A stretch of 64,000 bases of DNA from a phage, in sequence record PZ452610.1. The stretch is one strand, 5' to 3'. Below the pieces are notes generated by a model. That model made no database searches. It was not told where the DNA came from and worked only from the letters and a program-made list of their open reading frames with translations. Positions 1 to 64,000 of this stretch are shown piece after piece. How positions within the stretch are numbered: position 1 is the first letter of the stretch; each line of letters starts with the position of its first letter. The position numbers were made by a program, and so were the translations under genes.

Positions 1-319
1 TTTTTTCGATCAGGTTATCTGCTGTAATGCGTCCATTTTGATACCATGTAACATCTTCAGAGTAACCAGTTTCTTCGTCAACATATGTTTCTGAACGAAT
101 TTTACCGGTAATAATAGTTTTTAATTCGTATGTGTCACCTGTGAAAAAGTTTGCTAACACAATTTTCCAAGAGAAATCATTTGAAGGACCTTCAGGGGTC
201 ATACAACTTACGAACTCAAATTGCTCTTTGTATAACATCCACTGGAATTCTTTAATTTCGATAGCTTTATAACCGTCGTGGTCTTTACATTTGATGTATG
301 AGTTCAGATTGATTTTCAT
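1..319 (-). CDS. hypothetical protein, N-terminal part (gene continues past window start)
   Basis: ATG at 317-319 (-), open frame to position 1 (MKINLNSYIKCKDHDGYK...); early promoter 361-389 directly upstream; not in ORF track because no stop inside window. Confidence 0.45.
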   Translation of the reverse strand, partial: MKINLNSYIKCKDHDGYKAIEIKEFQWMLYKEQFEFVSCMTPEGPSNDFSWKIVLANFFTGDTYELKTIITGKIRSETYVDEETGYSEDVTWYQNGRITADNLIEK

Positions 320-360
320 TTTATTCTCCGGTTGTTTTATTGATTAGGTGGTACAAGTCT

Positions 361-389
361 ATAGTAACACATCCTACAGGAGAGTAAAC
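361..389 (-). promoter_or_regulatory. T4-type early promoter
   Basis: minus strand GTTTAC -35 (plus 384-389), 17 bp, TACTAT -10 (plus 361-366); upstream of CDS start 319. Confidence 0.5.
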
Positions 390-425
390 ATCTTTTTAAT
401 CTTTTTCTGCCCTAAACGCACAAAA

Positions 426-443
426 GGGAGACCGAAGTCTCCC
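426..443 (-). terminator. intrinsic terminator, UUCG-loop hairpin
   Basis: GGGAGAC-UUCG-GUCUCCC on minus strand followed by UUUUGUG; 5 nt after stop of 449-628. Confidence 0.65.
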
Positions 444-448
444 TAAAA

Positions 449-628
449 TTATGCAACAACCTTTCCAAAACGAGAAGCATCATCTCGAAGAACTGCACGT
501 GCTCTGCGCATGATCTTCTCAACTGTTTGATTAATACGAGAGTTCGACCCACGCTTGTATCCAGCGCGTTTAGAGGTACCATCAACTTTCTTTTCAACTG
601 CTTTCTTTGCTTTAGCTTGTTTTGCCAT
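449..628 (-). CDS. small basic protein, 59 aa (MAKQAKAKKAVEKK...)
   Basis: ATG 626-628 (-), TAA at 449-451, followed immediately by UUCG hairpin terminator; Lys/Arg-rich; replaces different-frame track ORF 412-597. Confidence 0.4.
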   Translation of the reverse strand: MAKQAKAKKAVEKKVDGTSKRAGYKRGSNSRINQTVEKIMRRARAVLRDDASRFGKVVA

Positions 629-896
629 TATAAATTCTCTTTAAATGAAAATGCAGGACTTATTGACATTGCCTGCGCAAGCCCTCAAGGGGAACATAGG
701 TTTTGGATATTTAACGACAGGATAACCATAAACCCGTCATCATACCAACCACGACTTAGACAGATAACCTTTTTCTGACGCGTGATAGTACAAAATACAT
801 TCAAGAGGTACACCGTAAAATTGTCGGGGCGGTACTTCTAAAACATACCGATTCGCAAATCGATAATCAGACAATTCGACGGCTCCTCGATTTAAC

Positions 897-1145
897 TTAC
901 TTCAGGGTAATAATAAAATGACGTACTGCTTTACGAGCTGCTGAAGCCAGAGGCTTAGCATATTTCAGTTCATCTTTTGCTTCCAGTTCAGCAGCCAGAG
1001 TAGCCTGAGCAGGATTCAGATGTTTGAAATATCGCAGGATTTCCAGTGCTTCGGCTTCAACATCAATTGAAGCGCCGTAGTTTTCGTGACCGTTATTCCA
1101 TGCGTTGCGTTGCAGTTCAAGAGCGTGTTGTAATTGTTTAATCAT
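897..1145 (-). CDS. rIII: rIII lysis-inhibition accessory protein
   Basis: 82 aa, near-identical to remembered T4 rIII (MIKQLQHALELQRNAWNNGHENYGASIDVEAEALEILRYF...); position next to gene 31. Confidence 0.8.
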   Translation of the reverse strand: MIKQLQHALELQRNAWNNGHENYGASIDVEAEALEILRYFKHLNPAQATLAAELEAKDELKYAKPLASAARKAVRHFIITLK

Positions 1146-1261
1146 TTTAAATTCTCAATTCGAGATAATATTTAGTAGCCACGTTCGTCTGAATTTCACC
1201 TTCTTTCGACAGGTCTCTCAGTTGTAGGCTACCGCTTAGAAGAGTGTTCTCTTCATATAGT

Positions 1262-1269
1262 TATTTATA
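1262..1269 (-). promoter_or_regulatory. T4 late promoter (TATAAATA)
   Basis: plus tatttata = TATAAATA on minus strand, directly after gene 31 stop, upstream of rIII. Confidence 0.4.
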
Positions 1270-1602
1270 TCACTTATAAAGACACGGAATAGCTTTATAG
1301 TGGCATGTTACGAATTTCTGTTTAATTTCTTTAGGTTGTTTAAGTCCCAAAGCCACAAATGGATGTGGAACATTTCGAATTTGTCCAACTGGTAGTGGAG
1401 TCAAATCACCGACTTCAACAAAACCTTCAGGAACATCAGGACCTACAGAATGAACTACACATAGTTCAGGAACTTCACCTTGAACACGTTTACCGATCAC
1501 AAGTCCTGATTCGGTAACTTCTTCATCACCTGCTTGAGCGGGTTCAGAAACCAGAATGACATATTCACCAACAGCACGAATTGGGAGTTGTACTTCAGAC
1601 AT
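1270..1602 (-). CDS. 31: gp31 co-chaperonin (GroES analogue for capsid folding)
   Basis: 110 aa; [34 protein letters not shown]... matches T4 gp31 almost residue for residue. Confidence 0.9.
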
Positions 1603-1659
1603 CTTATTTCCTTGTTGTTTGACGATAGATTAATAATACCATACTATTCGTAAAGCATA

Positions 1660-1968
1660 TTACATAAGAAGCAAACGTTCTACCGGAGTACCATCAACCG
1701 AAATTACTTTATCAAGGCGGAAAGAACGCCACTGGCCTAACTTGGTATCGAATGCTCGAACTGATTCACGAGGTTCAGAACGAACTTCTGTTGCCGGATT
1801 GTTATTTTCATATTTGACTTCAAGTTCATCACGCGAAGCAAACATAGTGCGTACCTCGCCGTTAGCCTTTTCAAATACAACACAATGAACGCCTACAGAC
1901 AGAATAGTTTTAATACGTTCACGAAGAACCATAGTTTCTTGTTCAGTTAAAATCATATTATTCACCAC
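1660..1968 (-). CDS. hypothetical protein
   Basis: 102 aa ORF between 31 and cd, co-directional, overlaps cd by 11 nt. Confidence 0.5.
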   Translation of the reverse strand: MVNNMILTEQETMVLRERIKTILSVGVHCVVFEKANGEVRTMFASRDELEVKYENNNPATEVRSEPRESVRAFDTKLGQWRSFRLDKVISVDGTPVERLLLM

Positions 1969-2539
1969 AAAAGTTTCGGATTTGTTCCCAATTCAGAGAA
2001 CGAAGATTATTACGAGAGTACTGAATTACTTCAATACCGGCTTGTTTTAGAATGTCTGCCCAATTTTCAGGAGATCTGTCATATAATTCTGCGTATACAA
2101 CCTTTTTAATACCTGACTGTGTAATAGCTTTAGTGCAATCAGGACATGGAGAAAGTGTCGTATACAACGTAGCACCTTCAATAGAATTACCTTTACGAGC
2201 TGCAAACAAAATTGCATTCAGTTCCGCATGGATTTCGTTATTAGCGGACCATGCACTATGAGCAGCCCGATGTTCTTTAGCCAAAACAAAATTATCCACC
2301 CGTCCAAATGCTGTAGTGCCTTCTTTATGCCCAGCAACGATGACCGGGCTTGGTTTATTCTTCAACCAACCGTTTTCGGATGCATGTTCACAACAGTTAA
2401 CACCACCGGCCGGGCTACCGTTATACCCAGTAGAGATAATGCGTCCATCTTTTTCAATGACGGCACCAACTTTCCATGAACAACATTTTGATTCTTGAGA
2501 AATCAAATAAGCAATTTGAAGATATGTGCTAGCTTTCAT
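1958..2539 (-). CDS. cd: dCMP deaminase
   Basis: 193 aa; cytidine/dCMP deaminase zinc motifs (CCEH... SPCPDC); T4 cd position. Confidence 0.9.
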   Translation of the reverse strand: MKASTYLQIAYLISQESKCCSWKVGAVIEKDGRIISTGYNGSPAGGVNCCEHASENGWLKNKPSPVIVAGHKEGTTAFGRVDNFVLAKEHRAAHSAWSANNEIHAELNAILFAARKGNSIEGATLYTTLSPCPDCTKAITQSGIKKVVYAELYDRSPENWADILKQAGIEVIQYSRNNLRSLNWEQIRNFCGE

Positions 2540-3531
2540 TATTGAACCTTATTAATATAAGTTAACAGCTCTTTAGTTTGTTCCCAACTGATGCACGCAT
2601 CGGTAACGGAAACGCCATAGGACATATTATCAGAAATTTTTTGATTTCCTTCATGTAGGAATGATTCTATCATAATTCCTTTGACCAAATCATTAGCTGC
2701 TAAATTTTTACCAATACCAATTTGATTGCTATAATGCCCATCAGCGTTTGCATGGCTACAGTCAACCATTACATAATGATTCAGACCTACTGCCCTTGCT
2801 TTGTTAGAAGCTTCTTGAATATCAGAAGAATGATAGTTCGGGCCGTTGGTCCCGCCACGCAATACGATATGCGTATTCTGATTACCTTCAGCTTCAACAA
2901 TGCCTACAGTACCATCGACGTCCATACCCATATACCGATGAGGCCAGGCGGCACTATACATCGCGTCTGTAGCTACTTTAATAGAACCATTGGTTGCGTT
3001 CTTGAAGCCTACGCACATCGGTAGACCTGAAGCAATTTCACGATGTGTCTGACTTTCAGTCGTACGGGCGCCAATAGCAACCCATGAGAAAATACCAGAA
3101 AGATACTTAATCGTGAATGGGTCTAATACTTCAGTTGCTAATGGAAGTCCCATACGTAGAAGTTTACGACACAATGTTCGTGCAACTATAAGACCGTGGT
3201 TCATATCAAAACTTCCGTCAAGATATGGATCATTTACAAGACCTTTCCAACCTACGGTAGTTCGAGGCTTTTCAAAATAAACGCGCATCACTAACAGAAC
3301 ATTAGGAAGACGAGTTTGAAGTTCAGCCAGACGTTTGCCGTATTCAACAGCAGCAATAGGGTCATGAATTGAACAAGGACCTACAACAATAAGTTTGCGT
3401 GGGTCTTCACCGTTCATAATCGAATTAACTTGTTCGCGATGAGAAGCCACTTGTGATGCGTAAGCTTCCGACAAAGGAATAATCTCAGCCAGTTCTTTTG
3501 GAGAAATAAGTTTTCCGACGACAGGTAACAT
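2539..3531 (-). CDS. 3-deoxy-D-arabino-heptulosonate-7-phosphate (DAHP) synthase, AroG/AroF class
   Basis: 330 aa; LIVVGPCSIHDP, YFEKPRTTVGWKGLVNDP, IGARTTESQTHRE, GFKNATNGSIKVA align along whole length with E. coli AroG; stop overlaps cd start (TAATG). Confidence 0.9.
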   Translation of the reverse strand: MLPVVGKLISPKELAEIIPLSEAYASQVASHREQVNSIMNGEDPRKLIVVGPCSIHDPIAAVEYGKRLAELQTRLPNVLLVMRVYFEKPRTTVGWKGLVNDPYLDGSFDMNHGLIVARTLCRKLLRMGLPLATEVLDPFTIKYLSGIFSWVAIGARTTESQTHREIASGLPMCVGFKNATNGSIKVATDAMYSAAWPHRYMGMDVDGTVGIVEAEGNQNTHIVLRGGTNGPNYHSSDIQEASNKARAVGLNHYVMVDCSHANADGHYSNQIGIGKNLAANDLVKGIMIESFLHEGNQKISDNMSYGVSVTDACISWEQTKELLTYINKVQ

Positions 3532-3651
3532 AACAATCCTTAGGAGATATAAACAGATTCTGATTCAACAATACCTTTAACCGGATTAGACAGGCTAAGT
3601 TGGTAGTGCTCAGATTTATGACCATTCTCGATAGTAATGAGATAGCTCTCA

Positions 3652-3888
3652 TTATAGTGTTCCATATACTCGAGTTGCTTCAACAAGACCATCACTGCCT
3701 AATTTAAGATTAGTAATTTGGTCACCATCTTTAGGATTAACGATTATGAGAAAAGAACGTGGAGATTCTTGAATAACTCGTAATGTTGCATCTTGGAAAC
3801 GTTCAGACACTTTATTGATGAGTGCTTGAGCAAATTCTTTTACTTTAATCTGAAATTCGTGTACTGTAATTGGGTTTTCACTTAGCAT
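3652..3888 (-). CDS. hypothetical protein
   Basis: 78 aa ORF with own early promoter at 3917-3946. Confidence 0.55.
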   Translation of the reverse strand: MLSENPITVHEFQIKVKEFAQALINKVSERFQDATLRVIQESPRSFLIIVNPKDGDQITNLKLGSDGLVEATRVYGTL

Positions 3889-3916
3889 TTCTATTTCCTC
3901 ATTTGTTGGTAGAGTT

Positions 3917-3946
3917 ATAGTATCACAACTCCACCATGTTGTAAAC
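3917..3946 (-). promoter_or_regulatory. T4-type early promoter
   Basis: GTTTAC -35, 18 bp, TACTAT -10; upstream of start 3888. Confidence 0.5.
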
Positions 3947-3948
3947 CA

Positions 3949-4224
3949 TTAAATTGCTTTGCATTCAATTTTTTGTGTACCGAAATTGATATCACACTGG
4001 ATAACTAAATCGCCGTCAAGATCAAATACCACTATGACGTGTGCAGACCCAGGGAGAAGAGTAATAGCAATAGAATCTACTTGGTCTGGGAGCAAAGCAT
4101 TGAGTACATGAGTTAGTTGAGCATGAACTCTGAGTTCGGCTGCATTATCAAGCACTTCAAACATATTATTAGCAATAATCTGACTGAAGACTACCTTTAC
4201 AATTTCAGAATAAGTTGGGAACAT
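3949..4224 (-). CDS. hypothetical protein
   Basis: 91 aa co-directional ORF in cd-pseT interval. Confidence 0.5.
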   Translation of the reverse strand: MFPTYSEIVKVVFSQIIANNMFEVLDNAAELRVHAQLTHVLNALLPDQVDSIAITLLPGSAHVIVVFDLDGDLVIQCDINFGTQKIECKAI

Positions 4225-4231
4225 AATTACC

Positions 4232-4456
4232 TCAGTGTACAGTATTTACTTTAACTCGAACAACAAATCGCTCGGTCGGTTCACCTACAGGAACAAACTC
4301 TACATGATATTCACCTTTGTAACGAGTATTCAGATCATTACGAATTCCTGCGAGTTTGTTGATTAATGTAGGACTCATATTAAGTCCCACTAGTTTACGA
4401 AGCATTTTGTATGCTTCATCTTCGATTTCATGATGTTTATCGTACATAGTTTTCAT
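4232..4456 (-). CDS. hypothetical protein
   Basis: 74 aa co-directional ORF. Confidence 0.5.
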   Translation of the reverse strand: MKTMYDKHHEIEDEAYKMLRKLVGLNMSPTLINKLAGIRNDLNTRYKGEYHVEFVPVGEPTERFVVRVKVNTVH

Positions 4457-4627
4457 TTAACCATTCAATTGCCTGGTCGACGTTATCAAATATACCGCCG
4501 TCCAAACGTTCTTCATGCTCATAGTCCAGCACATCAATACCGAACTGTCCATTTACTAAAGGCCAGGCTACAAACAAATATTCTTTATGCTGTTCGATGG
4601 CCTCAATCACTTCATATAATCGTTTCA

Positions 4628-4628
<1 letters not shown>
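4437..4628 (-). CDS. hypothetical protein
   Basis: 63 aa ORF, stop overlaps pseT start. Confidence 0.5.
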
Positions 4629-5692
<1,064 letters not shown>

Positions 5693-5715
<23 letters not shown>

Positions 5716-6016
5716 TATTTATTCCTAAGAAAGTTTCAAGAATACGAATGTTATGCTCGCGCCGGTCTTTATTAATTTCAGCAACGTTTTTATTAATTGA
5801 CGTACTTCTAACGTTTGAAGAAATAAATTTAATCATATGACTTTTGAGTTGTTGCAAATCCAACCCTTTTTCTTTAGCAGCTTTACGAAGAGCTTTACCT
5901 GCTTCATCTAGGGCCTTTGCCGCATCTTTGTCATAATTGACAAGTGACGACGTTCCACGACAGATATCAATATACTCATCAGACCGTTTGATGTAATTCT
6001 CTAGTAATGTTTTCAT
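5693..6016 (-). CDS. hypothetical protein
   Basis: 107 aa ORF with early promoter 6045-6074. Confidence 0.55.
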
Positions 6017-6044
6017 TTAGATTTCCTCAATTATCCATAGGAGC

Positions 6045-6074
6045 ATTATACTCTGCTCCCGAGAGTTTGTAAAC
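6045..6074 (-). promoter_or_regulatory. T4-type early promoter
   Basis: GTTTAC -35, 18 bp, TATAAT -10; upstream of start 6016. Confidence 0.55.
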
Positions 6075-6298
6075 TATTTTACTAAAGATTCAATATACTC
6101 ATGAAGAGCTTTAGTCGCTACTGCCCACTTATTCTGATATTCATTTTTCAGATTAGCACGAGACTGAACTAACAAGCGGTCATTAGTCGGAGGCAAAGAT
6201 TCTAATCGTTGAATCTGGCGCCCATAAATCATAGCCGCCATTTCAGATTCATAGATAAGCCCTTTAATGTATTCATGCTGTTCTTTAGTCATTGGCAT
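6074..6298 (-). CDS. hypothetical protein
   Basis: 74 aa co-directional ORF. Confidence 0.5.
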   Translation of the reverse strand: MPMTKEQHEYIKGLIYESEMAAMIYGRQIQRLESLPPTNDRLLVQSRANLKNEYQNKWAVATKALHEYIESLVK

Positions 6299-6579
6299 TT
6301 TTCCTCTTTTAAACCACTACGATAATAACATAACATAGTCTTCTGGTCATGTATATATCTTTTTACGTCGTTTAACCAGATACGAAATTCTTGAGAGTCT
6401 TCAAATGGCATTCCAACCCATGGATTACCATCAATAACCTTTACTTGCCATTTCTGGTTATATTCAACAATAGATTCAGGCCATGGCGGATGTAAAGTTT
6501 CTTTAGGGCTTAAGGGCACATCCTGGGCACATCCAGCCAAAATGCCAATAGATAATACAACTGCGATTAATTTAATCAT
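6289..6579 (-). CDS. putative lipoprotein
   Basis: 96 aa; signal peptide with lipobox (VVLSIGILAGC). Confidence 0.55.
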   Translation of the reverse strand: MIKLIAVVLSIGILAGCAQDVPLSPKETLHPPWPESIVEYNQKWQVKVIDGNPWVGMPFEDSQEFRIWLNDVKRYIHDQKTMLCYYRSGLKEEKCQ

Positions 6580-6932
6580 TCTGAGAGCTTCCTGAGGTCT
6601 TCTGCAAAGGAATCGAAGGACCTGTTGATTTGTTTTTCGACCAATCCTGGTTTACTTGCCACCACGTTCTTCTTCTTCGAATCCTTACGGAGCTTTTCAT
6701 TTTCGGCCTTAAGTTGGTCAACTAAAACACGGTTCTTATAAGTCATTTCTTCGATTGACTGATATTGAACCTTGAAGTCGTCTAATACTTTAGCATTGTT
6801 TTTAGCGGTCTCTTTGACAGAAGCTAATTCAGTATTCAACGAATCAACTTTGTTGTTTAAGACAACTATTGTTACCGTAGAAACTAGAGCAAAAGCTGCT
6901 ACTATAGCGTAAATCGGATTTACTTTAAGCAT
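6576..6932 (-). CDS. membrane-anchored protein
   Basis: 118 aa; N-terminal hydrophobic helix then charged coiled-coil-like region. Confidence 0.5.
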   Translation of the reverse strand: MLKVNPIYAIVAAFALVSTVTIVVLNNKVDSLNTELASVKETAKNNAKVLDDFKVQYQSIEEMTYKNRVLVDQLKAENEKLRKDSKKKNVVASKPGLVEKQINRSFDSFAEDLRKLSE

Positions 6933-7420
6933 GTTTTAATAATCCCAATGATTTCATCTCGGGATAATCCATTGATAAGAACGGTTTTCAAACCATCGCA
7001 CTGGATTTTGTATGATTCAAACAATACACACAACTCTTCTGCTGTATGATATGGACTTGAGATTCCGAGACGGTTGAATTTGTCGGTAAGAGGGTCGCAA
7101 ATAATGTAGAATTTTATACCTGCGATATGTACGTTTGGTTGACTAATATTAATGAACACATTAGCGTCATATTTAGTCAAATTGTTTTGAAGAAATTCTA
7201 CCATGGCATTAACTGCTTCCGGCATTGCTTCACGTTTCTCTTCGGTGTAACGTGTTGAATATTCCTTTTGCTTTAACTTCTTTTTAGCATTTTTCGCTAG
7301 AGTAGTACGAAGGTCCGTAAGATAACCAACTGCACGGCCTTTCTTAAAGACCCGGATTCCATCTGTAGAATCACCAAATGCTGCCACAACCATATCGTTA
7401 GTAATCAATTGCATATTCAT
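6920..7420 (-). CDS. Alc-like protein (candidate terminator of transcription on C-containing DNA)
   Basis: 166 aa (T4 Alc about 167 aa), located between pseT region and rnlA as T4 alc; identity by position and size only. Confidence 0.4.
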   Translation of the reverse strand: MNMQLITNDMVVAAFGDSTDGIRVFKKGRAVGYLTDLRTTLAKNAKKKLKQKEYSTRYTEEKREAMPEAVNAMVEFLQNNLTKYDANVFINISQPNVHIAGIKFYIICDPLTDKFNRLGISSPYHTAEELCVLFESYKIQCDGLKTVLINGLSRDEIIGIIKTCLK

Positions 7421-7450
7421 AATTTTCTCCTCGTGTTATTGATAAAAGCC

Positions 7451-7480
7451 ATAGTAACACCATCCTTGGTGTTTGTAAAC
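7451..7480 (-). promoter_or_regulatory. T4-type early promoter
   Basis: GTTTAC -35, 18 bp, TACTAT -10; upstream of alc-like start 7420. Confidence 0.5.
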
Positions 7481-7482
7481 CA

Positions 7483-8616
<1,134 letters not shown>

Positions 8617-8633
8617 TCAGTTAGTTTTTTTAA

Positions 8634-8663
8634 ATTGTACCACAATCCTTGTGGTATGTAAAC
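8634..8663 (-). promoter_or_regulatory. T4-type early promoter (rnlA)
   Basis: GTTTAC -35, 18 bp, TACAAT -10; upstream of rnlA start 8607. Confidence 0.5.
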
Positions 8664-9073
8664 TACTTTTTCTTATGTTGGATATTCCAAGGCGGGTTGA
8701 ACTTTTTGATAAAAAGCGGTTCTTCAAGGTCCATTGTTGCGATGGTCATTGAACCAAGTTCGTTGGTGACTGAAAGGTCAAAACATTGGCGGGCCCAGAA
8801 TTCAACCTTTTTGCCTTGCATTAAGGCATCCAAAATCATAAGTGATTTTCTTGAATCTGAAGTCTGGTCTTTTCGATTTATGGCTGTTCGATAGTAGTTA
8901 ATGCGTTTCTTTAAATTCTTGGTTTTACCAATATACACAAGTTCGTCATCTATAGCAATAGCGTATATGACATTTTTCTTATTAGGGACATCAACTGTTT
9001 TAATTGTTGCATCTTCTAATAGCTCCAATTCTGTATATTTAATAAAGGAATATTCGGCGGCAATATCTTTCAT
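8663..9073 (-). CDS. denA: endonuclease II (GIY-YIG type)
   Basis: 136 aa as in T4; VYIGKTKNLKKRINYY GIY-YIG-like motif; position between rnlA and nrdB. Confidence 0.8.
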   Translation of the reverse strand: MKDIAAEYSFIKYTELELLEDATIKTVDVPNKKNVIYAIAIDDELVYIGKTKNLKKRINYYRTAINRKDQTSDSRKSLMILDALMQGKKVEFWARQCFDLSVTNELGSMTIATMDLEEPLFIKKFNPPWNIQHKKK

Positions 9074-9102
9074 AATAAAGTGGGACCGAAGTCCCGTCCT
9101 TA
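9074..9102 (-). promoter_or_regulatory. hairpin-bridged (split) ribosome binding site of denA
   Basis: mRNA reads UAAGGAC-GGGACUUCGGUCCC-ACUUUAUU-AUG: SD AAGGA overlaps nrdB stop, 14-nt UUCG hairpin separates it from denA AUG (23 nt linear, about 9 nt if hairpin forms). Confidence 0.45.
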
Positions 9103-10275
9103 GAAATATTTTTTGTATGAATTGATTACATTTTGGTCTACATCATTATCAATTTGTGCGACAAGATAAGAACTGATTTCAACTTCCTGAGGAGCTGCTT
9201 GAACTAAATCGGAGTTCAGATATTCACGAATCCAAGGATACGGATGCTTGGTCGGAGCATCAGTGATTGGGCATGGCAAACCACACTGTTTCATACGAGA
9301 CACAGTCAAGTAATCAACAAAAGCACACATACTCTGTGTATTGATACCTGGGCATGTACCTTCTTTAAAGAGGTGTGCAGCCCATTCCTTCTCTTGACTA
9401 TTTACTTCCATAAAAATGTCAACTGCTTCTTGTTCACATTCTTTAGCAATTCGAACCCACTCATCGCCATCAGTACCAGATTGAAGTTGACGGATAATGT
9501 ACTGAGTACCCTTGAGGTGGAGTTGTTCGTCACGAGCAATGAACTTCATAATCTTTGCATTACCTTCCATAATTTCCATATTTTTATGGAAGTTGAAAGT
9601 ACATGCAAATGATACGTAAAAACGAATAGCTTCTAAGGCATTGATAACATGCAAACAGAGATAAAGAGACTTCATTAAATCACGCTTGGCGTTAAACATT
9701 ATTTCTTCGTACATCTCAATATCATTCTGCTGGCATGAGCCTATTGAACACTCATAAACTTCCTTAGCATTTTCCCAACGACGAGTCTTGTCTAGAACAT
9801 CATCGTAATATTTACCTATTGATTCGGCTCGTTTCATGATTGCTTCGTCTAATACAATCTCATCAAATACTTTGGATGGATCAGTATAAAGATTTCGCAT
9901 AATATGAGTATATGAACGAGAGTGAATAGTTTCACTGAATGTCCATGTTGCAACCCACGTATCTAATGAAGGGTCGGAAATCAGTGCCATAAGTACCGCA
10001 GATGGGGCCCTGCCTTGGATAGAATCTAATAATGATTGATACTTAAGATTGTTTGTAAAAATGTCCTGTTGGAACTGAGGAAGCTTATTGAACTGTGCAG
10101 AGTCCAACATCAAGTTTACCTCTTCGGGGCGCCAGAAAAATGACAAGGATTTTTCTATAAGTTCTTCAAAAACTTTATGTCGTTGAATATCGTAACGTGC
10201 AAGACCAAGACCGGAACCAAAGAACATCGGTTCGTTCAAAACATCGACTTGTTGTGTATTAAAAACTGTACTCAT
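9100..10275 (-). CDS. nrdB: ribonucleotide reductase small subunit
   Basis: 391 aa; di-iron R2 family, T4 NrdB-like; uninterrupted (no intron). Confidence 0.9.
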   Translation of the reverse strand: MSTVFNTQQVDVLNEPMFFGSGLGLARYDIQRHKVFEELIEKSLSFFWRPEEVNLMLDSAQFNKLPQFQQDIFTNNLKYQSLLDSIQGRAPSAVLMALISDPSLDTWVATWTFSETIHSRSYTHIMRNLYTDPSKVFDEIVLDEAIMKRAESIGKYYDDVLDKTRRWENAKEVYECSIGSCQQNDIEMYEEIMFNAKRDLMKSLYLCLHVINALEAIRFYVSFACTFNFHKNMEIMEGNAKIMKFIARDEQLHLKGTQYIIRQLQSGTDGDEWVRIAKECEQEAVDIFMEVNSQEKEWAAHLFKEGTCPGINTQSMCAFVDYLTVSRMKQCGLPCPITDAPTKHPYPWIREYLNSDLVQAAPQEVEISSYLVAQIDNDVDQNVINSYKKYF

Positions 10276-10313
10276 TATATTTTCTCACTTAGTTATAACT
10301 CATCCATGAGTAA

Positions 10314-10338
10314 ATTATAATCAAAAGTCTTAAAGCTT
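10314..10338 (-). promoter_or_regulatory. candidate MotA-dependent middle promoter (nrdB)
   Basis: minus strand AAGCTTTAA (MotA-box-like) + 11 bp + TATAAT; upstream of nrdB start 10275. Confidence 0.35.
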
Positions 10339-12585
10339 ACAAGCAGAGCAATCTTCAGCTTTAGGTGTTTCTAATTCGTAGTCATCTGTACCTGACCCAT
10401 CACGAGTGTTATGATAGTAGAGGTTTTTTCCGCCAAAGTACCAGAAGTAAAGCAGATCGTCAAGCATTACCGACATTGGCACTTTACCTTTCTCAAATAC
10501 TGCAGGGTCATAGTAAGTATTAGCAGAAGCAGATTGGCACACCCATTTCAACATGATAGCAACTTGGGTCAAATAAGGTTTATTACCTTTCTTAGCAAGT
10601 TTCCACGCATAGTCGTAAAGACTCATGTTATGTTCGATATTAGGAACAACCTGTCGGAAGTTGCCTTCTTTAGATTCTTTAATACTTACTGGACCGCGTG
10701 GTGGCTCAATCCCGTTTGTAGAGTTTGATACTTGACTGCTTGACTCACAAGGCATGAGTGCAGACAACGTTGAGTTACGAATTCCATGTTCTTTGAGTTC
10801 AGCTCGAAGTTCTTCCCAGTCACAGACGTAGTTCGGGGCTGCGATTTGGTCAATCTTTTTATTGTACCAGTCGATAGGTAATTCGCCTCTAGACCATTTA
10901 GTGTCTGAATAATACTCGCAACATCCTTTTTCTTTGGCGAGTTTGATTGATGCTTTGATAAGGCCATATTGCAATCTCTCAAACAATTCATGAGTCAAAT
11001 CGTTAGCGTCTTCATATGAAGCGAAGTTAGAAGCTAACCATGCGGCATAGTTCGTAACACCGACACCGAGGTTTCGACGCTTTTTAGCTTTTAAAGCTTC
11101 TGGAACCGGATAATCTTGATAGTCTAACAGGTTATCAAGTGCACGTACTTGTACTTCAGCAAGTTCATTAATTTTATCTTGGTCTTGCCAATCAAATTTA
11201 TCTAATACAAAAGCAGATAATGTGCATAAACCAATTTCAGCATCAGGACCATTCACATCATTAGTTGGAATAGCGATTTCACAACATAAGTTACTCTGAC
11301 GAATTGGAGCTTTTTCACGAATAAATGGAGTGTAGTTGTTCGTGTTATCAACGAATTGTGGATAAATTCGAGCAGTACCAGAGCGTTCAGTCATGAACAA
11401 TTCAAAGAGTTCTAGTGCTTTGATTCTTTTCTTTCTGATTGACGGGTCTTTTTCAGCTTTCTCATAAAGCTCACGGAATTTATCTTGATCTTCAAAGAAC
11501 GAGTAGTATAGTTCGCCTGACATTTCGTGAGGGCTAAATAAAGTAATATAATCATTTTTACCAAGGCGTTCCATCATAAGGTCATTAATCTGAATTCCGT
11601 AGTCCATATGTCGAATACGGTTTTCATCCACGCCTTTGTTATTTTTCAGAACTAATAGGTTCTCTACTTCTAAGTGCCACATCGGATAATACGCTGTAGC
11701 AGCACCACCACGAATACCACCTTGAGAACAAGATTTTACTGCAGTTTGGAAATGTTTCCAGAATGGAATAACACCTGTATGTCGAACTTCACCCATACCA
11801 ATCTTAGAACCTTCTGCACGAAGCATACCAACGTTGATACCAATACCAGCTCGTTTAGAAATATATTCAATAATTGATGCTGAAGTTTTGTTAATAGATT
11901 TTAACGAATCACCGGCTTCAATAACTACACAACTAGAGAACTGGCGAGTTGGAGTACGAGCACCTGCCATAATTGGAGTAGGCAATGAAACTTGATGAGT
12001 AGAAACGGCGTCATAAAAACGAATAATATGTTTCAAACGGTCATGAGTTTCGTCTTGATGTAAGGCCATGCCAATAGCCATGATAGCAAACTGTGGAGTT
12101 TCATAAATCTTCCCAGTTGTTTTATCTTTAACTAGATATTTTTCTTTAAGCTGCATAGCACCAGCATAAGTCAGGTCAAAGTCTCGTTCATGTTTAATCT
12201 GTGAATCGAGATAAATGATTTCTTCTGCTGAATATTGAGACAACAGCTCAGGGTCATATTTGCCTTCATTAACACAGTAAGAAATATGGTCGATAAAAGC
12301 AGGCGGTTCAAACTGCCCATATACATCTTTACGAAGTGCAAACATTAGCCCTTTGGCGGCGACATACTGATAATCAGGTTCTTCGACAGAAATCGAGTTA
12401 GCTGCAACTTTAATACAAATCTTCTGAATATCTTTGGTGCTCATCCCATCGACAAGATGGGTCTTAATTTCTTCGTACAATTCATATGGGTCAATTTGTG
12501 TTCCTTCACACTGCCAAGTTAAGACTTGAATAATTTTCTGTGCATCAAAATTTTGGGATACCCCACTGCTCTTAATTACTTGCAT
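10330..12585 (-). CDS. nrdA: ribonucleotide reductase large subunit
   Basis: 751 aa; class Ia R1 with C-terminal redox cysteines (CSACKL); T4 NrdA-like. Confidence 0.95.
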   Translation of the reverse strand: MQVIKSSGVSQNFDAQKIIQVLTWQCEGTQIDPYELYEEIKTHLVDGMSTKDIQKICIKVAANSISVEEPDYQYVAAKGLMFALRKDVYGQFEPPAFIDHISYCVNEGKYDPELLSQYSAEEIIYLDSQIKHERDFDLTYAGAMQLKEKYLVKDKTTGKIYETPQFAIMAIGMALHQDETHDRLKHIIRFYDAVSTHQVSLPTPIMAGARTPTRQFSSCVVIEAGDSLKSINKTSASIIEYISKRAGIGINVGMLRAEGSKIGMGEVRHTGVIPFWKHFQTAVKSCSQGGIRGGAATAYYPMWHLEVENLLVLKNNKGVDENRIRHMDYGIQINDLMMERLGKNDYITLFSPHEMSGELYYSFFEDQDKFRELYEKAEKDPSIRKKRIKALELFELFMTERSGTARIYPQFVDNTNNYTPFIREKAPIRQSNLCCEIAIPTNDVNGPDAEIGLCTLSAFVLDKFDWQDQDKINELAEVQVRALDNLLDYQDYPVPEALKAKKRRNLGVGVTNYAAWLASNFASYEDANDLTHELFERLQYGLIKASIKLAKEKGCCEYYSDTKWSRGELPIDWYNKKIDQIAAPNYVCDWEELRAELKEHGIRNSTLSALMPCESSSQVSNSTNGIEPPRGPVSIKESKEGNFRQVVPNIEHNMSLYDYAWKLAKKGNKPYLTQVAIMLKWVCQSASANTYYDPAVFEKGKVPMSVMLDDLLYFWYFGGKNLYYHNTRDGSGTDDYELETPKAEDCSACKL

Positions 12586-12620
12586 ATATTCCTCAGTATA
12601 GGTTGATAGACATTACTCCA

Positions 12621-12643
12621 AACGGGATAGTATTTATCCCGTT
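12621..12643 (-). promoter_or_regulatory. perfect 9-bp stem-loop in nrdA 5' leader
   Basis: aacgggata-gtatt-tatcccgtt; no U-run; between 84-aa ORF stop and nrdA start. Confidence 0.4.
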
Positions 12644-12648
12644 AATTT

Positions 12649-12672
12649 ATTATACACTTTTAAACTGAAGCG
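12649..12672 (-). promoter_or_regulatory. candidate MotA-dependent middle promoter (nrdA)
   Basis: minus strand CGCTTCA (imperfect MotA box) + 11 bp + TATAAT; transcript would start within hairpin 12621-12643. Confidence 0.3.
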
Positions 12673-12927
12673 TTAATTATCCTCAGCAATAATTTCTTTG
12701 TATTCTTTAGGAGTCAAGACCGTAATATCGAAATAAACCAATGGTTCTTTTTCCATACCGTAACCACCACAAAATTCACGATATTCATAAATTCGTTCAT
12801 GTGAATAACAAATGAATCGTTCACCTTTAACTGTGATTTCACTATTTGGTGAAGGGATATCCAGTTCACTTGGATTTTTCATTTCAAAAATTGTGGTGCC
12901 ATATGAATTAATAAAACGTAAAATCAT
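12673..12927 (-). CDS. hypothetical protein
   Basis: 84 aa ORF between td and nrdA. Confidence 0.5.
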   Translation of the reverse strand: MILRFINSYGTTIFEMKNPSELDIPSPNSEITVKGERFICYSHERIYEYREFCGGYGMEKEPLVYFDITVLTPKEYKEIIAEDN

Positions 12928-14611
<1,684 letters not shown>

Positions 14612-14620
14612 TGTATTTCC

Positions 14621-14863
14621 TCAAACAGACTTTTTCACAATTTTCCAATCAGCTTTAAATTGGTCGACATCCGAGTGATAAATCCAGAATCCGGATGATA
14701 TACCATCTTCGTAGAGTGGACATCCATCACATTCTTCATTCCATCCCATTTCACGTAAAGCTTCTTCAGCTTGTTCAAGGAGTTCAGCATCTTTACCAAC
14801 GACGTTGAAGTACCATTTACCTCTAACTTCTGAATCTTTGATGCTCTGGCGTTGCAATCTCAT
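14621..14863 (-). CDS. hypothetical protein
   Basis: 80 aa ORF with early promoter 14898-14927. Confidence 0.55.
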   Translation of the reverse strand: MRLQRQSIKDSEVRGKWYFNVVGKDAELLEQAEEALREMGWNEECDGCPLYEDGISSGFWIYHSDVDQFKADWKIVKKSV

Positions 14864-14897
14864 TTTATTCTCCTCTTCACTTTTATTTGATAGGACT

Positions 14898-14927
14898 ACT
14901 ATAACATAGCCCTATCTTGTTATAAAC
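14898..14927 (-). promoter_or_regulatory. T4-type early promoter
   Basis: GTTTAT -35, 18 bp, TATAGT -10; upstream of start 14863. Confidence 0.45.
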
Positions 14928-15319
14928 TACTTTTTAAAAGTTTTTTGCAAAAGTTTGATGATTTCGTCGACGTTGGTTTCATCTACGATACAATGGATTT
15001 TTGTTACACCTAAAGTTATACCTTCGTTAGTAGGTTGAGGCTTTACTAAATCTACCTCAGTAAAGTATTTGAACTCGTCAGGATAAATCTCAAAATAAGT
15101 TTCAATTTCACCACCGGCAGAACATACAGTACCATCTTCCATAGTTACACTTACTACGTTTGACATATCGCTATCATAATCAGGTTCCATTCCGTTTACA
15201 ACAAAACTAGGCCCGTGGAGTTCAATCAATTTTAACATCTTAGCGTTATTGTGTGGTGCTTCTTGAACAAAGTCATCTTTAAATAAAGGGTTAATGATAT
15301 AAGATTTTCCGATTTCCAT
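14927..15319 (-). CDS. hypothetical protein
   Basis: 130 aa ORF with early promoter 15349-15377, downstream of gene 32 terminator. Confidence 0.55.
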   Translation of the reverse strand: MEIGKSYIINPLFKDDFVQEAPHNNAKMLKLIELHGPSFVVNGMEPDYDSDMSNVVSVTMEDGTVCSAGGEIETYFEIYPDEFKYFTEVDLVKPQPTNEGITLGVTKIHCIVDETNVDEIIKLLQKTFKK

Positions 15320-15348
15320 TTTGATTTCCTCATGTTGTTGATAAGTCT

Positions 15349-15377
15349 ATACTAACACATCCAGGGAAGAAGTAAAC
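15349..15377 (-). promoter_or_regulatory. T4-type early promoter
   Basis: GTTTAC -35, 17 bp, TAGTAT -10; upstream of start 15319, just after gene 32 terminator. Confidence 0.5.
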
Positions 15378-15409
15378 AACTTTTTTTGGCAATTTACAGA
15401 TACTCAAAA

Positions 15410-15427
15410 GGGAGACCGAAGTCTCCC
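15410..15427 (-). terminator. intrinsic terminator downstream of gene 32
   Basis: GGGAGAC-UUCG-GUCUCCC followed by UUUUGAGUAU; 6 nt after gene 32 stop. Confidence 0.65.
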
Positions 15428-15433
15428 AATTTA

Positions 15434-16333
15434 TTATAGACCAGCTAACAGGTCATCGAGGTCGCCATCGTCAGAAGACGAGGAACTCATGAAGTCATCT
15501 TCAGTTTTTGCAGAACTAAAGGCTTCCATGTCTTTATCAAAATCGTCAAGGTCAGAAGCAACTTTATCTGCAACAGAAGCTGCGGCAGCTGCTGCACCGC
15601 CCAGAGCGGCAGTACCAAGAACTTGATTAAATTTAGTATTCAATTCTTCAAACGATTTGAACTTATCTTTAGAAGTCATTTCAGAAAGGTCAACCATTTG
15701 TTCGAACAATTCTTTCTGGAAAGATTCATCATCAATGTTTGGAATCGCAGATTGATTCAGGAATTTAGATTCGTCGTAGTTACTGAAACCAGAAACCTGT
15801 TTAACTTTCAGCACAAAGTTAGCACCTTCCCATGGGCAAGTTACATCAACAGGAGTTTCACCCATTTCAGTATCAACTGCAATCATTGCATTGATTTTGT
15901 CCCAAATCTTTTTACCAAAACGGTATTTGAATACTTTACCTTCATTATCTGGAGCTTGAGGGTCTTTAACAACCAGAATATTAGCCCAATAAGAAGTTTT
16001 ACGTTTCAGTTGAGAATATTCAGTTTTGTTGGTATTGTACAGGTCATTTTTACTAATGTACTGACATACAGGACAAGAGTCATAATCGCCGTGTGTAGAT
16101 GAACAGGTTTCAATATACCATTTGCCATTTTTCTTGAACCCGTGGTTAACAAGAATTGCAAATGGAAGTGCGTCATCTGTTTTTGCCGGCAGGAAACGAA
16201 TTACCGCTTGACCATTACCGGATGCGTCGAGTTTCAGCTTCCATTCACCTTTATCTTCTGAAGAGAAACCTTTGTTACCATTCAGTTTAGCCATCTGAGC
16301 AGCGAGGTCAGCAGTAGATTTACGTTTAAACAT
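15434..16333 (-). CDS. 32: gp32 single-stranded DNA-binding protein
   Basis: 299 aa; near-identical to T4 gp32 over N-terminal 200 aa, acidic C-terminal tail. Confidence 0.95.
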
Positions 16334-16402
16334 TATATTTACCTTTATTTAGATTATTTAATTTATTTACAGTTGGTTGCTACGACACTTATACCTCGTA
16401 GC
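16334..16402 (-). promoter_or_regulatory. gene 32 5' leader: hairpin plus A/U-rich unstructured tract (autoregulatory translational operator-like)
   Basis: 7-bp stem GCUACGA...UCGUAGC at 16379-16402 followed on mRNA by about 45 nt of AAAUAAAUUAAAUAAUCUAAAUAAAGGUAAAUAUA before AUG. Confidence 0.5.
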
Positions 16403-16412
16403 TGGTATGTTT

Positions 16413-16420
16413 TATTTATA
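16413..16420 (-). promoter_or_regulatory. T4 late promoter (TATAAATA) for gene 32
   Basis: TATAAATA on minus strand about 80 nt upstream of gene 32 start. Confidence 0.5.
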
Positions 16421-16425
16421 CGGTA

Positions 16426-16451
16426 ATTCTAACATAGATAAAATAAAGCTT
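16426..16451 (-). promoter_or_regulatory. candidate MotA-dependent middle promoter (gene 32)
   Basis: minus strand AAGCTTTAT + 11 bp + TAGAAT, inside 3' end of gene 59. Confidence 0.35.
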
Positions 16452-17103
16452 AATACTTACATGATTTGATTGTTTCTATGAACAATTTCTTAGCAGCATT
16501 TCCATCGATTTGAAGTATTTTTCGATATGCCTTTAATTTAGTAGAATAATTTTGCCAGACTAAGTTATCGGTGAGTTCGTCGTGCTTATCTATAATATTC
16601 AAAAATGAGTCCAACAATAAGAAAGTCTCAAATGAAATTATATTGCTTTGTAGCAATTTGAATATGTAGCTCGTCTGAACGTTGTTATTATAATCAAATA
16701 TCTCTTGAAGCGCACTAACTTCAACTTTCTTACTGAAATAGTAGATGTTACGTACGTCTTCAGCAAACGTCTCTTTAGCTTGTTTGAGACGTCCAATATA
16801 TTCCCTATAGAAAACTAATGCATCAGCGTCTGATATCTCACCAATCCATGCGTCTTGGTTAGCAACTAAGTTGCTTATGAATATCAAGGTGAGTTCCTTC
16901 AATTTATATTTCTCTGCTAGTTTTTCAAAGAAATATTTATCTCGGCGTTTTTGATACGCATTATCCGAAACACGCATGCACCAGTTATATTTGATTACGT
17001 CATACCGACCATTAAAATGTTGTTTGCACATCAAGTATAGTTTGTATACCGATTTTCCGTTAATATAACGTTCTCCATCAGGAGGCATGCGTATTTTAAT
17101 CAT
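16450..17103 (-). CDS. 59: gp59 helicase-loading protein
   Basis: 217 aa; about 85% identical to remembered T4 gp59. Confidence 0.95.
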   Translation of the reverse strand: MIKIRMPPDGERYINGKSVYKLYLMCKQHFNGRYDVIKYNWCMRVSDNAYQKRRDKYFFEKLAEKYKLKELTLIFISNLVANQDAWIGEISDADALVFYREYIGRLKQAKETFAEDVRNIYYFSKKVEVSALQEIFDYNNNVQTSYIFKLLQSNIISFETFLLLDSFLNIIDKHDELTDNLVWQNYSTKLKAYRKILQIDGNAAKKLFIETIKSCKY

Positions 17104-17438
17104 AATAAGAAATCTAACGTATTAGTTTTTTCACCACGAGCAACTGATGGGCGAAGCATGTTTTCGTCAATTGCTTCGCTTGTAATTTTTTCAACAATTC
17201 CTGTAGGAATAAATTTAGCAAATTGTGTTTCTGGAATAGAATTTTCTTCCAAGAAAGCAGTTGTTGCTTCTAAATAAGACATACCAAATTGTTCAACCAT
17301 GGATTCGATAATGAATCCGTTTTCTTGTCGGTCAAGCAATTTAGCGATATCATCTTTATCGTGTTTTACTGCTAATTCTTGTTCAGATAAACCGGCCTCA
17401 TCAACCGGTTTAATATCACTTAGTGAAAACTGTGTCAT
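17100..17438 (-). CDS. 33: gp33 late-transcription co-activator
   Basis: 112 aa (same length as T4 gp33), position between 59 and dsbA. Confidence 0.6.
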   Translation of the reverse strand: MTQFSLSDIKPVDEAGLSEQELAVKHDKDDIAKLLDRQENGFIIESMVEQFGMSYLEATTAFLEENSIPETQFAKFIPTGIVEKITSEAIDENMLRPSVARGEKTNTLDFLL

Positions 17439-17703
17439 AAAGCTCGACTACCTCTTCGTTTTCAGCTTCAAATTGGTCACGAGCGTCTTTATGATAAAGA
17501 GCTAACAAACGATTAAACATTTTTCCATCGACGCCAAGTTCTTCTTTAGCACGAGTACGAATGTCTTTAATCAGTTCATTATAACCAGAAATTTTAAGTT
17601 TGTTATCGGAAGCTTCCTTGACTAGTTTAGCCAGTTCTTCACCATGCACATCTTGATTAAATTCAACTGCTTCTTTCTTAGCCATGTTTACCTCAGAATT
17701 CAT
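17416..17703 (-). CDS. dsbA: DsbA double-stranded DNA-binding protein
   Basis: 95 aa ORF at the T4 dsbA position between rnh and 33. Confidence 0.55.
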   Translation of the reverse strand: MNSEVNMAKKEAVEFNQDVHGEELAKLVKEASDNKLKISGYNELIKDIRTRAKEELGVDGKMFNRLLALYHKDARDQFEAENEEVVELYDTVFTK

Positions 17704-18610
17704 TAATTACACTTGTTAATTTAGAAAGACCAGATTTTACAAAATATGAATAAATCTTGCCTTTAGGTTGTTGTTTATATGAGTTATAATACTCTATAAT
17801 GGTTGAAGCAATATTATCAGGGATATAATCAAAATCAATGAGAACCAAATTTTCTTGATACCGTTTATATTCTTCTGCACTTAATAATACTTCAGCTTGA
17901 GAACGGTCATTGGCAATTGCTTCAATAATCGATGTTTTCATGCTCGGAGTTCGTTCACCATCAACTCTGGTAAACCAGAAGTCGCCACGAACTCGAACAG
18001 ATGCAACACCATCCTTACGGTCACCTTTAAGAATTTTAGTCATGCAATCAATTTCAGCAGAACCGTTCTTAATTTTAACCCATTTTTTCTGTGGTGGCGA
18101 CCACTGTTTAACATTAGGATATTTGTGTAATTGTGTAAAGTCACCATCTGATGCAACAATACATACCTTATGACCGGCTAATGACAAATATTTAGTTAAT
18201 ACACCGATATGGTCATCCGCTTCATACTTGTCAATATCCATTACAACGTATGGCATGTATTTCTTAATCTCATCAACAACTTGATGGAGTGCAGTAAAAT
18301 ATCCTTCCCAATCCCACTTTGAAGCTTCACGATCGGTTTTACGATTTTTCTTGTAATAGTAAGCAAAATCACGTCGCCAATAACCTGAAGTAGCATTATC
18401 CATACACAATACAAATTTTGTATAGCCTTGCTTACGGAACATCACCACGTTTTTACGAATTGAATTCAAGATTACATGTCGAACCATTGGAACAGTAATT
18501 TTATCGCCATCTTCAAAGTTGTTTAATGCGGCTGCCAATGCAATGTTACTAAAGTCAGCAAGTGCAATACCTTCTTTGTAATCTTCATCCAACATCATTT
18601 CTAAATCCAT
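17693..18610 (-). CDS. rnh: RNase H (5'-3' exonuclease, FEN-like)
   Basis: 305 aa; matches T4 RNase H (WRRDFAYYYKKNR, IASDGDFTQL). Confidence 0.95.
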   Translation of the reverse strand: MDLEMMLDEDYKEGIALADFSNIALAAALNNFEDGDKITVPMVRHVILNSIRKNVVMFRKQGYTKFVLCMDNATSGYWRRDFAYYYKKNRKTDREASKWDWEGYFTALHQVVDEIKKYMPYVVMDIDKYEADDHIGVLTKYLSLAGHKVCIVASDGDFTQLHKYPNVKQWSPPQKKWVKIKNGSAEIDCMTKILKGDRKDGVASVRVRGDFWFTRVDGERTPSMKTSIIEAIANDRSQAEVLLSAEEYKRYQENLVLIDFDYIPDNIASTIIEYYNSYKQQPKGKIYSYFVKSGLSKLTSVINEF

Positions 18611-18642
18611 ATGAACCTCTTGTTCAGTTAGTCAACTTGTCT

Positions 18643-18672
18643 ATAGTAACACACTCATTTGAAAGCGTAAAC
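18643..18672 (-). promoter_or_regulatory. T4-type early promoter (rnh)
   Basis: GTTTAC -35, 18 bp, TACTAT -10; upstream of rnh start 18610; back-to-back with gene 34 late promoter. Confidence 0.5.
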
Positions 18673-18675
18673 TGG

Positions 18676-18683
18676 TATAAATA
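18676..18683 (+). promoter_or_regulatory. T4 late promoter (TATAAATA) for gene 34
   Basis: tataaata 31 nt upstream of gene 34 ATG; SD AAAGGA follows. Confidence 0.7.
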
Positions 18684-18713
18684 AGTATTATTGAAACAAT
18701 AAAGGAAAAACGA

Positions 18714-21700
18714 ATGGCCGACATCAAACGTAAGTTCAGAGCCGAAGACGGTCTGGACGCCGGTGGCGACAAGATTGTTAACGTAGCATTAGCCGACCGT
18801 ACAGTAGGTACTGATGGCGTAAACGTTGACTTCCTGGTACAAGAAAACACCGTTCAAGTATATGATTCTACGCGTGGATATAACAAAGGATTTGTTGTTC
18901 TTTATGACAACCGTTTATATCAAGCAATAAATGATATCGTGTCTCCTTCCGGGGCATTTAACCTTTTACAATGGCGTGCAGTTCGTACCGATGCACAATG
19001 GATAACTGTCGCTTCTGGGACTTATCAACTTTCTTCAGGTGAATCTATTTCGGTTAACACTGGTGCCGGCAATGATATGGTTTTCACGTTGCCAAATACG
19101 CCGGTTGATGGTGATACTGTTGTTTTGGCTGATATTGGTGGAAGAACCGGGACAGTTAAAGTACAGATTAACGCGTCTGTGCAGAGTATTTTAAACTTTA
19201 GAGGTGAACAAGTTCGTACAGTTTTAATGACGCGCCCACGTTCACAACTATTGTTTGTGTTTAGTAATCGTTTGTGGCAGATGTATATTACCGATTATGG
19301 TAAAGAATCAATCACTGTTACACCTGCGACACCATATCAAGCACAAGCAAATGATTTTATCGTTCGTCGTTTTACTAGTGCAGCACCAATCAACATTACA
19401 CTTCCACGTAATGCTAACAATGGTGATATAATCAGCCTAGTCGATTTAGATAAATTAAACCCACTGTATCATACAATTGTTAAAACATTTGATGATACAA
19501 CGTCTATTGGTGAAGTCGGGACTCATATTGCCGAAGGCAGAAATGACTCTGACGCGTTTTTTGTTTTTGATGCTGCAAATAGTTTATGGCGTATACGGGA
19601 AGGCGACCAGAAATCACGTCTTCGTATTATCCGTGCGGATTCAAATATTCGTCCAAATGAAGAAGTTCTTATTTTTGGCACAAATAACGCTACAACCGGA
19701 ACTATTAATCTTACGCTGCCTACCAGAATTTTGAGTGGTGACACTGTTAAAATTTCAATGAACTACATGCGTAAAGGCCAAACAGTAAAAATTAAAGCTG
19801 CCGAAGGTGATACAATTGCTTCTTCTGTTGCATTGCTTCAGTTCCCTAAACGTTCTGAATATCCACCTGATGCTCAATGGGTCTCTGTTACTGAACTAGA
19901 ATTCAATGGCACTACTTCATATGTTCCTGTATTAGAATTAGCGTATATCGAAGACACTGATTCTGACACTCACTATTGGGTTGTGCAACAGAATGTCCCT
20001 ACGGTAGAACGTGTTGATGCTGGAAATGATGCTACACGAGCTCGTTTAGGTGTTATTGCTCTTGCTACTCAAGCGCAAGCAAATGTTGATTTAGAGAATA
20101 CTCCAGCTAAAGAAGTGGCTATTACTCCGGAAACATTGGCAAATCGTACAGCAACTGAAGCTCGACGTGGTATCGCTAAAATTGCTACAACAGCACAAGT
20201 TAACCAGAATTCCACAGCATCATTTGTGGACGATACTATTGTTACGCCTAAAAAACTAAATGAGCGTACAGCAACTGAAACTCGTCGCGGTCTTGCTGAA
20301 ATTGCTACTCAGACTGAAACCGATGCTGGTCTTGATGACACAACGATTATTACACCTAAGAAATTGCAGGCACGTCAGGGTTCTGAAACACTATCAGGTA
20401 TAGTTAAATATGTATCAACTACTTCTGCTACTCCTGCTGAAACTCGTGGTGCTGCAGGCACTAACGTTTATAATAAAACCGTAAATAATTTAACTATTTC
20501 TCCTAAAGCCCTTGACCAATATAAAGCAACTTATGCTCAACAAGGTGCAGTAATTTTAGCTGTTGATAGTGAAGTAATTGCTGGTCAATCACAAGCAGGT
20601 TATTCTCACGCTGTAGTAACTCCTGAAACACTACATAAGAAAACTTCTACTGATGGACGTATTGGTTTAATTGAAATTGCTACGCAAGCAGAAACTAATG
20701 CTGGGACTGATTATACACGTGCAGTAACGCCTAAGACGTTAAATGATAGGAAAGCTACGGAAGGATTATCCGGCATAGCCGAACTTGCTACGCAAGTTGA
20801 ATTTGATACTGGAACTGACGATACTCGTATCTCAACTCCACTGAAAATTAAAACTCATTTTGATTCTTCTGACCGTACCAGTGTTAATTCTGATTCCGGA
20901 CTTATTGAAGAAGGAACCTTGTGGAACCATTATACTCTTGATATTTCTAAAGCAAATGAAACACAACGTGGTACACTTCGCGTAGCGACTCAGGCAGAAT
21001 CTAATGCAGGAACTTTAGATGATGTTCTTATTACTCCTAAAAAGCTTTTAGGGACTAAGTCCACTGAAACGTCTGAAGGCGTAATTAAGGTTGCTACTCG
21101 GGCTGAAACTGTAACAGGAACTTCTGCTAATACTGCTGTATCTCCTAAGAATTTAAAATGGATTGTCCAGTCTGAACCAACATGGGCTGCTACTACGGCG
21201 ATTCGTGGATTCGTTAAAACTTCATCTGGTTCTATTACATTCGTTGGTAATGATACAGTTGGTTCAACGCAACCTTTAGAATCATATGAAAAAAATAGCT
21301 ATGCTATATCTCCATATGAATTAAACCGTGTACTTGCTAACTATTTGCCGTTGAAAGCTAAAGCCATAGATAGTAATTTATTAGATGGTCTAGATTCATC
21401 TCAGTTCATTCGTAGGGACATTGCACAGACGGTTAATGGTTCACTAACCTTAACCCAACAAACGAATCTGAGTGCCCCTCTTGTATCATCTAGTACTGCT
21501 ACGTTTGGTGGTTCAGTTTCGGCAAATAGTACATTAACTATTTCTAACTCTGGAACAGCTACTCGACTGATTTTTGAAAAAGGACCTCAGACCGGAACAA
21601 ATCCTGCTCAAACTATGACTATCAGAGTTTGGGGAAATGAATTTGGTGGTGGTTCAGATACAACACGTTCTACTGTATTTGAAGTTGGCGATGAAACATC

Positions 21701-22589
21701 TAATCACTTTTATTCTCAACGTAATAAAGCTGGGAATATAACGTTTAGCATTAATGGTACTGTGATGCCAATAAATGTTAACGCTTCAGGCACGTTAAAT
21801 GCGAATGGCGTTGCAACATTTGGTCGTTCAGTTACAGCCAATGGTGAATTCATTAGCAAGTCTGCAAATGCTTTCAGAGCAATTAGTGGTGATTATGGAT
21901 TCTTTATTCGCAATGATGGCGGCAGCACATATTTTATGCTTACTGCATCTGGTGATCAGACCGGTGGATTTAATGGATTACGTCCATTATCAATTAATAA
22001 CCAATCCGGTCAGATTACAATTGGTGAAGGCTTAATCATTGCCAATGGTGCTACTATAAATTCTGGCGGTTTGACTGTTAACTCGAGAATTCGTTCTCAG
22101 GGTACTAAAACATCCGATTTATATACCCGTGCGCCAACATCTGATAATGTAGGATTCTGGTCAATTGATATTAACGATTCAGCCACTTATAACCAGTTCC
22201 CAGGTTATTTTAAAATGGTTGAAAAAACTAATGAAGTGACTGGGCTTCCATACTTAGAACGTGGCGAAGAAGTTAAATCTCCTGGTACATTGACTCAGTT
22301 TGGTAATACACTTGATTCACTTTACCAAGATTGGATTACTTATCCAACAACCCCAGAAGCACGTACAACCCGTTGGACTCGTACATGGCAGAAAACTAAA
22401 AATTCTTGGTCAAGTTTTGTTCAAGTATTTGATGGGGGTAACCCTCCTCAGCCATCTGATATTGGTGCTTTACCTTCTGATAATGCAACAATCGGAAACT
22501 TGACAATAAGGGATTTCTTAAGGATTGGTAATGTCCGCATTATTCCAGACCCTGTGAATAAATCTGTTAAATTCGAGTGGATTGAATAA
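18714..22589 (+). CDS. 34: gp34 long tail fiber proximal subunit
   Basis: 1291 aa; highly similar to T4 gp34 at both ends; late promoter TATAAATA upstream. Confidence 0.95.
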   Translation: MADIKRKFRAEDGLDAGGDKIVNVALADRTVGTDGVNVDFLVQENTVQVYDSTRGYNKGFVVLYDNRLYQAINDIVSPSGAFNLLQWRAVRTDAQWITVASGTYQLSSGESISVNTGAGNDMVFTLPNTPVDGDTVVLADIGGRTGTVKVQINASVQSILNFRGEQVRTVLMTRPRSQLLFVFSNRLWQMYITDYGKESITVTPATPYQAQANDFIVRRFTSAAPINITLPRNANNGDIISLVDLDKLNPLYHTIVKTFDDTTSIGEVGTHIAEGRNDSDAFFVFDAANSLWRIREGDQKSRLRIIRADSNIRPNEEVLIFGTNNATTGTINLTLPTRILSGDTVKISMNYMRKGQTVKIKAAEGDTIASSVALLQFPKRSEYPPDAQWVSVTELEFNGTTSYVPVLELAYIEDTDSDTHYWVVQQNVPTVERVDAGNDATRARLGVIALATQAQANVDLENTPAKEVAITPETLANRTATEARRGIAKIATTAQVNQNSTASFVDDTIVTPKKLNERTATETRRGLAEIATQTETDAGLDDTTIITPKKLQARQGSETLSGIVKYVSTTSATPAETRGAAGTNVYNKTVNNLTISPKALDQYKATYAQQGAVILAVDSEVIAGQSQAGYSHAVVTPETLHKKTSTDGRIGLIEIATQAETNAGTDYTRAVTPKTLNDRKATEGLSGIAELATQVEFDTGTDDTRISTPLKIKTHFDSSDRTSVNSDSGLIEEGTLWNHYTLDISKANETQRGTLRVATQAESNAGTLDDVLITPKKLLGTKSTETSEGVIKVATRAETVTGTSANTAVSPKNLKWIVQSEPTWAATTAIRGFVKTSSGSITFVGNDTVGSTQPLESYEKNSYAISPYELNRVLANYLPLKAKAIDSNLLDGLDSSQFIRRDIAQTVNGSLTLTQQTNLSAPLVSSSTATFGGSVSANSTLTISNSGTATRLIFEKGPQTGTNPAQTMTIRVWGNEFGGGSDTTRSTVFEVGDETSNHFYSQRNKAGNITFSINGTVMPINVNASGTLNANGVATFGRSVTANGEFISKSANAFRAISGDYGFFIRNDGGSTYFMLTASGDQTGGFNGLRPLSINNQSGQITIGEGLIIANGATINSGGLTVNSRIRSQGTKTSDLYTRAPTSDNVGFWSIDINDSATYNQFPGYFKMVEKTNEVTGLPYLERGEEVKSPGTLTQFGNTLDSLYQDWITYPTTPEARTTRWTRTWQKTKNSWSSFVQVFDGGNPPQPSDIGALPSDNATIGNLTIRDFLRIGNVRIIPDPVNKSVKFEWIE

Positions 22590-22597
22590 GAGGTATT

Positions 22598-23725
22598 ATG
22601 GAAAAATTTATGGCTAAGTTTGGACAAGGATACGTCCAAACGCCATTTTTATCGGAAAGCAATTCAGTACGATTTAAATTAAGCATAGCGGGCTCTTGCC
22701 CGCTATCAACATCTCCTGCTTATATTAAGTTCCAGGATAATCCACTTGGGTCCCAGGTTTTTTCCGTTGGATTAAACGTTCGTGTAATAAATCCTACAAC
22801 AGGTGCAGTAGTTGAATCTAAGACATATAATTTCTCTACTGAAAACGACGCCACGTCAAGTGCATTTGTTACTTTCATGGACACATATGCTTCAAATTTT
22901 ATATTTGCTCTTGTTACTAACGCTAAAACAAACTTTCCACCAGAAGTTCTTGCATGGTTTACTAAAGCTGGGAGTTCTGCTATTCCATTAGCTCAACAAG
23001 TTTTAAATATAGTGGACATTTCTTATTCTGCATTTTATATTTCTGGTAAGAATGCTATAGCACTAGAACATATTAAGTATAGTAATAAGAAAACTTCAAC
23101 CGACTATAGTACACCACTTGATGTTGTGTACGACACGATCGATGATATTGGTGCTACCGGCTTCCCTAGACGTACGTATGAATCGTCAGACACATTTTTA
23201 TCTGCCATTGGAGGTACTAATAACGAAATTAAAAGGATGCCTACAGCATCTGTTATTACACCTCTCGCTGGGTATAAATTGAAGCCTGGAGATTTCCTTT
23301 ATATGAAATTCCAACTAATGGCCGATGCCGATTTGTTAGCACAAGGGACGACACGACTTTCTATTCGTTTCTTTAAATCTCCTTCTACTTCACCTATTTC
23401 ATTTAAGGATATAAACTTTGATGGGGCTGCAGGTGAATGGAAGATATATGAAGACTACGTAGAAATTCCTGCTGGTGCTGACGGGTTCACGATTTATTGT
23501 TATCGTACAGCTCCAGTCGGGCAAGGTGGATTAAGAAACGTTATATTCACTGAAGTATCATGTAATGGAAGCGTTTCAAAACCTGCTGAGTTTGGTACGA
23601 ATGGTATTCGTGTAAATTATGTTTCAGAATCTTTAAGTGCTCCAGACATAATGACATTACCTACTCAATCTTCAACTGATACTGGTAAGGTATTTGGTCA
23701 AGAATTTAAAGAAGCACCAGAATAA
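22598..23725 (+). CDS. 35: gp35 long tail fiber hinge protein
   Basis: 375 aa; T4 gp35-like (MEKFMA.FGQGYVQTPFLSESNSVR). Confidence 0.95.
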   Translation: MEKFMAKFGQGYVQTPFLSESNSVRFKLSIAGSCPLSTSPAYIKFQDNPLGSQVFSVGLNVRVINPTTGAVVESKTYNFSTENDATSSAFVTFMDTYASNFIFALVTNAKTNFPPEVLAWFTKAGSSAIPLAQQVLNIVDISYSAFYISGKNAIALEHIKYSNKKTSTDYSTPLDVVYDTIDDIGATGFPRRTYESSDTFLSAIGGTNNEIKRMPTASVITPLAGYKLKPGDFLYMKFQLMADADLLAQGTTRLSIRFFKSPSTSPISFKDINFDGAAGEWKIYEDYVEIPAGADGFTIYCYRTAPVGQGGLRNVIFTEVSCNGSVSKPAEFGTNGIRVNYVSESLSAPDIMTLPTQSSTDTGKVFGQEFKEAPE

Positions 23726-23730
23726 ATTTA

Positions 23731-23748
23731 GGGAGACTTCGGTCTCCC
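23731..23748 (+). terminator. intrinsic terminator downstream of gene 35
   Basis: gggagacttcggtctccc followed by atttttg on plus strand; 5 nt after gene 35 stop. Confidence 0.7.
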
Positions 23749-23755
23749 ATTTTTG

Positions 23756-23763
23756 TATAAATA
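23756..23763 (+). promoter_or_regulatory. T4 late promoter (TATAAATA) for gene 36
   Basis: tataaata directly after gene 35 terminator, 25 nt upstream of gene 36 ATG. Confidence 0.7.
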
Positions 23764-23787
23764 TGGTATACATATAAGGAGACAACT

Positions 23788-24453
23788 ATGGCCGATTTAA
23801 AAGCTGGTAGTACAACTGGCGGTGCCGTTATATGGCATCAAGGTAATTTCCCTTTAATGCCAGCAGGTGATGACGTCCTGTATAAAACGTTTAAACTCTA
23901 TTCAGAATATAATAAGCCACAAGCTGCTGATAATGATTTCGTTTCTAAAGCAAATGGTGGTACTTATGCATCAAAGGTAACATTTAACGGCGGTGTTCAA
24001 ATACCATATGCTATAAACAATACAAATCAATCTGGTATTTATCCTGGTAATGGAGATGCAGCTACTTTTGTTACAGCAAATATTGATATTGTTTCGTGGT
24101 ATGGTATTGGTTTTAAATCATCACAAGGAACAGCGGGTAGAACTGTAGTAATTAATACACGTAATGGTGATATTAATACAAAAGGCGTTGTGTCGGCAGC
24201 TGGTCAAGTAAGAAGTGATGCGGCTGCTCCTATAGCAGCGAATGACCTTACTAGAAAAGATTATGTTGATGGACGAATAAATATTGTTACGGATAACGCA
24301 AATTCCCGTGTATTGCGTAAAGGCGATACCATGACTGGTACTTTAACAGCACCAAACTTTTTCTCACAGAATCCGGCGTCTGAGGCTAATCATGTTCCTC
24401 GTTTCGACCAGATTGTAATTAAAGATTCTGTTCAAGATTTCGGCTATTATTAA
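23788..24453 (+). CDS. 36: gp36 long tail fiber distal connector
   Basis: 221 aa; near-identical to T4 gp36. Confidence 0.95.
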
Positions 24454-24461
24454 GAGGACTT

Positions 24462-27400
24462 ATGGCTACATTAAAACAGATACAATTTAAAAGAAGCAAA
24501 GTAGCAGGAGTTAATCCTACTGCAGCACAATTAGCCGAAGGCGAATTAGCGATAAACTTAAAAGATCGAACTCTTTTTACTAAAGATGACCTCGGTAATA
24601 TTATTAGCCTAGGCTTTGCTAAGGGCGGGGATATTAACGGTAATGTAACTCAAAATGGTGATTATTTACAAAACGGCACGTATAATCTTAATGGAAACCA
24701 GTTTGTTTATGCAGGAAAGTATATTGAATTCTTGCCAAAAACTGCTGGAAATGGCGCTTGGGCTAACCAACACACAAATAAAGCCCCTATCTTTACAGAT
24801 TTGAGTTCAACTACTTCAACTTCTGAATACCACCCTTTGATTAAGCAACGTTATAAAGACGGTACTTTTTCAGTAGGTACATTAGTAAGCGAAGGCTCAT
24901 TTAGAGTTCATTATATTGATTCTACAGCTCCAGACAATTCTAAACACTGGGTCTTTAACCGTAATGGTAATTTTATTGTAGATTCTGGTAGTATTGAGGT
25001 CCGCGCAGGTAATATTTCTGCGTCAGGCAATATTAACTCCGCTAATGGTATAGTTTCTGCTCCACAAGTTAATACGAAAACCATTGTTTTAGACACAAAA
25101 GCATTCGGACAATATGATTCACAGTCATTAGTTCAATATGTTTATCCTGGAACAGGTGAAGAAAATGGTATAAACTATCTTCGTAAAGTTCGAGCTAAAT
25201 CAGGTGGAACTATTTACCATGAAATCGCTTCAGCTCAAACTGGTAAGAATGATGAAATTTCTTGGTGGACCGGAAATACACTTACTACTAAATTAATGGG
25301 TCTTCGTAATGATGGCGCAATGGTATTACGTCGTTCACTTGCTATTGGCACAATTACCACTGATGAAAATACCAATAACTACGGCTCTCCTACTCCAATG
25401 GGAGAAAGATATATTGCTTTGGGTGATGCTGCCACTGGTTTAAAATACATTAAGCAGGGTGTTTATGATTTAGTAGGTAATTGGAATTCTGTTGCTTCTA
25501 TTACTCCTGACAGTTTCCGTAGTACTCGTAAAGGTATATTTGGTCGTTCCGAGGACCAAGGCACCACATGGATTATGCCTGGTACAAATGCTGCTCTCTT
25601 GTCTGTTCAAACACAAGCTGATAATAACAATGCTGGAGACGGACAAACCCATATCGGGTACAATGCTGGTGGTAAAATGAACCACTATTTCCGTGGTACA
25701 GGTCAGATGAATATCAATACCCAACAAGGTATGGAAATTAACCCGGGTATTCTTAAACTAGTAACTGGCTCTAATAATGTAATGTTTTATGCTGATGGCG
25801 GTATTACATCTGTTAAGCAGCTTTCAATATATAACGGCATATATTTAGCAGCTAATAATTCTACTGCTGGGCTAACATTCGCTCCAACTACTACAATTGA
25901 TGGCACTAAGCAAATTTTGTGGGAAGGCGGTACTCGTGCTGGTCAGAATAAAAGCTATGTAACTGTTAAAGCATGGGGTAATTCATTTAACGCATCTGGC
26001 GATCGTAATCGTGAAACAGTTTTTGAAGTAGCTGACGGCCAGGGATATTATTTTTATTCTCAGCGCGTAGCTCCAACCGGTTCAGAAACTGTGGGACCTG
26101 TTGTAACACAAATTAATGGACAACTGAATGCAAGAGGGAGCATTATCACCGATGGAAGTCTTAGAGTTAATGGATTAAGTACATTATCCGGACAAGTTAC
26201 TATGGATAACGGGCTTGTTTTATCCGGCGGTGGTTCTATTACCGGTCAAGTTAAAATCGGCAATACCGCAGATGCTTTCCGTATTTACAATGCTGAATAT
26301 GGAGCTATTTTCCGTCGTTCTGAAGCGTCTTTGCATATTATACCTACACTTAAAGATGCAGGTGAAAATGGTGGTATTTCTAACCTTCGCCCATTGAGTG
26401 TTTCTCTTAACAACGGTATGGTTCAAATGCGCCATTCTGTTACGTTAGGTGATGATGGTGCTGGCGGTAATATGGTGACCGTTGATAATGATAATAAACT
26501 TGTTGTTATAACTAGTCATAGTCGCATTTCTCCTAATTACCGTATGCAATTAGGACAATCGGCATATATCGACGCTGAATGTACTGATACTGCACGACCT
26601 GCTGGAGCCGGTTCTTTTGCTTCTCAGAATAATGAAAACGTTCGTGCTCCGTTCTATATGAATATTGATAGAACAGATACAAGCACTTATGTTCCTATTG
26701 TGAAACAAAGATACGTTCAAAATAATAGTTGCTATTCTATTGGTACTTTAATTAATGGTGGTAACTTTAGAGTTCACTATCACGAAGGTGGTGACGGCGT
26801 TTCTACTGGCGCAATTATAAAGGATTTAGGTTGGGAATTTAATAAAAACGGTGATTTTTACTCTCCTGGTAAATTAGGCGCTGGTAATGTTCGTATTGGT
26901 ACTGATGGTAATATCACCGGCGGTTCTGGTAATTTTGCTAACTTGAATACCACAATAAATAACCTTAAGACAGATATTGTCTCAAGTTATCCTATTGGTG
27001 CTCCGATTCCTTGGCCTACTGATACACCTCCTGAAGGTTATGCCATAATGGAAGGTCAAACATTTGATACTGGCTTGTATCCTAAGTTAGCTGCGGTGTA
27101 TCCTTCCGGCACTCTGCCCGATATGCGTGGTCAGACGATTAAAGGTAAACCATCTGGGCGTGATGTATTAAGTACAGAAGCTGATGGTATTAAGTCTCAT
27201 AACCATAGTGCTTCAGCATCTAATACTGATTTAGGTACTAAAACCACATCAAGCTTTGATTATGGTACTAAAACATCTTCAAGCTTTGATTATGGTACTA
27301 AAACCAGTAATACCACAGGTAACCATAACCATACGGTGAGTGGAACTACAAGTGCTGCAGGTAACCACCAACATGCGCGCTCAGGTCCTCAGATACAAGC

Positions 27401-27743
27401 TGGCATACCCAATAACATATTCTATGACGGATATAATAGTGTAGGTGCAAACGCCAACGCTAAATTCACTGGAACCGTGAACGGTGCTACTGCAGGGTCG
27501 AATATAGCCAAAACTTCTTCAGAAGGTAACCATACACACTCTTGGTCAGGAACCACAAGTACCACAGGTAACCATGCTCATACTGTGGGTATTGGTGCTC
27601 ATACCCATTCGGTAGGTATTGGTGCTCATTCTCATACTGTTGCAATTGGTTCCCATGGACATACAATAACTGTAAATGCCACAGGAAATACAGAAAACAC
27701 AGTTAAAAACGTTGCTTTTAACTATATCGTTCGTTTAGCATAA
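24462..27743 (+). CDS. 37: gp37 long tail fiber distal subunit (receptor-binding tip)
   Basis: 1093 aa; T4 gp37-like N-terminus, C-terminal His-box (GNHxH) repeats and tandem repeat. Confidence 0.9.
27234..27306 (+). repeat. 30-bp tandem direct repeat inside gene 37 (2.4 copies)
   Basis: ggtactaaaaccacatcaagctttgattat / ggtactaaaacatcttcaagctttgattat / ggtactaaaacca, encoding [25 protein letters not shown]. Confidence 0.9.
27585..27668 (+). repeat. 27-bp tandem repeats encoding His-box units in gene 37 tip
   Basis: three consecutive units encoding GIGAHTHSV / GIGAHSHTV / AIGSHGHTI; part of a wider GNHxH-rich region from about 27200. Confidence 0.85.
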
Positions 27744-27756
27744 GGAGAAGGGACTT

Positions 27757-28326
27757 ATGTCCCTTTTTTATAATATGAAACTCTATCACTATTATTTTGA
27801 CACTAAAGAATTTTACAAAGAAGAAAATTATAAACCATTAAAAGGCGTAGGATTTCCGGCTCATTCGACACCAAAAAAACCTTTAGACCCTAAAGAAGGC
27901 TATGCTGTTATATTTGACGAACGCGAGCAAGAATGGGTATATGTTGAAGACCATCGTGGAAAAACGGTATGGACTTATGATAAGCAAAAAATTGTTATTG
28001 ACACTCCAGGTGCTCTTCAAAATGTTACTACAGAAGAACCCGGTGAATTTGACATTTGGACCGACGACGGGTGGAAGGAAGATGAAGCATATAAACGCGT
28101 AGTTCAACGTGATAAGAAAATTCATGAACTCTATAAATTATTCAGTGTTTTAAGTTCTCTTATTGACGCAGAGGTTGCTAGTAGAGAAGAAAAACGAAAA
28201 TTTAAAGAGCTCAAAAAATTCTTTGCCCTTTTAGAAAAACATGAACATCTTGGCGGCGAATTCCCTAAATTCCCTGACCTTGAAAACAAATCTATTATCA
28301 AAGCGATTATAAATATCTTTAAGTAA
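27757..28326 (+). CDS. 38: gp38 tail fiber assembly chaperone (T4 type)
   Basis: 189 aa; KLYHYYFDTKEFYKEENYKP... matches T4 gp38 chaperone rather than T2-type adhesin. Confidence 0.85.
   Translation: MSLFYNMKLYHYYFDTKEFYKEENYKPLKGVGFPAHSTPKKPLDPKEGYAVIFDEREQEWVYVEDHRGKTVWTYDKQKIVIDTPGALQNVTTEEPGEFDIWTDDGWKEDEAYKRVVQRDKKIHELYKLFSVLSSLIDAEVASREEKRKFKELKKFFALLEKHEHLGGEFPKFPDLENKSIIKAIINIFK
28308..28315 (+). promoter_or_regulatory. T4 late promoter (TATAAATA) for holin t
   Basis: tataaata inside 3' end of gene 38, 21 nt upstream of t ATG. Confidence 0.6.
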
Positions 28327-28335
28327 GGAGGTATT

Positions 28336-28995
28336 ATGGCAACACCAAAAGTATCATTTTCGCCTAGTGATATTCTATTTGGGTTGCTAGATCGTATTTT
28401 CAAAGATAACGCTACTGGAAAGGTTTTAATGTCCCGAGTAGCGGTAATTATTCTTTTGTTCCTAATGGCACTAATATGGTACAAAGGAAGTATTTTGCTG
28501 GATTATTATGTAAGAGCTAAGTATGATACTTATACTGAAATAATCCAAAAAGAACGAGCTTTACGTTTTGAATCTGCGGCTCTAGAACAACTGCAAATAG
28601 TTCATATCTCATCTGGTGCAGATTTTAGTGCTGTGTATTCTTTCAGACCTAAAAACTTAAATTATTTTGTCGACCTTATAGCTTATGAAGGCAAACTACC
28701 TAGCACAATTTCTGAAAAGTCCCTTGGCGGATTCCCAGTGGATAAAACGGCCAATGAATATATAATTCATTTAAGTGGCCGTCATTTCTCATCTAAATCA
28801 GAATTTGCATTTTTGCCTACAAAATCTAAGACTGCCGAACTTTCTTATATGTATAGTTGTCCATACTTTAATTTGGATAACATCTATGCTGGAACTGTGA
28901 CGATGTATTGGTATAAGGGGAGTAATATACTTGAGGAAGATCGCTTAGCGGCTATATGCAACCAAGCGATCCGAATACTAGGAAGGGCTAAATAA
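28336..28995 (+). CDS. t: holin
   Basis: 219 aa; T4 holin T-like with single N-terminal TM segment; late promoter upstream. Confidence 0.95.
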   Translation: MATPKVSFSPSDILFGLLDRIFKDNATGKVLMSRVAVIILLFLMALIWYKGSILLDYYVRAKYDTYTEIIQKERALRFESAALEQLQIVHISSGADFSAVYSFRPKNLNYFVDLIAYEGKLPSTISEKSLGGFPVDKTANEYIIHLSGRHFSSKSEFAFLPTKSKTAELSYMYSCPYFNLDNIYAGTVTMYWYKGSNILEEDRLAAICNQAIRILGRAK

Positions 28996-29268
28996 TTAGT
29001 TGTTAGAATACATCGCTAAATGACGATAAATATTTTCAAAACCTTCATTGAATTCACTAATCAGTGTTTTCTTTTCTTCGGCAGTTAAATTTGTAATTAG
29101 TTTTCTGAACGAATTCTGATTTAGCTGCCGACCATCTTTTTTAATTCCAATCTCATTCAAGAATCCGATGAAACTTGCTCGGTCTTCAACAATATCTTCC
29201 CTAGAGAATTTAATCAAAATAGAAGCAATAGTAATAATTTCACGTACGATTTCAATGTCTTTATTCAT
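28996..29268 (-). CDS. asiA: AsiA anti-sigma70 factor
   Basis: 90 aa; MNKDIEIVREIITIASILIKFSREDIVE... near-identical to T4 AsiA. Confidence 0.9.
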   Translation of the reverse strand: MNKDIEIVREIITIASILIKFSREDIVEDRASFIGFLNEIGIKKDGRQLNQNSFRKLITNLTAEEKKTLISEFNEGFENIYRHLAMYSNN

Positions 29269-29314
29269 AACGTTTTATTCATTCCACTTAGTTGATATGG
29301 ATATAGTACCATTA

Positions 29315-29476
29315 TCAGTGTTGATTGTAAACGGCTTTTTCTACGCTTTTAACGTAATCAATGTAGTCTTCCTGTTCATACGAGTGTAAGGCCAAGAATG
29401 GAACTAATAGTTCATTATAGACTAAAGCCTCACGCTCACGTTCGGCCTCTACTACGTTCTGAAGATTATGACTCAT
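29315..29476 (-). CDS. hypothetical protein
   Basis: track ORF 29315-29530 overlaps next gene; internal ATG at 29476 has SD AAGGAA and gives 53 aa. Confidence 0.35.
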   Translation of the reverse strand: MSHNLQNVVEAEREREALVYNELLVPFLALHSYEQEDYIDYVKSVEKAVYNQH

Positions 29477-29852
29477 ATTGTTCCTTATAACTATCAATGT
29501 AGTCCTGTATGTCGAAGAATGACATTTCATATTCTAGGACATTAAGAGCCCGTTCTTCAGTATAGTCAGAACCAAAGACGATAGTGATTTCACCAGGCTT
29601 CATGTGATTGAAATCGACACTAAAAGGAATACGAGAACATACTTCGTCTGCCATATCTACGATAACACTACGACACACTTCTCGGTTAACCTGATAAAGC
29701 TCTGCAAGTTCTTCACATCGAATAACAAGTTCAGTGGCAGGATTTTCTTTGATTTTAGTAAGCATAGTCTTTACCCTTATGTTTTTGTTTGCGTTTAGAT
29801 TGAAGTTCTGATTTCTTCTTGTCCTTATGGACAGAAGCCTTATTGAAATCAT
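29466..29852 (-). CDS. hypothetical protein
   Basis: 128 aa ORF; start overlaps upstream stop (ATGA coupling); acidic C-terminus. Confidence 0.45.
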   Translation of the reverse strand: MISIRLLSIRTRRNQNFNLNANKNIRVKTMLTKIKENPATELVIRCEELAELYQVNREVCRSVIVDMADEVCSRIPFSVDFNHMKPGEITIVFGSDYTEERALNVLEYEMSFFDIQDYIDSYKEQYES

Positions 29853-30067
29853 GTTTTGCTACAAGATTGTTCATAATGATTTATAACCTCGTTTAAACAT
29901 TTGTCTGTGAAAGAAAACTTTTTAGCCACAGAACATTCGATAATGTGCTCTTTCAAATCTTTAGAGTCGGTATATCCCATCTCAGTAATAAAGTGGCGAA
30001 TTAAAGCTTTATTCTTATCATTAACAGAATTAAAATAATCCGCTTTAGAATCAATTATTCTCATCAT
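29849..30067 (-). CDS. hypothetical protein
   Basis: 72 aa co-directional ORF. Confidence 0.5.
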   Translation of the reverse strand: MMRIIDSKADYFNSVNDKNKALIRHFITEMGYTDSKDLKEHIIECSVAKKFSFTDKCLNEVINHYEQSCSKT

Positions 30068-30332
30068 CTAATTTCCTTAATTGATATTGCAACGAGCTAA
30101 TAATTTCTTCGTTCATTTTAATATACATGTCACGCAAGAAAGGTTTTAACCCATCACGAATAATTGCTAACGTATCACCTTTACATAAATTAACCAAATA
30201 AGGATGGTCTAAAGCATCCCAACCAGGCTGATTAGCATACATACCATAGTTTTCTTCCATCATATGATTAAGACGTTTGATATCTTGGATACGTGATTCA
30301 ATAGCATCTTTCTGGAGTTGTTTAATATTCAT
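30051..30332 (-). CDS. hypothetical protein
   Basis: 93 aa ORF in asiA-motA interval (T4 arn lies in this interval; no sequence support). Confidence 0.5.
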   Translation of the reverse strand: MNIKQLQKDAIESRIQDIKRLNHMMEENYGMYANQPGWDALDHPYLVNLCKGDTLAIIRDGLKPFLRDMYIKMNEEIISSLQYQLRKLDDENN

Positions 30333-30793
30333 TAATAAAGGTCCTCTGAATAAAGTTCTTTCTCACTTCCGCCACGTTCAATACGTACCTGTCCAGCATA
30401 TGTTGCAATAATCATTGCTTCTTCACGAGTCCAGTAATTAGAGTATTGGTCGATAAAGCCTTGGTCATCGCCACAAACTTGTTGCGAGACTAATTGAGGA
30501 CCAACTATATCAAGTACTTCAGCCATATCTTTAGAGTAATGACGAACTCCAGGAATAACCAGAGTTCCACCGCTCTTCAATTTAAACCTATTAGCTGCAC
30601 ATACTATAACACGTTGAACTTTTTGGTCATTGTTCCAATAGCACGTTTGCCAACAGATTTCAGGAACTTCATTCATTATATCATCAGCAGAATAATTATA
30701 ACCGTAGGACTGGAATTTTTCTGCTAGACTTTCAGGAGTCTCACGAGACAAGGCCAAATCTAATAGCTCTAAACGTTCTTTAAATGATTTCAT
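30332..30793 (-). CDS. hypothetical protein
   Basis: 153 aa ORF, coupled to neighbours. Confidence 0.5.
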
Positions 30794-31119
30794 TTAAACC
30801 ATTCCTTAATACGTTGCCAAATAGATTTTTGTGCTTGTTTATTTACACCAATCGAACGAATAACCGGTTGTGACTGCTGATACTCTTTATAATCTTCTTT
30901 ATAGATTTCGTAAGCTGCATCAACAAACGAACTGATCGCTGCCATGTAGTTTTTACGAAGACCAAATGGCGCGTCATTATTTTCACGAATAACCGTATAT
31001 TGGCCTGCTTTAATCTTTACAATTGTCCCTAAATAAGCACCGTGGTACCAAATATCCCATCCTTCCTGAGTAGGTTCTGCACATTTACGAAGTTCGTTAA
31101 TAATATTCAGCTTATTCAT
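30790..31119 (-). CDS. hypothetical protein
   Basis: 109 aa ORF. Confidence 0.5.
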
Positions 31120-31129
31120 TACGTATTCC

Positions 31130-31762
31130 TCACAGTACGTTAGTTACAAGGGTAATGATTTCTTTGGACACATTAGGGAAGTCAATGTAAGTATATTTAC
31201 CACCGATCTTAATCTTAACATCATTTTCAAGAGAAGTAAACAGCTTTGATTCAGTTTCTGACATGTTGTATGCAAAGATTCTAAGAGCGCCATCTCGTCG
31301 AATTTCAATTTGGCGAATGCCTAGAACTCGTTTTGCAAATCGAACTTCTAAGTTACTACGGTTTTCACCAATTTCTTTAACTTCAACTTTATCTTTAATA
31401 TTTTCAAAAACAAAGTTTGCTAATTCATGCATTTCAGGAGTAACTCCACGTGCTTTTCTGGTGTTACGTTTCTGAAGAAGTTCTGGAGCATTTTCTTGAG
31501 CAAATAGGTCTGCAGCTTTTTGGATAATATCCATTGCTTCGCCGGTTGCCACAAGTCCATCACCAGATTTTTCGACTAAACCTTTCTTAATCAATACACC
31601 AATGTTAGAGTTAACAACTGATGCATTGTATTCTGCTTCCAGAGCTTCACGGACATTGGCAGCAGTGGTGAAGTTGTTCTTAATGATATAAACCATTATT
31701 GCAGCAGTTTTTTCATTCAGAGCGTTTTCAGAAGCTTTGATGATGTAAGTAACTTTAGACAT
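31130..31762 (-). CDS. motA: MotA middle-promoter transcription activator
   Basis: 210 aa; matches T4 MotA (MSKVTYIIKAS..., NIGVLIKKGLVEKSGDGL). Confidence 0.9.
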   Translation of the reverse strand: MSKVTYIIKASENALNEKTAAIMVYIIKNNFTTAANVREALEAEYNASVVNSNIGVLIKKGLVEKSGDGLVATGEAMDIIQKAADLFAQENAPELLQKRNTRKARGVTPEMHELANFVFENIKDKVEVKEIGENRSNLEVRFAKRVLGIRQIEIRRDGALRIFAYNMSETESKLFTSLENDVKIKIGGKYTYIDFPNVSKEIITLVTNVL

Positions 31763-31801
31763 TTTATTTCTCCAATTTGGTTGTTTTGTTTTGATAGGTC
31801 T

Positions 31802-31830
31802 ATAATATCATGATTGAAGCGCATGTAAAC
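31802..31830 (-). promoter_or_regulatory. T4-type early promoter (motA)
   Basis: GTTTAC -35, 17 bp, TATTAT -10; upstream of motA start 31762. Confidence 0.55.
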
Positions 31831-31855
31831 TGTTTTGTGAGAAAAATGCACAAAA

Positions 31856-31871
31856 GGGAGCCGAAGCTCCC
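31856..31871 (-). terminator. intrinsic terminator between gene 52 and motA
   Basis: GGGAGC-UUCG-GCUCCC followed by UUUUGUGCAUUUUU on minus strand. Confidence 0.65.
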
Positions 31872-31947
31872 TAATCATGTTTGTCCAACCAATACAGCCA
31901 AATCACTAGTACAGCTATTGCACCGAGAAATCCTAAGGCTATAGCAC

Positions 31948-33273
31948 TCAAAGTGCCTCCAAGTCTTTAGTGTACTCTGTCACAACATCAGTAGACTTCC
32001 AATACTCATTTTCTTCTTTCTTAGCTTTAGCTTCTTCTGCTAGTTTACGTGCTTCATCGGAAGTGATATGGAAGATGTTAAGACCTACCAGTTTATCGAC
32101 ATGTTCTTTATACATTTCGATTTGTGCTAGCTCTTCAGTCAAAGCTTTACGAGTCTTGCCCTGAATCACGATTTCACCGTTGATAACTTTTTTGATGAAG
32201 TGTGCCTTAGCAAAAGCCAGTTTAAATGCTTTTTCAGATTCAAGGATTTTGTTGTCAATACGTTTCTGAACGTAAGTCTTACGGACTTCAACAAAATCTT
32301 TGATTAAGTCCACTACGTTATCGTAGACTGCTAATTTACCCTTTTCATTAATCACTGTGATGTTTTGTGAACGACGTTCGATGAGACTAAAATCTTTCAT
32401 GATTTTTTCATGACGTAGCTCTTCATCATCAGGAAGCGAGTACTCTTTACGGAACTTCACCTTAAACCCAAAGCCGTGTTCACCACAATCATCTTCCCAT
32501 GAGATTAGACCTTTGTCTTCCAACGGGTCAAGAACCTTACTCACATACGTTTCACGGTCGAATTTATATGGGATTTCAGTTATCTGCATTTGAGTGCGAG
32601 ATGTGAACTTATATGTTCCGTGAATCTCATAACGCCCATCAACTTCATGTACTTCACCATGGAATTCCGGGAATTCAACTTTTGGCTTAGTGACATTTTT
32701 ACCTTGAAGAGCTTGTAATACAGCCTTTTTTACCGATTTAAAACTATGAGGCAGAATATTTGTTGCGTAACCGGTTGCAATACCAGATACACCATTCAAA
32801 AGAACTGTCGGAATAATAGGAAGATAGAATTTTGGTGGAACGTGTTCTTTATCTTCATGAGCTGGAGCATATTCAGTATCTTTATATACGTTATAGAAAT
32901 TTTTACTTACACGAGCAAAAATATAACGAGATGCTGCAGCTTTTTGGACTGTTCTAGAACCAAAGTTGCCTTGGCCATCTAACAGTGGATAGTTGTTGTT
33001 CCATGTGTTAGCCATCAATGCACCTGCATCTTGTGCAGAAGATTCACCATGGTGATAACCTAAATCTGCAACACCGCCTGCAATTGACGCAAGTTTATGA
33101 AATTTTTCTTTATTACCACGAGCCAAATCTAACGCACGATGGACCACAAAACGTTGAACCGGCTTAAATCCATCAATCATGTTTGGGATTGCACGGTTTT
33201 CAACGGTGTACATCGCATATGCTAAGGCTTCGTTATCAATAATACTTTTTAGATTACGAGAATTCAATTGCAT
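31948..33273 (-). CDS. 52: gp52 DNA topoisomerase II medium subunit (GyrA-like)
   Basis: 441 aa; near-identical to T4 gp52. Confidence 0.95.
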   Translation of the reverse strand: MQLNSRNLKSIIDNEALAYAMYTVENRAIPNMIDGFKPVQRFVVHRALDLARGNKEKFHKLASIAGGVADLGYHHGESSAQDAGALMANTWNNNYPLLDGQGNFGSRTVQKAAASRYIFARVSKNFYNVYKDTEYAPAHEDKEHVPPKFYLPIIPTVLLNGVSGIATGYATNILPHSFKSVKKAVLQALQGKNVTKPKVEFPEFHGEVHEVDGRYEIHGTYKFTSRTQMQITEIPYKFDRETYVSKVLDPLEDKGLISWEDDCGEHGFGFKVKFRKEYSLPDDEELRHEKIMKDFSLIERRSQNITVINEKGKLAVYDNVVDLIKDFVEVRKTYVQKRIDNKILESEKAFKLAFAKAHFIKKVINGEIVIQGKTRKALTEELAQIEMYKEHVDKLVGLNIFHITSDEARKLAEEAKAKKEENEYWKSTDVVTEYTKDLEAL

Positions 33274-33277
33274 ATTT

Positions 33278-33418
33278 TCACCATATTAATGAACGAATAT
33301 CCATTATAACATCTGAAATGAAAAGCACTACTTGGATTAGTCCAAACATCACACCGTAGTACAGAACCGTAAGCAACAACAAGAGCCCGAAGGCTCCTGC
33401 TAAGATTTTCTTAATCAT
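33278..33418 (-). CDS. small hydrophobic membrane protein, 46 aa
   Basis: ATG 33416-33418 overlaps upstream stop (TAATG); MIKKILAGAFGLLLLLTVLYYGVMFGLIQ...; under 60 aa so absent from ORF track. Confidence 0.4.
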   Translation of the reverse strand: MIKKILAGAFGLLLLLTVLYYGVMFGLIQVVLFISDVIMDIRSLIW

Positions 33419-33564
33419 TACTCGCCTTTTAACACGTTAATAAGAGCTAAGACCGCTAAGGTACCTTGTGATACGGCCTGTTGAAATACTGTTGTTTCGC
33501 CTGTAACTAAAGTGTTAACGAATAAAAACGACCAACACAGCAATGCAATAATCCATGCTACCAT
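33418..33564 (-). CDS. small hydrophobic membrane protein, 48 aa (T4 ac-like position)
   Basis: ATG at 33562-33564 with SD GAGGT; MVAWIIALLCWSFLFVNTLV... Confidence 0.45.
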   Translation of the reverse strand: MVAWIIALLCWSFLFVNTLVTGETTVFQQAVSQGTLAVLALINVLKGE

Positions 33565-33617
33565 TTTAATTACCTCAAAAATAAATTAAAGGCCTAACTT
33601 AATAGGGCCTGTATAAA

Positions 33618-34064
33618 TTAGTAACTCTGCAGAATGAATTTGAAATTATCAGCCAGAAGACGGTTCATTTCAGTGAGTGTTTGATATTCTGATGTATGGT
33701 TGCGAGTGAATGCCAGAGCCAATTGACCTTTACCATAACCGGTGGTCAGTGGTTTCATGTTCTTAGCTGCAACAAAGATTACATCATATTCAATATTATT
33801 AGTGCCCATGGTACGGGCTAGTTGCGAACGGCCTTGACGAATGTGAGAAAGAATTGCATCCAACCCTTGTTTAGAACGTTGACGTCCTACAAAGAATCGT
33901 GCTGCTACTTGTCGCCAATCAGATGAACCTTTAACAAAGAAGTAAAAACCTTCACGAGAACGAAACTCTTTAGAAACTTCAGAACCGTATTCGCCATTAC
34001 GAACTACTGCAACAACTTCACCGCCAACTGCCAGAAGGTCTTTACGAGTTAAATATTTGGACAT
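33618..34064 (-). CDS. ndd: Ndd nucleoid disruption protein
   Basis: 148 aa; [60 protein letters not shown] as remembered for T4 Ndd. Confidence 0.75.
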
Positions 34065-34108
34065 GCTAATTTCCTCAATTGATTAATGTTTTTGTAATCC
34101 ATGAGAGC

Positions 34109-34137
34109 ATTATACTCTGCTCTCAAGAGTTTGTACA
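34109..34137 (-). promoter_or_regulatory. T4-type early promoter (ndd)
   Basis: TGTACA -35, 17 bp, TATAAT -10; upstream of ndd start 34064. Confidence 0.5.
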
Positions 34138-34140
34138 ATT

Positions 34141-34341
34141 TTATTCGGTCATATCAGAACGTTCAAAAAGCTCTTCAACAGTTAAACATTCAGTGTCATC
34201 TTCAATAAAAAATCGAGTCCAACACGTTGGGGCGATACAGTTATGAGTTTGTCCGGCGATAGAAGCTACACGAATAAGCTGCTGACCATTATTCAGAACA
34301 AATTTTTCACCAATTTCAACATCTTTAAAAAGCTTAGCCAT
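34141..34341 (-). CDS. hypothetical protein
   Basis: 66 aa ORF with early promoter 34370-34399. Confidence 0.5.
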   Translation of the reverse strand: MAKLFKDVEIGEKFVLNNGQQLIRVASIAGQTHNCIAPTCWTRFFIEDDTECLTVEELFERSDMTE

Positions 34342-34369
34342 TTTGTGTTCCTCATGTTTCAGTAGGACT

Positions 34370-34399
34370 ACTATACCATAATCCTACCTTGTTGTAAAC
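34370..34399 (-). promoter_or_regulatory. T4-type early promoter
   Basis: GTTTAC -35, 18 bp, TATAGT -10; upstream of start 34341. Confidence 0.5.
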
Positions 34400-34591
34400 A
34401 ATTAAATTACATTAAAATATGTTAAAGCCAACCATGTTCCAGTGAACGAACATGCAATGTAAAAACCCGTATCACAAATTGATCTTAGTACAATAAGAAG
34501 TGCATTTTTCATAAGTACCTCAACACAATTGAAAATATTATACAAATCATTGGGATACTAAGCAACCATATTCCGATCCACATTTTAGAGC

Positions 34592-34855
34592 TCATATCTC
34601 AACTTCCGCGAGTTCCATATATCCTTTGTTGATAACCTCTTTAAGGTCTTTAGAAAGGATAACACTAAAATGGTCGTTCATATGTCCATTAACTAAACGA
34701 GTTATTTCGGCTTCAGATGACATATAAGGCACGTCTGAGTCCCAATGAGATAGACCCAAATGGGTATAAATCATCCCTTCGTCATCTGCAGTGTTGTACA
34801 TTGAAACAAATTCGCCTGTTACTTTATGTTTTGCGTAGAAAAATTTAAATTTCAT
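34592..34855 (-). CDS. hypothetical protein
   Basis: 87 aa ORF with early promoter 34882-34911. Confidence 0.5.
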   Translation of the reverse strand: MKFKFFYAKHKVTGEFVSMYNTADDEGMIYTHLGLSHWDSDVPYMSSEAEITRLVNGHMNDHFSVILSKDLKEVINKGYMELAEVEI

Positions 34856-34881
34856 GATGTTATCCTCTTTTAGATAGGACT

Positions 34882-34911
34882 ACTATATCATAGTCCTACT
34901 TAGTTGTAAAC
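34882..34911 (-). promoter_or_regulatory. T4-type early promoter
   Basis: GTTTAC -35, 18 bp, TATAGT -10; upstream of start 34855. Confidence 0.5.
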
Positions 34912-34923
34912 ACTTTTATGAAA

Positions 34924-35481
34924 TTAAAGATGAAGATACCACCCGTTGTAGTTGCTCTTGCGGACGATTTTCTTTAGGTCTTCATGGTCTCCCACGAACT
35001 TTATAGAATAAGAGAAGACGTCAGGTGAGGTTTCTTTGACATCTAATATAATAATGCAATCTGCGACTCGATGGTTCAAGAAGGGCCCTATGTTGATTCC
35101 GTTGCCACCTGGATAATCACCACCGTATCCTGTGGTAACCGAAATCCATTTCGAATCCATCTGATGGGTCTTTACTTCTACGCGTAGACCACAGTACTTA
35201 GGATGAGCTAAAACGTCCCATGCATACGTGTACGGGTCTTCTACGTCTTCATTACCTTTATTAACATATCCGTCTAGCCAATTTGCTACTACATACTCTG
35301 CAAAGACTGCAACCTTACAACGTCGAACAACGTCTTCTTTTATTTGACCTGGATCTTGTTTCAACGAGTACCGAGCAGTATCAGCGATCTTAACCTTCAT
35401 TTCGCTAGTCAAAAACTCATTCGACAGGATAAATGTCGGAAGACTCTTCAGCCTCAACAGTCCCAAGTTCGTCTTTACCAT
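34924..35481 (-). CDS. DenB-like protein (endonuclease IV candidate)
   Basis: track ORF starts at 35544 inside upstream gene; in-frame ATG at 35481 gives 185 aa, the T4 DenB length; T4 denB position before rIIB; no motif support. Confidence 0.4.
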   Translation of the reverse strand: MVKTNLGLLRLKSLPTFILSNEFLTSEMKVKIADTARYSLKQDPGQIKEDVVRRCKVAVFAEYVVANWLDGYVNKGNEDVEDPYTYAWDVLAHPKYCGLRVEVKTHQMDSKWISVTTGYGGDYPGGNGINIGPFLNHRVADCIIILDVKETSPDVFSYSIKFVGDHEDLKKIVRKSNYNGWYLHL

Positions 35482-35704
35482 AGATACCTCTAATGTGTAG
35501 TTCGCCAAAATAAATGCGGTCACCTTCTTCAAGATATTCTGCATCTACCGGTGGGATTTCAATAACAACTTCGTCACATTCTAACCAGCCATAGTGTGCA
35601 TCGCCAGGATGTTTTACCAATTTAGCACAATAAACTGATTTACACTTATGATGACCACGAAGATTAGCAATTTTGGATTCTGATACGTCAAATGGATGAA
35701 TCAT
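35417..35704 (-). CDS. hypothetical protein
   Basis: track start 35758 overlaps rIIB and the terminator hairpin; ATG at 35704 with SD AGGGG follows the terminator; 95 aa. Confidence 0.45.
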   Translation of the reverse strand: MIHPFDVSESKIANLRGHHKCKSVYCAKLVKHPGDAHYGWLECDEVVIEIPPVDAEYLEEGDRIYFGELHIRGIYGKDELGTVEAEESSDIYPVE

Positions 35705-35726
35705 AATTACCCCTAAAGAAAAAAAA

Positions 35727-35742
35727 GGGGACCGAAGTCCCC
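35727..35742 (-). terminator. intrinsic terminator downstream of rIIB
   Basis: GGGGAC-UUCG-GUCCCC followed by U8 on minus strand, 5 nt after rIIB stop. Confidence 0.7.
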
Positions 35743-35747
35743 AATTA

Positions 35748-36695
35748 TTATTCTGCAAATAATTCAGTAACGTCTGAAATTACTTCATAACGACAAGTAC
35801 GCATCTTAGCATCACCATAGTCAACTGGGATGGATACAACATCACGTGGATGAACTTTAACCTTCACAACTTTATCTGAGCTTGAACCAAAGTGGCGAAT
35901 ATAAGATTTAGCACAAACGTGGAGACCGCGAGAACAGGTTTGAGTATCATCGTCGTTAACTCGAGTACGAGGCATTGAAACAACTTTACCTGGGGAGTTA
36001 TCAAATGTACCACTATAGCAGTCTAAATAGTCCTTACGAACTACTTTCCATGCATAGAAATACCCATCTTCAGTGATTTCAATATCGTTTGCAACCAAGA
36101 AGTCGAATAAACGTTGTACAGCTTTTTCGCTTGGGTTTTCTAACAGGTTTTCAAGGAATGGCAGATAGAATTTAAAGTCTTCACCTTTTTCCATGGAATC
36201 AATAATACGGTTAACCAGCCCTGAACGAATCTCTATACCTTGATAAAATAAACTACCACCTTCAATAGTAACATTACCATCAACAAACTTAGTAATAGCT
36301 TTCTTGATGTTAATAAGTTCGACAGCTTTACTAAGGTTTCCTGCGACCAGATTAGCTTTAATTTCTTCAAAATTTGCATGACTTGATGGGGTCGCATTGT
36401 ATGCTACGCGTCCTTCAATAATTGAAATAAATTTAGATGACGCGTTCCATACGATTTCAGGACGATGTCCGCCGATAATAGGTTCATCATTTTCTGGAAC
36501 TTCTTCGATTACATAAGAGGCATCGTTTGCTTCAGGGACAACGCCTTCTGCTTTAAAATTCTTAACAATCTTACGAAGAGTATCTGTTGAAATGTCGAAG
36601 TAATCGGCAATTTCTTTACGAGTCCATTTGCCTGATTCAACCAGGCCGTAAGCTTCTAACTGTTCTTCTTGGGACAAGCATTTGATATTGTACAT
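35748..36695 (-). CDS. rIIB: rIIB protein
   Basis: 315 aa; strongly T4 rIIB-like (MYNIKCL..., VNDDDTQTCSRGLHVC.KSYIRHFGSS). Confidence 0.9.
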   Translation of the reverse strand: MYNIKCLSQEEQLEAYGLVESGKWTRKEIADYFDISTDTLRKIVKNFKAEGVVPEANDASYVIEEVPENDEPIIGGHRPEIVWNASSKFISIIEGRVAYNATPSSHANFEEIKANLVAGNLSKAVELINIKKAITKFVDGNVTIEGGSLFYQGIEIRSGLVNRIIDSMEKGEDFKFYLPFLENLLENPSEKAVQRLFDFLVANDIEITEDGYFYAWKVVRKDYLDCYSGTFDNSPGKVVSMPRTRVNDDDTQTCSRGLHVCAKSYIRHFGSSSDKVVKVKVHPRDVVSIPVDYGDAKMRTCRYEVISDVTELFAE

Positions 36696-36704
36696 AATGT
36701 TTCC

Positions 36705-38918
36705 TTATTTGGCTGCTTCCACAGCCTTCATGAATTTAACGATTTGAGTGACCTGTTCTTTGGAAAGAGTACCACGTCGTCCCATGTATTCTGACACAAT
36801 ATGATAATTGGTTTCAAATTCAATAACCATTTTATCATCATAATCGTAAGCATTATCTTTAAGCTTATCGAAAATTTTAGCACACAATTCTAACTTCCTG
36901 TTCAGGTCTCTGTTATCAGCACCTGCGAATCGATTCCATCCCCAACGATTATTTACTGTTGAAAGTTTTGCAAAATCTTTACTGATTTCTTTGTTCTTAG
37001 AGCTAAAATACTTACTAAGGAAGTTAAGCTCTTCATTACGAGTAATATGATTCAAATAAGGCTGTGCTCTACGACTTGGTGATACATACTCATCATAATC
37101 CACTTTATCAATTAGCGTAATATAGTCATTAATTGATTTTTCGAACAAGCATTCTACTTCACCAAGTTTACGAACTTTCTTAGCAATCTGTGGGCGAACT
37201 ACAGTGAACTCTTTAATACCTGACAAATCGGCAATACGAGTCAAGAAATTAGAATCATAATTCAACCAACCTTTATCTGCGTCAAGACATTCAGCATTAG
37301 AACGATTACGAACTATAGCATAACCTTGGATTTCATCTGCTTCACTTGCCGGAATAAAGAGATCTTCTGATACCCAAACATCATTTTCATTCTTAAAGAA
37401 CCGATGAGCACTTGGGGATTTAGGACGAGGCTCATTAGTTCGTTTCCTGACTTCAATCCATGGCTTAACGATTTGTAAAAGCTCTGAAGTCTTGTACATG
37501 TTAATGTTGTCGCCATCAAAGATAACTTTAAGGCGTTCCAGAAGTTTCATTGCATCTTCGTCTGTAGGGTCAACGAATAGTACGCTTTTACCAAAACCAC
37601 GTGGAACTTTACCAGTTAATTTAACCTCGTCTTTAGACATTTCAATTGAATTAAGAGCTCGCATTAATGGAACGCGTCCCTTAACGTCGTCAATAACAAT
37701 TTCAACGTTTTTAATGTTAATGCCAATCAGGCTGTTAATTGAAATGGTTGATGATGAGCTACCACTTTCACGAATACGACGAAGACGAGGGGATTCAACG
37801 ATATCGTATACGACGCCAAGATTACACCACTCAGGCCCCATTTTAAAACGTTTGTACAACTCAGAATAAGTTAGTTGTTCTTTAGAGTATTTCAGTGATT
37901 CAATATTAGACCCGGCCTTTTCCATGTATTTACGAGCGGTATAGCCAAGAGAATCAATTTCACGGAACACATGACGTGGGTATTTACAATCAATCCATTT
38001 CTTAGAATCTTCAGCAAACAATTTAGCATCGATTTCTGCAACGCGTTTATGGATATTTGCTACTGTACGTTTATCAAATGACAATGCTTCACGAGACGGG
38101 GCTACATCTAGTTCACCCATAGGGAATTTAATATAAGCTGTAGTGCATCGCGTCATCATCCATGTTTGTTCTTTAATAACACTTCCGATTGGATATACAA
38201 TACCGCCATAAACAGCCATGATATTACCACGTTCACCCCATGGAGCTTCCTTGGCTAAATAAACATCATCGAATTCCGGGAAGTATTTGATATCTTTAAC
38301 ACCACGAACTTCTGCAATATCGCCGAGAGGACGCATAACATAAGCAATTTCGGATGCGAACTTTTCAAAATCTTCCGGGTTAACCGGTACAACTACTTCT
38401 ACACCCGTACGGTCATCAGGACCCATCTTATCTACAAAGGTCGGCTTAATTTGTGGACCTGTGTCATCTTGGTAGATTACGTAACCACGAACTTCACCGT
38501 TGTGATAAGACGTAAGGTTAAACGTATCAGTATATGCTAATGGAGCTTTAGAACCGAGTCCGAATCCACCAATGAAATCGTTACTCGATGTTTTAGTTGA
38601 AGCAAAATATGAGTTATAAATTCCTGGCTCTTCGTCATTACCTCGAATGGTGAAATCGCTCATACCAGGTCCAAAATCACGAACTACAAAACGTGGGTCT
38701 AAACGACCTGGAGCCTGAACAATAAACTTATCAGTGCAACCGTTAAGAATTTGTCCATCGATACAGTTTGTAATTAATTCACGTACACAAGCCAATTCTT
38801 TGTTTGTATAAAGGTCATTAGACAAAATCTTATAAACTTTGCTATTGCCTTGAATAGTGAATGCTGTGCTCTTACCGCCTGAACCAATAATCGTTTCTTT
38901 AGCCGTTTCAATAATCAT
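36705..38918 (-). CDS. rIIA: rIIA protein
   Basis: 737 aa; position adjacent to rIIB; GHKL-ATPase-like N-terminus. Confidence 0.9.
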   Translation of the reverse strand: MIIETAKETIIGSGGKSTAFTIQGNSKVYKILSNDLYTNKELACVRELITNCIDGQILNGCTDKFIVQAPGRLDPRFVVRDFGPGMSDFTIRGNDEEPGIYNSYFASTKTSSNDFIGGFGLGSKAPLAYTDTFNLTSYHNGEVRGYVIYQDDTGPQIKPTFVDKMGPDDRTGVEVVVPVNPEDFEKFASEIAYVMRPLGDIAEVRGVKDIKYFPEFDDVYLAKEAPWGERGNIMAVYGGIVYPIGSVIKEQTWMMTRCTTAYIKFPMGELDVAPSREALSFDKRTVANIHKRVAEIDAKLFAEDSKKWIDCKYPRHVFREIDSLGYTARKYMEKAGSNIESLKYSKEQLTYSELYKRFKMGPEWCNLGVVYDIVESPRLRRIRESGSSSSTISINSLIGINIKNVEIVIDDVKGRVPLMRALNSIEMSKDEVKLTGKVPRGFGKSVLFVDPTDEDAMKLLERLKVIFDGDNINMYKTSELLQIVKPWIEVRKRTNEPRPKSPSAHRFFKNENDVWVSEDLFIPASEADEIQGYAIVRNRSNAECLDADKGWLNYDSNFLTRIADLSGIKEFTVVRPQIAKKVRKLGEVECLFEKSINDYITLIDKVDYDEYVSPSRRAQPYLNHITRNEELNFLSKYFSSKNKEISKDFAKLSTVNNRWGWNRFAGADNRDLNRKLELCAKIFDKLKDNAYDYDDKMVIEFETNYHIVSEYMGRRGTLSKEQVTQIVKFMKAVEAAK

Positions 38919-38930
38919 ATTTTTCTCTCA

Positions 38931-39131
38931 TCACAAGTTACGTTTAAAAATTTCTGCTACTTCAAGAAGTTCTTCTTTAGTAGCTGTATCGGTTTGTATT
39001 TTATATCGAATTTCTTTAAAGCGTTCTTTAAAGGACTCTGCTGACTCGATATCAAAAAATCTTTGGATAAGCCGGAATTCCCGGAGCACTGCTTTATCAA
39101 AAAGTTCCAAGTCCACGTTATATGTTCTCAT
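38931..39131 (-). CDS. hypothetical protein
   Basis: 66 aa ORF downstream of the long inverted repeat. Confidence 0.5.
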   Translation of the reverse strand: MRTYNVDLELFDKAVLREFRLIQRFFDIESAESFKERFKEIRYKIQTDTATKEELLEVAEIFKRNL

Positions 39132-39156
39132 AATATTCTCTTCAGTAGATTCCTAG

Positions 39157-39207
39157 GGCACTATTACTAAAGACCATATAATCTATCATCTTATGTGTAA
39201 TAGTGCC
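39157..39207. repeat. perfect 11-bp inverted repeat with 29-nt spacer
   Basis: ggcactattac ... gtaatagtgcc, between glycosyltransferase stop (39224) and 66-aa ORF start (39131). Confidence 0.8.
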
Positions 39208-39223
39208 TCAGGCGATTCAGGAT

Positions 39224-40324
39224 TTACGCTGTGAAGATTTTATCCCACATCGCAACAACTGCATCTCGGTTATACTTCTTCCATACTGCTTCAGCACGTT
39301 TAACTCGAGCTTCGTATGTGTCAGTGAATTCTAATACAGCTTTTGTGTAAAGCGCAACTACTTCTTTCTTAGGAGTAGAGGAATCAATTTCTACACGCAC
39401 AGTATCTGGGTCGTATTCGAATGTCGCATGAGGATAATCCTTAAAAACTAACTGGATTACAGGGACACCTTTAGAGATGGCTTCAATAGAACTATTCTCT
39501 ACCGTACCTGTGTCAGGACACGTATTAATAAGTGCTTTAGCTGTTTTAAGACGTTCCATAATTTCACTGTGTGGAGCATCAATAATAACAGGATATTTAG
39601 CTGGTGGTGCCCATTTACTAGGACAGTATCCTGCACCATTTTCGCCTAGTGCTTTAATCGCTTCAAGAGCAACATCAGTACGACGCATTTTAGTGTCATA
39701 ACGTTGTGCACTAATAATCAGATCAGTCGCCGGAAGAACTTCAGGTTTCTCATTCAAACAAATAACCGGATAATCTTCGGCTTCAAACAACGGATTTGCT
39801 CGCCAATAATCATAATCAATTTTGTCAGTCAGACCTGAAGTCATATAACAATATTTACGTTCAAATTCACGGAAGGCTTTAGTAGGAGCATAACTCTTAC
39901 CACCATTCTTATGAATTTGAATAGTCTGGTCCCAAATTTGAACAATGCCACGAGATACCGGTTCAAACGGTGTTGCCATAAAATTCTTATGAACTTTAGA
40001 GAGACCTGCGTCTTTAATTGCCTGAACGGTTAGTTTAGTCGGTTCCATAGTAACAACGAAATCGTATTCATGGATGCCGGCTAGTTCAACAATCTTACGA
40101 GCCATAGTATAACTCATACCTAGACTGAATTTAGTCAGATGACCAACAGGATGATGATTAACCTTCCAATCACCAAATGTGTCATTATCAAAACCAATAT
40201 AATCAATATCGGCACCGATAGAAACTAAATATTTCAACACATTTAAATGTACTGCTTCAAGACCACCTTGTACACGGTCAGGATTAAATGGGACTGCACG
40301 AGATGGGATAAACATAACTTTCAT
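39224..40324 (-). CDS. glycosyltransferase, GT-B-like (candidate DNA sugar transferase)
   Basis: 366 aa; C-terminal TGTVENSSIEAISKGVPVIQ resembles the nucleotide-sugar binding motif of GT-B enzymes; sits between rIIA and gene 39. Confidence 0.45.
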   Translation of the reverse strand: MKVMFIPSRAVPFNPDRVQGGLEAVHLNVLKYLVSIGADIDYIGFDNDTFGDWKVNHHPVGHLTKFSLGMSYTMARKIVELAGIHEYDFVVTMEPTKLTVQAIKDAGLSKVHKNFMATPFEPVSRGIVQIWDQTIQIHKNGGKSYAPTKAFREFERKYCYMTSGLTDKIDYDYWRANPLFEAEDYPVICLNEKPEVLPATDLIISAQRYDTKMRRTDVALEAIKALGENGAGYCPSKWAPPAKYPVIIDAPHSEIMERLKTAKALINTCPDTGTVENSSIEAISKGVPVIQLVFKDYPHATFEYDPDTVRVEIDSSTPKKEVVALYTKAVLEFTDTYEARVKRAEAVWKKYNRDAVVAMWDKIFTA

Positions 40325-40351
40325 AATTAAGCCTTATTAAAATTAAAATGA

Positions 40352-40367
40352 AGCTCCCAAAGGAGCT
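40352..40367 (-). terminator. hairpin overlapping gene 39 stop (possible attenuator)
   Basis: AGCUCC-UUUG-GGAGCU followed by U-rich UCAUUUUAAUUUUAAU, then SD of glycosyltransferase gene. Confidence 0.3.
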
Positions 40368-42184
40368 TAGGACATCCATTCTTTACGAAGTTCTGAATCA
40401 TCACCCAACAACATTTCAAAGAGTTCTTTCCAATTTTCAGGAAGTTTAACTACGTCGTACACAGGGTTCTGAATCATTTCACGATATTCTGACTTTTCAA
40501 GGGAGCCTAATCCCTTGATGTATCGAATACTATGCTTAGGCAGTGTATCTTTAACTTCTTCATACTCAGCTACAGTATAAAACCATTTTTGAGCTTTGCC
40601 AATTTGTGCAATAATTACAGGCGTTTTAACAAAGCGAATACGTCCTTGTTCAAACAATTCAGGCCAATTACTAAAGAAAGCAAGCAAAGCCGGATAGATA
40701 CTTCCAAGACCGTCGTGATCTGCATCAGTCATAATTGCAATATTACGATAGTTCGTATTCTCTGCCTTTTCACCAAGAATAAGACCTGTGATAGCACAGA
40801 TATCAAAGAGCTCTTTGTTCTTCATCATATCAGCATATGACATACCCCAGCTATTCATCACCTTACCACGTAATGGGAATCCGCCGTGTAGTTCACGGTC
40901 ACGAACATCAATGAGATAACCAATTGCAGAATCACCTTCTGTTAAGAACAATGTCGTATCTGCATCTTTACCACATTGGTTAGCTTTAATATGCTTATGA
41001 ACCTTAGCTTTAGTTGCCTTTTTAGCTGCTTTAGTTTCTGCAGCCTTTTCTGCTGCCAATTTACGAGCTAATGCTGCTTCAACAATAGGCATAATCAAGG
41101 CTTCGTTTTTAAGAAGTGCCTGAGCAATTTTCTTAGCATCTAATTGGATATGATTACGAATATCACCATACGTTGACGTTAAACGTTCTTTAGTCTGAGA
41201 ATCAAAACGCATGTTGCTCATGTCTCTAATAAACATCAACATTGTGAGGCATTCTTTAACACGAGCTTTAGTGACTTCAATACCCTTATATTTCTTTTTA
41301 ATACCCGGCAAAAGATGTTCGCAGATATCGTCCATTACACATTCAACATGATGACCACCATTTTTAGTATGGATGTTATTCACATAAGTTAAATGACGGA
41401 AGCCATCTGGTGATGTTGTGAATGCTATAGAGACTTTATCATTTTCTTGAATGATGTTATCTTCACCAAATTGTTTAGCAAATCGTTTAAAATTACCATC
41501 AACCTTTTTACCATTAAATGTGAACTTGATATCAGGATAAACGACTGCCAATGTTTGAAGTCGGTCTAAAGTAATATCTAAATAAATTTGAGATAAATTA
41601 TGCTCTTCAAATGAAGAGAAATCAGGAGTGAAGATTACTTTAGTGCCTTTACCTTTAGATTTCTTAGAAGACCATGATTTGTTTTCCATTCCGTTTGAAC
41701 AGTTAACAGTGATTTCATTTTCGCCATCTGACGTGATGCCTGTAAACAACGTAGAGAAGATATTAGTTAAACTACTCCCGACGCCGTTCATACCACCAGT
41801 CTTGCGTTCAGAATCATCGCCAAAGTTACCACCAGCTTTTGGAATAGTCCAGGCTGCTACAGGCCCAGGAATTTGTTCACCTGTTTGGTCGGTAACTAAA
41901 CCTTGAGGAATACCACGTCCGTTATCTTCCACCGAAACTTGATTATTTTTAATTTGCACATCAATTTTATTTGCAAACTTAAATGATGTACGAATAGCTT
42001 CATCAACCGAGTTGTCAATAATCTCATCGATTAATTTAACCAGACCAGGAACATATTCAACTTGTTGATATTTACCAAACAAAAAACGCTCGTGGGCTTC
42101 TTTGGCCGAAGAACCAATATACATGCCACTACGTTTCTTAATATGTTCTACATCTGACAGTACCTTAATTTCATTTTTAATCAT
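40367..42184 (-). CDS. 39: DNA topoisomerase II large subunit (GyrB-like), single fused 39+60 polypeptide
   Basis: 605 aa; GHKL ATPase and toprim motifs; length equals T4 gp39 plus gp60, no gene 60 split or bypass. Confidence 0.9.
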   Translation of the reverse strand: MIKNEIKVLSDVEHIKKRSGMYIGSSAKEAHERFLFGKYQQVEYVPGLVKLIDEIIDNSVDEAIRTSFKFANKIDVQIKNNQVSVEDNGRGIPQGLVTDQTGEQIPGPVAAWTIPKAGGNFGDDSERKTGGMNGVGSSLTNIFSTLFTGITSDGENEITVNCSNGMENKSWSSKKSKGKGTKVIFTPDFSSFEEHNLSQIYLDITLDRLQTLAVVYPDIKFTFNGKKVDGNFKRFAKQFGEDNIIQENDKVSIAFTTSPDGFRHLTYVNNIHTKNGGHHVECVMDDICEHLLPGIKKKYKGIEVTKARVKECLTMLMFIRDMSNMRFDSQTKERLTSTYGDIRNHIQLDAKKIAQALLKNEALIMPIVEAALARKLAAEKAAETKAAKKATKAKVHKHIKANQCGKDADTTLFLTEGDSAIGYLIDVRDRELHGGFPLRGKVMNSWGMSYADMMKNKELFDICAITGLILGEKAENTNYRNIAIMTDADHDGLGSIYPALLAFFSNWPELFEQGRIRFVKTPVIIAQIGKAQKWFYTVAEYEEVKDTLPKHSIRYIKGLGSLEKSEYREMIQNPVYDVVKLPENWKELFEMLLGDDSELRKEWMS

Positions 42185-42206
42185 GTTGTCTCCTCGTTAT
42201 GAAGGT

Positions 42207-42233
42207 ATTCTATCATCCGAAATCTAAAGCAAA
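42207..42233 (-). promoter_or_regulatory. candidate MotA-dependent middle promoter (gene 39)
   Basis: minus strand TTTGCTTTA (perfect MotA box) + 12 bp + TAGAAT; about 20 nt upstream of gene 39 ATG. Confidence 0.5.
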
Positions 42234-42235
42234 AA

Positions 42236-42247
42236 GGGCCGAAGCCC
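42236..42247 (-). terminator. intrinsic terminator before gene 39
   Basis: GGGC-UUCG-GCCC followed by UUUUUGCUUU; 1 nt after stop of 42248-42670; U-run overlaps MotA box. Confidence 0.55.
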
Positions 42248-42670
42248 TTATTTAAATTTAATTTTCTGAAGTGCATCAATTGCAGCCAAACGCCCTTGTT
42301 CACTTTTAACTGTAATGACCACATCACCTGATACGATCACCGAACCATCAACAAATTCTATAGAGCCTTTTTTGAAATCGACAGCTGTATCTGGTTCCGG
42401 AACTTCTTCAAAGAATTTAAATTCTGCACCATAAATCAGAATATCACCTTGCATACTAATGATTGTACGTCCAGGTCCATCGGTTTCAGCGGCAATCATT
42501 GAAACACCGTAGCCAATCATCTCTTCTACAATAAAATCTCTTGATAATAAAACCGTATGCAGAGTAGTGTTAAGACGTTTACCAGTCGTATTAAGAATTC
42601 TCAAGAAATTATCTTCCTGTCCTTTGATAATACGATATTTCTTACCAACTTCAAAACCTTTAAAAGCCAT
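42248..42670 (-). CDS. hypothetical protein
   Basis: 140 aa ORF downstream of 42855-43283 block; followed by UUCG hairpin terminator. Confidence 0.45.
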   Translation of the reverse strand: MAFKGFEVGKKYRIIKGQEDNFLRILNTTGKRLNTTLHTVLLSRDFIVEEMIGYGVSMIAAETDGPGRTIISMQGDILIYGAEFKFFEEVPEPDTAVDFKKGSIEFVDGSVIVSGDVVITVKSEQGRLAAIDALQKIKFK

Positions 42671-42672
42671 AA

Positions 42673-42852
42673 TTAACCCTTCTTAAGTAAGTCGTAAAAA
42701 CCACCGTTCACATGTTTAGGAGCAGAAACCCGACGAGTAGACAGACGATGACATTCAGGGCAAACATCGTTTTCTCGTTCAGAAATCCTTTTAATTTTTT
42801 CATATTCATGACCACAATCTTCAGATTGACATTTATAATCGTATAACGGCAT
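42673..42852 (-). CDS. zinc-ribbon protein, 59 aa
   Basis: ATG 42850-42852 with SD AAGGAA; MPLYDYKCQSEDCGHEYEKIKRISERENDVCPECHRL... (CxxC...CxxC); under 60 aa so absent from track. Confidence 0.5.
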   Translation of the reverse strand: MPLYDYKCQSEDCGHEYEKIKRISERENDVCPECHRLSTRRVSAPKHVNGGFYDLLKKG

Positions 42853-42854
42853 TA

Positions 42855-43283
42855 TTATTCCTTAAAATGTGCTTTCAACATTTGATACAAAGACCATGCC
42901 TGGTCATTATTTTTGATAGTAATCGTCATCACAGGAAATTCAGACAATTCATCAAGTTCACCAGAATCTTGCTCTTCGGACGCTTGATATGGATTTCCAA
43001 CTTCGTCAAAGAACTCTGCTTCATTAGTGGAGAGCCAAATAAAGTTTTCATCAAGAATATCACCGCCTGTTGCGTATCCAACTGTGCCAGTAGATGTCAC
43101 AATTTTAGTAGGACGACCAAGATGGTCAACATCTAATACTTTAAATGGTTCCATGCCAAGACGTCGTGCATAAATCCCATTATCAGTGTGGTCTTTAATA
43201 AACTCTTCTTGGGCACGTTTATCTTTAAATTGGTACCATGAGTTAACGCGGAATTTATTAGCCATTAGTAAGTTTCCTTCCAA
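42855..43283 (-). CDS. hypothetical protein
   Basis: 142 aa acidic ORF. Confidence 0.5.
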
Positions 43284-43492
43284 TAAGTTGTACCGTTTTC
43301 AGTGATTTCACGGAAGATACCATAGATGGGCATTTCATCGCCAAGTTTTTCGTAAACGTAAACCACTTCGGTGTAGCATAAAAATTCGGTCCAGTTTTTC
43401 TGTACAACAACTAAATCAGGATTAAACAGAACATCTTCAAACTCATCGATGTTTGAATCGGTAGTTACGTTTTTAATGATTTGACGTTTCAT
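43265..43492 (-). CDS. hypothetical protein
   Basis: track start 43537 lies inside early promoter 43521-43549; ATG at 43492 with SD AAGAGGAGAA gives 75 aa. Confidence 0.5.
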
Positions 43493-43520
43493 AATATTCT
43501 CCTCTTGTTTTGATAGGTCT

Positions 43521-43549
43521 ATAGTATCATAGACCATAGTTGTTGTACA
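43521..43549 (-). promoter_or_regulatory. T4-type early promoter
   Basis: TGTACA -35, 17 bp, TACTAT -10; upstream of corrected start 43492. Confidence 0.5.
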
Positions 43550-44074
43550 TCATTTTAGCAAAATAAAATCAACTTGTTCTGCCAATGAACGTCTAAACAT
43601 TAATTGACAACTTCCGAGTATGAAATCAGGTGCTTCATAGACCGCGATGTAGTATCCTTTAGCTTTCAAGAGTTCAACATCCACTTGGTCATCAAACCAT
43701 GCATAAACCGCGTCAACACTTTCAAATCCAAAATAGAACCCTTGAGCCCAATCTTCACTCAATTCAAATGTGTACTCAATTCTATGGTATCTTAAGATAT
43801 TTTGTTCAAGGAGTTTGTCTTCATTTACTGTAGGACGATTAGGGACATTATAGTTGTCGCCGTGATGGTAGAAGTTACCTGAGAGTATTCCATGCTTATC
43901 AAGGAATTCCCATGTTTCTTCAGAGTTGTCGGTGCCTGACCAACCGTACGGCGAGCGAGGTTCTTTATTCCAAGAGGTTTCCCAAATTCTGACGGCTTTA
44001 CCGTCTTCGATAGCAATTCCTGGTAATGATTCACGTTGAGTACAAAAACTACGTTCTACGCGGTAAACTAACAT
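43550..44074 (-). CDS. hypothetical protein
   Basis: 174 aa ORF with SD GAGGAG and early promoter 44101-44129. Confidence 0.55.
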   Translation of the reverse strand: MLVYRVERSFCTQRESLPGIAIEDGKAVRIWETSWNKEPRSPYGWSGTDNSEETWEFLDKHGILSGNFYHHGDNYNVPNRPTVNEDKLLEQNILRYHRIEYTFELSEDWAQGFYFGFESVDAVYAWFDDQVDVELLKAKGYYIAVYEAPDFILGSCQLMFRRSLAEQVDFILLK

Positions 44075-44100
44075 ATTATTCTCCTCTGGTTGATATGGTT

Positions 44101-44129
44101 ATAATATCAAATCCAGAGGAGAAGTAAAC
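44101..44129 (-). promoter_or_regulatory. T4-type early promoter
   Basis: GTTTAC -35, 17 bp, TATTAT -10; upstream of start 44074. Confidence 0.55.
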
Positions 44130-44133
44130 AACT

Positions 44134-44553
44134 TTATGCGAAAGCAGCTGGGCTATATTTTTTAATTTGGAATTCAGGAACTACCATGAACTGTCCAGCG
44201 AAAACAATGTTATAAAGCTTAACACCATCTTCTACCCAACGGTCGCTAATAAATCCGGCGATTTGCTTAGTTTTCCACGGTGTTCCATCAGTTGCCGCAG
44301 CAATAGTGAATTCATGGTCTTTTTCAACAGAAACTGATCTGCATAATCCCCATTTGAACGCTTTTTCTTCCGGTTCAATGAATTGGCTTTTAACGTAACC
44401 AATGTTACCATCAGCGTCACGAACTTTAACTTCGTTACGTCCAAAAACAGGATCACTCACAGAAAGAACTTCAACCAACTTCCCGGCAACTTTAGAGCGA
44501 GAAGCAACAGATACATATACGTAATCACCTGTAGAGAGATTTACAATATTCAT
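44134..44553 (-). CDS. hypothetical protein, paralog family member A
   Basis: 139 aa; shares N-terminal VS.ASRSK.AGKLVEV and C-terminal GFISD.WVEDG.KLYNIVF.G.F.VV with 44563-45018. Confidence 0.55.
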   Translation of the reverse strand: MNIVNLSTGDYVYVSVASRSKVAGKLVEVLSVSDPVFGRNEVKVRDADGNIGYVKSQFIEPEEKAFKWGLCRSVSVEKDHEFTIAAATDGTPWKTKQIAGFISDRWVEDGVKLYNIVFAGQFMVVPEFQIKKYSPAAFA

Positions 44554-44562
44554 AATAATTCC

Positions 44563-45018
44563 TTAAGCTTTACGAGGAGACACATAGCGAGTGATTTCAG
44601 ATTCTTTAACAACTCGGAAGTCACCTAAGAATACGATATTGTATAACTTTTCACCATCTTCAACCCATTGGTCACTAATGAAGCCACACATGGTATCAGT
44701 TGTGCTTGGATAGCCGTATTCATCGATGAAGTCAAATTCTTTATCAGTCTGGAATTCAACACCTTTACACAAGGCCCATTTGAACTGTGCATTAGGTTCA
44801 GTAGAAGCAAAATGAGCGCTCACATGAGTTTCCAAGAATTTAGGACTTACGTAAGCATATTGAGTATCCTGACGTCCAAAACTAGGAATGATTCGAACTT
44901 TAACTTCTTTAATACGTCCCATGCCATTTGTGCGAAGTCCGACAACTTCAACCAGACGACCTGCGGCTTTAGAACGGGATGCAGTTGATACACGCTTAAT
45001 TTCACCAATAGTAATCAT
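44563..45018 (-). CDS. hypothetical protein, paralog family member B
   Basis: 151 aa; paralogous to 44134-44553; early promoter 45047-45075. Confidence 0.55.
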   Translation of the reverse strand: MITIGEIKRVSTASRSKAAGRLVEVVGLRTNGMGRIKEVKVRIIPSFGRQDTQYAYVSPKFLETHVSAHFASTEPNAQFKWALCKGVEFQTDKEFDFIDEYGYPSTTDTMCGFISDQWVEDGEKLYNIVFLGDFRVVKESEITRYVSPRKA

Positions 45019-45046
45019 AATTTCTCTCTTTGTTTAAATTGAATTC

Positions 45047-45075
45047 ACTATACTCCATCCATCCTTGGATGTACA
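45047..45075 (-). promoter_or_regulatory. T4-type early promoter
   Basis: TGTACA -35, 17 bp, TATAGT -10; upstream of start 45018. Confidence 0.5.
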
Positions 45076-45078
45076 ACA

Positions 45079-45573
45079 TTAATTTAGAATATTAACCACA
45101 GCACTACGTGGAACTACACTAAAATCACCTGCATGAACAACGTTCAGAAGTTCAACACCGTCTTCAATCCACTGGTCAGTTACCCAGCCACTTACCGGTC
45201 CAGCGAATGGTCGACGAATTGAAACTGCTTTACACAACAAGTCTGTAGGCTCGATAGGTTTAACTAAAGTACCGTACATAGAAGCGATGTCCATATCAAA
45301 GTGGAGACCATCTTTAACAGGTGCTTCTCCAATCAACAGTTCAAAGTCGGTGCTTGGAAGGGCGGTAGTAGAAATTGTACCATATGAATTTTTAATTTCT
45401 AAGAATAACCAAGGGCCTTCAGCTTGTTTGATGAAGTTAACAATAGTGAAACTATTACCTTGAGTGGCACCTAAAATTTCACAAAACTTTTCATAAGCTC
45501 GCACTGAAGCACCGTACCAGTTGATTTGTTTTTCGTCTTTCAGGATGTAAGTGGCCGTAGTATTGATATTCAT
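45079..45573 (-). CDS. hypothetical protein, paralog family member C
   Basis: track start 45615 is TTG inside promoter; ATG at 45573 gives 164 aa; C-terminus VTDQWIEDGVELLNVVHAGDFSVVP matches family motif. Confidence 0.5.
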   Translation of the reverse strand: MNINTTATYILKDEKQINWYGASVRAYEKFCEILGATQGNSFTIVNFIKQAEGPWLFLEIKNSYGTISTTALPSTDFELLIGEAPVKDGLHFDMDIASMYGTLVKPIEPTDLLCKAVSIRRPFAGPVSGWVTDQWIEDGVELLNVVHAGDFSVVPRSAVVNILN

Positions 45574-45603
45574 AATGGTTTCCAGTTTGGTTAAGATAGA
45601 AAG

Positions 45604-45633
45604 ATTATACTCCAACCATCCTTGGTTGTAAAC
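45604..45633 (-). promoter_or_regulatory. T4-type early promoter
   Basis: GTTTAC -35, 18 bp, TATAAT -10; upstream of corrected start 45573. Confidence 0.55.
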
Positions 45634-45638
45634 TGTTT

Positions 45639-46316
45639 TTATCGCTGTTTTACACTTAACGGGTCAGGATTCTCAGGGACATCTTCAAGGCCAAGCGCAT
45701 AACGCTGAGCATATTTTAACATCAAAATATCTTTAGCACAATCATGAATACTATCATGGGCAACGAATCCTTTTAGCGTACCCATCGGTAATGGACACAT
45801 ACTTAATCCTCGTGTCAACGAGTAAGCTTCGATTGCTGTACGAATATCACGTTGAGCCCAGAATTTAACCGGTTCTAATTTATCAGTATCAATATCTGGT
45901 TCAAGAACACCTTCATCACGATAGAGGTCACGAATCAAATCGACCAAGATCGGGAAGTCAAAGCTCATACCACGGCACCACATCTGTGATTTCCATTGGT
46001 CAACTTTATTAGCTCGACAATAATCTAAAAAGATTTTAATGCCTTCAAGCGTAGTGACATCGTCTTCAGACGGAGCCAAGTTTTTACGTGCTTCAGCCGA
46101 TTGTTCTTTCCACCATTTCATAGTGGATTTAGCGAAAACTCGCTTCCCTTTCTGAGAAGCTAAATTAAATTTAATTCGCTTACCTCGTTGAACAAGTTCT
46201 TCAAATGATTCAACAACTTCAGGGTCGGAATTATATGCAATAACCGCAAGGTCAATAACAGCCGCTTTTGATGTATTGCCGAATGTTTCAAAGTCTATAA
46301 TAACATCAGTGCTCAT
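45639..46316 (-). CDS. dexA: exonuclease A (DnaQ-like 3'-5' exonuclease)
   Basis: 225 aa; DEDD motifs (IIDFETFG ...); T4 dexA position next to dda. Confidence 0.85.
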   Translation of the reverse strand: MSTDVIIDFETFGNTSKAAVIDLAVIAYNSDPEVVESFEELVQRGKRIKFNLASQKGKRVFAKSTMKWWKEQSAEARKNLAPSEDDVTTLEGIKIFLDYCRANKVDQWKSQMWCRGMSFDFPILVDLIRDLYRDEGVLEPDIDTDKLEPVKFWAQRDIRTAIEAYSLTRGLSMCPLPMGTLKGFVAHDSIHDCAKDILMLKYAQRYALGLEDVPENPDPLSVKQR

Positions 46317-46325
46317 AATTTTCTC

Positions 46326-47639
46326 TCAAATAAAATGGACGTCAAAACGACCACGAGTCGTGCCGACATACAATAACTGTTTAGCTAATTCTGAATCGGC
46401 ATAATGGATACACGGTGTATAAACAAAGGCCGTGTCAACAGACATACCCTGGGCCTTATGGAAGGTTGATACAGGTAGTGCCTTCACCTTAGTGAACATA
46501 CGTTTAGCATCCCAGAATTCGCTCCATGGAGCTTTACCGCCTTTATTCCAGAATTTATATGTTTCTGCGGTCTTAGCCAAAAACAAATTGAATTTATAAA
46601 GCTCTTCTTCAGAAGAAATAACCTTTATATCTTCACGGATGTATTCTTCATCATCACTATATGTTTCTACTGTAAGATTCCAGTATCGTATCATATATTC
46701 GCCTGAAACACCGCGTGCTTTAACGAATGTAGACGTTTCTACAGCATCTCGAATACGAACGAATTGCCCGTTATTGAAAAGCATTTCGGTCATATTTTTG
46801 CCATCTAGCTTATATGTCTTAGTAAATGGCTCTTGTAGAACAATGACTTCGTCTTTAATAAATGGCTTTTCTGTTTCGAGAAGTTTTCGGCGAATAATTG
46901 AATTTAACTTGTCCACCGACTTATTTGTGAATGCCATCATTCGATTTTCGAAAAGGTCTTCAGGAGTTTTAACGACGTTAAAATAGTTCATCATATACGA
47001 TTTAAGGTCTGTATATCCATGAACACCGTGCCCATCAACTACTTTATCGTAAATCCATTTGCCATTACGAATATCAGTCGCAACATCAATAATTGGCGCA
47101 TTGCTACGTTTAACTTCTGTAAGGTTGCATTGCACGAAGTCTTTGTGAGTGAAGAAAGGACTTAGATACGCAGTTGATTCGCCTGGGTCTACCGGACGAA
47201 TCTGGCATCGGTCGCCGATTCCAATTACTGTGCACCATTTAGGGATACTAGCTAACATTATTTTAAACAGAGGACGGTCGCACATTGACGCTTCATCAAA
47301 TAACAGTACACGACACAAGGCTAAGTCGGGAACCTTTTTCTGTTCAAACAATACGTTTTCTTCGTATGTAGTTGGGTTGATTTTAAGAATGCTATGAATA
47401 GTCGATGCTTCTTGACCCGCAAGTTTGCTTAGAACCTTTTTAGCAGCATGTGTAGGGGCTGCTAAAATAATACCTGATTCTCCGGCAGAAATAAGAGCTT
47501 CAACGATGAATCTAGTAAGGGTTGTTTTACCTGTACCAGCAGGCCCATTAATAGTTACGTGATGTTTCTTTTCTTTAATAGCGTTCATAACAACGTTGAA
47601 GGCGTTTTTCTGGCCTTCAGTCAAATCATCAAATGTCAT
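46326..47639 (-). CDS. dda: Dda DNA helicase (SF1B)
   Basis: 437 aa; near-identical to T4 Dda (GPAGTGKTT, start MTFDDLTEGQKNAFN). Confidence 0.95.
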   Translation of the reverse strand: MTFDDLTEGQKNAFNVVMNAIKEKKHHVTINGPAGTGKTTLTRFIVEALISAGESGIILAAPTHAAKKVLSKLAGQEASTIHSILKINPTTYEENVLFEQKKVPDLALCRVLLFDEASMCDRPLFKIMLASIPKWCTVIGIGDRCQIRPVDPGESTAYLSPFFTHKDFVQCNLTEVKRSNAPIIDVATDIRNGKWIYDKVVDGHGVHGYTDLKSYMMNYFNVVKTPEDLFENRMMAFTNKSVDKLNSIIRRKLLETEKPFIKDEVIVLQEPFTKTYKLDGKNMTEMLFNNGQFVRIRDAVETSTFVKARGVSGEYMIRYWNLTVETYSDDEEYIREDIKVISSEEELYKFNLFLAKTAETYKFWNKGGKAPWSEFWDAKRMFTKVKALPVSTFHKAQGMSVDTAFVYTPCIHYADSELAKQLLYVGTTRGRFDVHFI

Positions 47640-47947
47640 CGTAAAGTCCCTGCAATTGGAATACTAACAATACGGCCTGTGTCCAGGATTCGTTGATACA
47701 ATCTTTGCGTCTCCGCATCTAGTTTAACGTGTTTCATTTCAAGCTTATTAAACCAGAACTTACGCGGAGTTTCGACCATTCTTAGAACTCCCATTTTTAA
47801 ATCTGTTTTATACTGTGTTTTCAAAGTATCGAAAACTTTATCTGCAATATCCTTTCTAAAAAATACTGCAGGACGATGCTCATCAAGTGGAACCGGGACA
47901 GTAAATCCTTCCATATCTCGATAAACTATTGCATATACATAAACCAT
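47636..47947 (-). CDS. hypothetical protein
   Basis: 103 aa ORF coupled to dda. Confidence 0.5.
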   Translation of the reverse strand: MVYVYAIVYRDMEGFTVPVPLDEHRPAVFFRKDIADKVFDTLKTQYKTDLKMGVLRMVETPRKFWFNKLEMKHVKLDAETQRLYQRILDTGRIVSIPIAGTLR

Positions 47948-47949
47948 AA

Positions 47950-48696
47950 TTAACCTTTAATCAGTTGGAATAATGATGCGCTAAGTGGTAAGCCACGTTT
48001 CAATTTTAATTTACCAATGAAACCAATCTTTTCAAAACGTTGCAGACCTTGGATAACTTTATCATATGTATCGAAAAGCGATTCAGCGTCAGTTAATTTA
48101 GTTTTAGTTTTCCAGTCAGAGCCTTTAAGAAGAACGTTGAGTTTAGTAAGTTCATGGCCTTCTGCTTGATGTGAGCCATTAATGCGTGCTTTCAAAGCAA
48201 CAATTCTAAGTTTAGATTCGTTAGATAAAGGTTGATTTTTCATCATGTTCGCCATATGCTTAACACGATTTTCACGTTTTGCTCGGATTTTTAAAATAGT
48301 ACCATAAACCTTTTTGATTTGGGCCCATTTCTTCTCGTCGAGATTAAGTTTCTCTACTTTACGGGCCGAAGGATTGGCGATACGTCTTGCAATGGCATCG
48401 CGTTTCCCAATAAGCTCTTCTAATGTTAAATCAGAACGAGCGGTGTTATATTTTTTCTTAACCGGGATAACATTACCTTTAATGTAGCCTATATCATTAT
48501 TAAAACGTTCTAAGGATAATTTCTCACCTTCAACAGAGTTATTAAAAGATTCACCTGAGTAAGCGCAGACCTTTTGATCAAGAATGTTTTTAAGGTAATT
48601 AAAGTCTAAGTTAAAATCCTTAGAGCGTCTCTTCGCAGAAGCTCTGGTGTGGTCAAGACGACGATTGATTTTGTTAATTTTATTATTTGATAACAT
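47950..48696 (-). CDS. basic protein, Srd-like by position
   Basis: 248 aa Lys/Arg-rich ORF at T4 srd position between dda and modB; early promoter 48747-48774. Confidence 0.35.
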   Translation of the reverse strand: MLSNNKINKINRRLDHTRASAKRRSKDFNLDFNYLKNILDQKVCAYSGESFNNSVEGEKLSLERFNNDIGYIKGNVIPVKKKYNTARSDLTLEELIGKRDAIARRIANPSARKVEKLNLDEKKWAQIKKVYGTILKIRAKRENRVKHMANMMKNQPLSNESKLRIVALKARINGSHQAEGHELTKLNVLLKGSDWKTKTKLTDAESLFDTYDKVIQGLQRFEKIGFIGKLKLKRGLPLSASLFQLIKG

Positions 48697-48746
48697 AATA
48701 TTTTCCTCTGTCTTACGGACGTTAAGGTCATTTAGCTGATAAGCTT

Positions 48747-48774
48747 ATAATATCATGCCCTCAGGTAGTGTACA
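48747..48774 (-). promoter_or_regulatory. T4-type early promoter
   Basis: TGTACA -35, 16 bp, TATTAT -10; upstream of start 48696. Confidence 0.45.
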
Positions 48775-48849
48775 CTCTTTTTTCGTAAAATGCTTTAATT
48801 TTTTATGTGTTATAATGGTTCTGAGTTCCATCCGGTTATTCCAATTCAG

Positions 48850-49458
48850 TCAGTAACTGACAATAGACAGATTCCAGATTGTATAACGTCCATCTTGAAT
48901 AATAGAATCTACACGCAGTGTAGTCCCTATAGGGAGCATAAATTCACATTCGTCAGATATAAGTCTAGCATTAGACCGTCTTGTCGCTTCAGGGAAAGCT
49001 CCATTGAACTCACAAGATGGCGCAGCCAGAATCATGTTAAGCATATGTTCACGGAAGTTGAAAGCAAATGGTGCATCTTTGATGCAGAACATATTAAATG
49101 TTCCGTAAAAATTATACGAAGCAAAGTTACGTGCTACACCGAACACTGGACTGAAGCTCATTACTCTGTCAAATTTAATAATACTACCAATGCCTTTATC
49201 ATCAAGTGTAGCCATAGTTTTCTTAGAGATTCCACGATACATTGTCTCAGGAACAGAAGACGACCAATTTCTACGAACAATTGCACTTAAATCTTTTTGG
49301 ATGCTATCAGGCTTGTTTTCCATACACTGCCATAGTACACTTTGTTCAATGTCACTGAATTGCTCATCGATTTTGTACTGAAGCATATCTTGATAATCCG
49401 GGCATTGAGCACGACGAACCATTTCTTCAATTTCACACTCGTTATACGGCATAAACAT
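48850..49458 (-). CDS. modB: ModB-like ADP-ribosyltransferase
   Basis: 202 aa; R (MYRGIS), S-x-S and E-x-E (DECEF) ART motifs; paralog of adjacent modA. Confidence 0.6.
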   Translation of the reverse strand: MFMPYNECEIEEMVRRAQCPDYQDMLQYKIDEQFSDIEQSVLWQCMENKPDSIQKDLSAIVRRNWSSSVPETMYRGISKKTMATLDDKGIGSIIKFDRVMSFSPVFGVARNFASYNFYGTFNMFCIKDAPFAFNFREHMLNMILAAPSCEFNGAFPEATRRSNARLISDECEFMLPIGTTLRVDSIIQDGRYTIWNLSIVSY

Positions 49459-49486
49459 TTAGGTTTCTCCTGTGGTTGATAAAGGT

Positions 49487-49515
49487 ATAGTATCATCATC
49501 GGAAGAGTTTGTACA
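49487..49515 (-). promoter_or_regulatory. T4-type early promoter (modB)
   Basis: TGTACA -35, 17 bp, TACTAT -10; upstream of modB start 49458. Confidence 0.5.
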
Positions 49516-50097
49516 CTAAAAATTCAACATTTTCAAATGAATGATTTTGTATAATCGAGATAAAGGGTCATATTCTAAGTCTTCAATTTCCACAATCTCA
49601 AATCTAGAGATACCTGAGACCATGTACTCTTGTTCAGATTCAATCATATCTAGGACGTCAACACGCGTTTCTTCCATAACATGCTTAGGGTTCTTTCCGG
49701 CGAGTACAATGTTAATCATGTTTTGGTAGTAATCAAAAATGAATGGAGCATTCCTGAGACTAAGAATAGTGTACGTCTGATACTCCCAACTCCCAGAGAA
49801 TTGACGAGCTGTACTGAAATCAGTTGTGAACGATGTTACTCGTCCAGGAGACCAATGGCATCCAACAGAAAGAAGGGAAAGACGTTCTACTTCTTCTGGA
49901 GTTACACCACGGTAGAGTTCTACTGGTACTGTAGAAGACATATGCTTACGAACAAGATGGTCTAATTCATAGTGGAAATCCGGGTCTTCCTTAGAATCGG
50001 TGCAAGCCCAGAGAATGTTTTGTTCTTGGCGGGTGAATTTGCTATCAATCAGATTTGTTAGGTATTCGCGTTCTTGAAGTTCAGATTGACATGTCAT
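49516..50097 (-). CDS. modA: ModA-like ADP-ribosyltransferase
   Basis: 193 aa; ELYRGV, TSFTTD, ESEQEY motifs; early promoter 50125-50153. Confidence 0.6.
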   Translation of the reverse strand: MTCQSELQEREYLTNLIDSKFTRQEQNILWACTDSKEDPDFHYELDHLVRKHMSSTVPVELYRGVTPEEVERLSLLSVGCHWSPGRVTSFTTDFSTARQFSGSWEYQTYTILSLRNAPFIFDYYQNMINIVLAGKNPKHVMEETRVDVLDMIESEQEYMVSGISRFEIVEIEDLEYDPLSRLYKIIHLKMLNF

Positions 50098-50124
50098 GAT
50101 AGACCTCCATTTAAAGATAAGCCT

Positions 50125-50153
50125 ATCATAACACGAGAGGAGGGAATGTAAAC
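50125..50153 (-). promoter_or_regulatory. T4-type early promoter (modA)
   Basis: GTTTAC -35, 17 bp, TATGAT -10; upstream of modA start 50097. Confidence 0.55.
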
Positions 50154-50313
50154 TACTTTTTAAGCTTTCCTACTAAAGGTCCATCAGGACCAGGTTGTTC
50201 TAACATGAATAACGATGCTTTAAAAAGCAATGCCAACCCTTTCACCATTCGATACCATGTCTCAAAGTCTTTTTCCTTGATTTCTAGTAAGAATTTCTCT
50301 TTCAATTTCTCTT

Positions 50314-50502
50314 TCATTTCCAAGGACTCCATGGCGGAGGGTCGTCATAATAAGAGGCAAGGTCTTTCAGGGCTTCAACAGGTAAACTAAAGCCGTGTCG
50401 TTGTATAATACTATCTAGTTCATCGACAAGTTCACTACGATGAACTTTAGGAGCCTCAACTTCAGGCTCATCAAACATACTCATCAAGTCCATATTATTC
50501 AC
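50314..50502 (-). CDS. hypothetical protein
   Basis: 62 aa acidic ORF. Confidence 0.4.
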   Translation of the reverse strand: MNNMDLMSMFDEPEVEAPKVHRSELVDELDSIIQRHGFSLPVEALKDLASYYDDPPPWSPWK

Positions 50503-50959
50503 CGAGATAAAAACTAGCCGGTTCAGAAAATGTTTCTAGTGCTACACCTTTTGTCTTAAAAAATTTCCAAATAGCTCGTTGCAAATGGATTAAATCTGCT
50601 AATGACGTAATAAAGTATTTTTTGGCAAAATACTTATGGTCTCGCTTTTCAAACAAGTCTAAACGCTTTTCAGGATTCACATAAACGGCATTTTCCGTAG
50701 ATTCATAACCTAAGTCCTTTATGCCTTCTTCAAGACTAAACGGAGAATTTTTAGAATGAGTAATAGCTCCAACTCGCTCTACACGAATTTTGTAACCTTT
50801 AGGAATCTGCAATTTGCAGAATTCTTCTACGATATATTGCGGATTATTTAGACTTTTGTTAATGAGAATAGCTATTTCTAGTGGAGTCTTATCTTCCACT
50901 GGTATATGTTTAAATGACTTGGCTTCAAGCAAATACATTTTAAATAGCATAGCATCCAT
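50495..50959 (-). CDS. hypothetical protein
   Basis: 154 aa ORF. Confidence 0.5.
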   Translation of the reverse strand: MDAMLFKMYLLEAKSFKHIPVEDKTPLEIAILINKSLNNPQYIVEEFCKLQIPKGYKIRVERVGAITHSKNSPFSLEEGIKDLGYESTENAVYVNPEKRLDLFEKRDHKYFAKKYFITSLADLIHLQRAIWKFFKTKGVALETFSEPASFYLGE

Positions 50960-51165
50960 TATAATTTCCTCGATGGTTCACCCATATAAAGTTTTACAAT
51001 ACGTTCGCCTTCATCTTCGACGAGCTTTTCTTCATGTTTCTGGAATTCTTTAGCCATATTCTCTTCAAGAACATCCAGCCAATCTTCTGGACCGACACCA
51101 TCGTCCCAGCTTTTAAACCATTTAACTATCTTGTTCATTCGCAGCTCCCTGAGCTTGAACCACAA
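50959..51165 (-). CDS. hypothetical protein
   Basis: 68 aa ORF, overlaps neighbour by 1 nt. Confidence 0.45.
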   Translation of the reverse strand: MWFKLRELRMNKIVKWFKSWDDGVGPEDWLDVLEENMAKEFQKHEEKLVEDEGERIVKLYMGEPSRKL

Positions 51166-51336
51166 TCAGAATAACTTGACCCGGAATCACCAGGCCAAGA
51201 CGATACGTATGAATGATTATAACTTGAAGAGCTTGAAGCATTAACCTGTTTTGTTTTTTGACGAACAACTTCTTCCATCATGCCGTCACCGATATATTCC
51301 CAACTTTTTTCGTGTGTATCAGGAATAGGCATCATA
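51135..51336 (-). CDS. hypothetical Ser-rich small protein
   Basis: in-frame ATGATG at 51331-51336 just downstream of preceding stop; C-terminal SSSSSYNHS..SGSSYSDCGSSSGS; longer track ORF overlaps upstream gene. Confidence 0.3.
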
Positions 51337-51348
51337 CCTTCGCCTGGT

Positions 51349-51576
51349 TTAACAGCAAACAACTTCTTCAGTATCGTAAGCATTAATTGTTCCTCGAACA
51401 AAACGAACACCACCGTCATCCCAGCGGATTTCAGCATTAAATTTGACGTCTTCACCATCCATCATGAATGAGTGTACGACTACATCATCGTAATATCCAA
51501 GACCGTATTTCAACGAAACTTCTTGAGCAATCAAAGCACCTAATGTGTTATTAGGTTTAATCCAACGATTTAACAT
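51349..51576 (-). CDS. hypothetical protein
   Basis: ATG at 51574-51576 with SD AAGAGGAGAA; track start 51645 lies upstream of early promoter 51605-51634. Confidence 0.5.
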   Translation of the reverse strand: MLNRWIKPNNTLGALIAQEVSLKYGLGYYDDVVVHSFMMDGEDVKFNAEIRWDDGGVRFVRGTINAYDTEEVVCC

Positions 51577-51604
51577 ATTGTTCTCCTCTTGAGTAAGTAA
51601 GAAT

Positions 51605-51634
51605 ATCTTAACACAGTTTTTAGTGGTTGTAAAC
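51605..51634 (-). promoter_or_regulatory. T4-type early promoter
   Basis: GTTTAC -35, 18 bp, TAAGAT -10; upstream of start 51576. Confidence 0.45.
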
Positions 51635-51652
51635 TGTAGAAACAAAAAAAAA

Positions 51653-51670
51653 GGAATCCCGAAGGATTCC
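51653..51670 (-). terminator. intrinsic terminator downstream of soc
   Basis: GGAAUCC-UUCG-GGAUUCC followed by U9 on minus strand. Confidence 0.75.
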
Positions 51671-51679
51671 TTAAATTAT

Positions 51680-51916
51680 TTAACCACTTACTGGTGTAGG
51701 GGTAAACATTGCAGCGTTCTTAGTTTTCCAAGTTGCTGCATCAGAAACGACATCAGAATAAGCTGCCTTTTCTGACGGAAAGATTTGGTAATGAGAATCA
51801 GCAATCCGATGTTCGTTTGAATAAATCTCAAACGGAACAGAAACTTCCATACCTTTAACTTCTTTGCCTTCACCAGCAGGATGCGTAAAGGTTTTTATGT
51901 TTACATAACCACCCAT
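51680..51916 (-). CDS. soc: Soc small outer capsid protein
   Basis: 78 aa; GYVNIKTF, HYQ.FPSEKAAYS as in T4 Soc; late promoter upstream and strong terminator downstream. Confidence 0.85.
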   Translation of the reverse strand: MGGYVNIKTFTHPAGEGKEVKGMEVSVPFEIYSNEHRIADSHYQIFPSEKAAYSDVVSDAATWKTKNAAMFTPTPVSG

Positions 51917-51918
51917 AA

Positions 51919-52143
51919 TTAACTCCTTTGTTGTTTAATTACAGGTGTATTTATAATGAATTCCTGTGGAACAGTAAAATATCCGAATTTAGCTAATACA
52001 ACAACATCACCATTAATGATTACTGGAGAATAATCATCTGAGTTATTAAATTTCCAATGAAGCCTGTCATCATATCCATCAGAACCAAATGCTCGAGTAG
52101 CCGGTCTCCCGGCTTTTTGCCATGCATAAAAATCAAGTTTCAT
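51919..52143 (-). CDS. hypothetical protein
   Basis: track ORF begins with TTG at 52257 and a hydrophobic junk-like N-terminus; first plausible ATG at 52143 (74 aa), weak RBS. Confidence 0.3.
   Translation of the reverse strand: MKLDFYAWQKAGRPATRAFGSDGYDDRLHWKFNNSDDYSPVIINGDVVVLAKFGYFTVPQEFIINTPVIKQQRS
51948..51955 (-). promoter_or_regulatory. T4 late promoter (TATAAATA) for soc
   Basis: TATAAATA on minus strand 32 nt upstream of soc ATG. Confidence 0.65.
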
Positions 52144-52305
52144 TTGCAACCCAATCAACCATATGTAGATGGTCTGATAATTGACTAACATGCTGAAGCT
52201 GATTAGACAGGAGCTTACAAATAAGCTCACTGTTATCATTTTTAAATAGTTGGTCAATACGTTTCTTATGAGCTTTCTTAAGCTGACGTTTATTTAAACG
52301 AGCCA

Positions 52306-52827
52306 TTAATAACCTCGGTCTTGACGAGCAAAGTTTTCAGCATTCTTCAGATAATACAGTTTAAAGATTTCTTCAGCAGAAAGACCCAGACCTTGGAACA
52401 TGTTCAGAACGAAGTGCAGAATATCAATCATTTCGAATTTAATTTCGAGCTGGTCTTCGGGAGACAGTTCATCAATACGACGATTACGATATTCAGCATG
52501 TTGTGCTTTCCATGGCTTCCACACAGAGCTGGCAGCTTTTTCACCGTTGGACATACCACCAAGTGAAGTCAGCAGTTCACGGAATTCATCATCAATATAA
52601 TCTTTCTGATTACGCAGCCAATCAACAACATCGCCAGCAGTAGCCAATTCATCAGGATGTTTGTTATGTTCAGGCTTGTCATTTGCCAGACGAACCTGTA
52701 AAGATTTCTGCATATCAAGCATTACCTGCAGTGGGTCTTTATCTTCGTGAATCAGAGCATTAAAATAAGCTTCTTCTGCTTTATCAACACCAGAAATAAG
52801 TTGTGAACATTCGTTAAAGTGTGCCAT
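52306..52827 (-). CDS. 56: gp56 dCTP/dUTP pyrophosphatase (dCTPase)
   Basis: start at MAHFNEC (SD AAGGA) rather than track 52842; strongly T4 gp56-like (PLQVMLDMQ, ETAGDVV.W, EIFKLYYLKN.ENFARQDRGY). Confidence 0.9.
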   Translation of the reverse strand: MAHFNECSQLISGVDKAEEAYFNALIHEDKDPLQVMLDMQKSLQVRLANDKPEHNKHPDELATAGDVVDWLRNQKDYIDDEFRELLTSLGGMSNGEKAASSVWKPWKAQHAEYRNRRIDELSPEDQLEIKFEMIDILHFVLNMFQGLGLSAEEIFKLYYLKNAENFARQDRGY

Positions 52828-52860
52828 TATTTTTCCTTTCAATTCAGTATAAGAGAATTA

Positions 52861-52885
52861 ATTCTAACATTAATTTTATAAAGCG
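52861..52885 (-). promoter_or_regulatory. candidate MotA-dependent middle promoter (gene 56)
   Basis: minus strand CGCTTTA + 12 bp + TAGAAT upstream of gene 56 start 52827. Confidence 0.35.
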
Positions 52886-52915
52886 TAATAAATAATAGGT
52901 AACTAAGGAGATATT

Positions 52916-53113
52916 ATGTTTAAACTTCCATCGTTAATCAACGCTATTAAAGGCAATAAAAAGAAAACTGCTATCGCTGCAATAGTTGTAGGTGGCATTA
53001 TTTCATGGAACTTCGGGATTGCACCATTGTTAGTTGCCCATGGTATTATAGTTCCTTCTGTTCCATTGGATACTGTAGTTGATTTGGCCTTTGCTATTAT
53101 AGGGCTTGTTTAA
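52916..53113 (+). CDS. small membrane protein, 65 aa (plus strand)
   Basis: strong SD AAGGAG 5 nt before ATG; two hydrophobic segments; lies between minus-strand 56 and 61. Confidence 0.4.
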   Translation: MFKLPSLINAIKGNKKKTAIAAIVVGGIISWNFGIAPLLVAHGIIVPSVPLDTVVDLAFAIIGLV

Positions 53114-54132
53114 ATCTTCGAATAACGAGATAATCTCATTTTAGCATGCAACCCACTTGAAATATTCTGTTTCATATATTCTAAAATTTCTTGTGGTGTT
53201 GCATTTTCTTTCATTACCATATCATTCACATCCTTTGATCTCCATGGAGCTCGATCCCAGAACATGACACGTTCGCCTGCATCAACTAATCGCTTCATGC
53301 GAGCTATAGTATCTGGATGCCTAGGTTCATTATCCATTACCCATACCCGACGTTCTTTAAATGGTACCACATCTAAATCTATTGAGCCGCCTGTAATAGC
53401 GATTGCATTGGGTATGAATAAACTATCAATAGGGCCTTCCATTACCCAGACGTCTCCTTCCTTAACACGTTCAACACCATAAATTTTTGTTGCAGACTCA
53501 AACGCTTTAATAGTGATATATTTCTGAGGAGCATCTTTGCGAAGTGCACGTCCTTGAAATGACTCAGCCTTCCCGTCTTTATTAAAAATAGGAATCACTA
53601 AACGTGGTTCGGGAATCTCTTTCTTATACGTACCAGGTTGAATCTTGTTGACCAATTTAGGCCATTCTAATGTGAACCATAATCTGTTCCACGATTCTTT
53701 AGGAATACACCGAGACTTAACATATTTCACAATAGGATGCTCTTCAGGCAGCTTGTCCAGACGAGAACAAGACGGCAAAGAATTTATAGTCTTTTTCTCC
53801 GGTTCTGGTTTATGTTCAGGAACCTTTTCAATCTTTGGTTCCATTCTAGCTTTTTCTTTACGAACTTCCATTAGATATTCGCGATAAAGCTCTTCATCAT
53901 ACTCTTTTAAGTATCCAGAAATTGTATTGTGGTATTGACAGTTATAGCAATGCACATTACCTGGAGTACCACCGTAATACCATCCGCGAGCTTTCATTGC
54001 ATCTGTCTGGGAGTCGCCACAAACTGGACAACGAAACGTTAATTTAAATGTGCTTGAATTATTGATTTGTCTAAAACGAGGGAGGTGAGAAAACGCACGA
54101 TAAGCAAATTCATTATCTATCCATTCAGCCAT
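53110..54132 (-). CDS. 61: gp61 DNA primase
   Basis: 340 aa; zinc ribbon CPVCGDS...CYNC and toprim domain; near-identical to T4 gp61. Confidence 0.95.
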   Translation of the reverse strand: MAEWIDNEFAYRAFSHLPRFRQINNSSTFKLTFRCPVCGDSQTDAMKARGWYYGGTPGNVHCYNCQYHNTISGYLKEYDEELYREYLMEVRKEKARMEPKIEKVPEHKPEPEKKTINSLPSCSRLDKLPEEHPIVKYVKSRCIPKESWNRLWFTLEWPKLVNKIQPGTYKKEIPEPRLVIPIFNKDGKAESFQGRALRKDAPQKYITIKAFESATKIYGVERVKEGDVWVMEGPIDSLFIPNAIAITGGSIDLDVVPFKERRVWVMDNEPRHPDTIARMKRLVDAGERVMFWDRAPWRSKDVNDMVMKENATPQEILEYMKQNISSGLHAKMRLSRYSKI

Positions 54133-54145
54133 AGTATTCTCCAGA

Positions 54146-54165
54146 GGCCTTAAATTAATAAGGCC
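54146..54165 (-). promoter_or_regulatory. stem-loop immediately upstream of gene 61 SD
   Basis: ggcctta-aattaa-taaggcc; mRNA continues UCUGGAGAAUACU-AUG. Confidence 0.3.
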
Positions 54166-54171
54166 ATCATA

Positions 54172-54666
54172 TCACAACTTATTAATATTTACTTTAATTC
54201 GCTTTCTTTTCTTGGAAGGAATTTGTTCTGGACCTTTATTTACGACTGCACCTGTAGTTGTTCCTGATGCAATAGCTTGAGGGCTGCCACCTGAATCACC
54301 AGCCACCATATCCTCAAATAAAGGGAGTTCTTTAAATATTTCTTTCTGTTGTTCTTCTGTAATGTTATAGCGGGATGCTACGGCACTCCAGGCAGACATC
54401 ATTGAGGCCATTCCATTAAGACCTGGAACAGTGCTCATCATTCGCTTCATTGAACGAACTGAAGCATGAAAAGGTGTATAAGCCGCTTTCTCTTCAGGAG
54501 TGGAAGGACGTTTAAGAACACTTCCACGTTCATCGATGATTTTGGCTTCGTATGCTTTCCATTCGGTAAAAGGTTTTTGCATTAGTCGAATAAACTTATA
54601 TGCATAAACAGAATCTATTGCAGTGTTAATAATACCCATAGGTACCTCCTGAGTATATTTAATCAA
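54172..54666 (-). CDS. hypothetical protein
   Basis: 164 aa ORF upstream of primase. Confidence 0.5.
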   Translation of the reverse strand: MIKYTQEVPMGIINTAIDSVYAYKFIRLMQKPFTEWKAYEAKIIDERGSVLKRPSTPEEKAAYTPFHASVRSMKRMMSTVPGLNGMASMMSAWSAVASRYNITEEQQKEIFKELPLFEDMVAGDSGGSPQAIASGTTTGAVVNKGPEQIPSKKRKRIKVNINKL

Positions 54667-54856
54667 TTACAAAGATTGCTTTGTCACCATTTATATCTGT
54701 GACTTCATATGTAGTGCCTTCATACTGTGGAATATTCCAAATTACACCGTCATTAGCTTTTACGCTAATATGGCATTGGTGTTTTGAAACAACTTCATAA
54801 TCTTCAAAACTTGTAAAAACACTAATTTTAGAACCAGTGCAAATTGCAGTAGTCAT
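54659..54856 (-). CDS. hypothetical protein
   Basis: 65 aa ORF. Confidence 0.5.
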   Translation of the reverse strand: MTTAICTGSKISVFTSFEDYEVVSKHQCHISVKANDGVIWNIPQYEGTTYEVTDINGDKAIFVID

Positions 54857-54857
54857 T

Positions 54858-55517
54858 TTAACCTCGATTCATAAATGCATTAAATATTTGGTCATCAACA
54901 GAAATTTCTAATTCGACTTCAATTGCTTCGGCCTTTTCTTCAGGTGGTAATTCGTATCCACACACTACAATTTTTTCATCGATATCAAAATATACAGAAG
55001 CAATACGATTAATGTTATTTTCAGTTAAGTCCAAATCAACATCAACATCTTTTTGGCCTACACTTAGAGGATAACTAATACGGGTTATTTTATTATCTTT
55101 AACAAAGAGTCCACCAACATACTCTGTACTACGTTTGAAGTTTACACGTTTCCGAATTGAAAGATATGATACATCTTTACCGTGAGCTCGGCTCATAGGA
55201 CATAATGAATAGCTAGAATAAGAGATGTCAAATCCTACACCTTCAATATGAGCCAACGCGTCATGATTAAACCAATTATAATCATATGCCAAATCCATTA
55301 TATTGTAATATGTGAAAGGCACAGGATTAACATCATATGTTGTACCTTTAAAATCTGCCCAGGCAACGATTTCGTTATCTTTAACAATTACAAAAATTAC
55401 ACCAATATGGTATCCTTTATTATTTTCATTCGGCGTTATATTATAACATTGTGCATTAGGAAATTTACCATATTTAAATGGTGCGTTTTTGTGCATATAA
55501 TAAATCATATTATTCAC
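54858..55517 (-). CDS. hypothetical protein
   Basis: 219 aa ORF. Confidence 0.5.
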   Translation of the reverse strand: MNNMIYYMHKNAPFKYGKFPNAQCYNITPNENNKGYHIGVIFVIVKDNEIVAWADFKGTTYDVNPVPFTYYNIMDLAYDYNWFNHDALAHIEGVGFDISYSSYSLCPMSRAHGKDVSYLSIRKRVNFKRSTEYVGGLFVKDNKITRISYPLSVGQKDVDVDLDLTENNINRIASVYFDIDEKIVVCGYELPPEEKAEAIEVELEISVDDQIFNAFMNRG

Positions 55518-55803
55518 CTGTGATTTCGGTTACGATATCTTTGTTATCGAAATTAGGGTCACAATACAAAACATAGTTGTACTGCATGATACCGCCAGAC
55601 TTAAGTTGTTCAACAACTTTATTAACCATATTAGGACGGTCTCGTTTAGTGATGTTCATGATATCAGAGAAGATTTGTTGTTCAACATCTTCTTGATTTG
55701 CAGTCATTGACCACTCACAGAGGTCTTTATCATAACCTGCCGTAACTGGAGCCGGTGCACATGATACTGCAAGTAAGATTGCTGCCAATGATAACTTTTT
55801 CAT
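55510..55803 (-). CDS. sp: Spackle periplasmic superinfection-exclusion protein
   Basis: 97 aa with signal peptide; AGYDKDLCEWSMTA..Q..V, GG.MQYNYVLYCD.NF.NK as in T4 Sp. Confidence 0.8.
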   Translation of the reverse strand: MKKLSLAAILLAVSCAPAPVTAGYDKDLCEWSMTANQEDVEQQIFSDIMNITKRDRPNMVNKVVEQLKSGGIMQYNYVLYCDPNFDNKDIVTEITGE

Positions 55804-55832
55804 TTTAACTCCTTAGTTGATTTGATAGGACT

Positions 55833-55862
55833 ACTATACTATAGTCCATCTATAATGTAAAC
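55833..55862 (-). promoter_or_regulatory. T4-type early promoter (sp)
   Basis: GTTTAC -35, 18 bp, TATAGT -10; upstream of sp start 55803. Confidence 0.5.
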
Positions 55863-55866
55863 AAGT

Positions 55867-56115
55867 TTATTCTTTTTCGCGAATAATAATTACTTGTTGA
55901 GGCTGCTGAGCCGATTTCTTTTCGGCAACGATAGACCAAATTAAAGTTCCAATCCAACCAATCATCGTCCAGTTAAAGAGTAAAGATACAAAGAAGATTG
56001 CTGTTGTGCTTTTTGTGCCACGAATAAGTGCGATTACCCAAGGCAACATGTAAATGATGATTGAACCAATACCTGCGATTAAAACTGCTACTGAACTAGC
56101 TACGAATAATTCCAT
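55867..56115 (-). CDS. Imm-family superinfection immunity membrane protein
   Basis: 82 aa, two TM helices; YMLPWVIALIRG ... IFFVSLLFNWTMIGWIGTLIWS fits the Imm superinfection-immunity family pattern. Confidence 0.5.
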   Translation of the reverse strand: MELFVASSVAVLIAGIGSIIIYMLPWVIALIRGTKSTTAIFFVSLLFNWTMIGWIGTLIWSIVAEKKSAQQPQQVIIIREKE

Positions 56116-56176
56116 GTTAATTTCCTCTTGATTTGTTATGTTTATAATATCTTGTTTTAACTTTGGCGTAAACCAA

Positions 56177-56545
56177 TTAATTAAATTTGTTTAAACGTTC
56201 AATACACTGGACGTAGTTATTCGCGATTTGTTTCTGGGTAGGCTCTTTACCAGTTGTTTCAACATAACGAATGAATGCGATTTCAGTAGCCTGTAGACAA
56301 TGTTCTTTAACGCGTTGTTCTTTTGACAATGCTACAGTATCAGAGTCACGATAACGTTGAGCATGGGCATCAGCTTGAATCATTCGATTACCTACAGTAA
56401 CCGGGTCTTCCACTTCAACTTTAGGTTGGTCGTACTGTTTAACATTCGGATTGTAAATCAATTGGCCAACGTTATTAGGGATAAAGCCATGGGCACCACA
56501 TCCGGTTAATCCAAATACCATTGCTAAAGCGATTAATTTTTTCAT
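56177..56545 (-). CDS. putative lipoprotein
   Basis: 122 aa; signal peptide with lipobox (FGLTGC); early promoter 56574-56603. Confidence 0.55.
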   Translation of the reverse strand: MKKLIALAMVFGLTGCGAHGFIPNNVGQLIYNPNVKQYDQPKVEVEDPVTVGNRMIQADAHAQRYRDSDTVALSKEQRVKEHCLQATEIAFIRYVETTGKEPTQKQIANNYVQCIERLNKFN

Positions 56546-56573
56546 TTCAATTTCCTCTGTAGTTGATAGAAAG

Positions 56574-56603
56574 ATAGTAACACAGTATGTGGGGCTTGTA
56601 AAC
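56574..56603 (-). promoter_or_regulatory. T4-type early promoter
   Basis: GTTTAC -35, 18 bp, TACTAT -10; upstream of start 56545. Confidence 0.5.
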
Positions 56604-56616
56604 AGTTATTTTAAAA

Positions 56617-56826
56617 TTATCGAAAATCTGCTTCGAAAACTTTCTCGTCATTAACAAATGCTTTAACTAATGCTTTGTTCACTTCAGCAAGTTGTACCGT
56701 AACCCACTCGATTTCTTCGCGATCACCTGATAACATGATATCTTTAGTGAACATCTCACCGCTTTTAAACCAACCGATAAAAGTAACTTTAGTTAATTTG
56801 CTCATATTTCCTCGCAAAATGCCCAT
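56617..56826 (-). CDS. hypothetical protein
   Basis: 69 aa ORF. Confidence 0.45.
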   Translation of the reverse strand: MGILRGNMSKLTKVTFIGWFKSGEMFTKDIMLSGDREEIEWVTVQLAEVNKALVKAFVNDEKVFEADFR

Positions 56827-57119
56827 TCAGCGTGATAAACTGTAGCGCCTTTAGTATCATTCATTTGAACTACATCTACCGGAGAAATTACTCGATAGAG
56901 ACGTGGTTCACCTCCATAAGAGCGTGCTGCTCGTCCTGCATAAATCTTTGCTAAACCGATATCTTCAGTAAAGAATACACGATCCAAGTTTTTCTTACGT
57001 CCAGTTTCAGACAGAACTCCTGTTTCTTCAGGAGGACAAAGCATGTTTTCGATGTTAGCTGAACTACTTGAACCGTGATAAAAAATCTTAAATTCTGCTT
57101 TACAATCAATGGTTTTCAT
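56802..57119 (-). CDS. hypothetical protein
   Basis: 105 aa ORF with early promoter 57146-57174. Confidence 0.5.
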   Translation of the reverse strand: MKTIDCKAEFKIFYHGSSSSANIENMLCPPEETGVLSETGRKKNLDRVFFTEDIGLAKIYAGRAARSYGGEPRLYRVISPVDVVQMNDTKGATVYHAEWAFCEEI

Positions 57120-57145
57120 TTTGTTCTCCGGTAGTTGATAGGTCT

Positions 57146-57174
57146 ATAATAACACAACTACCGGAGAAGTAAAC
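57146..57174 (-). promoter_or_regulatory. T4-type early promoter
   Basis: GTTTAC -35, 17 bp, TATTAT -10; upstream of start 57119. Confidence 0.55.
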
Positions 57175-57549
57175 TTAAAAACGTAATTTAGATATATCTG
57201 CGTTGATTTCGTTTTGGTTTGCGTCGTATGCAATTAAACGAACCGCTTTAGATGGGTCATTCAATGCATAGAAATGATGGAACATTGCTCGAACGATATC
57301 ACCATTTACGAGTTCTACCTGGATAGGAGAACCTTTTTCGAGTTGGAAATGTTCATAAGCTTTGATGGTTCGCAGATAATCAAGTTTTTGATTTCCAGCT
57401 CCAACAATTTGTACGATACGTTTGCCCATGTTTTCCATACGAGATACAATAGTTTTAGGAGCAAGAATAACGTAGGTTGCCAGTGGAGAAACTACTTCAA
57501 CAGTTGTGTTTTCGGTGATTGCAGTAAAAATTGCTTGAGACATATTCAT
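57175..57549 (-). CDS. hypothetical protein
   Basis: 124 aa ORF with early promoter 57579-57608. Confidence 0.5.
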   Translation of the reverse strand: MNMSQAIFTAITENTTVEVVSPLATYVILAPKTIVSRMENMGKRIVQIVGAGNQKLDYLRTIKAYEHFQLEKGSPIQVELVNGDIVRAMFHHFYALNDPSKAVRLIAYDANQNEINADISKLRF

Positions 57550-57578
57550 AATGTTTTCCTCTTGGTTGGTGTAAGTAC

Positions 57579-57608
57579 ATCATATCATGCCTAGAGGAAG
57601 ATGTAAAC
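57579..57608 (-). promoter_or_regulatory. T4-type early promoter
   Basis: GTTTAC -35, 18 bp, TATGAT -10; upstream of start 57549, just after gene 41 hairpin. Confidence 0.5.
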
Positions 57609-57615
57609 CCAGAAA

Positions 57616-57631
57616 GGAGACCGAAGTCTCC
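57616..57631 (-). terminator. UUCG-loop hairpin downstream of gene 41 (weak terminator or RNA stability element)
   Basis: GGAGAC-UUCG-GUCUCC; U-tract on minus strand is only UUUC; on plus strand it is followed by T5. Confidence 0.4.
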
Positions 57632-57637
57632 TTTTTA

Positions 57638-59080
57638 TTAAAATTTTAACTCATTGGCTAAGCTATCTAGGTCAGCACGTGTTGCTTTGGCTTTACCTAC
57701 GCGTTCCGTACGATTCACCTCTGCCTGACGCATCTGAGCACCTGCGTTTTCATTTACTGTGTTAGGTGTGTTCATGCCTTCTTGCTCAATCTCAATCCAT
57801 TTCTGGTTGCCTTTACGTACACCCATCAGGAATTTATTCCACTTATTCTTATCGCCGTATCGTGATTTGATTTGTTTGATAAGTTGTTGTTCAGCTTGTG
57901 CAAGTTCTTCGGTTTCAATTACAGCCAACATGAAATCCGCCGTTGCTGGTAAACCTGCTGATTCTGCAATATCACTCATGTTCATGTCTGAAGCATCCCA
58001 TGCTGCACGTCCTACTTGAGCTGCAGTCCATAGAACTGTTTCAGATTCTACTGCTAATGCACGAAGTTCTTCTGCGATAGCTTTAACTAATGTGTAGCTA
58101 TTTTCAGTGTAAACTCTGATACGACAAGACCCACAAATACCTAAGTAATCAACCATGATTACAGATGGTACAAAGTTCTTCTTAAGTTTTAACTCATTAA
58201 GCAATGCACGAAATGTATTAGCATTAGCTCCACCAGTAGGATACTGTTTAACTACTAAACGTCCTAATGTTGTTTTTGAACGCCATTTTTCCATCTTGGC
58301 TTTATATTCAGCATAAGATACGTTACCATCATCAATATCATCAAGTGATACGTCAAGCATGTTTGCATCTATACGCTTAGCACAAACTTCTTCAGCCATT
58401 TCCATAGAAATATAAAGAACGTTATGACCTGTTTGAAGATAATCTGCAGCAAGTGAACAAAGGCCTAAAGATTTACCAACGTTAACACCGGCCATTAAAA
58501 CGTTCAGTGTACCTGTTTCTGCACCACCTTTGGTGATTTTATTCAGAATGTTTAATTTGAACGGGACCTTACGTGCTTTATTTAGATAAGAAAGCCAGCG
58601 TGCTTCATAATCTTCCATCCAGTCATGGCCAACATAACTATCAAACGAAATTGAAAGTGCTTGACGCATAATATCAGGAATAGCTCCTACGTCAGGCATT
58701 TTCTTGTTACGTTGTTCTGGAGGTAGTTCAGCATTAGACTGAATCTCAATGATTTTGGATGTAGCATTATACATCGCTTTTTGCTGGACATATTTCTCAG
58801 TTTCTTTAACCAACCATTCATGGTCTTCAGGAGTATCAGCCAATTTTTCAATTAGGTCTGAAGTTCCTTTATATTCGGCTTCAGTTAAAGAACTGTTATC
58901 TAAAGCCACCTTTAACGCATTGATAGATGGCATTGCATTATATTCGTTAACGTGGCTCTTTATAATTTTAAAGACATTTTTTGCCGGTCCACGCTCAAAA
59001 TACTCAGAATCCATATAAGGCCAGACCTTAGAAAAATAAGCCTGGTCATATACGAGATGAGACAAAATAATTTCTACCAC
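57638..59080 (-). CDS. 41: gp41 replicative DNA helicase (DnaB-like)
   Basis: 480 aa; Walker A GVNVGKS, T4 gp41-like throughout. Confidence 0.95.
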   Translation of the reverse strand: MVEIILSHLVYDQAYFSKVWPYMDSEYFERGPAKNVFKIIKSHVNEYNAMPSINALKVALDNSSLTEAEYKGTSDLIEKLADTPEDHEWLVKETEKYVQQKAMYNATSKIIEIQSNAELPPEQRNKKMPDVGAIPDIMRQALSISFDSYVGHDWMEDYEARWLSYLNKARKVPFKLNILNKITKGGAETGTLNVLMAGVNVGKSLGLCSLAADYLQTGHNVLYISMEMAEEVCAKRIDANMLDVSLDDIDDGNVSYAEYKAKMEKWRSKTTLGRLVVKQYPTGGANANTFRALLNELKLKKNFVPSVIMVDYLGICGSCRIRVYTENSYTLVKAIAEELRALAVESETVLWTAAQVGRAAWDASDMNMSDIAESAGLPATADFMLAVIETEELAQAEQQLIKQIKSRYGDKNKWNKFLMGVRKGNQKWIEIEQEGMNTPNTVNENAGAQMRQAEVNRTERVGKAKATRADLDSLANELKF

Positions 59081-59089
59081 GATAACTCC

Positions 59090-59452
59090 TTAAAAGAATT
59101 TAAATTTTTTCTTGGTTCGTTCATTAAAAGCTTGTTGTACTTGCATTGTAACACATTTTTCAACATGTGGTGCAAGTTCTGCTTTTCTGTCCTGGTCAAG
59201 AACTGCAAAGTCCATTACGATTTTACCATCAACCCAGTCTAGTTTTGTAATATAGACTATATGATGAGAACCATCTTCAAGTGTAATCAGAATCTCTTGA
59301 ATGACATTTTCCATTGCTGAACGGATAATTTTAAGAGATTCATTAAACACTCGTTCTTTGCGAATGTCTTCCCCTTCCGAAGAAGGGGATTCATCAACGA
59401 TTTCTAGATTTAAATCATCGAGATTATTCATCGAAATCTTCCATTTCGTCAA
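59090..59452 (-). CDS. 40: gp40-like head vertex assembly protein
   Basis: 120 aa ORF at T4 gene 40 position between 41 and uvsX; identity by position and size. Confidence 0.5.
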   Translation of the reverse strand: MTKWKISMNNLDDLNLEIVDESPSSEGEDIRKERVFNESLKIIRSAMENVIQEILITLEDGSHHIVYITKLDWVDGKIVMDFAVLDQDRKAELAPHVEKCVTMQVQQAFNERTKKKFKFF

Positions 59453-60596
59453 GGTCGTTTTCTATATCTGCTGCAGACGGAGCATCAGAAGTTTTAACCG
59501 GAACTTTAGTTGTTGCTTTGCAATTAATAAGGTCGTTAACAGCGTCATCAACTTCTTTAATAGAAGAGATAGCACCTAGTTTATATTTAGTTTCAATTGC
59601 ATCTCGGAAAGGTTTGTGTTTAAACAAAGGTCCCCAGAATTCTACACAATCGGTAGCTTTAGCACGCCATGATTTCTCTTCACGAATCATTTCGCCTGTT
59701 TCTTCGTCAAGGAATTCGCGAGCATACCACCCGGCTTTAGGCTTAACAACAAATCCAATTTCAGTTGCCATTTCTAACAAGCCACTGAATGGGTCAATAC
59801 CGCCATCAAAATTAACCGTGATCGGGAAAGTAGATTTCTCTTTAACTGTACGAGATTTTTCCGCTTTCAACGTAAAGTCATAACCGGTCAATTCTGTACC
59901 TTCTTTAACCTGACGTTTAGAGATAAAAAATACCGTGTTGGCAGAATAAAGAATACCTGTACCACCGCCCATAATCTCTTTAGGATACAATCCGCCGATT
60001 TCCATTGCTGTATGGTTGATTGCAACACATGGAATATCTTTAATAGTCAGATAAGGAGTCACAATGCGGAACAGAGATTTAAGTGCCTTAGCACGAGACA
60101 TATCACCTACAACTTTCTCGTTCAATGCATCTTCGGTTTCTTTCTTAGATGCAGTATTACCAATCGAGTCAATAAAGATAATAACTTTATCACCGCGTTC
60201 AATAGCGTCAAGCTGATTAGTCATATCAACTTTAAGTTGTTCGACAGATTGAATCGGAGTATGAACTACACGGTCTAAATCAACACCCATTGAACGAAAA
60301 TAAGATTCCGAAGCACCGAATTCTGAGTCATAAAACAAACAGATTGCATCTTTATATTTCTTCATATACGCTGCAACCATAGTTAGTCCAAACAACGTTT
60401 TAAAGTGTTTAGAAGGAGCAGCAAAAATAGTTAAGCCTGATTGCAACCCGGCATTCAGTGCACCACCTAATGCAATATTCAACATCGGAATACGAGTAGG
60501 GACTTCATCGCGATTATTAAACAGCTTAGACTTAGTCAAGTCTGCAGTCATTTTAGAAGTAGAAGCTTTAATCAGACGAGATTTTAAATCAGACAT
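59424..60596 (-). CDS. uvsX: UvsX recombinase (RecA-like)
   Basis: 390 aa; near-identical to T4 UvsX (MSDLKSRLIKASTSK, GPSKHFKT Walker A, acidic C-tail). Confidence 0.95.
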   Translation of the reverse strand: MSDLKSRLIKASTSKMTADLTKSKLFNNRDEVPTRIPMLNIALGGALNAGLQSGLTIFAAPSKHFKTLFGLTMVAAYMKKYKDAICLFYDSEFGASESYFRSMGVDLDRVVHTPIQSVEQLKVDMTNQLDAIERGDKVIIFIDSIGNTASKKETEDALNEKVVGDMSRAKALKSLFRIVTPYLTIKDIPCVAINHTAMEIGGLYPKEIMGGGTGILYSANTVFFISKRQVKEGTELTGYDFTLKAEKSRTVKEKSTFPITVNFDGGIDPFSGLLEMATEIGFVVKPKAGWYAREFLDEETGEMIREEKSWRAKATDCVEFWGPLFKHKPFRDAIETKYKLGAISSIKEVDDAVNDLINCKATTKVPVKTSDAPSAADIENDLDEMEDFDE

Positions 60597-60649
60597 TGTA
60601 TTTTTCCATAGGCATCATTATATTTTACTCATGTTTAAAAGATAAGATG

Positions 60650-60676
60650 ATTATATACTAAGGGTTATACAGCATT
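60650..60676 (-). promoter_or_regulatory. candidate MotA-dependent middle promoter (uvsX)
   Basis: minus strand AATGCTGTA + 12 bp + TATAAT in the 98-nt gap upstream of uvsX. Confidence 0.4.
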
Positions 60677-60694
60677 TAAAACTTTAAATGACTC

Positions 60695-61243
60695 TTAACG
60701 AGCCCATTTGATGATTTCTGTAATCAAATCATTACGTTCGCTTGCATTAAATCCTATAACTTTGTTAGCACCATCATGATTAAGTAATTGATACGTTTGG
60801 ATTTTGTTATGAATTGCAAACTCTTCAAAATGTGAAATGACTGTATTAAAACCGAATGAAGACAAAGTGATAAGGTCGTCTTCAAAACTTTCAGTCATTT
60901 CGTTACGTGTTAAAATAATTGTGAACACATCATGGTTTTGGCAAAGACGAACATAATCCTGTTCATAAACGTCAAGAACCGAGTCCGCATCTTGTCGAAT
61001 ACGTCCATAAACCCAGTTACTAATATATCCACGGTCTAACAGATAAATCTTAGTAGGGTCTAAATAATTCAACATCGTTTCGAAACAGCCAACTTCATTT
61101 CGAGACTTAACATCGAAACGTCCATCAACTGTTCGTTTAGGGAAATCAATCTTTACATATCTTTCACTAATTTCCATTATGTCATTAATGAAAGTTGTTT
61201 TACCAGCATTATCCGGGCCATCTACTAAAATAATTTTAGCCAT
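60695..61243 (-). CDS. thymidylate-kinase-like P-loop nucleotide kinase
   Basis: 182 aa; IILVDGPDNAGKTT (Walker A as in Tmk IEGLEGAGKTT) and LDRGYISNWVYG (Tmk DRH..S..AYQ-like). Confidence 0.55.
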   Translation of the reverse strand: MAKIILVDGPDNAGKTTFINDIMEISERYVKIDFPKRTVDGRFDVKSRNEVGCFETMLNYLDPTKIYLLDRGYISNWVYGRIRQDADSVLDVYEQDYVRLCQNHDVFTIILTRNEMTESFEDDLITLSSFGFNTVISHFEEFAIHNKIQTYQLLNHDGANKVIGFNASERNDLITEIIKWAR

Positions 61244-61244
61244 T

Positions 61245-62144
61245 TTATTCCTCGATTACGACATCTTCATATTTAGGTATATTATACGGTGAAGAAATTA
61301 AAGCATTAAAGTAGATGAACTCACCAAGACCTGGATGAAATACTTCTTCAGGATTTTCGAAATATTGAATCTTCGGACGTCCTTTAAGAATTTGATAGTA
61401 CTCAGTTTTAGTTGGTTTAAAAATTCGAATCAACGCTTCTTCAGGATACTTATTTCTGTCGAAGCTATTATTTGGATCGGTTATATAAAGCGGTTGACCT
61501 AATTGAATTGCGCATTCAACAACTTGTTCAAAACGATAGCATGGGTCACTAATTCGAAATGGATGAAAAATACCATCTAGATGAATAGGAGCCAAATCAC
61601 CTACAAGACGCTGCATGATGGAAGGACGTATAACTTTCTGCGTTACGATAATCTTATTACCATCTGCACCTGCGTTAACCAGCACTTCTTTTTGACGTTC
61701 ATTCAACACAGTAGTTTGAAGTGAACGATTAACCGACAACATATCAGTTTTTAAGAATTCGTCAATATAAAAACGTGGTTTATTAGGGTCTGCAGTGATA
61801 TTGAAATTGAATTCCACATCAAAAGCGCCGTCATATCCAGTGATATCTGTGATTAAAAAATCACAATCATAATAAGCAATTAATGAATCAACAACAAATT
61901 CATTTTCAGACCAGAAATATTTACGAGTGTTATACGCGTTATCTTTATACCATAATGGAACAAACTTAAATTCTGGAAAAAGACGTTCGCATTCTTTAAT
62001 ATCAGATGCATTACGTGGATATGTAATCACATCACCCGGATTAGCACGGTGCAAATGAAGTTGGAAGTTGCCATCCTTAAGGATAGCATACTGTCCAGTT
62101 TCATAAGACCGCATACTCAAGATTGGTACGCGGAAAATAGCCAT
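61245..62144 (-). CDS. hypothetical protein with DxD-like motif (possible GT-A-type transferase)
   Basis: 299 aa; hydrophobic strand then DCD (LIAYYDCDFLITD); occupies the slot where T4 has beta-gt; tightly coupled to flanking genes. Confidence 0.3.
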   Translation of the reverse strand: MAIFRVPILSMRSYETGQYAILKDGNFQLHLHRANPGDVITYPRNASDIKECERLFPEFKFVPLWYKDNAYNTRKYFWSENEFVVDSLIAYYDCDFLITDITGYDGAFDVEFNFNITADPNKPRFYIDEFLKTDMLSVNRSLQTTVLNERQKEVLVNAGADGNKIIVTQKVIRPSIMQRLVGDLAPIHLDGIFHPFRISDPCYRFEQVVECAIQLGQPLYITDPNNSFDRNKYPEEALIRIFKPTKTEYYQILKGRPKIQYFENPEEVFHPGLGEFIYFNALISSPYNIPKYEDVVIEE

Positions 62145-62860
62145 TAGTCAAGGAATCCTTTAACATAATCAAAATCACGTTCAAACACATGGGCACTTAC
62201 CATGGTATGAGTATAATCACCAACTTCTACCCCACATTCGTTAGCGATATAATGAAGTAATTTTCCTTGGAGATAAAAATCCAACTGCATAACAACAGCA
62301 CAGTTCTGAGAACGCATATGACAGTGGGTATAAAGCTTACCATCACGAATATAATAAGTCACTGAGTCAGTACATGGATATTCAAGCGTTTCGTCCGAAT
62401 CAAGCAAAGCCTGATCAGAACTTTCTAGAATTTGGAACACAACTCTTCGAGAGTTAGGCTTCTCTTTAAGTTCTTTTAGAAGAGCTGGTAATTGGGCCGC
62501 AATGCGAGGACCATAGAAAGTGTTGAAGTTCGCCGGCAAAACATCTGATTTTGGTTTAGAAATAAATTTAGCGACATTAGGATATGCCTTAAACGCTTCT
62601 TCTGCGTTGGTACCACCAGAAATCATAAACTTCCAGAAGTCTTCGGCATATTCATAAGAGATGCGGTTAATACGTGGGTCGGTCATTTTGAATGATGATG
62701 GAGTGTCAACAACTACTGTCATAGACCCAATTTCATTACAACGTCCAATACGAGAATCAGTTACGAATTCCGGGTTTTCTAAAATTTCACGATTGACTGC
62801 TTTAAATGCGGTTTGAAAATCTGCGGCTTTGATATATTTCATTGTGTTATGTTTTCCCAT
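62144..62860 (-). CDS. thymidylate-synthase-fold dCMP hydroxymethylase-like enzyme
   Basis: 238 aa; KPNSRRVVFQI, YPCTDS (nucleophile Cys), MRSQN....D signature of TS/dCMP-HMase fold with Asp at the cytosine-specifying position; N-terminal two thirds unlike remembered T4 gp42. Confidence 0.6.
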   Translation of the reverse strand: MGKHNTMKYIKAADFQTAFKAVNREILENPEFVTDSRIGRCNEIGSMTVVVDTPSSFKMTDPRINRISYEYAEDFWKFMISGGTNAEEAFKAYPNVAKFISKPKSDVLPANFNTFYGPRIAAQLPALLKELKEKPNSRRVVFQILESSDQALLDSDETLEYPCTDSVTYYIRDGKLYTHCHMRSQNCAVVMQLDFYLQGKLLHYIANECGVEVGDYTHTMVSAHVFERDFDYVKGFLD

Positions 62861-62902
62861 GTTTACCTCAATACAATTTATTATATACTCAATTCGTAAA
62901 GC

Positions 62903-63142
62903 TTATTTGAATTTCTTGACAATGTTGATATAACGTAAAGCTTCAGCATCGATACTTCCAAGAACACTATGAAGAAATGCATCAGCGTAGTATTCCAATT
63001 GAACAGGTTCTTTAATCACTTTAGCCGCTTTAGTTTCAAACAGGCCCATCAGGGCCTTTTTAAGAATTTGTTCGTTGCTGTTAATTTTCATAGTCAAAAT
63101 CTCTTCATTAAGTTGGTGGTTAAAAGTTTTTCTAGAAATCAT
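62903..63142 (-). CDS. hypothetical protein
   Basis: 79 aa ORF between U32-like and TS-fold genes. Confidence 0.45.
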   Translation of the reverse strand: MISRKTFNHQLNEEILTMKINSNEQILKKALMGLFETKAAKVIKEPVQLEYYADAFLHSVLGSIDAEALRYINIVKKFK

Positions 63143-64000
63143 TCCGGGTACCTCAAAGCGTCATCAGAGTTAGTTATATCAATAATAGATATAGAGTTTT
63201 CTGCTAACCCGTTTTTAGATAATTGACGTTTATAATATCTTTCACAATATGTACACGTCGTCCCGCAGATTTCATTAGCACAATCGAAATCTGGATGTCT
63301 GAACCACCTTTTTTCTAAAAAGCCATCTAACAAAGAGGTTTCAATATTTACTGTATGTGAAAACTCAGTTTCGTTTTCAAGAGTGAAAATAGTCTCTAAA
63401 GGCTTCCACAGTTCTAACAAATTACCTTCAAACTTTTCAGAAGCGTATGCTTCAAGAACTTTCAAAATGTAGTCTGTGCTACCTGTACGTCCTGAAACTT
63501 TGAATTGAGTGATACCAATATCATTATAAAGTTTCAAATCTTGAGGACGAACAAAACGAGTTCTCAACCAGTTAAATGGGTCTGTATCACGAGCTTTAAT
63601 ACAGTGCTGCATAGGATATCCGTTTAAGGATTTAGCATCATCAGCTGTAACATCAGTACTATGGAAAATATAGCAAGAGTCACGATAGCTACAATGTGTT
63701 GTATACCCTTTACCAGCATTAGAACAGAACTCATTTACAAGAACTTCAAATATTATATTGTTCTTATTGCAAAACTCTGCTGCACGCTTCAGGAAAGAAA
63801 CTGAACGGTTCTTATGAATTCCACAGCAGACCTTTTTGATATTATACTGGTCATGCAAGTATTTGATTTGAGTTACAGCATCGACATGTAGAATTGTTGA
63901 AACTTCAATCTCAATGTCTTTATTGACTTCACGAACAATTTCCATAACAACAGGGTTAGCGATAGTAATACGCCATACGCCTATTGACCAAAGATACTGA
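63139..64000 (-). CDS. U32-peptidase-family protein (RlhA/TrhP/UbiU-like Fe-S enzyme), C-terminal part; gene continues past window end
   Basis: frame open to position 64000; FEVLVNEFCSNAGKGYTTHCSYRDSC (C-x10-C-x4-C) and DIGITQFKVSGRTGSTDYILKVLEAY (KIEGR-like) resemble U32 core; extra C-terminal CxxxCxxxCxxC. Confidence 0.5.
   Translation of the reverse strand, partial: QYLWSIGVWRITIANPVVMEIVREVNKDIEIEVSTILHVDAVTQIKYLHDQYNIKKVCCGIHKNRSVSFLKRAAEFCNKNNIIFEVLVNEFCSNAGKGYTTHCSYRDSCYIFHSTDVTADDAKSLNGYPMQHCIKARDTDPFNWLRTRFVRPQDLKLYNDIGITQFKVSGRTGSTDYILKVLEAYASEKFEGNLLELWKPLETIFTLENETEFSHTVNIETSLLDGFLEKRWFRHPDFDCANEICGTTCTYCERYYKRQLSKNGLAENSISIIDITNSDDALRYPE

Follow-up and report, generated by a model that had tools for sequence, protein, structure and literature searches.

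A phage-encoded DAHP synthase with a remodelled feedback pocket and its possible link to a U32-family protein of arabosyl-5-hydroxycytosine phages

The window analyzed here, a 64,000-nucleotide stretch of DNA (PZ452610.1), comes from an E. coli O157 typing phage, a Mosigvirus. On its minus strand, positions 2539..3531 hold an ORF of 330 aa with an ATG start. Based on its translation, alignments and profile scores, the product is a catalytically complete type Iα DAHP synthase (DAHPS), predicted to convert E4P and PEP to DAHP. The protein matches Pfam DAHP_synth_1 with E = 5e-75 (PF00793, 252 bits against a gathering threshold of 25.5), and residues 1-330 align with positions 8-337 of the 341 in the PHROG 5045 profile (3.2e-182). 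Among NCBIfam models, it exceeds the cut-offs of the aroFGH equivalog TIGR00034 (427.7 bits, cut-off 173.2) and of NF009395 (455.1, cut-off 343) and falls below those of the AroG-specific NF006723 (363.2, cut-off 568) and the AroH-specific NF009396 (386, cut-off 463). The closest PDB match is E. coli AroF (6agm, 5e-105), with AroG (1gg1) at 4e-91, and the matches down to 1e-79 are DAHPS without exception. Full-length identity to the E. coli isozymes is 51% for AroF, 48% for AroG and 44% for AroH. The metal ligands C61, H268, E302 and D326 (AroG numbering) are invariant in the alignments and in a 124-sequence table, as are R92, K97, P98-R99-T100, G163-A164-R165, K186 and R234, which bind PEP and E4P. 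The KPRT motif is present, where a KDO8P synthase would show a KANRS-type motif; based on this and on the PDB matches, assignment to the KDO8P synthases within PF00793 was rejected.

Profiles, PDB matches and end-to-end alignment thus confirm the full-length DAHPS next to dCMP deaminase reported in the first-pass annotation, and all four motifs quoted there (GPCSIHDP, FEKPRTTVGWKG, IGARTTESQTHRE and KNATNGSIKVA) are found in the translation. Its label, AroG-type, holds in that the protein aligns with AroG over the full length, but is slightly imprecise because AroF is the nearest isozyme and the AroG- and AroH-specific cut-offs are missed; type Iα, AroF-like, as given by the comparison with AroG, AroF, AroH and KDO8P synthase, fits better. 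The gene does lie beside cd, but it is less unexpected than first thought: it is already annotated in >200 phage records (PHROG 5045), and its existence was therefore known before. The phage enzyme shares the fold family, length class and catalytic machinery of AroF, AroG and AroH. It differs from them in being phage-encoded, in its inhibitor-pocket residues and in an N-terminus that is shorter by 8 residues than that of AroG, as first estimated, and by 9 than that of AroF.

Directly downstream is the dCMP deaminase gene (cd; 1958..2539, minus strand, 193 aa), identified by its ORF and the annotation of NC_041863. The DAHPS stop and the cd start overlap in the sequence TAATG (2537..2541, minus strand). 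Upstream, a leader (3532..3636, minus strand) carries a Shine-Dalgarno sequence, AAGGA (3537-3541), spaced 5 nt from the ATG. Gene and leader make up a 1,094-bp cassette (2543..3636) that is exactly missing in RB69, based on blastn of the window against RB69 and on the junction sequences. A direct repeat of 7 nt, TCATTAT, flanks the cassette and corresponds to the stop/start junction between genes, ATAATGA. Next comes a homolog of cd.2 (3652..3888, minus strand; ORF and RB69 comparison). A promoter-like site upstream of this homolog (3945-3917) is a consensus match alone and no better than chance; a promoter and terminator scan of positions 1-6200 gave 15 promoter matches against 17.7 expected, with no enrichment over shuffles. 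As in the first-pass annotation, we infer early expression and translational coupling of DAHPS and cd. The small ORFs adjoining DAHPS are unrelated to it, and an NCBIfam search found no chorismate mutase or other shikimate gene among them. The gene order pseT...DAHPS...cd is kept in six genera. The DAHPS neighbourhood of Aeromonas phage HJ05 holds a methyltransferase and an Acb2/Tad1-like gene and is uninformative.

The composition of the gene (41% GC, 30% GC3) is like that of neighbouring phage genes, compared with 52% GC for E. coli aroF/G. Members of the phage clade are 55-98% identical to one another, and identity to cellular homologs plateaus at 50-54%. These sequence comparisons show DAHPS to be a long-standing resident of phages, apparently with no close cellular donor.

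The N-terminal residues D6, D7 and I10 of AroG presumably complete the inhibitor pocket from the neighbouring subunit, as we take it from the AroG-Phe structure. The first residue of the window protein aligns to AroG R9, and the protein has IK rather than PQ at AroG positions 150-151 and P rather than S at 180. The combination that makes up an AroF/G/H-like inhibitor pocket (P150-Q151, S180 and the N-terminal residues) is therefore not found in it. The same holds throughout the phage clade. All 23 clusters have (I/P)(K/R) at 150-151, with IK in 21, and Pro at 180. P150 is replaced by I in 22 of the 23 and kept in one (P0142), and every phage ortholog has K or R for Q151 and P for S180. Just 5-9 residues precede the position of AroG L16 in each of the 23 clusters, against a cellular median of 16, and PQ together with S occurs in 88 of the 97 cellular homologs in the 124-sequence table. 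D146 is kept in the phage enzymes.

The AroG variants P150L and S180F and variants of Q151 are feedback-resistant, and Q151 and S180 contact the main chain of the inhibitor (PMC9529685). The phage changes thus hit the same pocket positions as the feedback-resistant alleles (P150L, S180F, D146N and Q151 variants; PMC9529685), but unlike those engineered or selected alleles they are natural, multiple, clade-fixed and joined with an N-terminal truncation. The alignments show that the pocket for feedback by aromatic amino acids has been remodelled and that the remodelling is fixed across the clade. Together with the mutant literature, they suggest that the phage DAHPS is not inhibited by Phe, Tyr or Trp. 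Deregulation had been raised earlier from the short N-terminus; the pocket replacements in every phage ortholog support it more strongly than the N-terminus alone.

At the other end of the window is the 3' part of a U32-family gene (63139..64000, minus strand), which runs off the window end and is the ortholog of RB69 gp50. In RefSeq NC_041864 the complete gene specifies a protein of 386 aa, and the 268-aa ORF at 63139-63945 begins at an internal Met. The U32-like gene noted at this position is real: the full-length protein matches Peptidase_U32 (PF01136) with 42.2 bits against a gathering threshold of 22.4 (E = 7e-11). It does not fall in a characterized subfamily (RlhA, TrhP, UbiU or UbiV) by NCBIfam equivalogs, the UbiU model scoring 17.7 bits against 440, and a search of PDB sequences gave no match. 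Identity to RlhA, TrhP and UbiU is 12-24%, and the phage proteins form a separate phage-borne clade of roughly 250 members. Ten cysteines (C158, C177, C192, C203, C209, C233, C340, C345, C349 and C352) are invariant in 20 clade members of 47-100% identity, and the C-terminal motif is Cx4Cx3Cx2C. MAFFT mapping of these cysteines onto the ligands of UbiU, UbiV, TrhP and RlhA gave no assignment, the sequences being too divergent. Across genera, conservation of the protein is 80-88%, against just 42-73% for the adjacent AfhE. In the loci examined, the clade always lies within deoxynucleotide or DNA-glycosylation modules.

In the window, this module is the 5-hydroxycytosine cluster. A 79-aa ORF orthologous to RB69 ORF049c (62903..63142, minus strand) has a start that overlaps the U32 stop. 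The adjoining ThyA-superfamily gene (62144..62860, minus strand) is by synteny the ortholog of RB69 gp48, the O2/flavin-dependent 5-hydroxy-dCMP (5hodCMP) synthase (PMC13326640). The cluster also holds a putative DNA arabosyltransferase 1 of 299 aa (61245..62144, minus strand; RB69 gp46:47 ortholog) and a thymidylate-kinase-like nucleotide kinase (60695..61243, minus strand; RB69 gp45 ortholog). The arabosyltransferase is 23-30% similar to an ORF of ~330 aa directly upstream of U32 in non-Straboviridae phages. The phage also encodes a KdsD-like A5P isomerase, a HAD phosphatase and a nucleotidyltransferase. The role suggested previously for the U32 protein of the cluster is just ‘sugar or heterocycle reductase’ (PMC13326640).

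To see how DAHPS and U32 are distributed, 50,697 phage records were screened. DAHPS was found in 213 records and U32 in 222. Together these span 243 different records and 436 places, which leaves ~192 records that have both. DAHPS is confined to phages that also bear U32 in the arabosyl-5-hydroxycytosine cluster (Straboviridae, ~192 records), and the listed records with DAHPS alone consist of bacterial DNA, faecal contigs or fragments. No hmC-type or U32-less T4-like phage with DAHPS was found among the 50,697 records. U32 occurs without DAHPS in RB69, Tegunavirus, Serratia phage 92A1 and Shewanella phage Thanatos, among others; DAHPS is therefore dispensable. Thus, the co-occurrence across T4-like genomes takes the form of DAHPS carriers nested within U32 carriers. 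Dhakavirus Bp7 and Lazarusvirus Berthold have an API-AfhE-phosphatase-ThyA-GT cluster and neither U32 nor DAHPS, and more generally Dhakavirus and Acinetobacter phages have the arabinose pathway without either gene. DAHPS follows U32 and not the sugar pathway, and a role in arabinose or pentose-phosphate supply was rejected on these grounds. A rule by which U32 would separate phages of facultative anaerobes from those of strict aerobes was also discarded: the Acinetobacter phages fit it, but the E. coli Dhakaviruses without U32 break it.

Five unrelated metagenomic contigs (L102, L123, a 58.5-kb JGI contig, L144 and L145) have a DAHPS beside a U32 homolog. The two genes are directly adjacent in four of these, and a 254-aa ORF lies between them in L145. 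The enzyme is a regulator-less type Iβ DAHPS, whose best PDB match is the P. furiosus enzyme (1.7e-49), with KDO8PS at just 4.5e-9. It is core-only like the Pyrococcus furiosus type Iβ enzyme (1zco), and the window enzyme likewise has no canonical regulatory element. The window DAHPS is of the other subclass, type Iα, so DAHPS was recruited independently. The order in the JGI contig is U32-DAHPS-dCMP deaminase, and the DAHPS stop/cd start overlap recurs there; in L144 it is U32-DAHPS-ThyA-like. The replication modules of the five contigs differ (PolIIIα or PolB), as do their sugar routes, either API/AfhE-like or based on UDP-glucose dehydrogenase and epimerase. The non-Straboviridae loci examined show no ThyA-type hydroxylase up to 10 kb away from U32; the exception is L144, where a distantly ThyA-like gene directly follows DAHPS. 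ORFs of 248-254 aa that follow U32 in two further loci (L099 and L103) were considered as DAHPS candidates and are epimerase-like instead. None of 80 IMG/VR loci with type Iα DAHPS has U32 within 10 kb; this search was AroG-ranked and returned mostly giant-virus MAGs or cellular-like DNA. The new elements of this analysis are the clade-wide pocket replacement, the U32-restricted distribution and the U32-DAHPS adjacency in unrelated phages.

Characterized U32 enzymes suggest what may connect the two genes. RlhA makes ho5C and requires prephenate and an Fe-S cluster (PMC5727448), TrhP is prephenate-dependent and O2-independent and works alongside the O2-dependent TrhO (PMC6599085), and the oxygen donor of UbiU/V is prephenate (PMC10990095). 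In our proposal, the phage U32-family protein, putatively with an Fe-S cluster, would hydroxylate C5 of dCMP or of a related cytosine substrate without O2, taking the oxygen stoichiometrically from prephenate. It would work in parallel to the O2/flavin-dependent 5hodCMP synthase, as TrhP does to TrhO for tRNA ho5U. By-product phenylpyruvate could be transaminated to Phe. An enzyme insensitive to Phe, Tyr and Trp would reopen the host shikimate pathway even when host AroF, AroG and AroH are inhibited, as where aromatic amino acids abound, for example in the gut, and the extra flux would be wanted as prephenate. At ~63,500 cytosines per genome, a burst of 100-200 phage would take 0.6-1.3 x 10^7 prephenate molecules. 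In this scheme, DAHPS would boost the pathway as an accessory without being obligatory to it. With O2, the ThyA homolog and the dNMP kinase are enough for 5hodC to appear in the DNA of E. coli (PMC13326640), and U32 is therefore not required aerobically.

The link between DAHPS and a U32 enzyme, speculative when first raised, is supported by three independent tests in comparative genomics (phyletic nesting, type Iβ adjacency and the location of U32 in the 5-hydroxycytosine cluster) and by the established O2-independent, prephenate-dependent chemistry of RlhA, TrhP and UbiU/V. None of the papers searched ties phage DAHPS or gp50 to prephenate. As with TrhO/TrhP and RlhA, where an O2-dependent and a U32 enzyme yield the same 5-hydroxypyrimidine, the phage cluster pairs 5hodCMP synthase with U32 (PMC6599085, PMC5727448). 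In contrast to those systems, the putative phage substrate is a deoxynucleotide or DNA, the stoichiometric demand is high because the whole genome is modified, and the phage U32 protein has diverged strongly from RlhA, TrhP and UbiU. UbiU and UbiV are U32 Fe-S proteins with conserved Cys clusters that depend on the aro pathway (PMC10990095), as the phage U32 may be too, but they act on a quinone precursor and have no dedicated DAHPS attached. In Synechococcus phage S-B43, prephenate-consuming RNA-modification chemistry has been co-opted for genome-wide DNA hypermodification, as proposed here; phage CmoA uses up prephenate, and its supply was flagged as an open issue (PMC12783734). The S-B43 CmoA/CmoX reaction is a Cx-SAM carboxymethylation and no phage DAHPS was reported, whereas in our case the pathway-opening enzyme is phage-encoded.

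Several other explanations were weighed against this proposal. The one with the best claim, though we think it unlikely, is that DAHPS is a generic auxiliary metabolic gene that lifts the supply of aromatic amino acids or chorismate after host shut-off, its co-occurrence with U32 reflecting shared ancestry. PHROG 5045 is filed as moron/AMG, the gene lies 60 kb from U32 among unrelated small ORFs, RB69 grows well without it, and one ancestral acquisition followed by losses could give its spread over related genera. This leaves unexplained, however, why DAHPS is absent from the hmC-type and U32-less T4-like phages and why a different class of DAHPS sits beside U32 in five unrelated contigs. Moreover, scarcity of aromatic amino acids by itself frees the host isozymes from inhibition, so a feedback-blind enzyme would chiefly help in plenty, when these amino acids are not needed. 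That the gene is instead a non-functional remnant of a host gene is effectively refuted and has next to no probability. Its absence from RB69 is the only point in favour, against a full-length ORF with every catalytic residue kept, a composition ameliorated to the phage, an identity to host AroF of just 51%, and a position conserved across six genera in >190 genomes; an inactive, recent host-derived fragment was rejected on the same evidence.

We consider it improbable that the enzyme acts on another aldose phosphate, for example phage arabinose-5-phosphate, and supplies the DNA-sugar pathway with a sugar acid akin to KDO8P instead of making DAHP. The DAHPS of P. furiosus and DAHPS(Phe) of E. 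coli do accept 5-carbon sugar phosphates, the phage has the KdsD-like isomerase, phosphatase and nucleotidyltransferase, and PF00793 takes in KDO8P synthases too. Also, a polysaccharide cluster with KdsC-like and KdsB-like genes includes P0248 (locus L146), which is related to the type Iβ clade, so PF00793 cores can serve sugar-acid synthesis. But P0248 has diverged in exactly the sugar-binding motifs where the U32-adjacent members are canonical, KPRT and every other DAHPS residue are retained in the phage enzyme, and best PDB matches are to DAHPS (1e-49 to 1e-105, against 4.5e-9 for KDO8PS). DAHPS is absent from Dhakavirus and Lazarusvirus, which share the A5P pathway, and in three of the U32-DAHPS contigs the sugar route runs through UDP-glucose dehydrogenase or epimerase, with no A5P isomerase. 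Finally, DAHPS-positive NicPhage and DAHPS-negative RB69 have the same mono- and di-arabosyl-5hoC in their DNA (PMC13390438). Scarcely less improbable is an active DAHPS with a new effector in the pocket, or one whose product serves another chorismate derivative (folate/pABA, quinones or a siderophore). The replaced pocket residues are invariant among orthologs that are 55-98% identical, which suggests constraint rather than decay and could point to a new effector instead of no regulation. T4-like phages use folates, but 5hoC phages should need less folate than hmC phages, which have no DAHPS, because they have swapped the folate-dependent hmC step for a flavin enzyme (PMC13326640). The nucleotide modules beside U32 show no connection with quinones or siderophores.

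We therefore lean, on comparative genomics and established U32 biochemistry, towards the full chain in which a feedback-blind DAHPS would raise prephenate for U32 hydroxylation of cytosine. Within it, the phage U32 probably hydroxylates cytosine for sugar-coated DNA when O2 is scarce. More tentatively, and with confidence a little short of even, we suggest that U32 and DAHPS form an O2-independent, prephenate-driven route to DNA 5-hydroxycytosine, with U32 as the sole hydroxylase in many uncultivated large phages without the ThyA type within 10 kb. Seven host steps follow DAHP, and host chorismate mutases are feedback-inhibited, so more DAHP need not mean more prephenate. E. coli Dhakaviruses have the arabinose cluster without U32, so phages of enteric hosts do not all have an anaerobic route. 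Within the Straboviridae, DAHPS and U32 are ~60 kb apart and their association may rest on few independent gains or losses, which weighs against the proposal.

Arabosyl-5-hydroxycytosine DNA was described only in 2025-2026, and the U32 gene of the cluster was left without a function. The hydroxylase of the pathway needs O2 and flavin (PMC13326640), and these phages attack gut enterobacteria that often grow without oxygen. If DAHPS feeds U32, this would explain how an anti-restriction DNA chemistry is kept under anoxia and would add DNA to RNA and quinones as targets of prephenate-dependent hydroxylation. For work on U32 enzymes it would offer a natural high-flux system that brings its own substrate supply, with ~10^7 predicted turnovers per infected cell; proof of U32 hydroxylase activity, long sought, may be obtainable there in vitro or in vivo. 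Prephenate would be the first organic oxygen donor for the modification of DNA or its precursors, and DAHPS the first viral metabolic gene meant to manufacture that donor. The phage DAHPS is also a natural candidate for a feedback-resistant enzyme in aromatic-compound production. Mosigviruses used in phage therapy may perform differently in aerobic laboratory tests and in the gut. If the proposal is true, there would be a widespread, so far unrecognized class of phages, many uncultivated, with hydroxypyrimidine-glycosylated genomes.

The DAHP synthase (DAHPS) gene is a 330-aa ORF on the minus strand (2539-3531), with an ATG start and the Shine-Dalgarno sequence AAGGA 5 nt before it. The stop codon shares bases with the start of the gene that follows (TAATG, 2537-2541, minus strand), annotated as dCMP deaminase (cd, 1958-2539, minus strand). 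Pfam DAHP_synth_1 (5e-75), the NCBIfam aroFGH equivalog (427.7 bits, cut-off 173.2) and PHROG 5045 ('phospho-2-dehydro-3-deoxyheptonate aldolase; moron/AMG', 3e-182) all match the protein. The nearest solved structures are E. coli AroF (6agm, 5e-105) and AroG (1gg1, 4e-91), and full-length pairwise identity is 51% to AroF, 48% to AroG and 44% to AroH. The first-pass annotation had described a full-length AroG-type enzyme beside cd. The ORF, the overlap and the family scores uphold this except for the type: the protein falls below both the AroG-specific and the AroH-specific NCBIfam models, and is therefore better labelled type Iα, marginally AroF-like.

Between positions 1500 and 5600, the window matches E. 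coli O157 typing phages 3, 6 and 13 (Straboviridae, Tevenvirinae, Mosigvirus) at 100% identity. Databases already contain the gene as such, since tblastn finds it in 213 of 50,697 phage records, mostly annotated as DAHP synthase, aroF or AroG; its role is discussed in no paper found in our literature search. Six genera (Mosig-, Kanagawa-, Marfa-, Winkler-, Braga- and Kagamiyamavirus) have it between pseT and cd, and its base composition (GC 41%, GC3 30%) is like that of neighbouring phage genes and unlike that of E. coli aroF/aroG (52%). Among matches in a search of 5.8 billion proteins, the phage clade (55-98% identity) is followed by a cellular plateau at 50-54% drawn from many phyla, with no close cellular donor. 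The DAHPS gene is an old resident at a fixed position. RB69, which does not carry it, is missing exactly 1,094 bp (window 2543-3636, gene plus leader), and the gap is flanked by copies of the 7-nt repeat TCATTAT, that is, the ATAATGA stop/start junction. As the synteny spans six genera, this absence is most simply a secondary deletion; it also shows that growth in the laboratory does not require the gene.

Two other features were seen around this junction. The annotated RB69 cd (5743-6252 in the fetched record, L015) has 169 aa and a divergent C-terminal end (...ILKPSWY*), against 193 aa at window 1958-2539; this looks like a frameshift or sequencing error of the old RB69 record, in which other such errors are reported by a 2026 NAR paper (PMC13326640). 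Across the DAHPS leader/cd.2 junction (3485-3695, minus strand) lie overlapping ORFs of 55 aa (from the cd.2 stop) and 51 aa (annotated gp027). The start of the 55-aa ORF is the exact position of the cd start in RB69, and the ORF is therefore a relic of the cassette junction.

The metal ligands and the PEP- and E4P-binding residues of the DAHPS are all invariant in alignments. The inhibitor pocket is D-x-x-x-P-Q-Y and G-L-S in cellular type Iα enzymes versus DPFTIKY and GLPM in the phage enzyme, whose first residue is equivalent to AroG R9. Among the best 120 database clusters and the E. coli isozymes, all 23 clusters of the phage clade have (I/P)(K/R) at AroG positions 150-151, Pro at 180 and 5-9 residues ahead of AroG L16. 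The other 97 sequences have a median of 16 N-terminal residues and mostly PQ with Ser180 (88/97); the phage-type IK/P signature occurs in two of them only, a Providencia phage protein (P0150) and a fragment (P0189). AroG P150L and S180F are classical feedback-resistant alleles, and Gln151 (AroF Q152) and Ser180 (AroF S181) contact the inhibitor main chain (PMC9529685). The idea that the enzyme could be deregulated, which had been based on its short N-terminus, is further backed by the clade-wide change at 150-151 and 180, and the alignments support deregulation. Such clade-wide allosteric remodelling is absent from the literature searched.

The U32-like gene at 63139-64000 (minus strand) is real. 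The window holds only its 3' part: the full 386-aa gene (4688-5848 of locus L002) continues past the window end, matches Pfam Peptidase_U32 (7e-11) and is the ortholog of RB69 gp50 (99.3% identity). ORF calling gave a 'complete' 268-aa protein from an internal ATG (63139-63945), and this truncated version scores much weaker (1.5e-5). The cluster holding gp50 makes arabosylated 5-hydroxycytosine, not hydroxymethylcytosine (PMC13326640). According to the same paper gp48, a ThyA homolog (ortholog at window 62144-62860, minus strand), makes 5-hydroxy-dCMP with the help of a flavin and O2, as confirmed by 18O2 labelling, and gp50 is entered merely as 'sugar or heterocycle reductase'. U32, prephenate, DAHP and shikimate are never mentioned there, and the RlhA and TrhP pathways are cited in its discussion only as unrelated chemistry.

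Ten cysteines are invariant in 20 members of the U32 clade (47-100% identity), among them C192, C203, C209 and C233 as a core set and a Cx4Cx3Cx2C motif at the C-terminal end. Such a set would suit Fe-S clusters; the sequences align too poorly with UbiU/V for its cysteines to be matched to the ligands there. Across Straboviridae genera, and also in Shewanella phage Thanatos-1, U32 is 80-88% identical, versus only 42-73% for the neighbouring AfhE-like enzyme and 58-77% for DAHPS, which points to unusually strong constraint; within the cluster, few genes are as constrained, or as recently exchanged. Between U32 and the 5hodCMP synthase, overlapping the U32 stop, is a 79-aa ORF (62903-63142, minus strand; RB69 ORF049c ortholog) with no family match and no cysteines. 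It may encode a U32 accessory protein; Yersinia phage TG1 has two small ORFs at its place.

The literature agrees with the earlier statement that U32-family RNA hydroxylases depend on prephenate or chorismate-derived metabolites. RlhA makes ho5C and requires prephenate and Fe-S (PMC5727448), TrhP is prephenate-dependent and O2-independent with an O2-dependent partner, TrhO (PMC6599085), and for UbiU/V prephenate is the actual oxygen donor, as proposed for all U32 proteins (PMC10990095). A phage CmoA system likewise uses prephenate genome-wide, and its authors raise the supply question (PMC12783734); such consumption is a precedent for the proposed U32 demand.

Co-occurrence over T4-like genomes, which had been proposed as a check, was found with a concatenated DAHPS and U32 tblastn query, for which records give the union and places the sum. 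U32 occurs in 222 records (all at least 80% identity), and the union with the DAHPS records (243 records, 436 places) implies about 192 records with both genes. An arabinose-activation marker (AfhE-like) is present in 374 records, including about 57 Acinetobacter phages and about 40 E. coli Dhakaviruses. U32 without DAHPS is found in, among others, RB69, Yersinia Tegunaviruses, Serratia 92A1 and Shewanella Thanatos-1; by annotation, TG1 has U32 and no DAHPS, and Bp7 and Berthold have the arabinose cluster without U32. The arabinose-5-hydroxycytosine Straboviridae seen here thus carry both genes, U32 only or neither, but never DAHPS only, so that DAHPS tracks U32 and not the sugar pathway; this pattern rests on counts of records, not on a tree, and reflects few independent evolutionary events. 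DAHPS-only records among the matches listed are genome fragments, faecal contigs (35-47% identity), 'Acinetobacter phage MD-2021a' contigs, a Salmonella contig and Aeromonas phage HJ05. The last, a 79-kb non-Straboviridae phage, encodes a 387-aa type Iα-like DAHPS (L012, 3899-5062; 36-38% identical) that has Pro at AroG position 180 and is extended at the N-terminus by a long His-rich stretch. Its gene is next to an Acb2/Tad1-like anti-CBASS gene; tblastn (E <= 1e-5) found no close match to the window's U32 in this record.

The phage U32 has about 250 metagenomic relatives (48-58% identity). Nine neighbourhoods were sampled; all are of phage origin (terminase, holin, primase, PolIIIα or PolB, RecA), and in all nine U32 lies in a deoxynucleotide or DNA-glycosylation module (thymidylate kinase, dUTPase, UDG, dCMP deaminase, ThyX, glycosyltransferases). 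Neither here nor at the non-Straboviridae loci of IMG/VR was a ThyA-type hydroxylase found within 10 kb of U32. In most non-Straboviridae phages (L105-L108, L126, L130, L131, L133, L134, L142) an ORF of about 307-338 aa overlaps the U32 start from upstream. These ORFs have no Pfam match, share 41-57% mutual identity and show 23-30% similarity to the DNA arabosyltransferase of gp46:47 type in Straboviridae (window 61245-62144). They are distant homologs of it, which fits a hydroxylase-plus-transferase pair. Radical SAM genes, often with a SPASM domain, lie few genes from the U32 homolog in large-phage contigs L099, L100 and L106, and a 61-aa 4Fe-4S ferredoxin lies near U32-DAHPS in L145; these may be electron-transfer or maturation partners of U32. 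L100 and L101 (ENA and Logan contigs, 86 and 24 kb) have two U32 paralogs and a radical SAM/SPASM protein next to a dockerin-bearing GH43 gene, with an NT5C nucleotidase, deoxynucleoside kinase, nucleoside deoxyribosyltransferase, NMN transporter and methyltransferases, and may be a cellular or prophage nucleoside-modification island of a Firmicute.

In five unrelated phage contigs a U32 homolog lies beside a DAHPS of another class, type Iβ. Directly after U32 in contig L102 comes a PF00793 protein (248 aa, 6e-44) that has type Iβ DAHPS motifs and whose best PDB match is the regulator-less P. furiosus DAHPS (1.7e-49; KDO8PS only 4.5e-9). Scanning IMG/VR with a U32 profile gave a second adjacency, with a 4-nt gene overlap, in a PolB phage (L123). 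A type Iβ query retrieved about 15 clusters of core-only enzymes (239-267 aa), set apart by a score gap from the cellular type Iβ enzymes, most of which have an FXD or chorismate-mutase domain. Three of four further core-only contexts include U32: a 58.5-kb contig (U32-DAHPS-dCMP deaminase, with DAHPS and cd overlapping as in the window), L144 (U32-DAHPS-ThyA-like) and L145 (U32-x-DAHPS, a small ferredoxin nearby). Sugar genes vary between contigs (API/AfhE-like in L102 and L145, UDP-glucose dehydrogenase and/or epimerase in the others), and what stays constant is therefore the pairing of U32 and DAHPS. In the fourth context (L146), a polysaccharide cluster, a core-only PF00793 enzyme (P0248, 2536-3339) lies between a KdsC-like phosphatase and a KdsB-like cytidylyltransferase. 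This enzyme shares 52% identity with the U32-adjacent phage DAHPS, but its sugar-phosphate motifs are altered (KPRTRRLDFQG, LRGIKTWS), whereas theirs are canonical. It has probably been neofunctionalised as an ulosonic-acid synthase. Two structurally different DAHPS classes, each without the normal regulatory element, have been recruited by U32-bearing phages, which we regard as the strongest evidence for the link. The DAHPS-U32 connection, at first speculative, is thus supported comparatively, by co-distribution and by type Iβ adjacency. The ThyA-superfamily protein that follows U32-DAHPS in L144 (8775-9659, 294 aa) shares only 21% identity with the 5hodCMP synthase of the window (pairwise E = 8e-6); L144 may hold a second paired O2-dependent and O2-independent system, in one operon.

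Several observations count against a functional coupling. There are U32 phages without DAHPS and E. coli Dhakaviruses without U32, gp48 and a dNMP kinase are enough aerobically (PMC13326640), the association within Straboviridae could owe much to ancestry, and downstream host steps may limit prephenate. A generic auxiliary metabolic role unrelated to U32 is accordingly a real if minor contender, but it leaves unexplained both the restriction of DAHPS to U32 phages and the adjacency of type Iβ DAHPS to U32. It is improbable that the enzyme answers to a new effector or that another chorismate product is wanted, although the former remains conceivable because the replacement pocket residues are invariant. 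A KDO8P-like enzyme with an alternative substrate is improbable as well, being contradicted by the motifs and distribution of DAHPS and by the identical DNA chemistry of NicPhage, which has DAHPS, and RB69, which does not (PMC13390438). An inactive remnant is excluded for practical purposes, the catalytic residues being invariant.

The phage has a complete DAHPS with a remodelled inhibitor pocket, and U32, with which DAHPS is co-distributed and elsewhere adjacent, sits inside the 5-hydroxycytosine cluster. Under the coupling of DAHPS to U32, a DAHPS blind to Phe, Tyr and Trp would restore shikimate flux while host AroF/G/H are inhibited, with prephenate as the wanted end product. With this prephenate, U32 would hydroxylate a cytosine (deoxy)nucleotide at C5 in an O2-independent reaction, as a back-up to the O2/flavin enzyme or, in other phages, in its place. 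From the window GC of 37.6%, a 168.7-kb genome has about 63,500 cytosines, and a burst of 100-200 phage has 0.6-1.3 x 10^7. By our estimate, that amount of prephenate is a sizeable share of the cell's total prephenate flux and far above the feedback-inhibited flux. Neither DAHPS-U32 coupling across unrelated phages nor an O2-independent prephenate route to 5-hydroxycytosine appears in the literature searched, and the link between a phage DAHPS and U32 is now directly testable.

Follow-up and report, generated by a model that had tools for sequence, protein, structure and literature searches.

The junction between nrdB and denA in a 64,000-nucleotide stretch of phage DNA (sequence record PZ452610.1; the whole stretch is referred to below as the window) is rather likely to be a split ribosome-binding site, in which a distant Shine-Dalgarno (SD) sequence is bridged to the start codon by an RNA hairpin. 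On the evidence of the sequence comparisons below, denA is probably the third split site of this kind after genes 38 and 25 of phage T4; we infer that the ribosome uses the bridged SD sequence and that folding is needed for the translation of denA. No promoter lies between the hairpin and the AUG of denA, and the gene would therefore be read from transcripts running through nrdB. On these transcripts the sole SD sequence of denA, UAAGGA, shares its first bases with the nrdB stop codon and stands 23 nt before the AUG. The compact C(UUCG)G hairpin would fold and be looped out on the platform of the 30S subunit, the distance would then be about 9 nt, which is a normal spacing, and the subunit could bind SD sequence and start codon together.

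The window belongs to an RB69-like T-even phage of the genus Mosigvirus and is 99.99% identical, in reverse orientation, to E. coli O157 typing phage 3 (NC_041863.1). All features of the junction are on the minus strand. The nrdB coding sequence (391 amino acids, intronless here) is at 9100-10275, as seen from its open reading frame and from the nrdB annotation in NC_041863.1, and ends in a UAA stop codon at 9102-9100. The first three bases of the SD sequence UAAGGA (9097-9102), a six-nucleotide match to the 3' end of 16S rRNA, are this stop codon. A single unpaired C at 9096 (zero to three nucleotides in relatives) separates the SD sequence from the hairpin GGGAC-UUCG-GUCCC (9082-9095), which consists of five base pairs and a C(UUCG)G tetraloop, with the 5' arm at 9095-9091, the loop at 9090-9087, and the 3' arm at 9086-9082. 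A U-rich spacer of 8 nt, ACUUUAUU (9074-9081), leads from the hairpin to the AUG (9073-9071) of denA (8663-9073), an open reading frame of 136 amino acids for endonuclease II, a GIY-YIG enzyme, that matches PDB entry 2WSH with E = 1.4e-67; the next gene, rnlA, begins at 8607. The junction mRNA accordingly reads AAA UAU UUC UAA GGA C GGGAC UUCG GUCCC ACUUUAUU AUG AAA GAU, and the gap from the nrdB stop codon to the AUG of denA is 26 nt in the window and 27 nt in T4. The first-pass annotation of this DNA had placed AAGGA 23 nt from the AUG, or 9 nt with the 14-nt hairpin looped out, and had described it as overlapping the nrdB stop codon; both statements are exact when read against the sequence, with UAAGGA at 9102-9097 containing UAA at 9102-9100. 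Seen from the plus strand, the same inverted repeat has neither a U tail nor a co-oriented gene, and a reading from that side was dropped for these two reasons.

Start codon and Shine-Dalgarno sequence of denA

Anti-SD duplex energies were scored upstream of 104 annotated starts that were mapped onto the window. In the canonical zone the best duplex for denA has an energy of -2.9 kcal/mol, compared with a median of -6.0 kcal/mol for the window's 104 genes. Only 11 of the 104, denA among them, have a canonical-zone duplex weaker than -3 kcal/mol, and the distal site of denA is the strongest distal site of these. The duplex at this distal UAAGGA, at -6.9 kcal/mol, is the sole strong one within 45 nt of the denA AUG, which upholds the earlier claim that it is the gene's only SD-like element: nothing comparable stands at a normal distance. 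When spacing is counted from the A of GGA, 76 of the 104 genes have an SD sequence 5-12 nt from the start codon, with a mode of 7 nt; the value for denA is 23 nt. Since 16 of the 104 genes are without a recognisable SD sequence, SD-independent initiation is possible in this phage. Most of the window's genes with an apparently far SD sequence have a shorter one at a normal distance, and when such genes were considered as candidate split sites, no hairpin was found between SD sequence and AUG in any of them except the homologue of gene 38.

The start codon itself was also considered, since a true start elsewhere would change the spacing. ATG 9073 is the first ATG, GTG, or TTG past the in-frame stop in the denA open reading frame. 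Codons 2-9 contain no start codon. Relatives show no variation at residues F10, Y13, and L16, and all of them share the N-terminus MK(D/E)IA... beginning at this AUG. ATG 9073 therefore stands as the start that had been assumed, and, as judged from these sequences, is the only usable one for denA. It is hardly credible that an upstream GTG, as annotated in T4 and giving a protein of 144 amino acids, is the true start and the split site an artefact. Two T4 records (AF158101.6 and NC_000866.4) do begin denA at GTG 137951, directly after the SD sequence and within the hairpin region, but the window has no upstream in-frame ATG, GTG, or TTG, and the gaps of 26 and 27 nt in window and T4 imply that such an extension would not be in a conserved frame. 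The T4 GTG, 24 nt upstream of the AUG, is in frame only in T4-type sequences and lies 0 nt from the SD sequence, while conservation of the protein starts at MK(D/E)IA. The crystallised T4 enzyme (2WSH) consists of a His tag followed by MKEIATEY, and the Ala at position 118 is counted from that Met. From sequence, the annotated starts of both T4 denA and gp38 of NC_041863.1 are likely to be wrong; the latter is annotated from an ATG inside the loop of an analogous hairpin. Gene finders and ribosome-binding-site calculators that assume a linear distance between SD sequence and AUG mis-handle split sites.

Conservation and folding of the hairpin

A set of 69 nrdB-denA junctions was gathered from GenBank phages, IMG/VR, and metagenomes; the sequences are related, and the counts below are thus not independent. 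All but one of the 69 share the same build, which is an SD sequence, 0-3 nt, a GC stem of 4-7 bp with a tetraloop, 6-10 nt, and the AUG. The 68 conserved junctions represent 29 distinct variants, extend to DenA proteins with identity as low as 60%, and occur in Mosigvirus, Tequatrovirus (the genus of T4), and Gelderlandvirus (by taxonomy) as well as in unclassified contigs; just one new variant was gained by the metagenome scan. The SD sequence, at or next to the nrdB stop codon, takes the forms UAAGGA, UAAGGAG, UAAGGU, AAAGGA, and UAGGAG. For example, the T4 junction is UAAGGAG U GGGCC GCAA GGCCC AUUUUAUU AUG, in which the spacing of denA falls from 23 to 7 nt, and that of Melville is UAAGGU AAA GGGC UUCG GCCC UUUUUUAAU AUG. 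Other relatives have the stems GAGGGC/GCCCUC, UAGGGC/GCCCUA, CAGGGC/GCCCUG, and AAGGGC/GCCCUU.

Across 28 variants, the linear spacing from SD sequence to AUG is 22-28 nt. Subtraction of the hairpin leaves 5-13 nt, with a mode of 7-8 nt (8 nt in ten variants and 7 nt in six), which coincides with the canonical spacing of the 104 genes in the window, and the distance from stem to AUG is 6-10 nt, again with a mode of 7-8 nt. GGA(G) directly after the nrdB stop codon is kept in 27 of 28 distinct variants despite being non-coding. One relative (L040) carries a natural insertion that lengthens the stem by 2 bp and the total distance by 4 nt and leaves both flanks unchanged.

Covariation was measured on 25 distinct sequences aligned without gaps and anchored at the loop; this alignment replaced a MAFFT alignment of the junctions, which mis-registered the loops. 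In the six-pair helix, 96.7% of cells are paired, and four of the six pairs have changed on both sides (27 cells). The covariation score is 0.478, compared with 0.165 +/- 0.030 in shuffled alignments, none of 500 of which scored as high; in slid controls, pairing falls to 20-68%. Pair 15-22 occurs as GC, CG, or AU, pair 12-25 as GC or AU, and pair 11-26 as AU, GC, UA, or CG. The loop is UUCG in 18 of the 23 variants that are distinct in their arms, and GCAA, GUAA, UUUG, UUAG, or CUUGA in the rest, so that stable types of tetraloop (UUCG, GCAA, and GUAA) have replaced one another. The compensatory changes and pairing statistics indicate that the hairpin is a selected RNA structure and not a DNA sequence motif. 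A distant SD sequence, the lack of another SD sequence or start codon, a hairpin placed wholly between the two elements, a normal spacing once it is subtracted, and covariation of its stem together support the bridged arrangement that had been proposed from the window alone.

Two other junctions serve as contrasts. One relative (L025) has neither the hairpin nor an SD sequence at this site, and its nrdB TGA overlaps the ATG of denA (ATGA). In the Krischvirus Brandy a hairpin and U tract are followed by a separate, normally spaced SD sequence (GAGGAAAGGA) before denA. Both fit what a split ribosome-binding site would predict at the level of sequence. In Aeromonas phages and Krischvirus, whose denA homologues are more distant (31-50% identity), denA does not follow nrdB, and these genomes inform the junction only as contrasts for that reason; in the Aeromonas phages the start of denA directly overlaps a stop codon (ATGA).

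The hairpin is present in both the minimum free energy (MFE) and centroid folds of an 81-nt segment (ViennaRNA), with an energy of -7.5 kcal/mol alone and -9.0 kcal/mol in context. The first-pass annotation had called the 14-nt hairpin very stable; its fold and position are as described, but the degree is overstated, since the hairpin, though stable, has the weakest fold among the window's 11 C(UUCG)G hairpins with stems of 5 bp or more. The 81-nt segment folds no better than its shuffles (z = -0.75), as is expected for one small hairpin; chance is better judged by the relatives than by energy.

The same folds contain a lower helix, UAAGG:CUUUA, which pairs the SD sequence with the spacer. If this helix were to hide the SD sequence and a ribosome finishing nrdB were to melt the structure, the site would be a translational brake with positive coupling instead of a bridge, a reading that is considered improbable. 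In the prediction for naked RNA, the probability of being unpaired is about 0-0.2 for the SD bases and the AUG is mostly unpaired, so in this model the lower helix could mask the SD sequence; a purine-rich SD sequence facing a U-rich tail also recurs in relatives. However, the helix adds only -1.4 kcal/mol, far below the -6.9 kcal/mol of the pairing between SD and anti-SD, and no more than 13-18 of 23 variants pair at its outer positions, mostly by G-U or A-U and without compensatory changes. Relatives with the tails AUAAAGCU or GUAAAGCU cannot form it. The stop codon is 4 nt before the stem, and the footprint of a ribosome covers mRNA downstream of the stop codon that the terminating ribosome occupies, so a ribosome terminating on nrdB would have to open the stem; a melted hairpin nevertheless leaves the SD sequence 23 nt from the AUG, outside the working range in the genome of the window. 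Under the split-site explanation, coupling of denA to nrdB translation is still plausible, and is inferred from the same geometry, because a ribosome that has reached the end of nrdB must extend over the 5' arm of the stem, which starts 4 nt downstream.

Hairpin class and transcription termination

A class of C(UUCG)G tetraloop hairpins in T4 mRNAs was reportedly described by Tuerk and colleagues in 1988. The denA hairpin has the features of this class, namely a UUCG loop, a closing C-G pair, a GC-rich stem, and an intercistronic position, and would be drawn from a common T-even stock of such hairpins. CTTCGG is enriched twofold in the window (32 seen versus 15.4 +/- 3.7 expected), and this enrichment, along with the conservation and compensatory changes in relatives, places the hairpin beyond chance as far as sequence can tell. 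On its transcribed strands the window has 11 C(UUCG)G hairpins with stems of 5 bp or more; U runs follow most of them, and all but that of denA sit 22-105 nt or more upstream of the next start. Five stable hairpins with any loop lie 15-26 nt before a start in the window, and in each case the gene has its own SD sequence after the hairpin. Only denA, at 8 nt, and gene 38 have a start codon right behind a hairpin and an SD sequence in front of it. Many of the other hairpins in the window carry SD-like G-rich strings in their 5' arms, which makes an SD look-alike beside a hairpin less improbable than it would be in random sequence. A covariance model of the denA junction also scores 15-29 bits at 8-10 of the window's other hairpins, none of them inside a ribosome-binding site; as a finder of split sites the model was rejected, since its matches in the window are mostly generic UUCG hairpins with U tails, and what it shows is class membership. 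A scan of 8600-9500 against Rfam gave chance-level matches only (best 13.8-17.6 bits against thresholds of 40-176, E > 1).

Membership in this class raises the question of termination. A hairpin that is mainly an intrinsic terminator and/or a 3' exonuclease barrier ending the nrdB mRNA, beside an incidental SD look-alike, is given a low but appreciable probability. It would keep the mRNA for the nuclease low, and read-through denA would be translated without bridging, for example by re-initiation from the stop codon 26 nt upstream; the denA of L025 can rely on pure stop/start coupling. The hairpin is called a terminator by a loose scan, which it passes with a stem of 5 bp (4 G-C), a 4-nt loop, and 5 T in 8, and by an ARNold-based annotation in ATK47, and several other records have a terminator feature under the same match. 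It shares a class with the window's other C(UUCG)G hairpins with U runs, and U makes up 62% of the tails in the denA family, compared with 28% of positions -8..-1 of other genes. A weak terminator inside mobE, in the same nrd region, limits the expression of a nuclease gene (PMC2790892). The scores themselves vary. In a discriminant of the d'Aubenton-Carafa type, calculated with modern energy parameters so that only the ranking is meaningful, the T4 version reaches d = +24.7, but in the window the stem is only 5 bp, the tail ACUUUAUU opens with AC, and the hairpin, with a T-score of 1.22 and d = -43, ranks near the bottom of the 11 UUCG hairpins. The value is above zero in 12 of 28 variants and below zero in 16, and the geometry of SD sequence, hairpin, and AUG, with its 6-10 nt after the stem, is kept in all 28, including those with the non-U tail AUAAAGCU or the tail GUAAAGCU.

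RNA-seq data for T4 (PMC6024815, Table S1) give a denA/nrdB read density of 0.4-0.9, a value that varies with the condition and with the treatment of the intron in the count, with about 0.4-0.6 in wild-type infection and 0.6-0.9 in motA-am. The density of denA below that of nrdB in wild-type infection would suit a terminator, but these values indicate partial termination at most. Termination must be leaky because there is no space for a separate denA promoter, and at 0.4-0.9 of the nrdB density the read-through mRNA that bears the hairpin is abundant and has to be translated. A role as a terminator or RNA stabiliser is therefore plausible but probably secondary, given the poor and variable terminator scores, the retention of the non-coding GGA(G) after the stop codon, the abundant read-through, and the contrasts with Brandy and L025. 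Such a role would be compatible with the split ribosome-binding site as an addition to it: in some lineages, such as T4, the hairpin is probably also a weak terminator or a stabiliser of the nrdB mRNA 3' end. In the window the U tract seems too poor for termination to be the main job.

A further combination of the two roles, a dual-purpose attenuator, is doubtful. A ribosome terminating on nrdB would keep the weak terminator hairpin from folding behind RNA polymerase, so that transcription would go on into denA only where nrdB mRNA is being actively translated, and the hairpin, refolded after the ribosome has left, would assemble the ribosome-binding site of denA. If this were true, one 14-nt hairpin would set the ratio of nrdB to denA both transcriptionally and translationally across the Tevenvirinae.

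Comparison with known split sites

The mechanism proposed here is already known, and the denA instance is apparently undescribed in the literature that was searched: the search found no link of denA to a split ribosome-binding site or to a terminator at this site, and an older description is possible. While its reach is limited and no new field is opened, denA would apparently be the most widely conserved natural hairpin-bridged SD sequence, beside the two textbook cases in T4, and its 29 natural variants are a ready-made mutational series. The arrangement also suggests how expression of a nuclease that degrades host DNA is tied to the upstream nrdB message.

Several known arrangements share parts of the denA junction. 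With the intercistronic hairpins of T-even phages, including the terminator in mobE of the T4 nrdA-nrdB region, which is weak (30-50%) and limits nuclease gene expression (PMC2790892), it has in common a GC stem capped by a UUCG loop and followed by a U-rich tail, and mobE is in the same neighbourhood. However, the window's other hairpins are 22-105 nt or more from the next start, while that of denA is 8 nt from it, and its stem is the shortest and its U tract poor. As in an ATGA stop/start overlap, the SD sequence on the nrdB stop codon sets terminating ribosomes beside the initiation region; unlike such an overlap, the junction in the window has 26 nt, including a stable hairpin, between stop and start, and coupling is possible.

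In the review of Uzan and Miller (PMC3014915), the structure between SD sequence and AUG is described as reducing the distance from 27 to 11 nt for T4 gene 25, at the gene 26-25 junction (citing Nivinskas 1999; Malys & Nivinskas 2009), and from 22 to 5 nt for T4 gene 38, which has been validated experimentally. Destabilising mutations reduce initiation at the T4 split sites, and denA is absent from the review. Gene 25, compared here by its description, is like denA in having a distant SD sequence that is brought near by a structure conserved among close T-even phages, but its arrangement is confined to these (PMC3014915), whereas that of denA reaches a DenA identity of 60%.

The closest likeness is to gene 38, where an SD sequence on the upstream stop codon likewise precedes a C(UUCG)G hairpin, which a short tail joins to AUG AAA. 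In T4 the junction of genes 37 and 38, UAAGGAG A GGGGC UUCG GCCCU UCUAAAU AUG AAA, has a spacing of exactly 22 nt, with 1 nt after the SD sequence, a GC stem of 5-6 bp, and a tail of 6 nt. The homologue of gene 38 in the window (27741-27777, plus strand) reads UAAGGAG AA GGGAC UUAU GUCCC UUUUUUAUAAU AUG and shares the GGGAC/GUCCC stem with denA, so the resemblance to gene 38 that had been noted at the outset holds for both phages. The two sites differ in that the tail of T4 gene 38 is not U-rich, and in that gene 38 belongs to the late genes and follows gene 37, while denA is early or middle and follows nrdB. The gene 38 site rests on mutations, whereas that of denA is proposed from sequence comparison.

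Start codons at proposed split ribosome-binding sites

The split design, in which a hairpin separates the Shine-Dalgarno sequence (SD) from the AUG, also occurs at the gene 37-38 junction of the window (27741-27777, + strand), with the same build as at denA. The SD, UAAGGAG, is overlapped by the gene 37 stop codon UAA and followed by AA, the hairpin GGGAC-UUAU-GUCCC (27750-27763, + strand), UUUUUUAUAAU, and the gene 38 AUG at 27775 (+ strand). Translation from this AUG gives MKLYHYYFDTKEFYK, which agrees with T4 gp38, MKIYHYYFDTKEFYK. The start annotated for the gene 38 homologue in NC_041863.1, the RefSeq record nearly identical to the window, is an in-frame ATG at 27757 within the hairpin loop, and the homologue as annotated there is probably six codons too long.

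In both T4 reference records (NC_000866.4 and AF158101.6), denA is annotated from a GTG (position 137951; L001 601-625, and L052), giving a protein of 144 amino acids. This GTG lies immediately 3' of the SD, within the hairpin region, and the reading frame of the extension is not kept in other genera. The enzyme crystallised in 2WSH has a His tag followed by MKEIATEY. The ATG start, giving 136 amino acids, is the better call for T4 denA than the 144-amino acid GTG start.

Two other annotated starts in the window, at 19758 (+ strand) and 17103 (- strand), lack an SD at the normal distance, the duplex energy of the canonical zone (the anti-SD pairing energy at that distance) being at least 0 kcal/mol, and these start annotations may be wrong. 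A 4-bp hairpin, AGUG-GUGA-CACU, lies upstream of the start at 19758 and overlaps a GAG. The 290 nt at 19452-19741 match the linear record NC_041863.1 at each of its ends, so the window crosses the arbitrary termini of that record; as deposited, the record is terminally redundant there.

Hairpins elsewhere in the window and upstream of denA in relatives

Ten more C(UUCG)G hairpins, with stems of 5-9 bp, are found on transcribed strands of the window: nine on the - strand (444-425, 15427-15410, 31872-31855, 33396-33383, 35742-35727, 42249-42234, 51672-51651, 57634-57613, and 59389-59370) and one on the + strand (23731-23748). Most are followed by U runs, the next start codon is 22 to 105 or more nt downstream, and these hairpins resemble terminators or RNA-stability elements. 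In the window, CTTCGG occurs 32 times versus 15.4 expected, a twofold excess.

Only one relative, IMGVR_UViG_2974786931_000001 (approximately 690-705 of the retrieved locus), lacks the nrdB-denA hairpin. Its denA ATG is overlapped by the nrdB stop codon TGA (cttATGA), no SD is present, and its denA appears to depend on stop/start coupling alone. Upstream of denA, Krischvirus phage Brandy (MZ504876.1; 348-397 of the retrieved locus) has GGCGGGA-GAAA-UCCCGCC, a GNRA hairpin of 7 bp whose tail is U-rich; after the hairpin, denA has its own normally spaced SD, GAGGAAAGGA, 5 nt before the AUG, and the gene upstream is not nrdB.

nrdB and transcript levels in T4

In the window, nrdB is an uninterrupted open reading frame for 391 amino acids (9100-10275, - strand), and a sigma-70-like sequence, TTTACA-17-TACAAT, is present upstream of rnlA at 8662-8634 (- strand). 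The T4 nrdB coding sequence is annotated as two joined pieces (L001), and is therefore intron-containing. Mean RNA-seq reads in wild-type T4 infection were 41,621 for nrdB (1,765 nt including the intron), 6,028 for denA (435 nt), and 23,842 for rnlA (1,125 nt) (PMC6024815, Table S1). From these values, read density is lower at denA and rises again at rnlA, consistent in T4 with transcripts that partly terminate or decay at the nrdB-denA junction, together with a separate rnlA promoter.

Follow-up and report, generated by a model that had tools for sequence, protein, structure and literature searches.

The window analysed here, a 64,000-nucleotide stretch of phage DNA, shows 100% DNA identity with the E. 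coli O157 typing phages 3/6/13 (Mosigvirus), and its gene order is that of RB69: dexA, motB.1 (gene C), motB (gene B), a second motB (gene A), motB.2 and cef. Genes A, B and C are adjacent on the minus strand and encode related proteins, as a preliminary description of the locus had proposed. The block contains the following features:

45604..45633, minus strand: early promoter of gene C (motB.1), GTTTAC-N18-TATAAT.
45079..45573, minus strand: gene C, motB.1 orthologue, 164 aa (RefSeq coding sequence with the same coordinates).
45319-45573, minus strand: N-terminal domain (NTD) of C, LSm/SH3-like, residues 1-85.
45082-45261, minus strand: C-terminal domain (CTD) of C, MotB-type, residues 105-164, preceded by a disordered linker.
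45047..45075, minus strand: early promoter of gene B (motB), a weaker variant, TGTACA-N17-TATAGT.
44563..45018, minus strand: gene B, motB orthologue, 151 aa (PF17613, phrog_1671).
44833-45018, minus strand: NTD of B, KOW-like and basic, residues 1-62.
44566-44787, minus strand: CTD of B, residues 78-151.
44554..44562, minus strand: B-A junction, 9 nt, GGAATTATT, with the Shine-Dalgarno sequence AAGGA overlapping the stop codon of B.
44134..44553, minus strand: gene A, second MotB copy, 139 aa (orthologue of RB69p010 and RB7_010).
44137-44367, minus strand: CTD of A, residues 63-139, preceded by a short linker.
44079..44123, minus strand: RNA hairpin of 18 bp, 3' of A, predicted from folding energy.
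44101-44129, minus strand: promoter of motB.2.
43550..44074, minus strand: neighbouring motB.2 orthologue, 174 aa (phrog_1106).

The open reading frames of A (44134-44553) and B (44563-45018) are confirmed, whereas 45079-45615 is a mechanical open reading frame for C: the true start is the ATG at 45573 (RefSeq), not the position 45615 first given, where a TTG falls within the promoter spacer. The RB69 block (RB69p013/012 for motB.1, RB69p011 for motB, RB69p010 for the second motB and RB69p009 for motB.2) is identical in gene order, its proteins are 92-97% identical to those found here, and the intergenic promoters, the 9-nt junction and the hairpin preceding motB.2 are the same or nearly so. 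Two single-base insertions break motB.1 of the RB69 reference into ORFs of 132 and 29 aa, in contrast to the intact 164-aa gene of the window. In T4, motB.2 precedes motB.1, whereas here it follows A. The MotB-type genes occupy the early dexA-cef segment, directly 3' of a MotB.1-type gene, in 21 of 21 comparison loci as in the window. The block thus very probably corresponds to the motB.1, motB and second motB early genes of Mosigvirus, an RB69-like T-even phage. The trio is an already known, published family of small nucleoid-binding host-takeover proteins with one common CTD. Both this domain and the RB69 complement of two motB genes and one motB.1 were reported by Patterson-West et al. (2021; PMC7827196, section 3.2), so that the initial observation is real but not new.

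How are the three proteins related? A and B match over their full length (43% identity, BLASTP E=2e-32), and C is related to them in its last 40-90 residues only (E=2e-11 for A-C and E=2e-10 for B-C). The preliminary description had allowed that the similarity might prove insignificant, or that these might be single-copy orthologues of known T4 genes; the similarity is significant, the three being true paralogues, but the second possibility applies by half, B and C having named T4 orthologues and the family, its common domain and the RB69 copy numbers having been published before. A simple tandem triplication does not describe the locus. C is a domain chimera (motB.1), B is motB and A lies outside all MotB orthologues. 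All three proteins pass the 25-bit gathering threshold of the Pfam motB model PF17613 (A 77.2, B 126.5 and C 35.3 bits), C aligning with the C-terminal part of the model only. Among PHROG families, B and A match phrog_1671 (E=4e-64 and E=1e-51, respectively) and C matches phrog_2333 over its full length (E=3.7e-80). Profile-profile comparison (hhalign) joins the MotB CTD to the MotB.1 CTD with 99.1% probability (E=4e-19) and gives no homology signal between the KOW NTD and the MotB.1 NTD, nor between either NTD and the CTD. MotB.2 (43550-44074), labelled a "transcriptional regulator" in some records, was considered as a fourth member and dropped; it is not claimed as part of the family because hhalign detected no profile-profile homology to any MotB domain.

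The conserved motifs follow the same division. The N-terminal signature VS..SRSK.AG.LVEV is present in A (VSVASRSKVAGKLVEV) and B (VSTASRSKAAGRLVEV) and absent from C; the version first proposed, VS.ASRSK.AGKLVEV, needs correction in B, where the K of AGKLVEV is R. The columns S14, R15, S16, K17, G20, V23 and E24 are invariant in 26 sequences. The C-terminal motif does occur in all three proteins, except that the final P of its VVP ending is K in B, and a search of all six frames across the 64-kb window confines it to A, B and C. Each carries the core D-Q/R-W-V/I-E-D-G-x-x-L-x-N-V/I-V. The 19-residue CTD core GWVTDQWIEDGVELLNVVH is unchanged at dS about 1; synonymous sites are near saturation, which rules out recent recombination as the source of this conservation, and the shared CTD is constrained at the protein level. 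An exhaustive HMMER search of 1.84 billion proteins with the CTD profile retrieved no more than 29 cluster representatives, and three large multi-repeat matches, Ig-like repeat proteins, were judged spurious. Only Straboviridae relatives were found in the BFVD fold library, a PDB sequence search with B returned nothing at E<=1, and NCBIfam and PADLOC searches gave nothing meaningful. AF2 models (pLDDT 83 for B and 81 for C) show two beta-barrels with a disordered linker between them. The predicted fold of the CTD looks SH3/Tudor-like rather than OB-like, whereas the HHpred assignment in the literature is a cold-shock-like OB-fold, the type of five-stranded barrel in which a helix separates strands 3 and 4 (PMC7827196).

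C is the orthologue of T4 motB.1, with a putatively LSm-like NTD fused to a MotB-type CTD. It aligns with intact T4 and RB7 MotB.1 and shows the pattern of the MotB.1 subfamily (a PTDLLC...GWVTDQWIEDGVELLNVVH CTD behind a non-KOW NTD), which is PHROG 2333 and "Category 2" of Patterson-West et al. (2021; PMC7827196). The intact 143-aa T4 MotB.1 is 46% identical to C and is built alike, with a predicted five-stranded barrel at the N-terminus ahead of the MotB-type CTD, but the linker of C contains an insertion of roughly 20 residues. [quoted passage not shown] A terminator-like site within C (45111-45096) was rejected, as it is a weak 5-bp stem inside the conserved C-terminal coding sequence. 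The T4 reference motB.1 (119 aa) has a one-base insertion found only in that record, NC_000866.4, and the real protein has 143 aa. Because of this insertion the annotated T4 MotB.1 is devoid of the conserved C-terminal core; the core would also be missing from any construct whose synthesis followed NC_000866.4, as in PMC12152347, which could account for negative MotB.1 results.

B is the orthologue of T4 MotB (NP_049626; PF17613; PHROG 1671), with 47% protein identity to it and 93% to RB69 MotB. The two share a KOW-like NTD with the SRSK motif followed by the CTD, and both genes lie immediately 3' of motB.1 with an early promoter at the same place. They differ in length (151 aa for B, 162 aa in T4), in the -35 element of the promoter (GTTGTAC here, GTTTAC in T4), in the second copy that directly follows B, and in charge, B being nearly neutral (pI 7.7, with an acidic CTD) and T4 MotB basic (pI 9.2). 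The T4 protein is made early and in abundance, and its tight binding to DNA shows no sequence preference. It is toxic to E. coli and, on DNA, co-purifies with H-NS and StpA; it also alters the H-NS footprint and de-represses H-NS-silenced genes (PMC6070864; PMC7827196). Its biochemistry is also treated by Son et al. (2021), as cited in PMC12152347 and PMC12449154. Knock-outs of T4 motB and motB.1 have mild or no laboratory phenotypes (PMC6070864; PMC12152347). By analogy with the T4 protein, B would bind DNA and affect H-NS, an activity that is predicted for Mosigvirus; since B is much less basic overall, the strength of its DNA binding may differ. The modelled basic KOW/SH3-like N-terminal barrel of B (net charge +8) is likely the DNA-binding part.

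A is an old, selected extra MotB lineage and not a recent copy of B. In a neighbour-joining tree it is sister to all MotB orthologues, branching outside them. At >=80% identity, A is present in about 208 of the 762 MotB-carrying records (~27%), which bears out the expected copy-number variation among T4-like phages. Every record examined has an unbroken reading frame for A, and dN/dS among its orthologues is 0.0-0.2 (0.0-0.3 across A, B and C), indicating purifying and not diversifying selection. Both domains are kept, with the SRSK..AG.LVEV signature and the CTD core, but the KOW domain retains little of its positive charge: the NTD of A carries about +1, compared with +2 to +10 in every MotB orthologue. 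A is probably a specialised rather than a redundant copy. Between Mosigvirus and RB3/RB7-like Tequatrovirus, dS is about 0.5 for motB and the second motB, as against >2 for the flanking dexA, and the two motB genes seem to have been exchanged together.

T4-type early promoters carry GTTTAC at -35, a 17-18 nt spacer and TAnnnT at -10, here on the minus strand, and such promoters had been assigned to B and C individually. The assignment is exact for C, whose promoter is canonical (11 of 12 consensus positions), belongs to a set of 25 GTTTAC..TAnnnT sites where 3.9 would be expected, and is conserved in loci L007 and L008. For B it is approximate: the promoter (GTTGTACA-N17-TATAGT at 45075-45047) agrees at 9 of 12 positions, reads GTTGTAC at -35 and escapes a GTTTAC pattern search. 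The same position holds canonical GTTTAC in T4 and RB7, and GTTTTAC/TATAAT in L007. The spacer and -10 of the B and C promoters agree at 21 of 22 positions, and a 45-nt direct repeat of 76% identity spans both promoter-leader regions. Palindromes are enriched in early-promoter spacers. A begins 9 nt past the stop codon of B, as described earlier, with AAGGA as Shine-Dalgarno sequence; no promoter-like site was found in a scan of this junction, which is identical in RB69, L006, L007 and L008. MotA-box middle promoters (TGCTT..TAnnnT) are absent from the minus strand near A, B and C, and an Rfam search of 40000-50000 gave two sub-threshold chance matches only, to Y_RNA and the S15 leader. The hairpin at 44079..44123 has a folding energy of -23.1 kcal/mol (z=-5.1), and 0 of 200 shuffles fold as well. 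The Shine-Dalgarno sequence of motB.2 forms the 3' arm, and the 5' arm falls in the motB.2 promoter, within its spacer and -10; RB69 and L006-L008 conserve both arms.

The view that these are early genes of the host-takeover type is upheld by their orthology to motB and motB.1, early genes of T4, and by the early-promoter motifs. Judging from the sequence, host sigma-70 RNA polymerase would transcribe the block immediately upon infection, starting at two related early promoters, of which the weaker stands before motB and the other before motB.1. A, with no promoter of its own, would be read from the B transcript, so that the co-transcription suggested initially is very likely, and its translation is probably coupled to that of B across the 9-nt junction.

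Why would one C-terminal barrel be combined with such different N-terminal domains? C would present the same C-terminal barrel as A and B behind an unrelated LSm-like barrel, and this putative docking or oligomerisation module may lead different nucleic-acid-binding heads to one target. It is possible, though rather unlikely, that MotB with its basic KOW head, the second MotB with a charge-neutral KOW head and MotB.1 with an LSm-like one assemble through it on a common target, such as H-NS-coated DNA or each other, with A tuning or restraining the toxic coating of DNA by MotB and not duplicating it. Alternatively, the block could be an anti-defence locus in the narrow sense, a role that the preliminary description suggested alongside host takeover, with diversified paralogues that each inhibit a different bacterial immune system. 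The variable copy number, the variable NTDs on a constant CTD and the dispensable early region in which the genes sit would suit such a role, and H-NS silencing of AT-rich foreign DNA can be viewed as defence (PMC7827196, discussion). Against it, the sole tested member binds DNA non-specifically and interferes with H-NS (PMC6070864; PMC7827196), all three genes are under purifying selection (dN/dS <= 0.31), and the shared domain is invariant, not fast-evolving; the absence of PADLOC matches is weak evidence in the same direction, because that library holds defence, not anti-defence, proteins. This role is improbable.

Less probable still is that the proteins are sequence-specific regulators of phage middle genes, the original sense of "modifier of transcription". 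Historic motB genetics (Pulitzer et al., 1985, as cited in PMC6070864), record annotations such as "MotB-like transcriptional regulator" and the presence of KOW domains in NusG and Spt5 speak for it, but knock-down of T4 motB left early and middle RNA unchanged and had only a mild effect on late RNA, and MotB has no sequence specificity (PMC6070864); the AF2 models contain no helix-turn-helix or other specific DNA-reading domain. A might be taken for a decaying, redundant motB duplicate without its own function, because about 73% of MotB-carrying phages, T4 among them, lack it, it has no promoter and most of its KOW charge is gone; this reading is scarcely credible given its intact frame, low dN/dS, retention in 208 records, preserved signature and core, and apparent exchange together with motB.

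The analysis mainly confirms published work, in which the MotB family comprises conserved, modular early host-takeover proteins of T-even phages; that RB69-like phages carry an extra MotB copy was known already. To this it adds that this copy belongs to an old lineage under selection whose KOW domain is de-charged, that it appears to move between genera as a unit with motB, and that the CTD, seemingly SH3/Tudor-like and not OB-like, is constrained at the protein level, with an invariant 19-residue core.

KOW, Tudor and chromo SH3-like barrels, such as those of NusG, Spt5 and the 53BP1 tandem Tudor, have no detectable sequence relationship to the MotB proteins (no PDB match), which give no sign of methyl-lysine reading or RNA polymerase binding. 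Closer in proposed outcome are the phage H-NS antagonists T4 Arn, T7 gp5.5 and LUZ24 gp4, by which H-NS silencing would likewise be relieved or remodelled early in infection (PMC7827196, discussion). Differently to MotB, these proteins bind H-NS directly.

Three consecutive ORFs occupy the minus strand of 44134-45615 and are referred to here as A, B and C:

44134-44553, minus strand: A, 139 aa, second motB copy (motB')
44563-45018, minus strand: B, 151 aa, motB
45079-45615, minus strand: C, mechanical ORF of motB.1, 164 aa from its real start (ATG 45573)

The preliminary description held that these adjacent genes encode related proteins, and the similarity among them far exceeds chance. A aligns with B along its full length at 43% identity (BLASTP, E=2e-32), and the alignment of C with A (E=2e-11) and with B (E=2e-10) is confined to the C-terminal 40-90 residues. 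In a profile-profile comparison the MotB-type and MotB.1-type C-terminal domains match with 99.1% probability (E=4e-19), and when the entire window was scanned in all six frames, the C-terminal motif turned up nowhere outside A, B and C. The shared motifs described earlier are essentially right, except that B reads AGRLVEV rather than AGKLVEV and ends in ...VVK rather than ...VVP. The start of C at 45615 has to be abandoned: the TTG there sits within the promoter spacer, and the real start is ATG 45573, as also annotated by RefSeq in the identical phage genome.

All three proteins pass the curated 25-bit cutoff of the Pfam motB family PF17613 (A, 77 bits; B, 126; C, 35). PHROG 1671, 'MotB-like transcriptional regulator', takes in A and B, and PHROG 2333 takes in C. 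Alignment with T4 and RB7, together with the annotated RB69 region, identifies B as motB (47% identical to T4 MotB), A as the second motB copy, the counterpart of RB69p010 and RB7_010, and C as motB.1. The next gene, motB.2 (43550-44074), is unrelated in sequence to the family. The surrounding 2.9 kb is 100% identical to Escherichia coli O157 typing phages 3, 6 and 13 (genus Mosigvirus) and 96-98% identical to many RB69/PhAPEC2-like phages. The relatedness of such genes is already known (Patterson-West et al., 2021; Kim et al., 2025). The former (PMC7827196) describes a C-terminal domain common to MotB and MotB.1, proposes that one gene probably arose by duplication of the other, and notes more than one copy in several phages; the latter (PMC12152347) describes the MotB.1 N-terminal domain.

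AlphaFold2 models of B (pLDDT 83) and C (pLDDT 81) each consist of two small beta-barrels and a disordered linker. The top structural matches are the 53BP1 tandem Tudor, PHF19 Tudor, Spt5/NusG KOW and chromo/PWWP/BAH domains, with no OB-fold protein among the top 60; matches in BFVD are Straboviridae relatives only.

Domain HMMs run on 21 loci give the following gene orders.

Gene order around motB in T4-like phages
Mosigvirus (this phage, RB69 and metagenomic loci L006-L008): dexA - motB.1 - motB - motB' - motB.2 - cef
T4: dexA - motB.2 - motB.1 - motB - cef
RB7/RB3: dexA - motB.2 - motB.1 - motB - motB' - x - cef
JS98-, VR- and other lineages: motB, preceded by a gene that combines a MotB.1-type C-terminal domain with a different N-terminal domain

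Across these loci motB is always directly preceded by a gene with a MotB.1-type C-terminal domain, and the A-type gene, where found, always lies directly downstream of motB. A-type genes, counted at 80% identity or more, occur in about 208 of the 762 MotB-carrying records of the phage collection. The LSm-type N-terminal domain of C is present in 308 of 741 records, the remainder matching the C-terminal domain only. In a neighbor-joining tree without bootstrap the A-type proteins form the sister group of all MotB orthologues and are not nested beside B, so that A is either an old paralogue or a fast-diverging copy. In RB7 (Tequatrovirus RB3; L003 3001-3903), motB and motB' retain 85-90% protein identity to Mosigvirus, with dS about 0.5-0.6, while dexA, motB.2 and cef are saturated against the window (dS >2), which suggests that motB and motB' were exchanged horizontally between genera as a two-gene cassette.

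Other parts of the region also vary. In Mosigvirus the motB.2 gene, with its own early promoter, follows the MotB genes; in T4 (L002 3162-3662), RB7 and JS98-like phages it lies upstream of motB.1. This promoter-plus-gene cassette has moved within the early region. Some phages encode hybrids (proteins P0164, P0175, P0186, P0200 and P0239) of a MotB-like KOW N-terminal domain (VS.LSRS..AG) and a MotB.1-type C-terminal domain (PTDLLC...GWVTDQWIEDGVELLNVVH), indicating that the halves of these proteins recombine freely. Adjoining the MotB block is another small early gene family of variable copy number: two GoF-like paralogues (42855-43265 and 42248-42670, minus strand; phrog_622, E=2e-39 and 1e-19) flank a 39.2-like zinc-ribbon gene (42673-42852), whereas T4 has one goF at that position.

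The T4 reference (NC_000866/AF158101; L002 2719-3151, minus strand) carries one extra G in motB.1 (ATTGGAAGATGG versus ATTGAAGATGG), which shortens the ORF to 119 aa, so that the conserved C-terminal core is lost. This G is absent from all 13 other T4-type records, which encode 143 aa (compare the T4-type locus L004, 1498-1929), and the 143-aa protein occurs on 256 contigs. Kim et al. (2025) synthesized motB.1 from NC_000866.4 and reported a 13.8 kDa monomer (PMC12152347); as the calculated mass of the 119-aa form, 13,804 Da, equals the reported one, they probably studied the truncated protein. In RB69 (NC_004928; L005 2501-2997), motB.1 is broken into RB69p013 and RB69p012, the latter of 29 aa, by two insertions of one base each that are absent from the window and other Mosigvirus. 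Patterson-West et al. (2021, PMC7827196) list for RB69 a pair of motB genes, a single motB.1 and a peptide of 29 aa; this 'Category 3 peptide' is the detached C-terminal tail of motB.1 rather than a separate gene.

How are the three genes expressed? Individual GTTTAC/TAnnnT promoters had been proposed for B and C. For C the match is exact, with a predicted canonical T4-type early promoter, GTTTAC-N18-TATAAT (45633-45604, minus strand). The putative B promoter, TGTACA-N17-TATAGT (45075-45047, minus strand), agrees at 9 of 12 consensus positions and has GTTGTAC in its -35 region, where T4 and RB7 have the canonical GTTTAC. The window contains 25 matches to the GTTTAC..TAnnnT pattern, where 3.9 would be expected, and 22 of the 25 lie on the minus strand. 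From spacer to -10 the two promoters are identical at 21 of 22 bases, and a 45-nt direct repeat (76% identity) spans both promoter-leader regions. No promoter is predicted for A, and no MotA-box middle promoter was found near the three genes. All Mosigvirus loci have exactly the same 9-nt B-A junction, GGAATTATT, in which an AAGGA Shine-Dalgarno overlaps the B stop; co-transcription of A from the B promoter, as first suggested, is the simplest reading of this arrangement.

Palindromes with arms of at least 5 bp are found in 6 of 22 GTTTAC..TAnnnT spacers, against 1.1 expected from shuffled and 1.6 from random genomic spacers (P<=0.003). Examples on the minus strand are 7451-7480, 8634-8663, 6045-6074, 45604-45633, 55833-55862 and 34882-34911, and a CCAAGGATGG-like core recurs in several spacers. 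The two differences between the C and B spacers compensate each other, so that the palindrome is preserved (AACCAaggaTGGTT versus ATCCAaggaTGGAT). Farther downstream, an 18-bp hairpin (44079-44123, minus strand; -23.1 kcal/mol, z=-5.1) has its 5' arm within the motB.2 promoter, in the spacer and -10, and the motB.2 Shine-Dalgarno as its 3' arm; the arms are conserved across RB69 and three metagenomic Mosigvirus loci. Read-through RNA from B-A would mask the motB.2 ribosome-binding site, an effect not expected of RNA begun at the motB.2 promoter, which would lack the 5' arm.

All three genes are kept by purifying selection, with dN/dS among orthologues of 0.0-0.2 (A), 0.13-0.30 (B) and 0.05-0.31 (C). 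The 19-residue MotB.1 core, GWVTDQWIEDGVELLNVVH, does not vary between genera whose synonymous sites approach saturation (dS about 1), so constraint acts on the protein; the same near-saturation rules out recent recombination as the source of the invariance. An exhaustive HMMER search of 1.84 billion proteins, with a profile built from the three C-terminal domains, retrieved only 29 cluster representatives. About 26 are genuine; these measure 101-251 aa, all carry the domain at their C-terminal end, and most have KOW-like N-termini.

Why would a phage keep two MotB copies? The KOW barrel of B has a net charge of +8, within the +2 to +10 of all MotB orthologues, and that of A only about +1; given this low charge and the shortest linker, A is probably specialized rather than redundant. 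C is acidic (pI 4.7), and deletion of T4 motB.1 gave no laboratory phenotype (PMC12152347). We offer purely as a hypothesis that the C-terminal barrel shared by the three proteins serves different nucleic-acid-binding heads as a common module for docking or oligomerization. T4 MotB itself (PMC6070864; PMC7827196; Son et al., 2021, cited via PMC12152347 and PMC12449154) is an abundant early protein, toxic in E. coli, that binds DNA, modified or unmodified, with no sequence preference. Its co-purification with H-NS and StpA occurs through DNA only. It alters the H-NS footprint, raises about 75 host genes (one third in the H-NS regulon), doubles burst size and is also reported to compact DNA. We infer that B acts as T4 MotB does.
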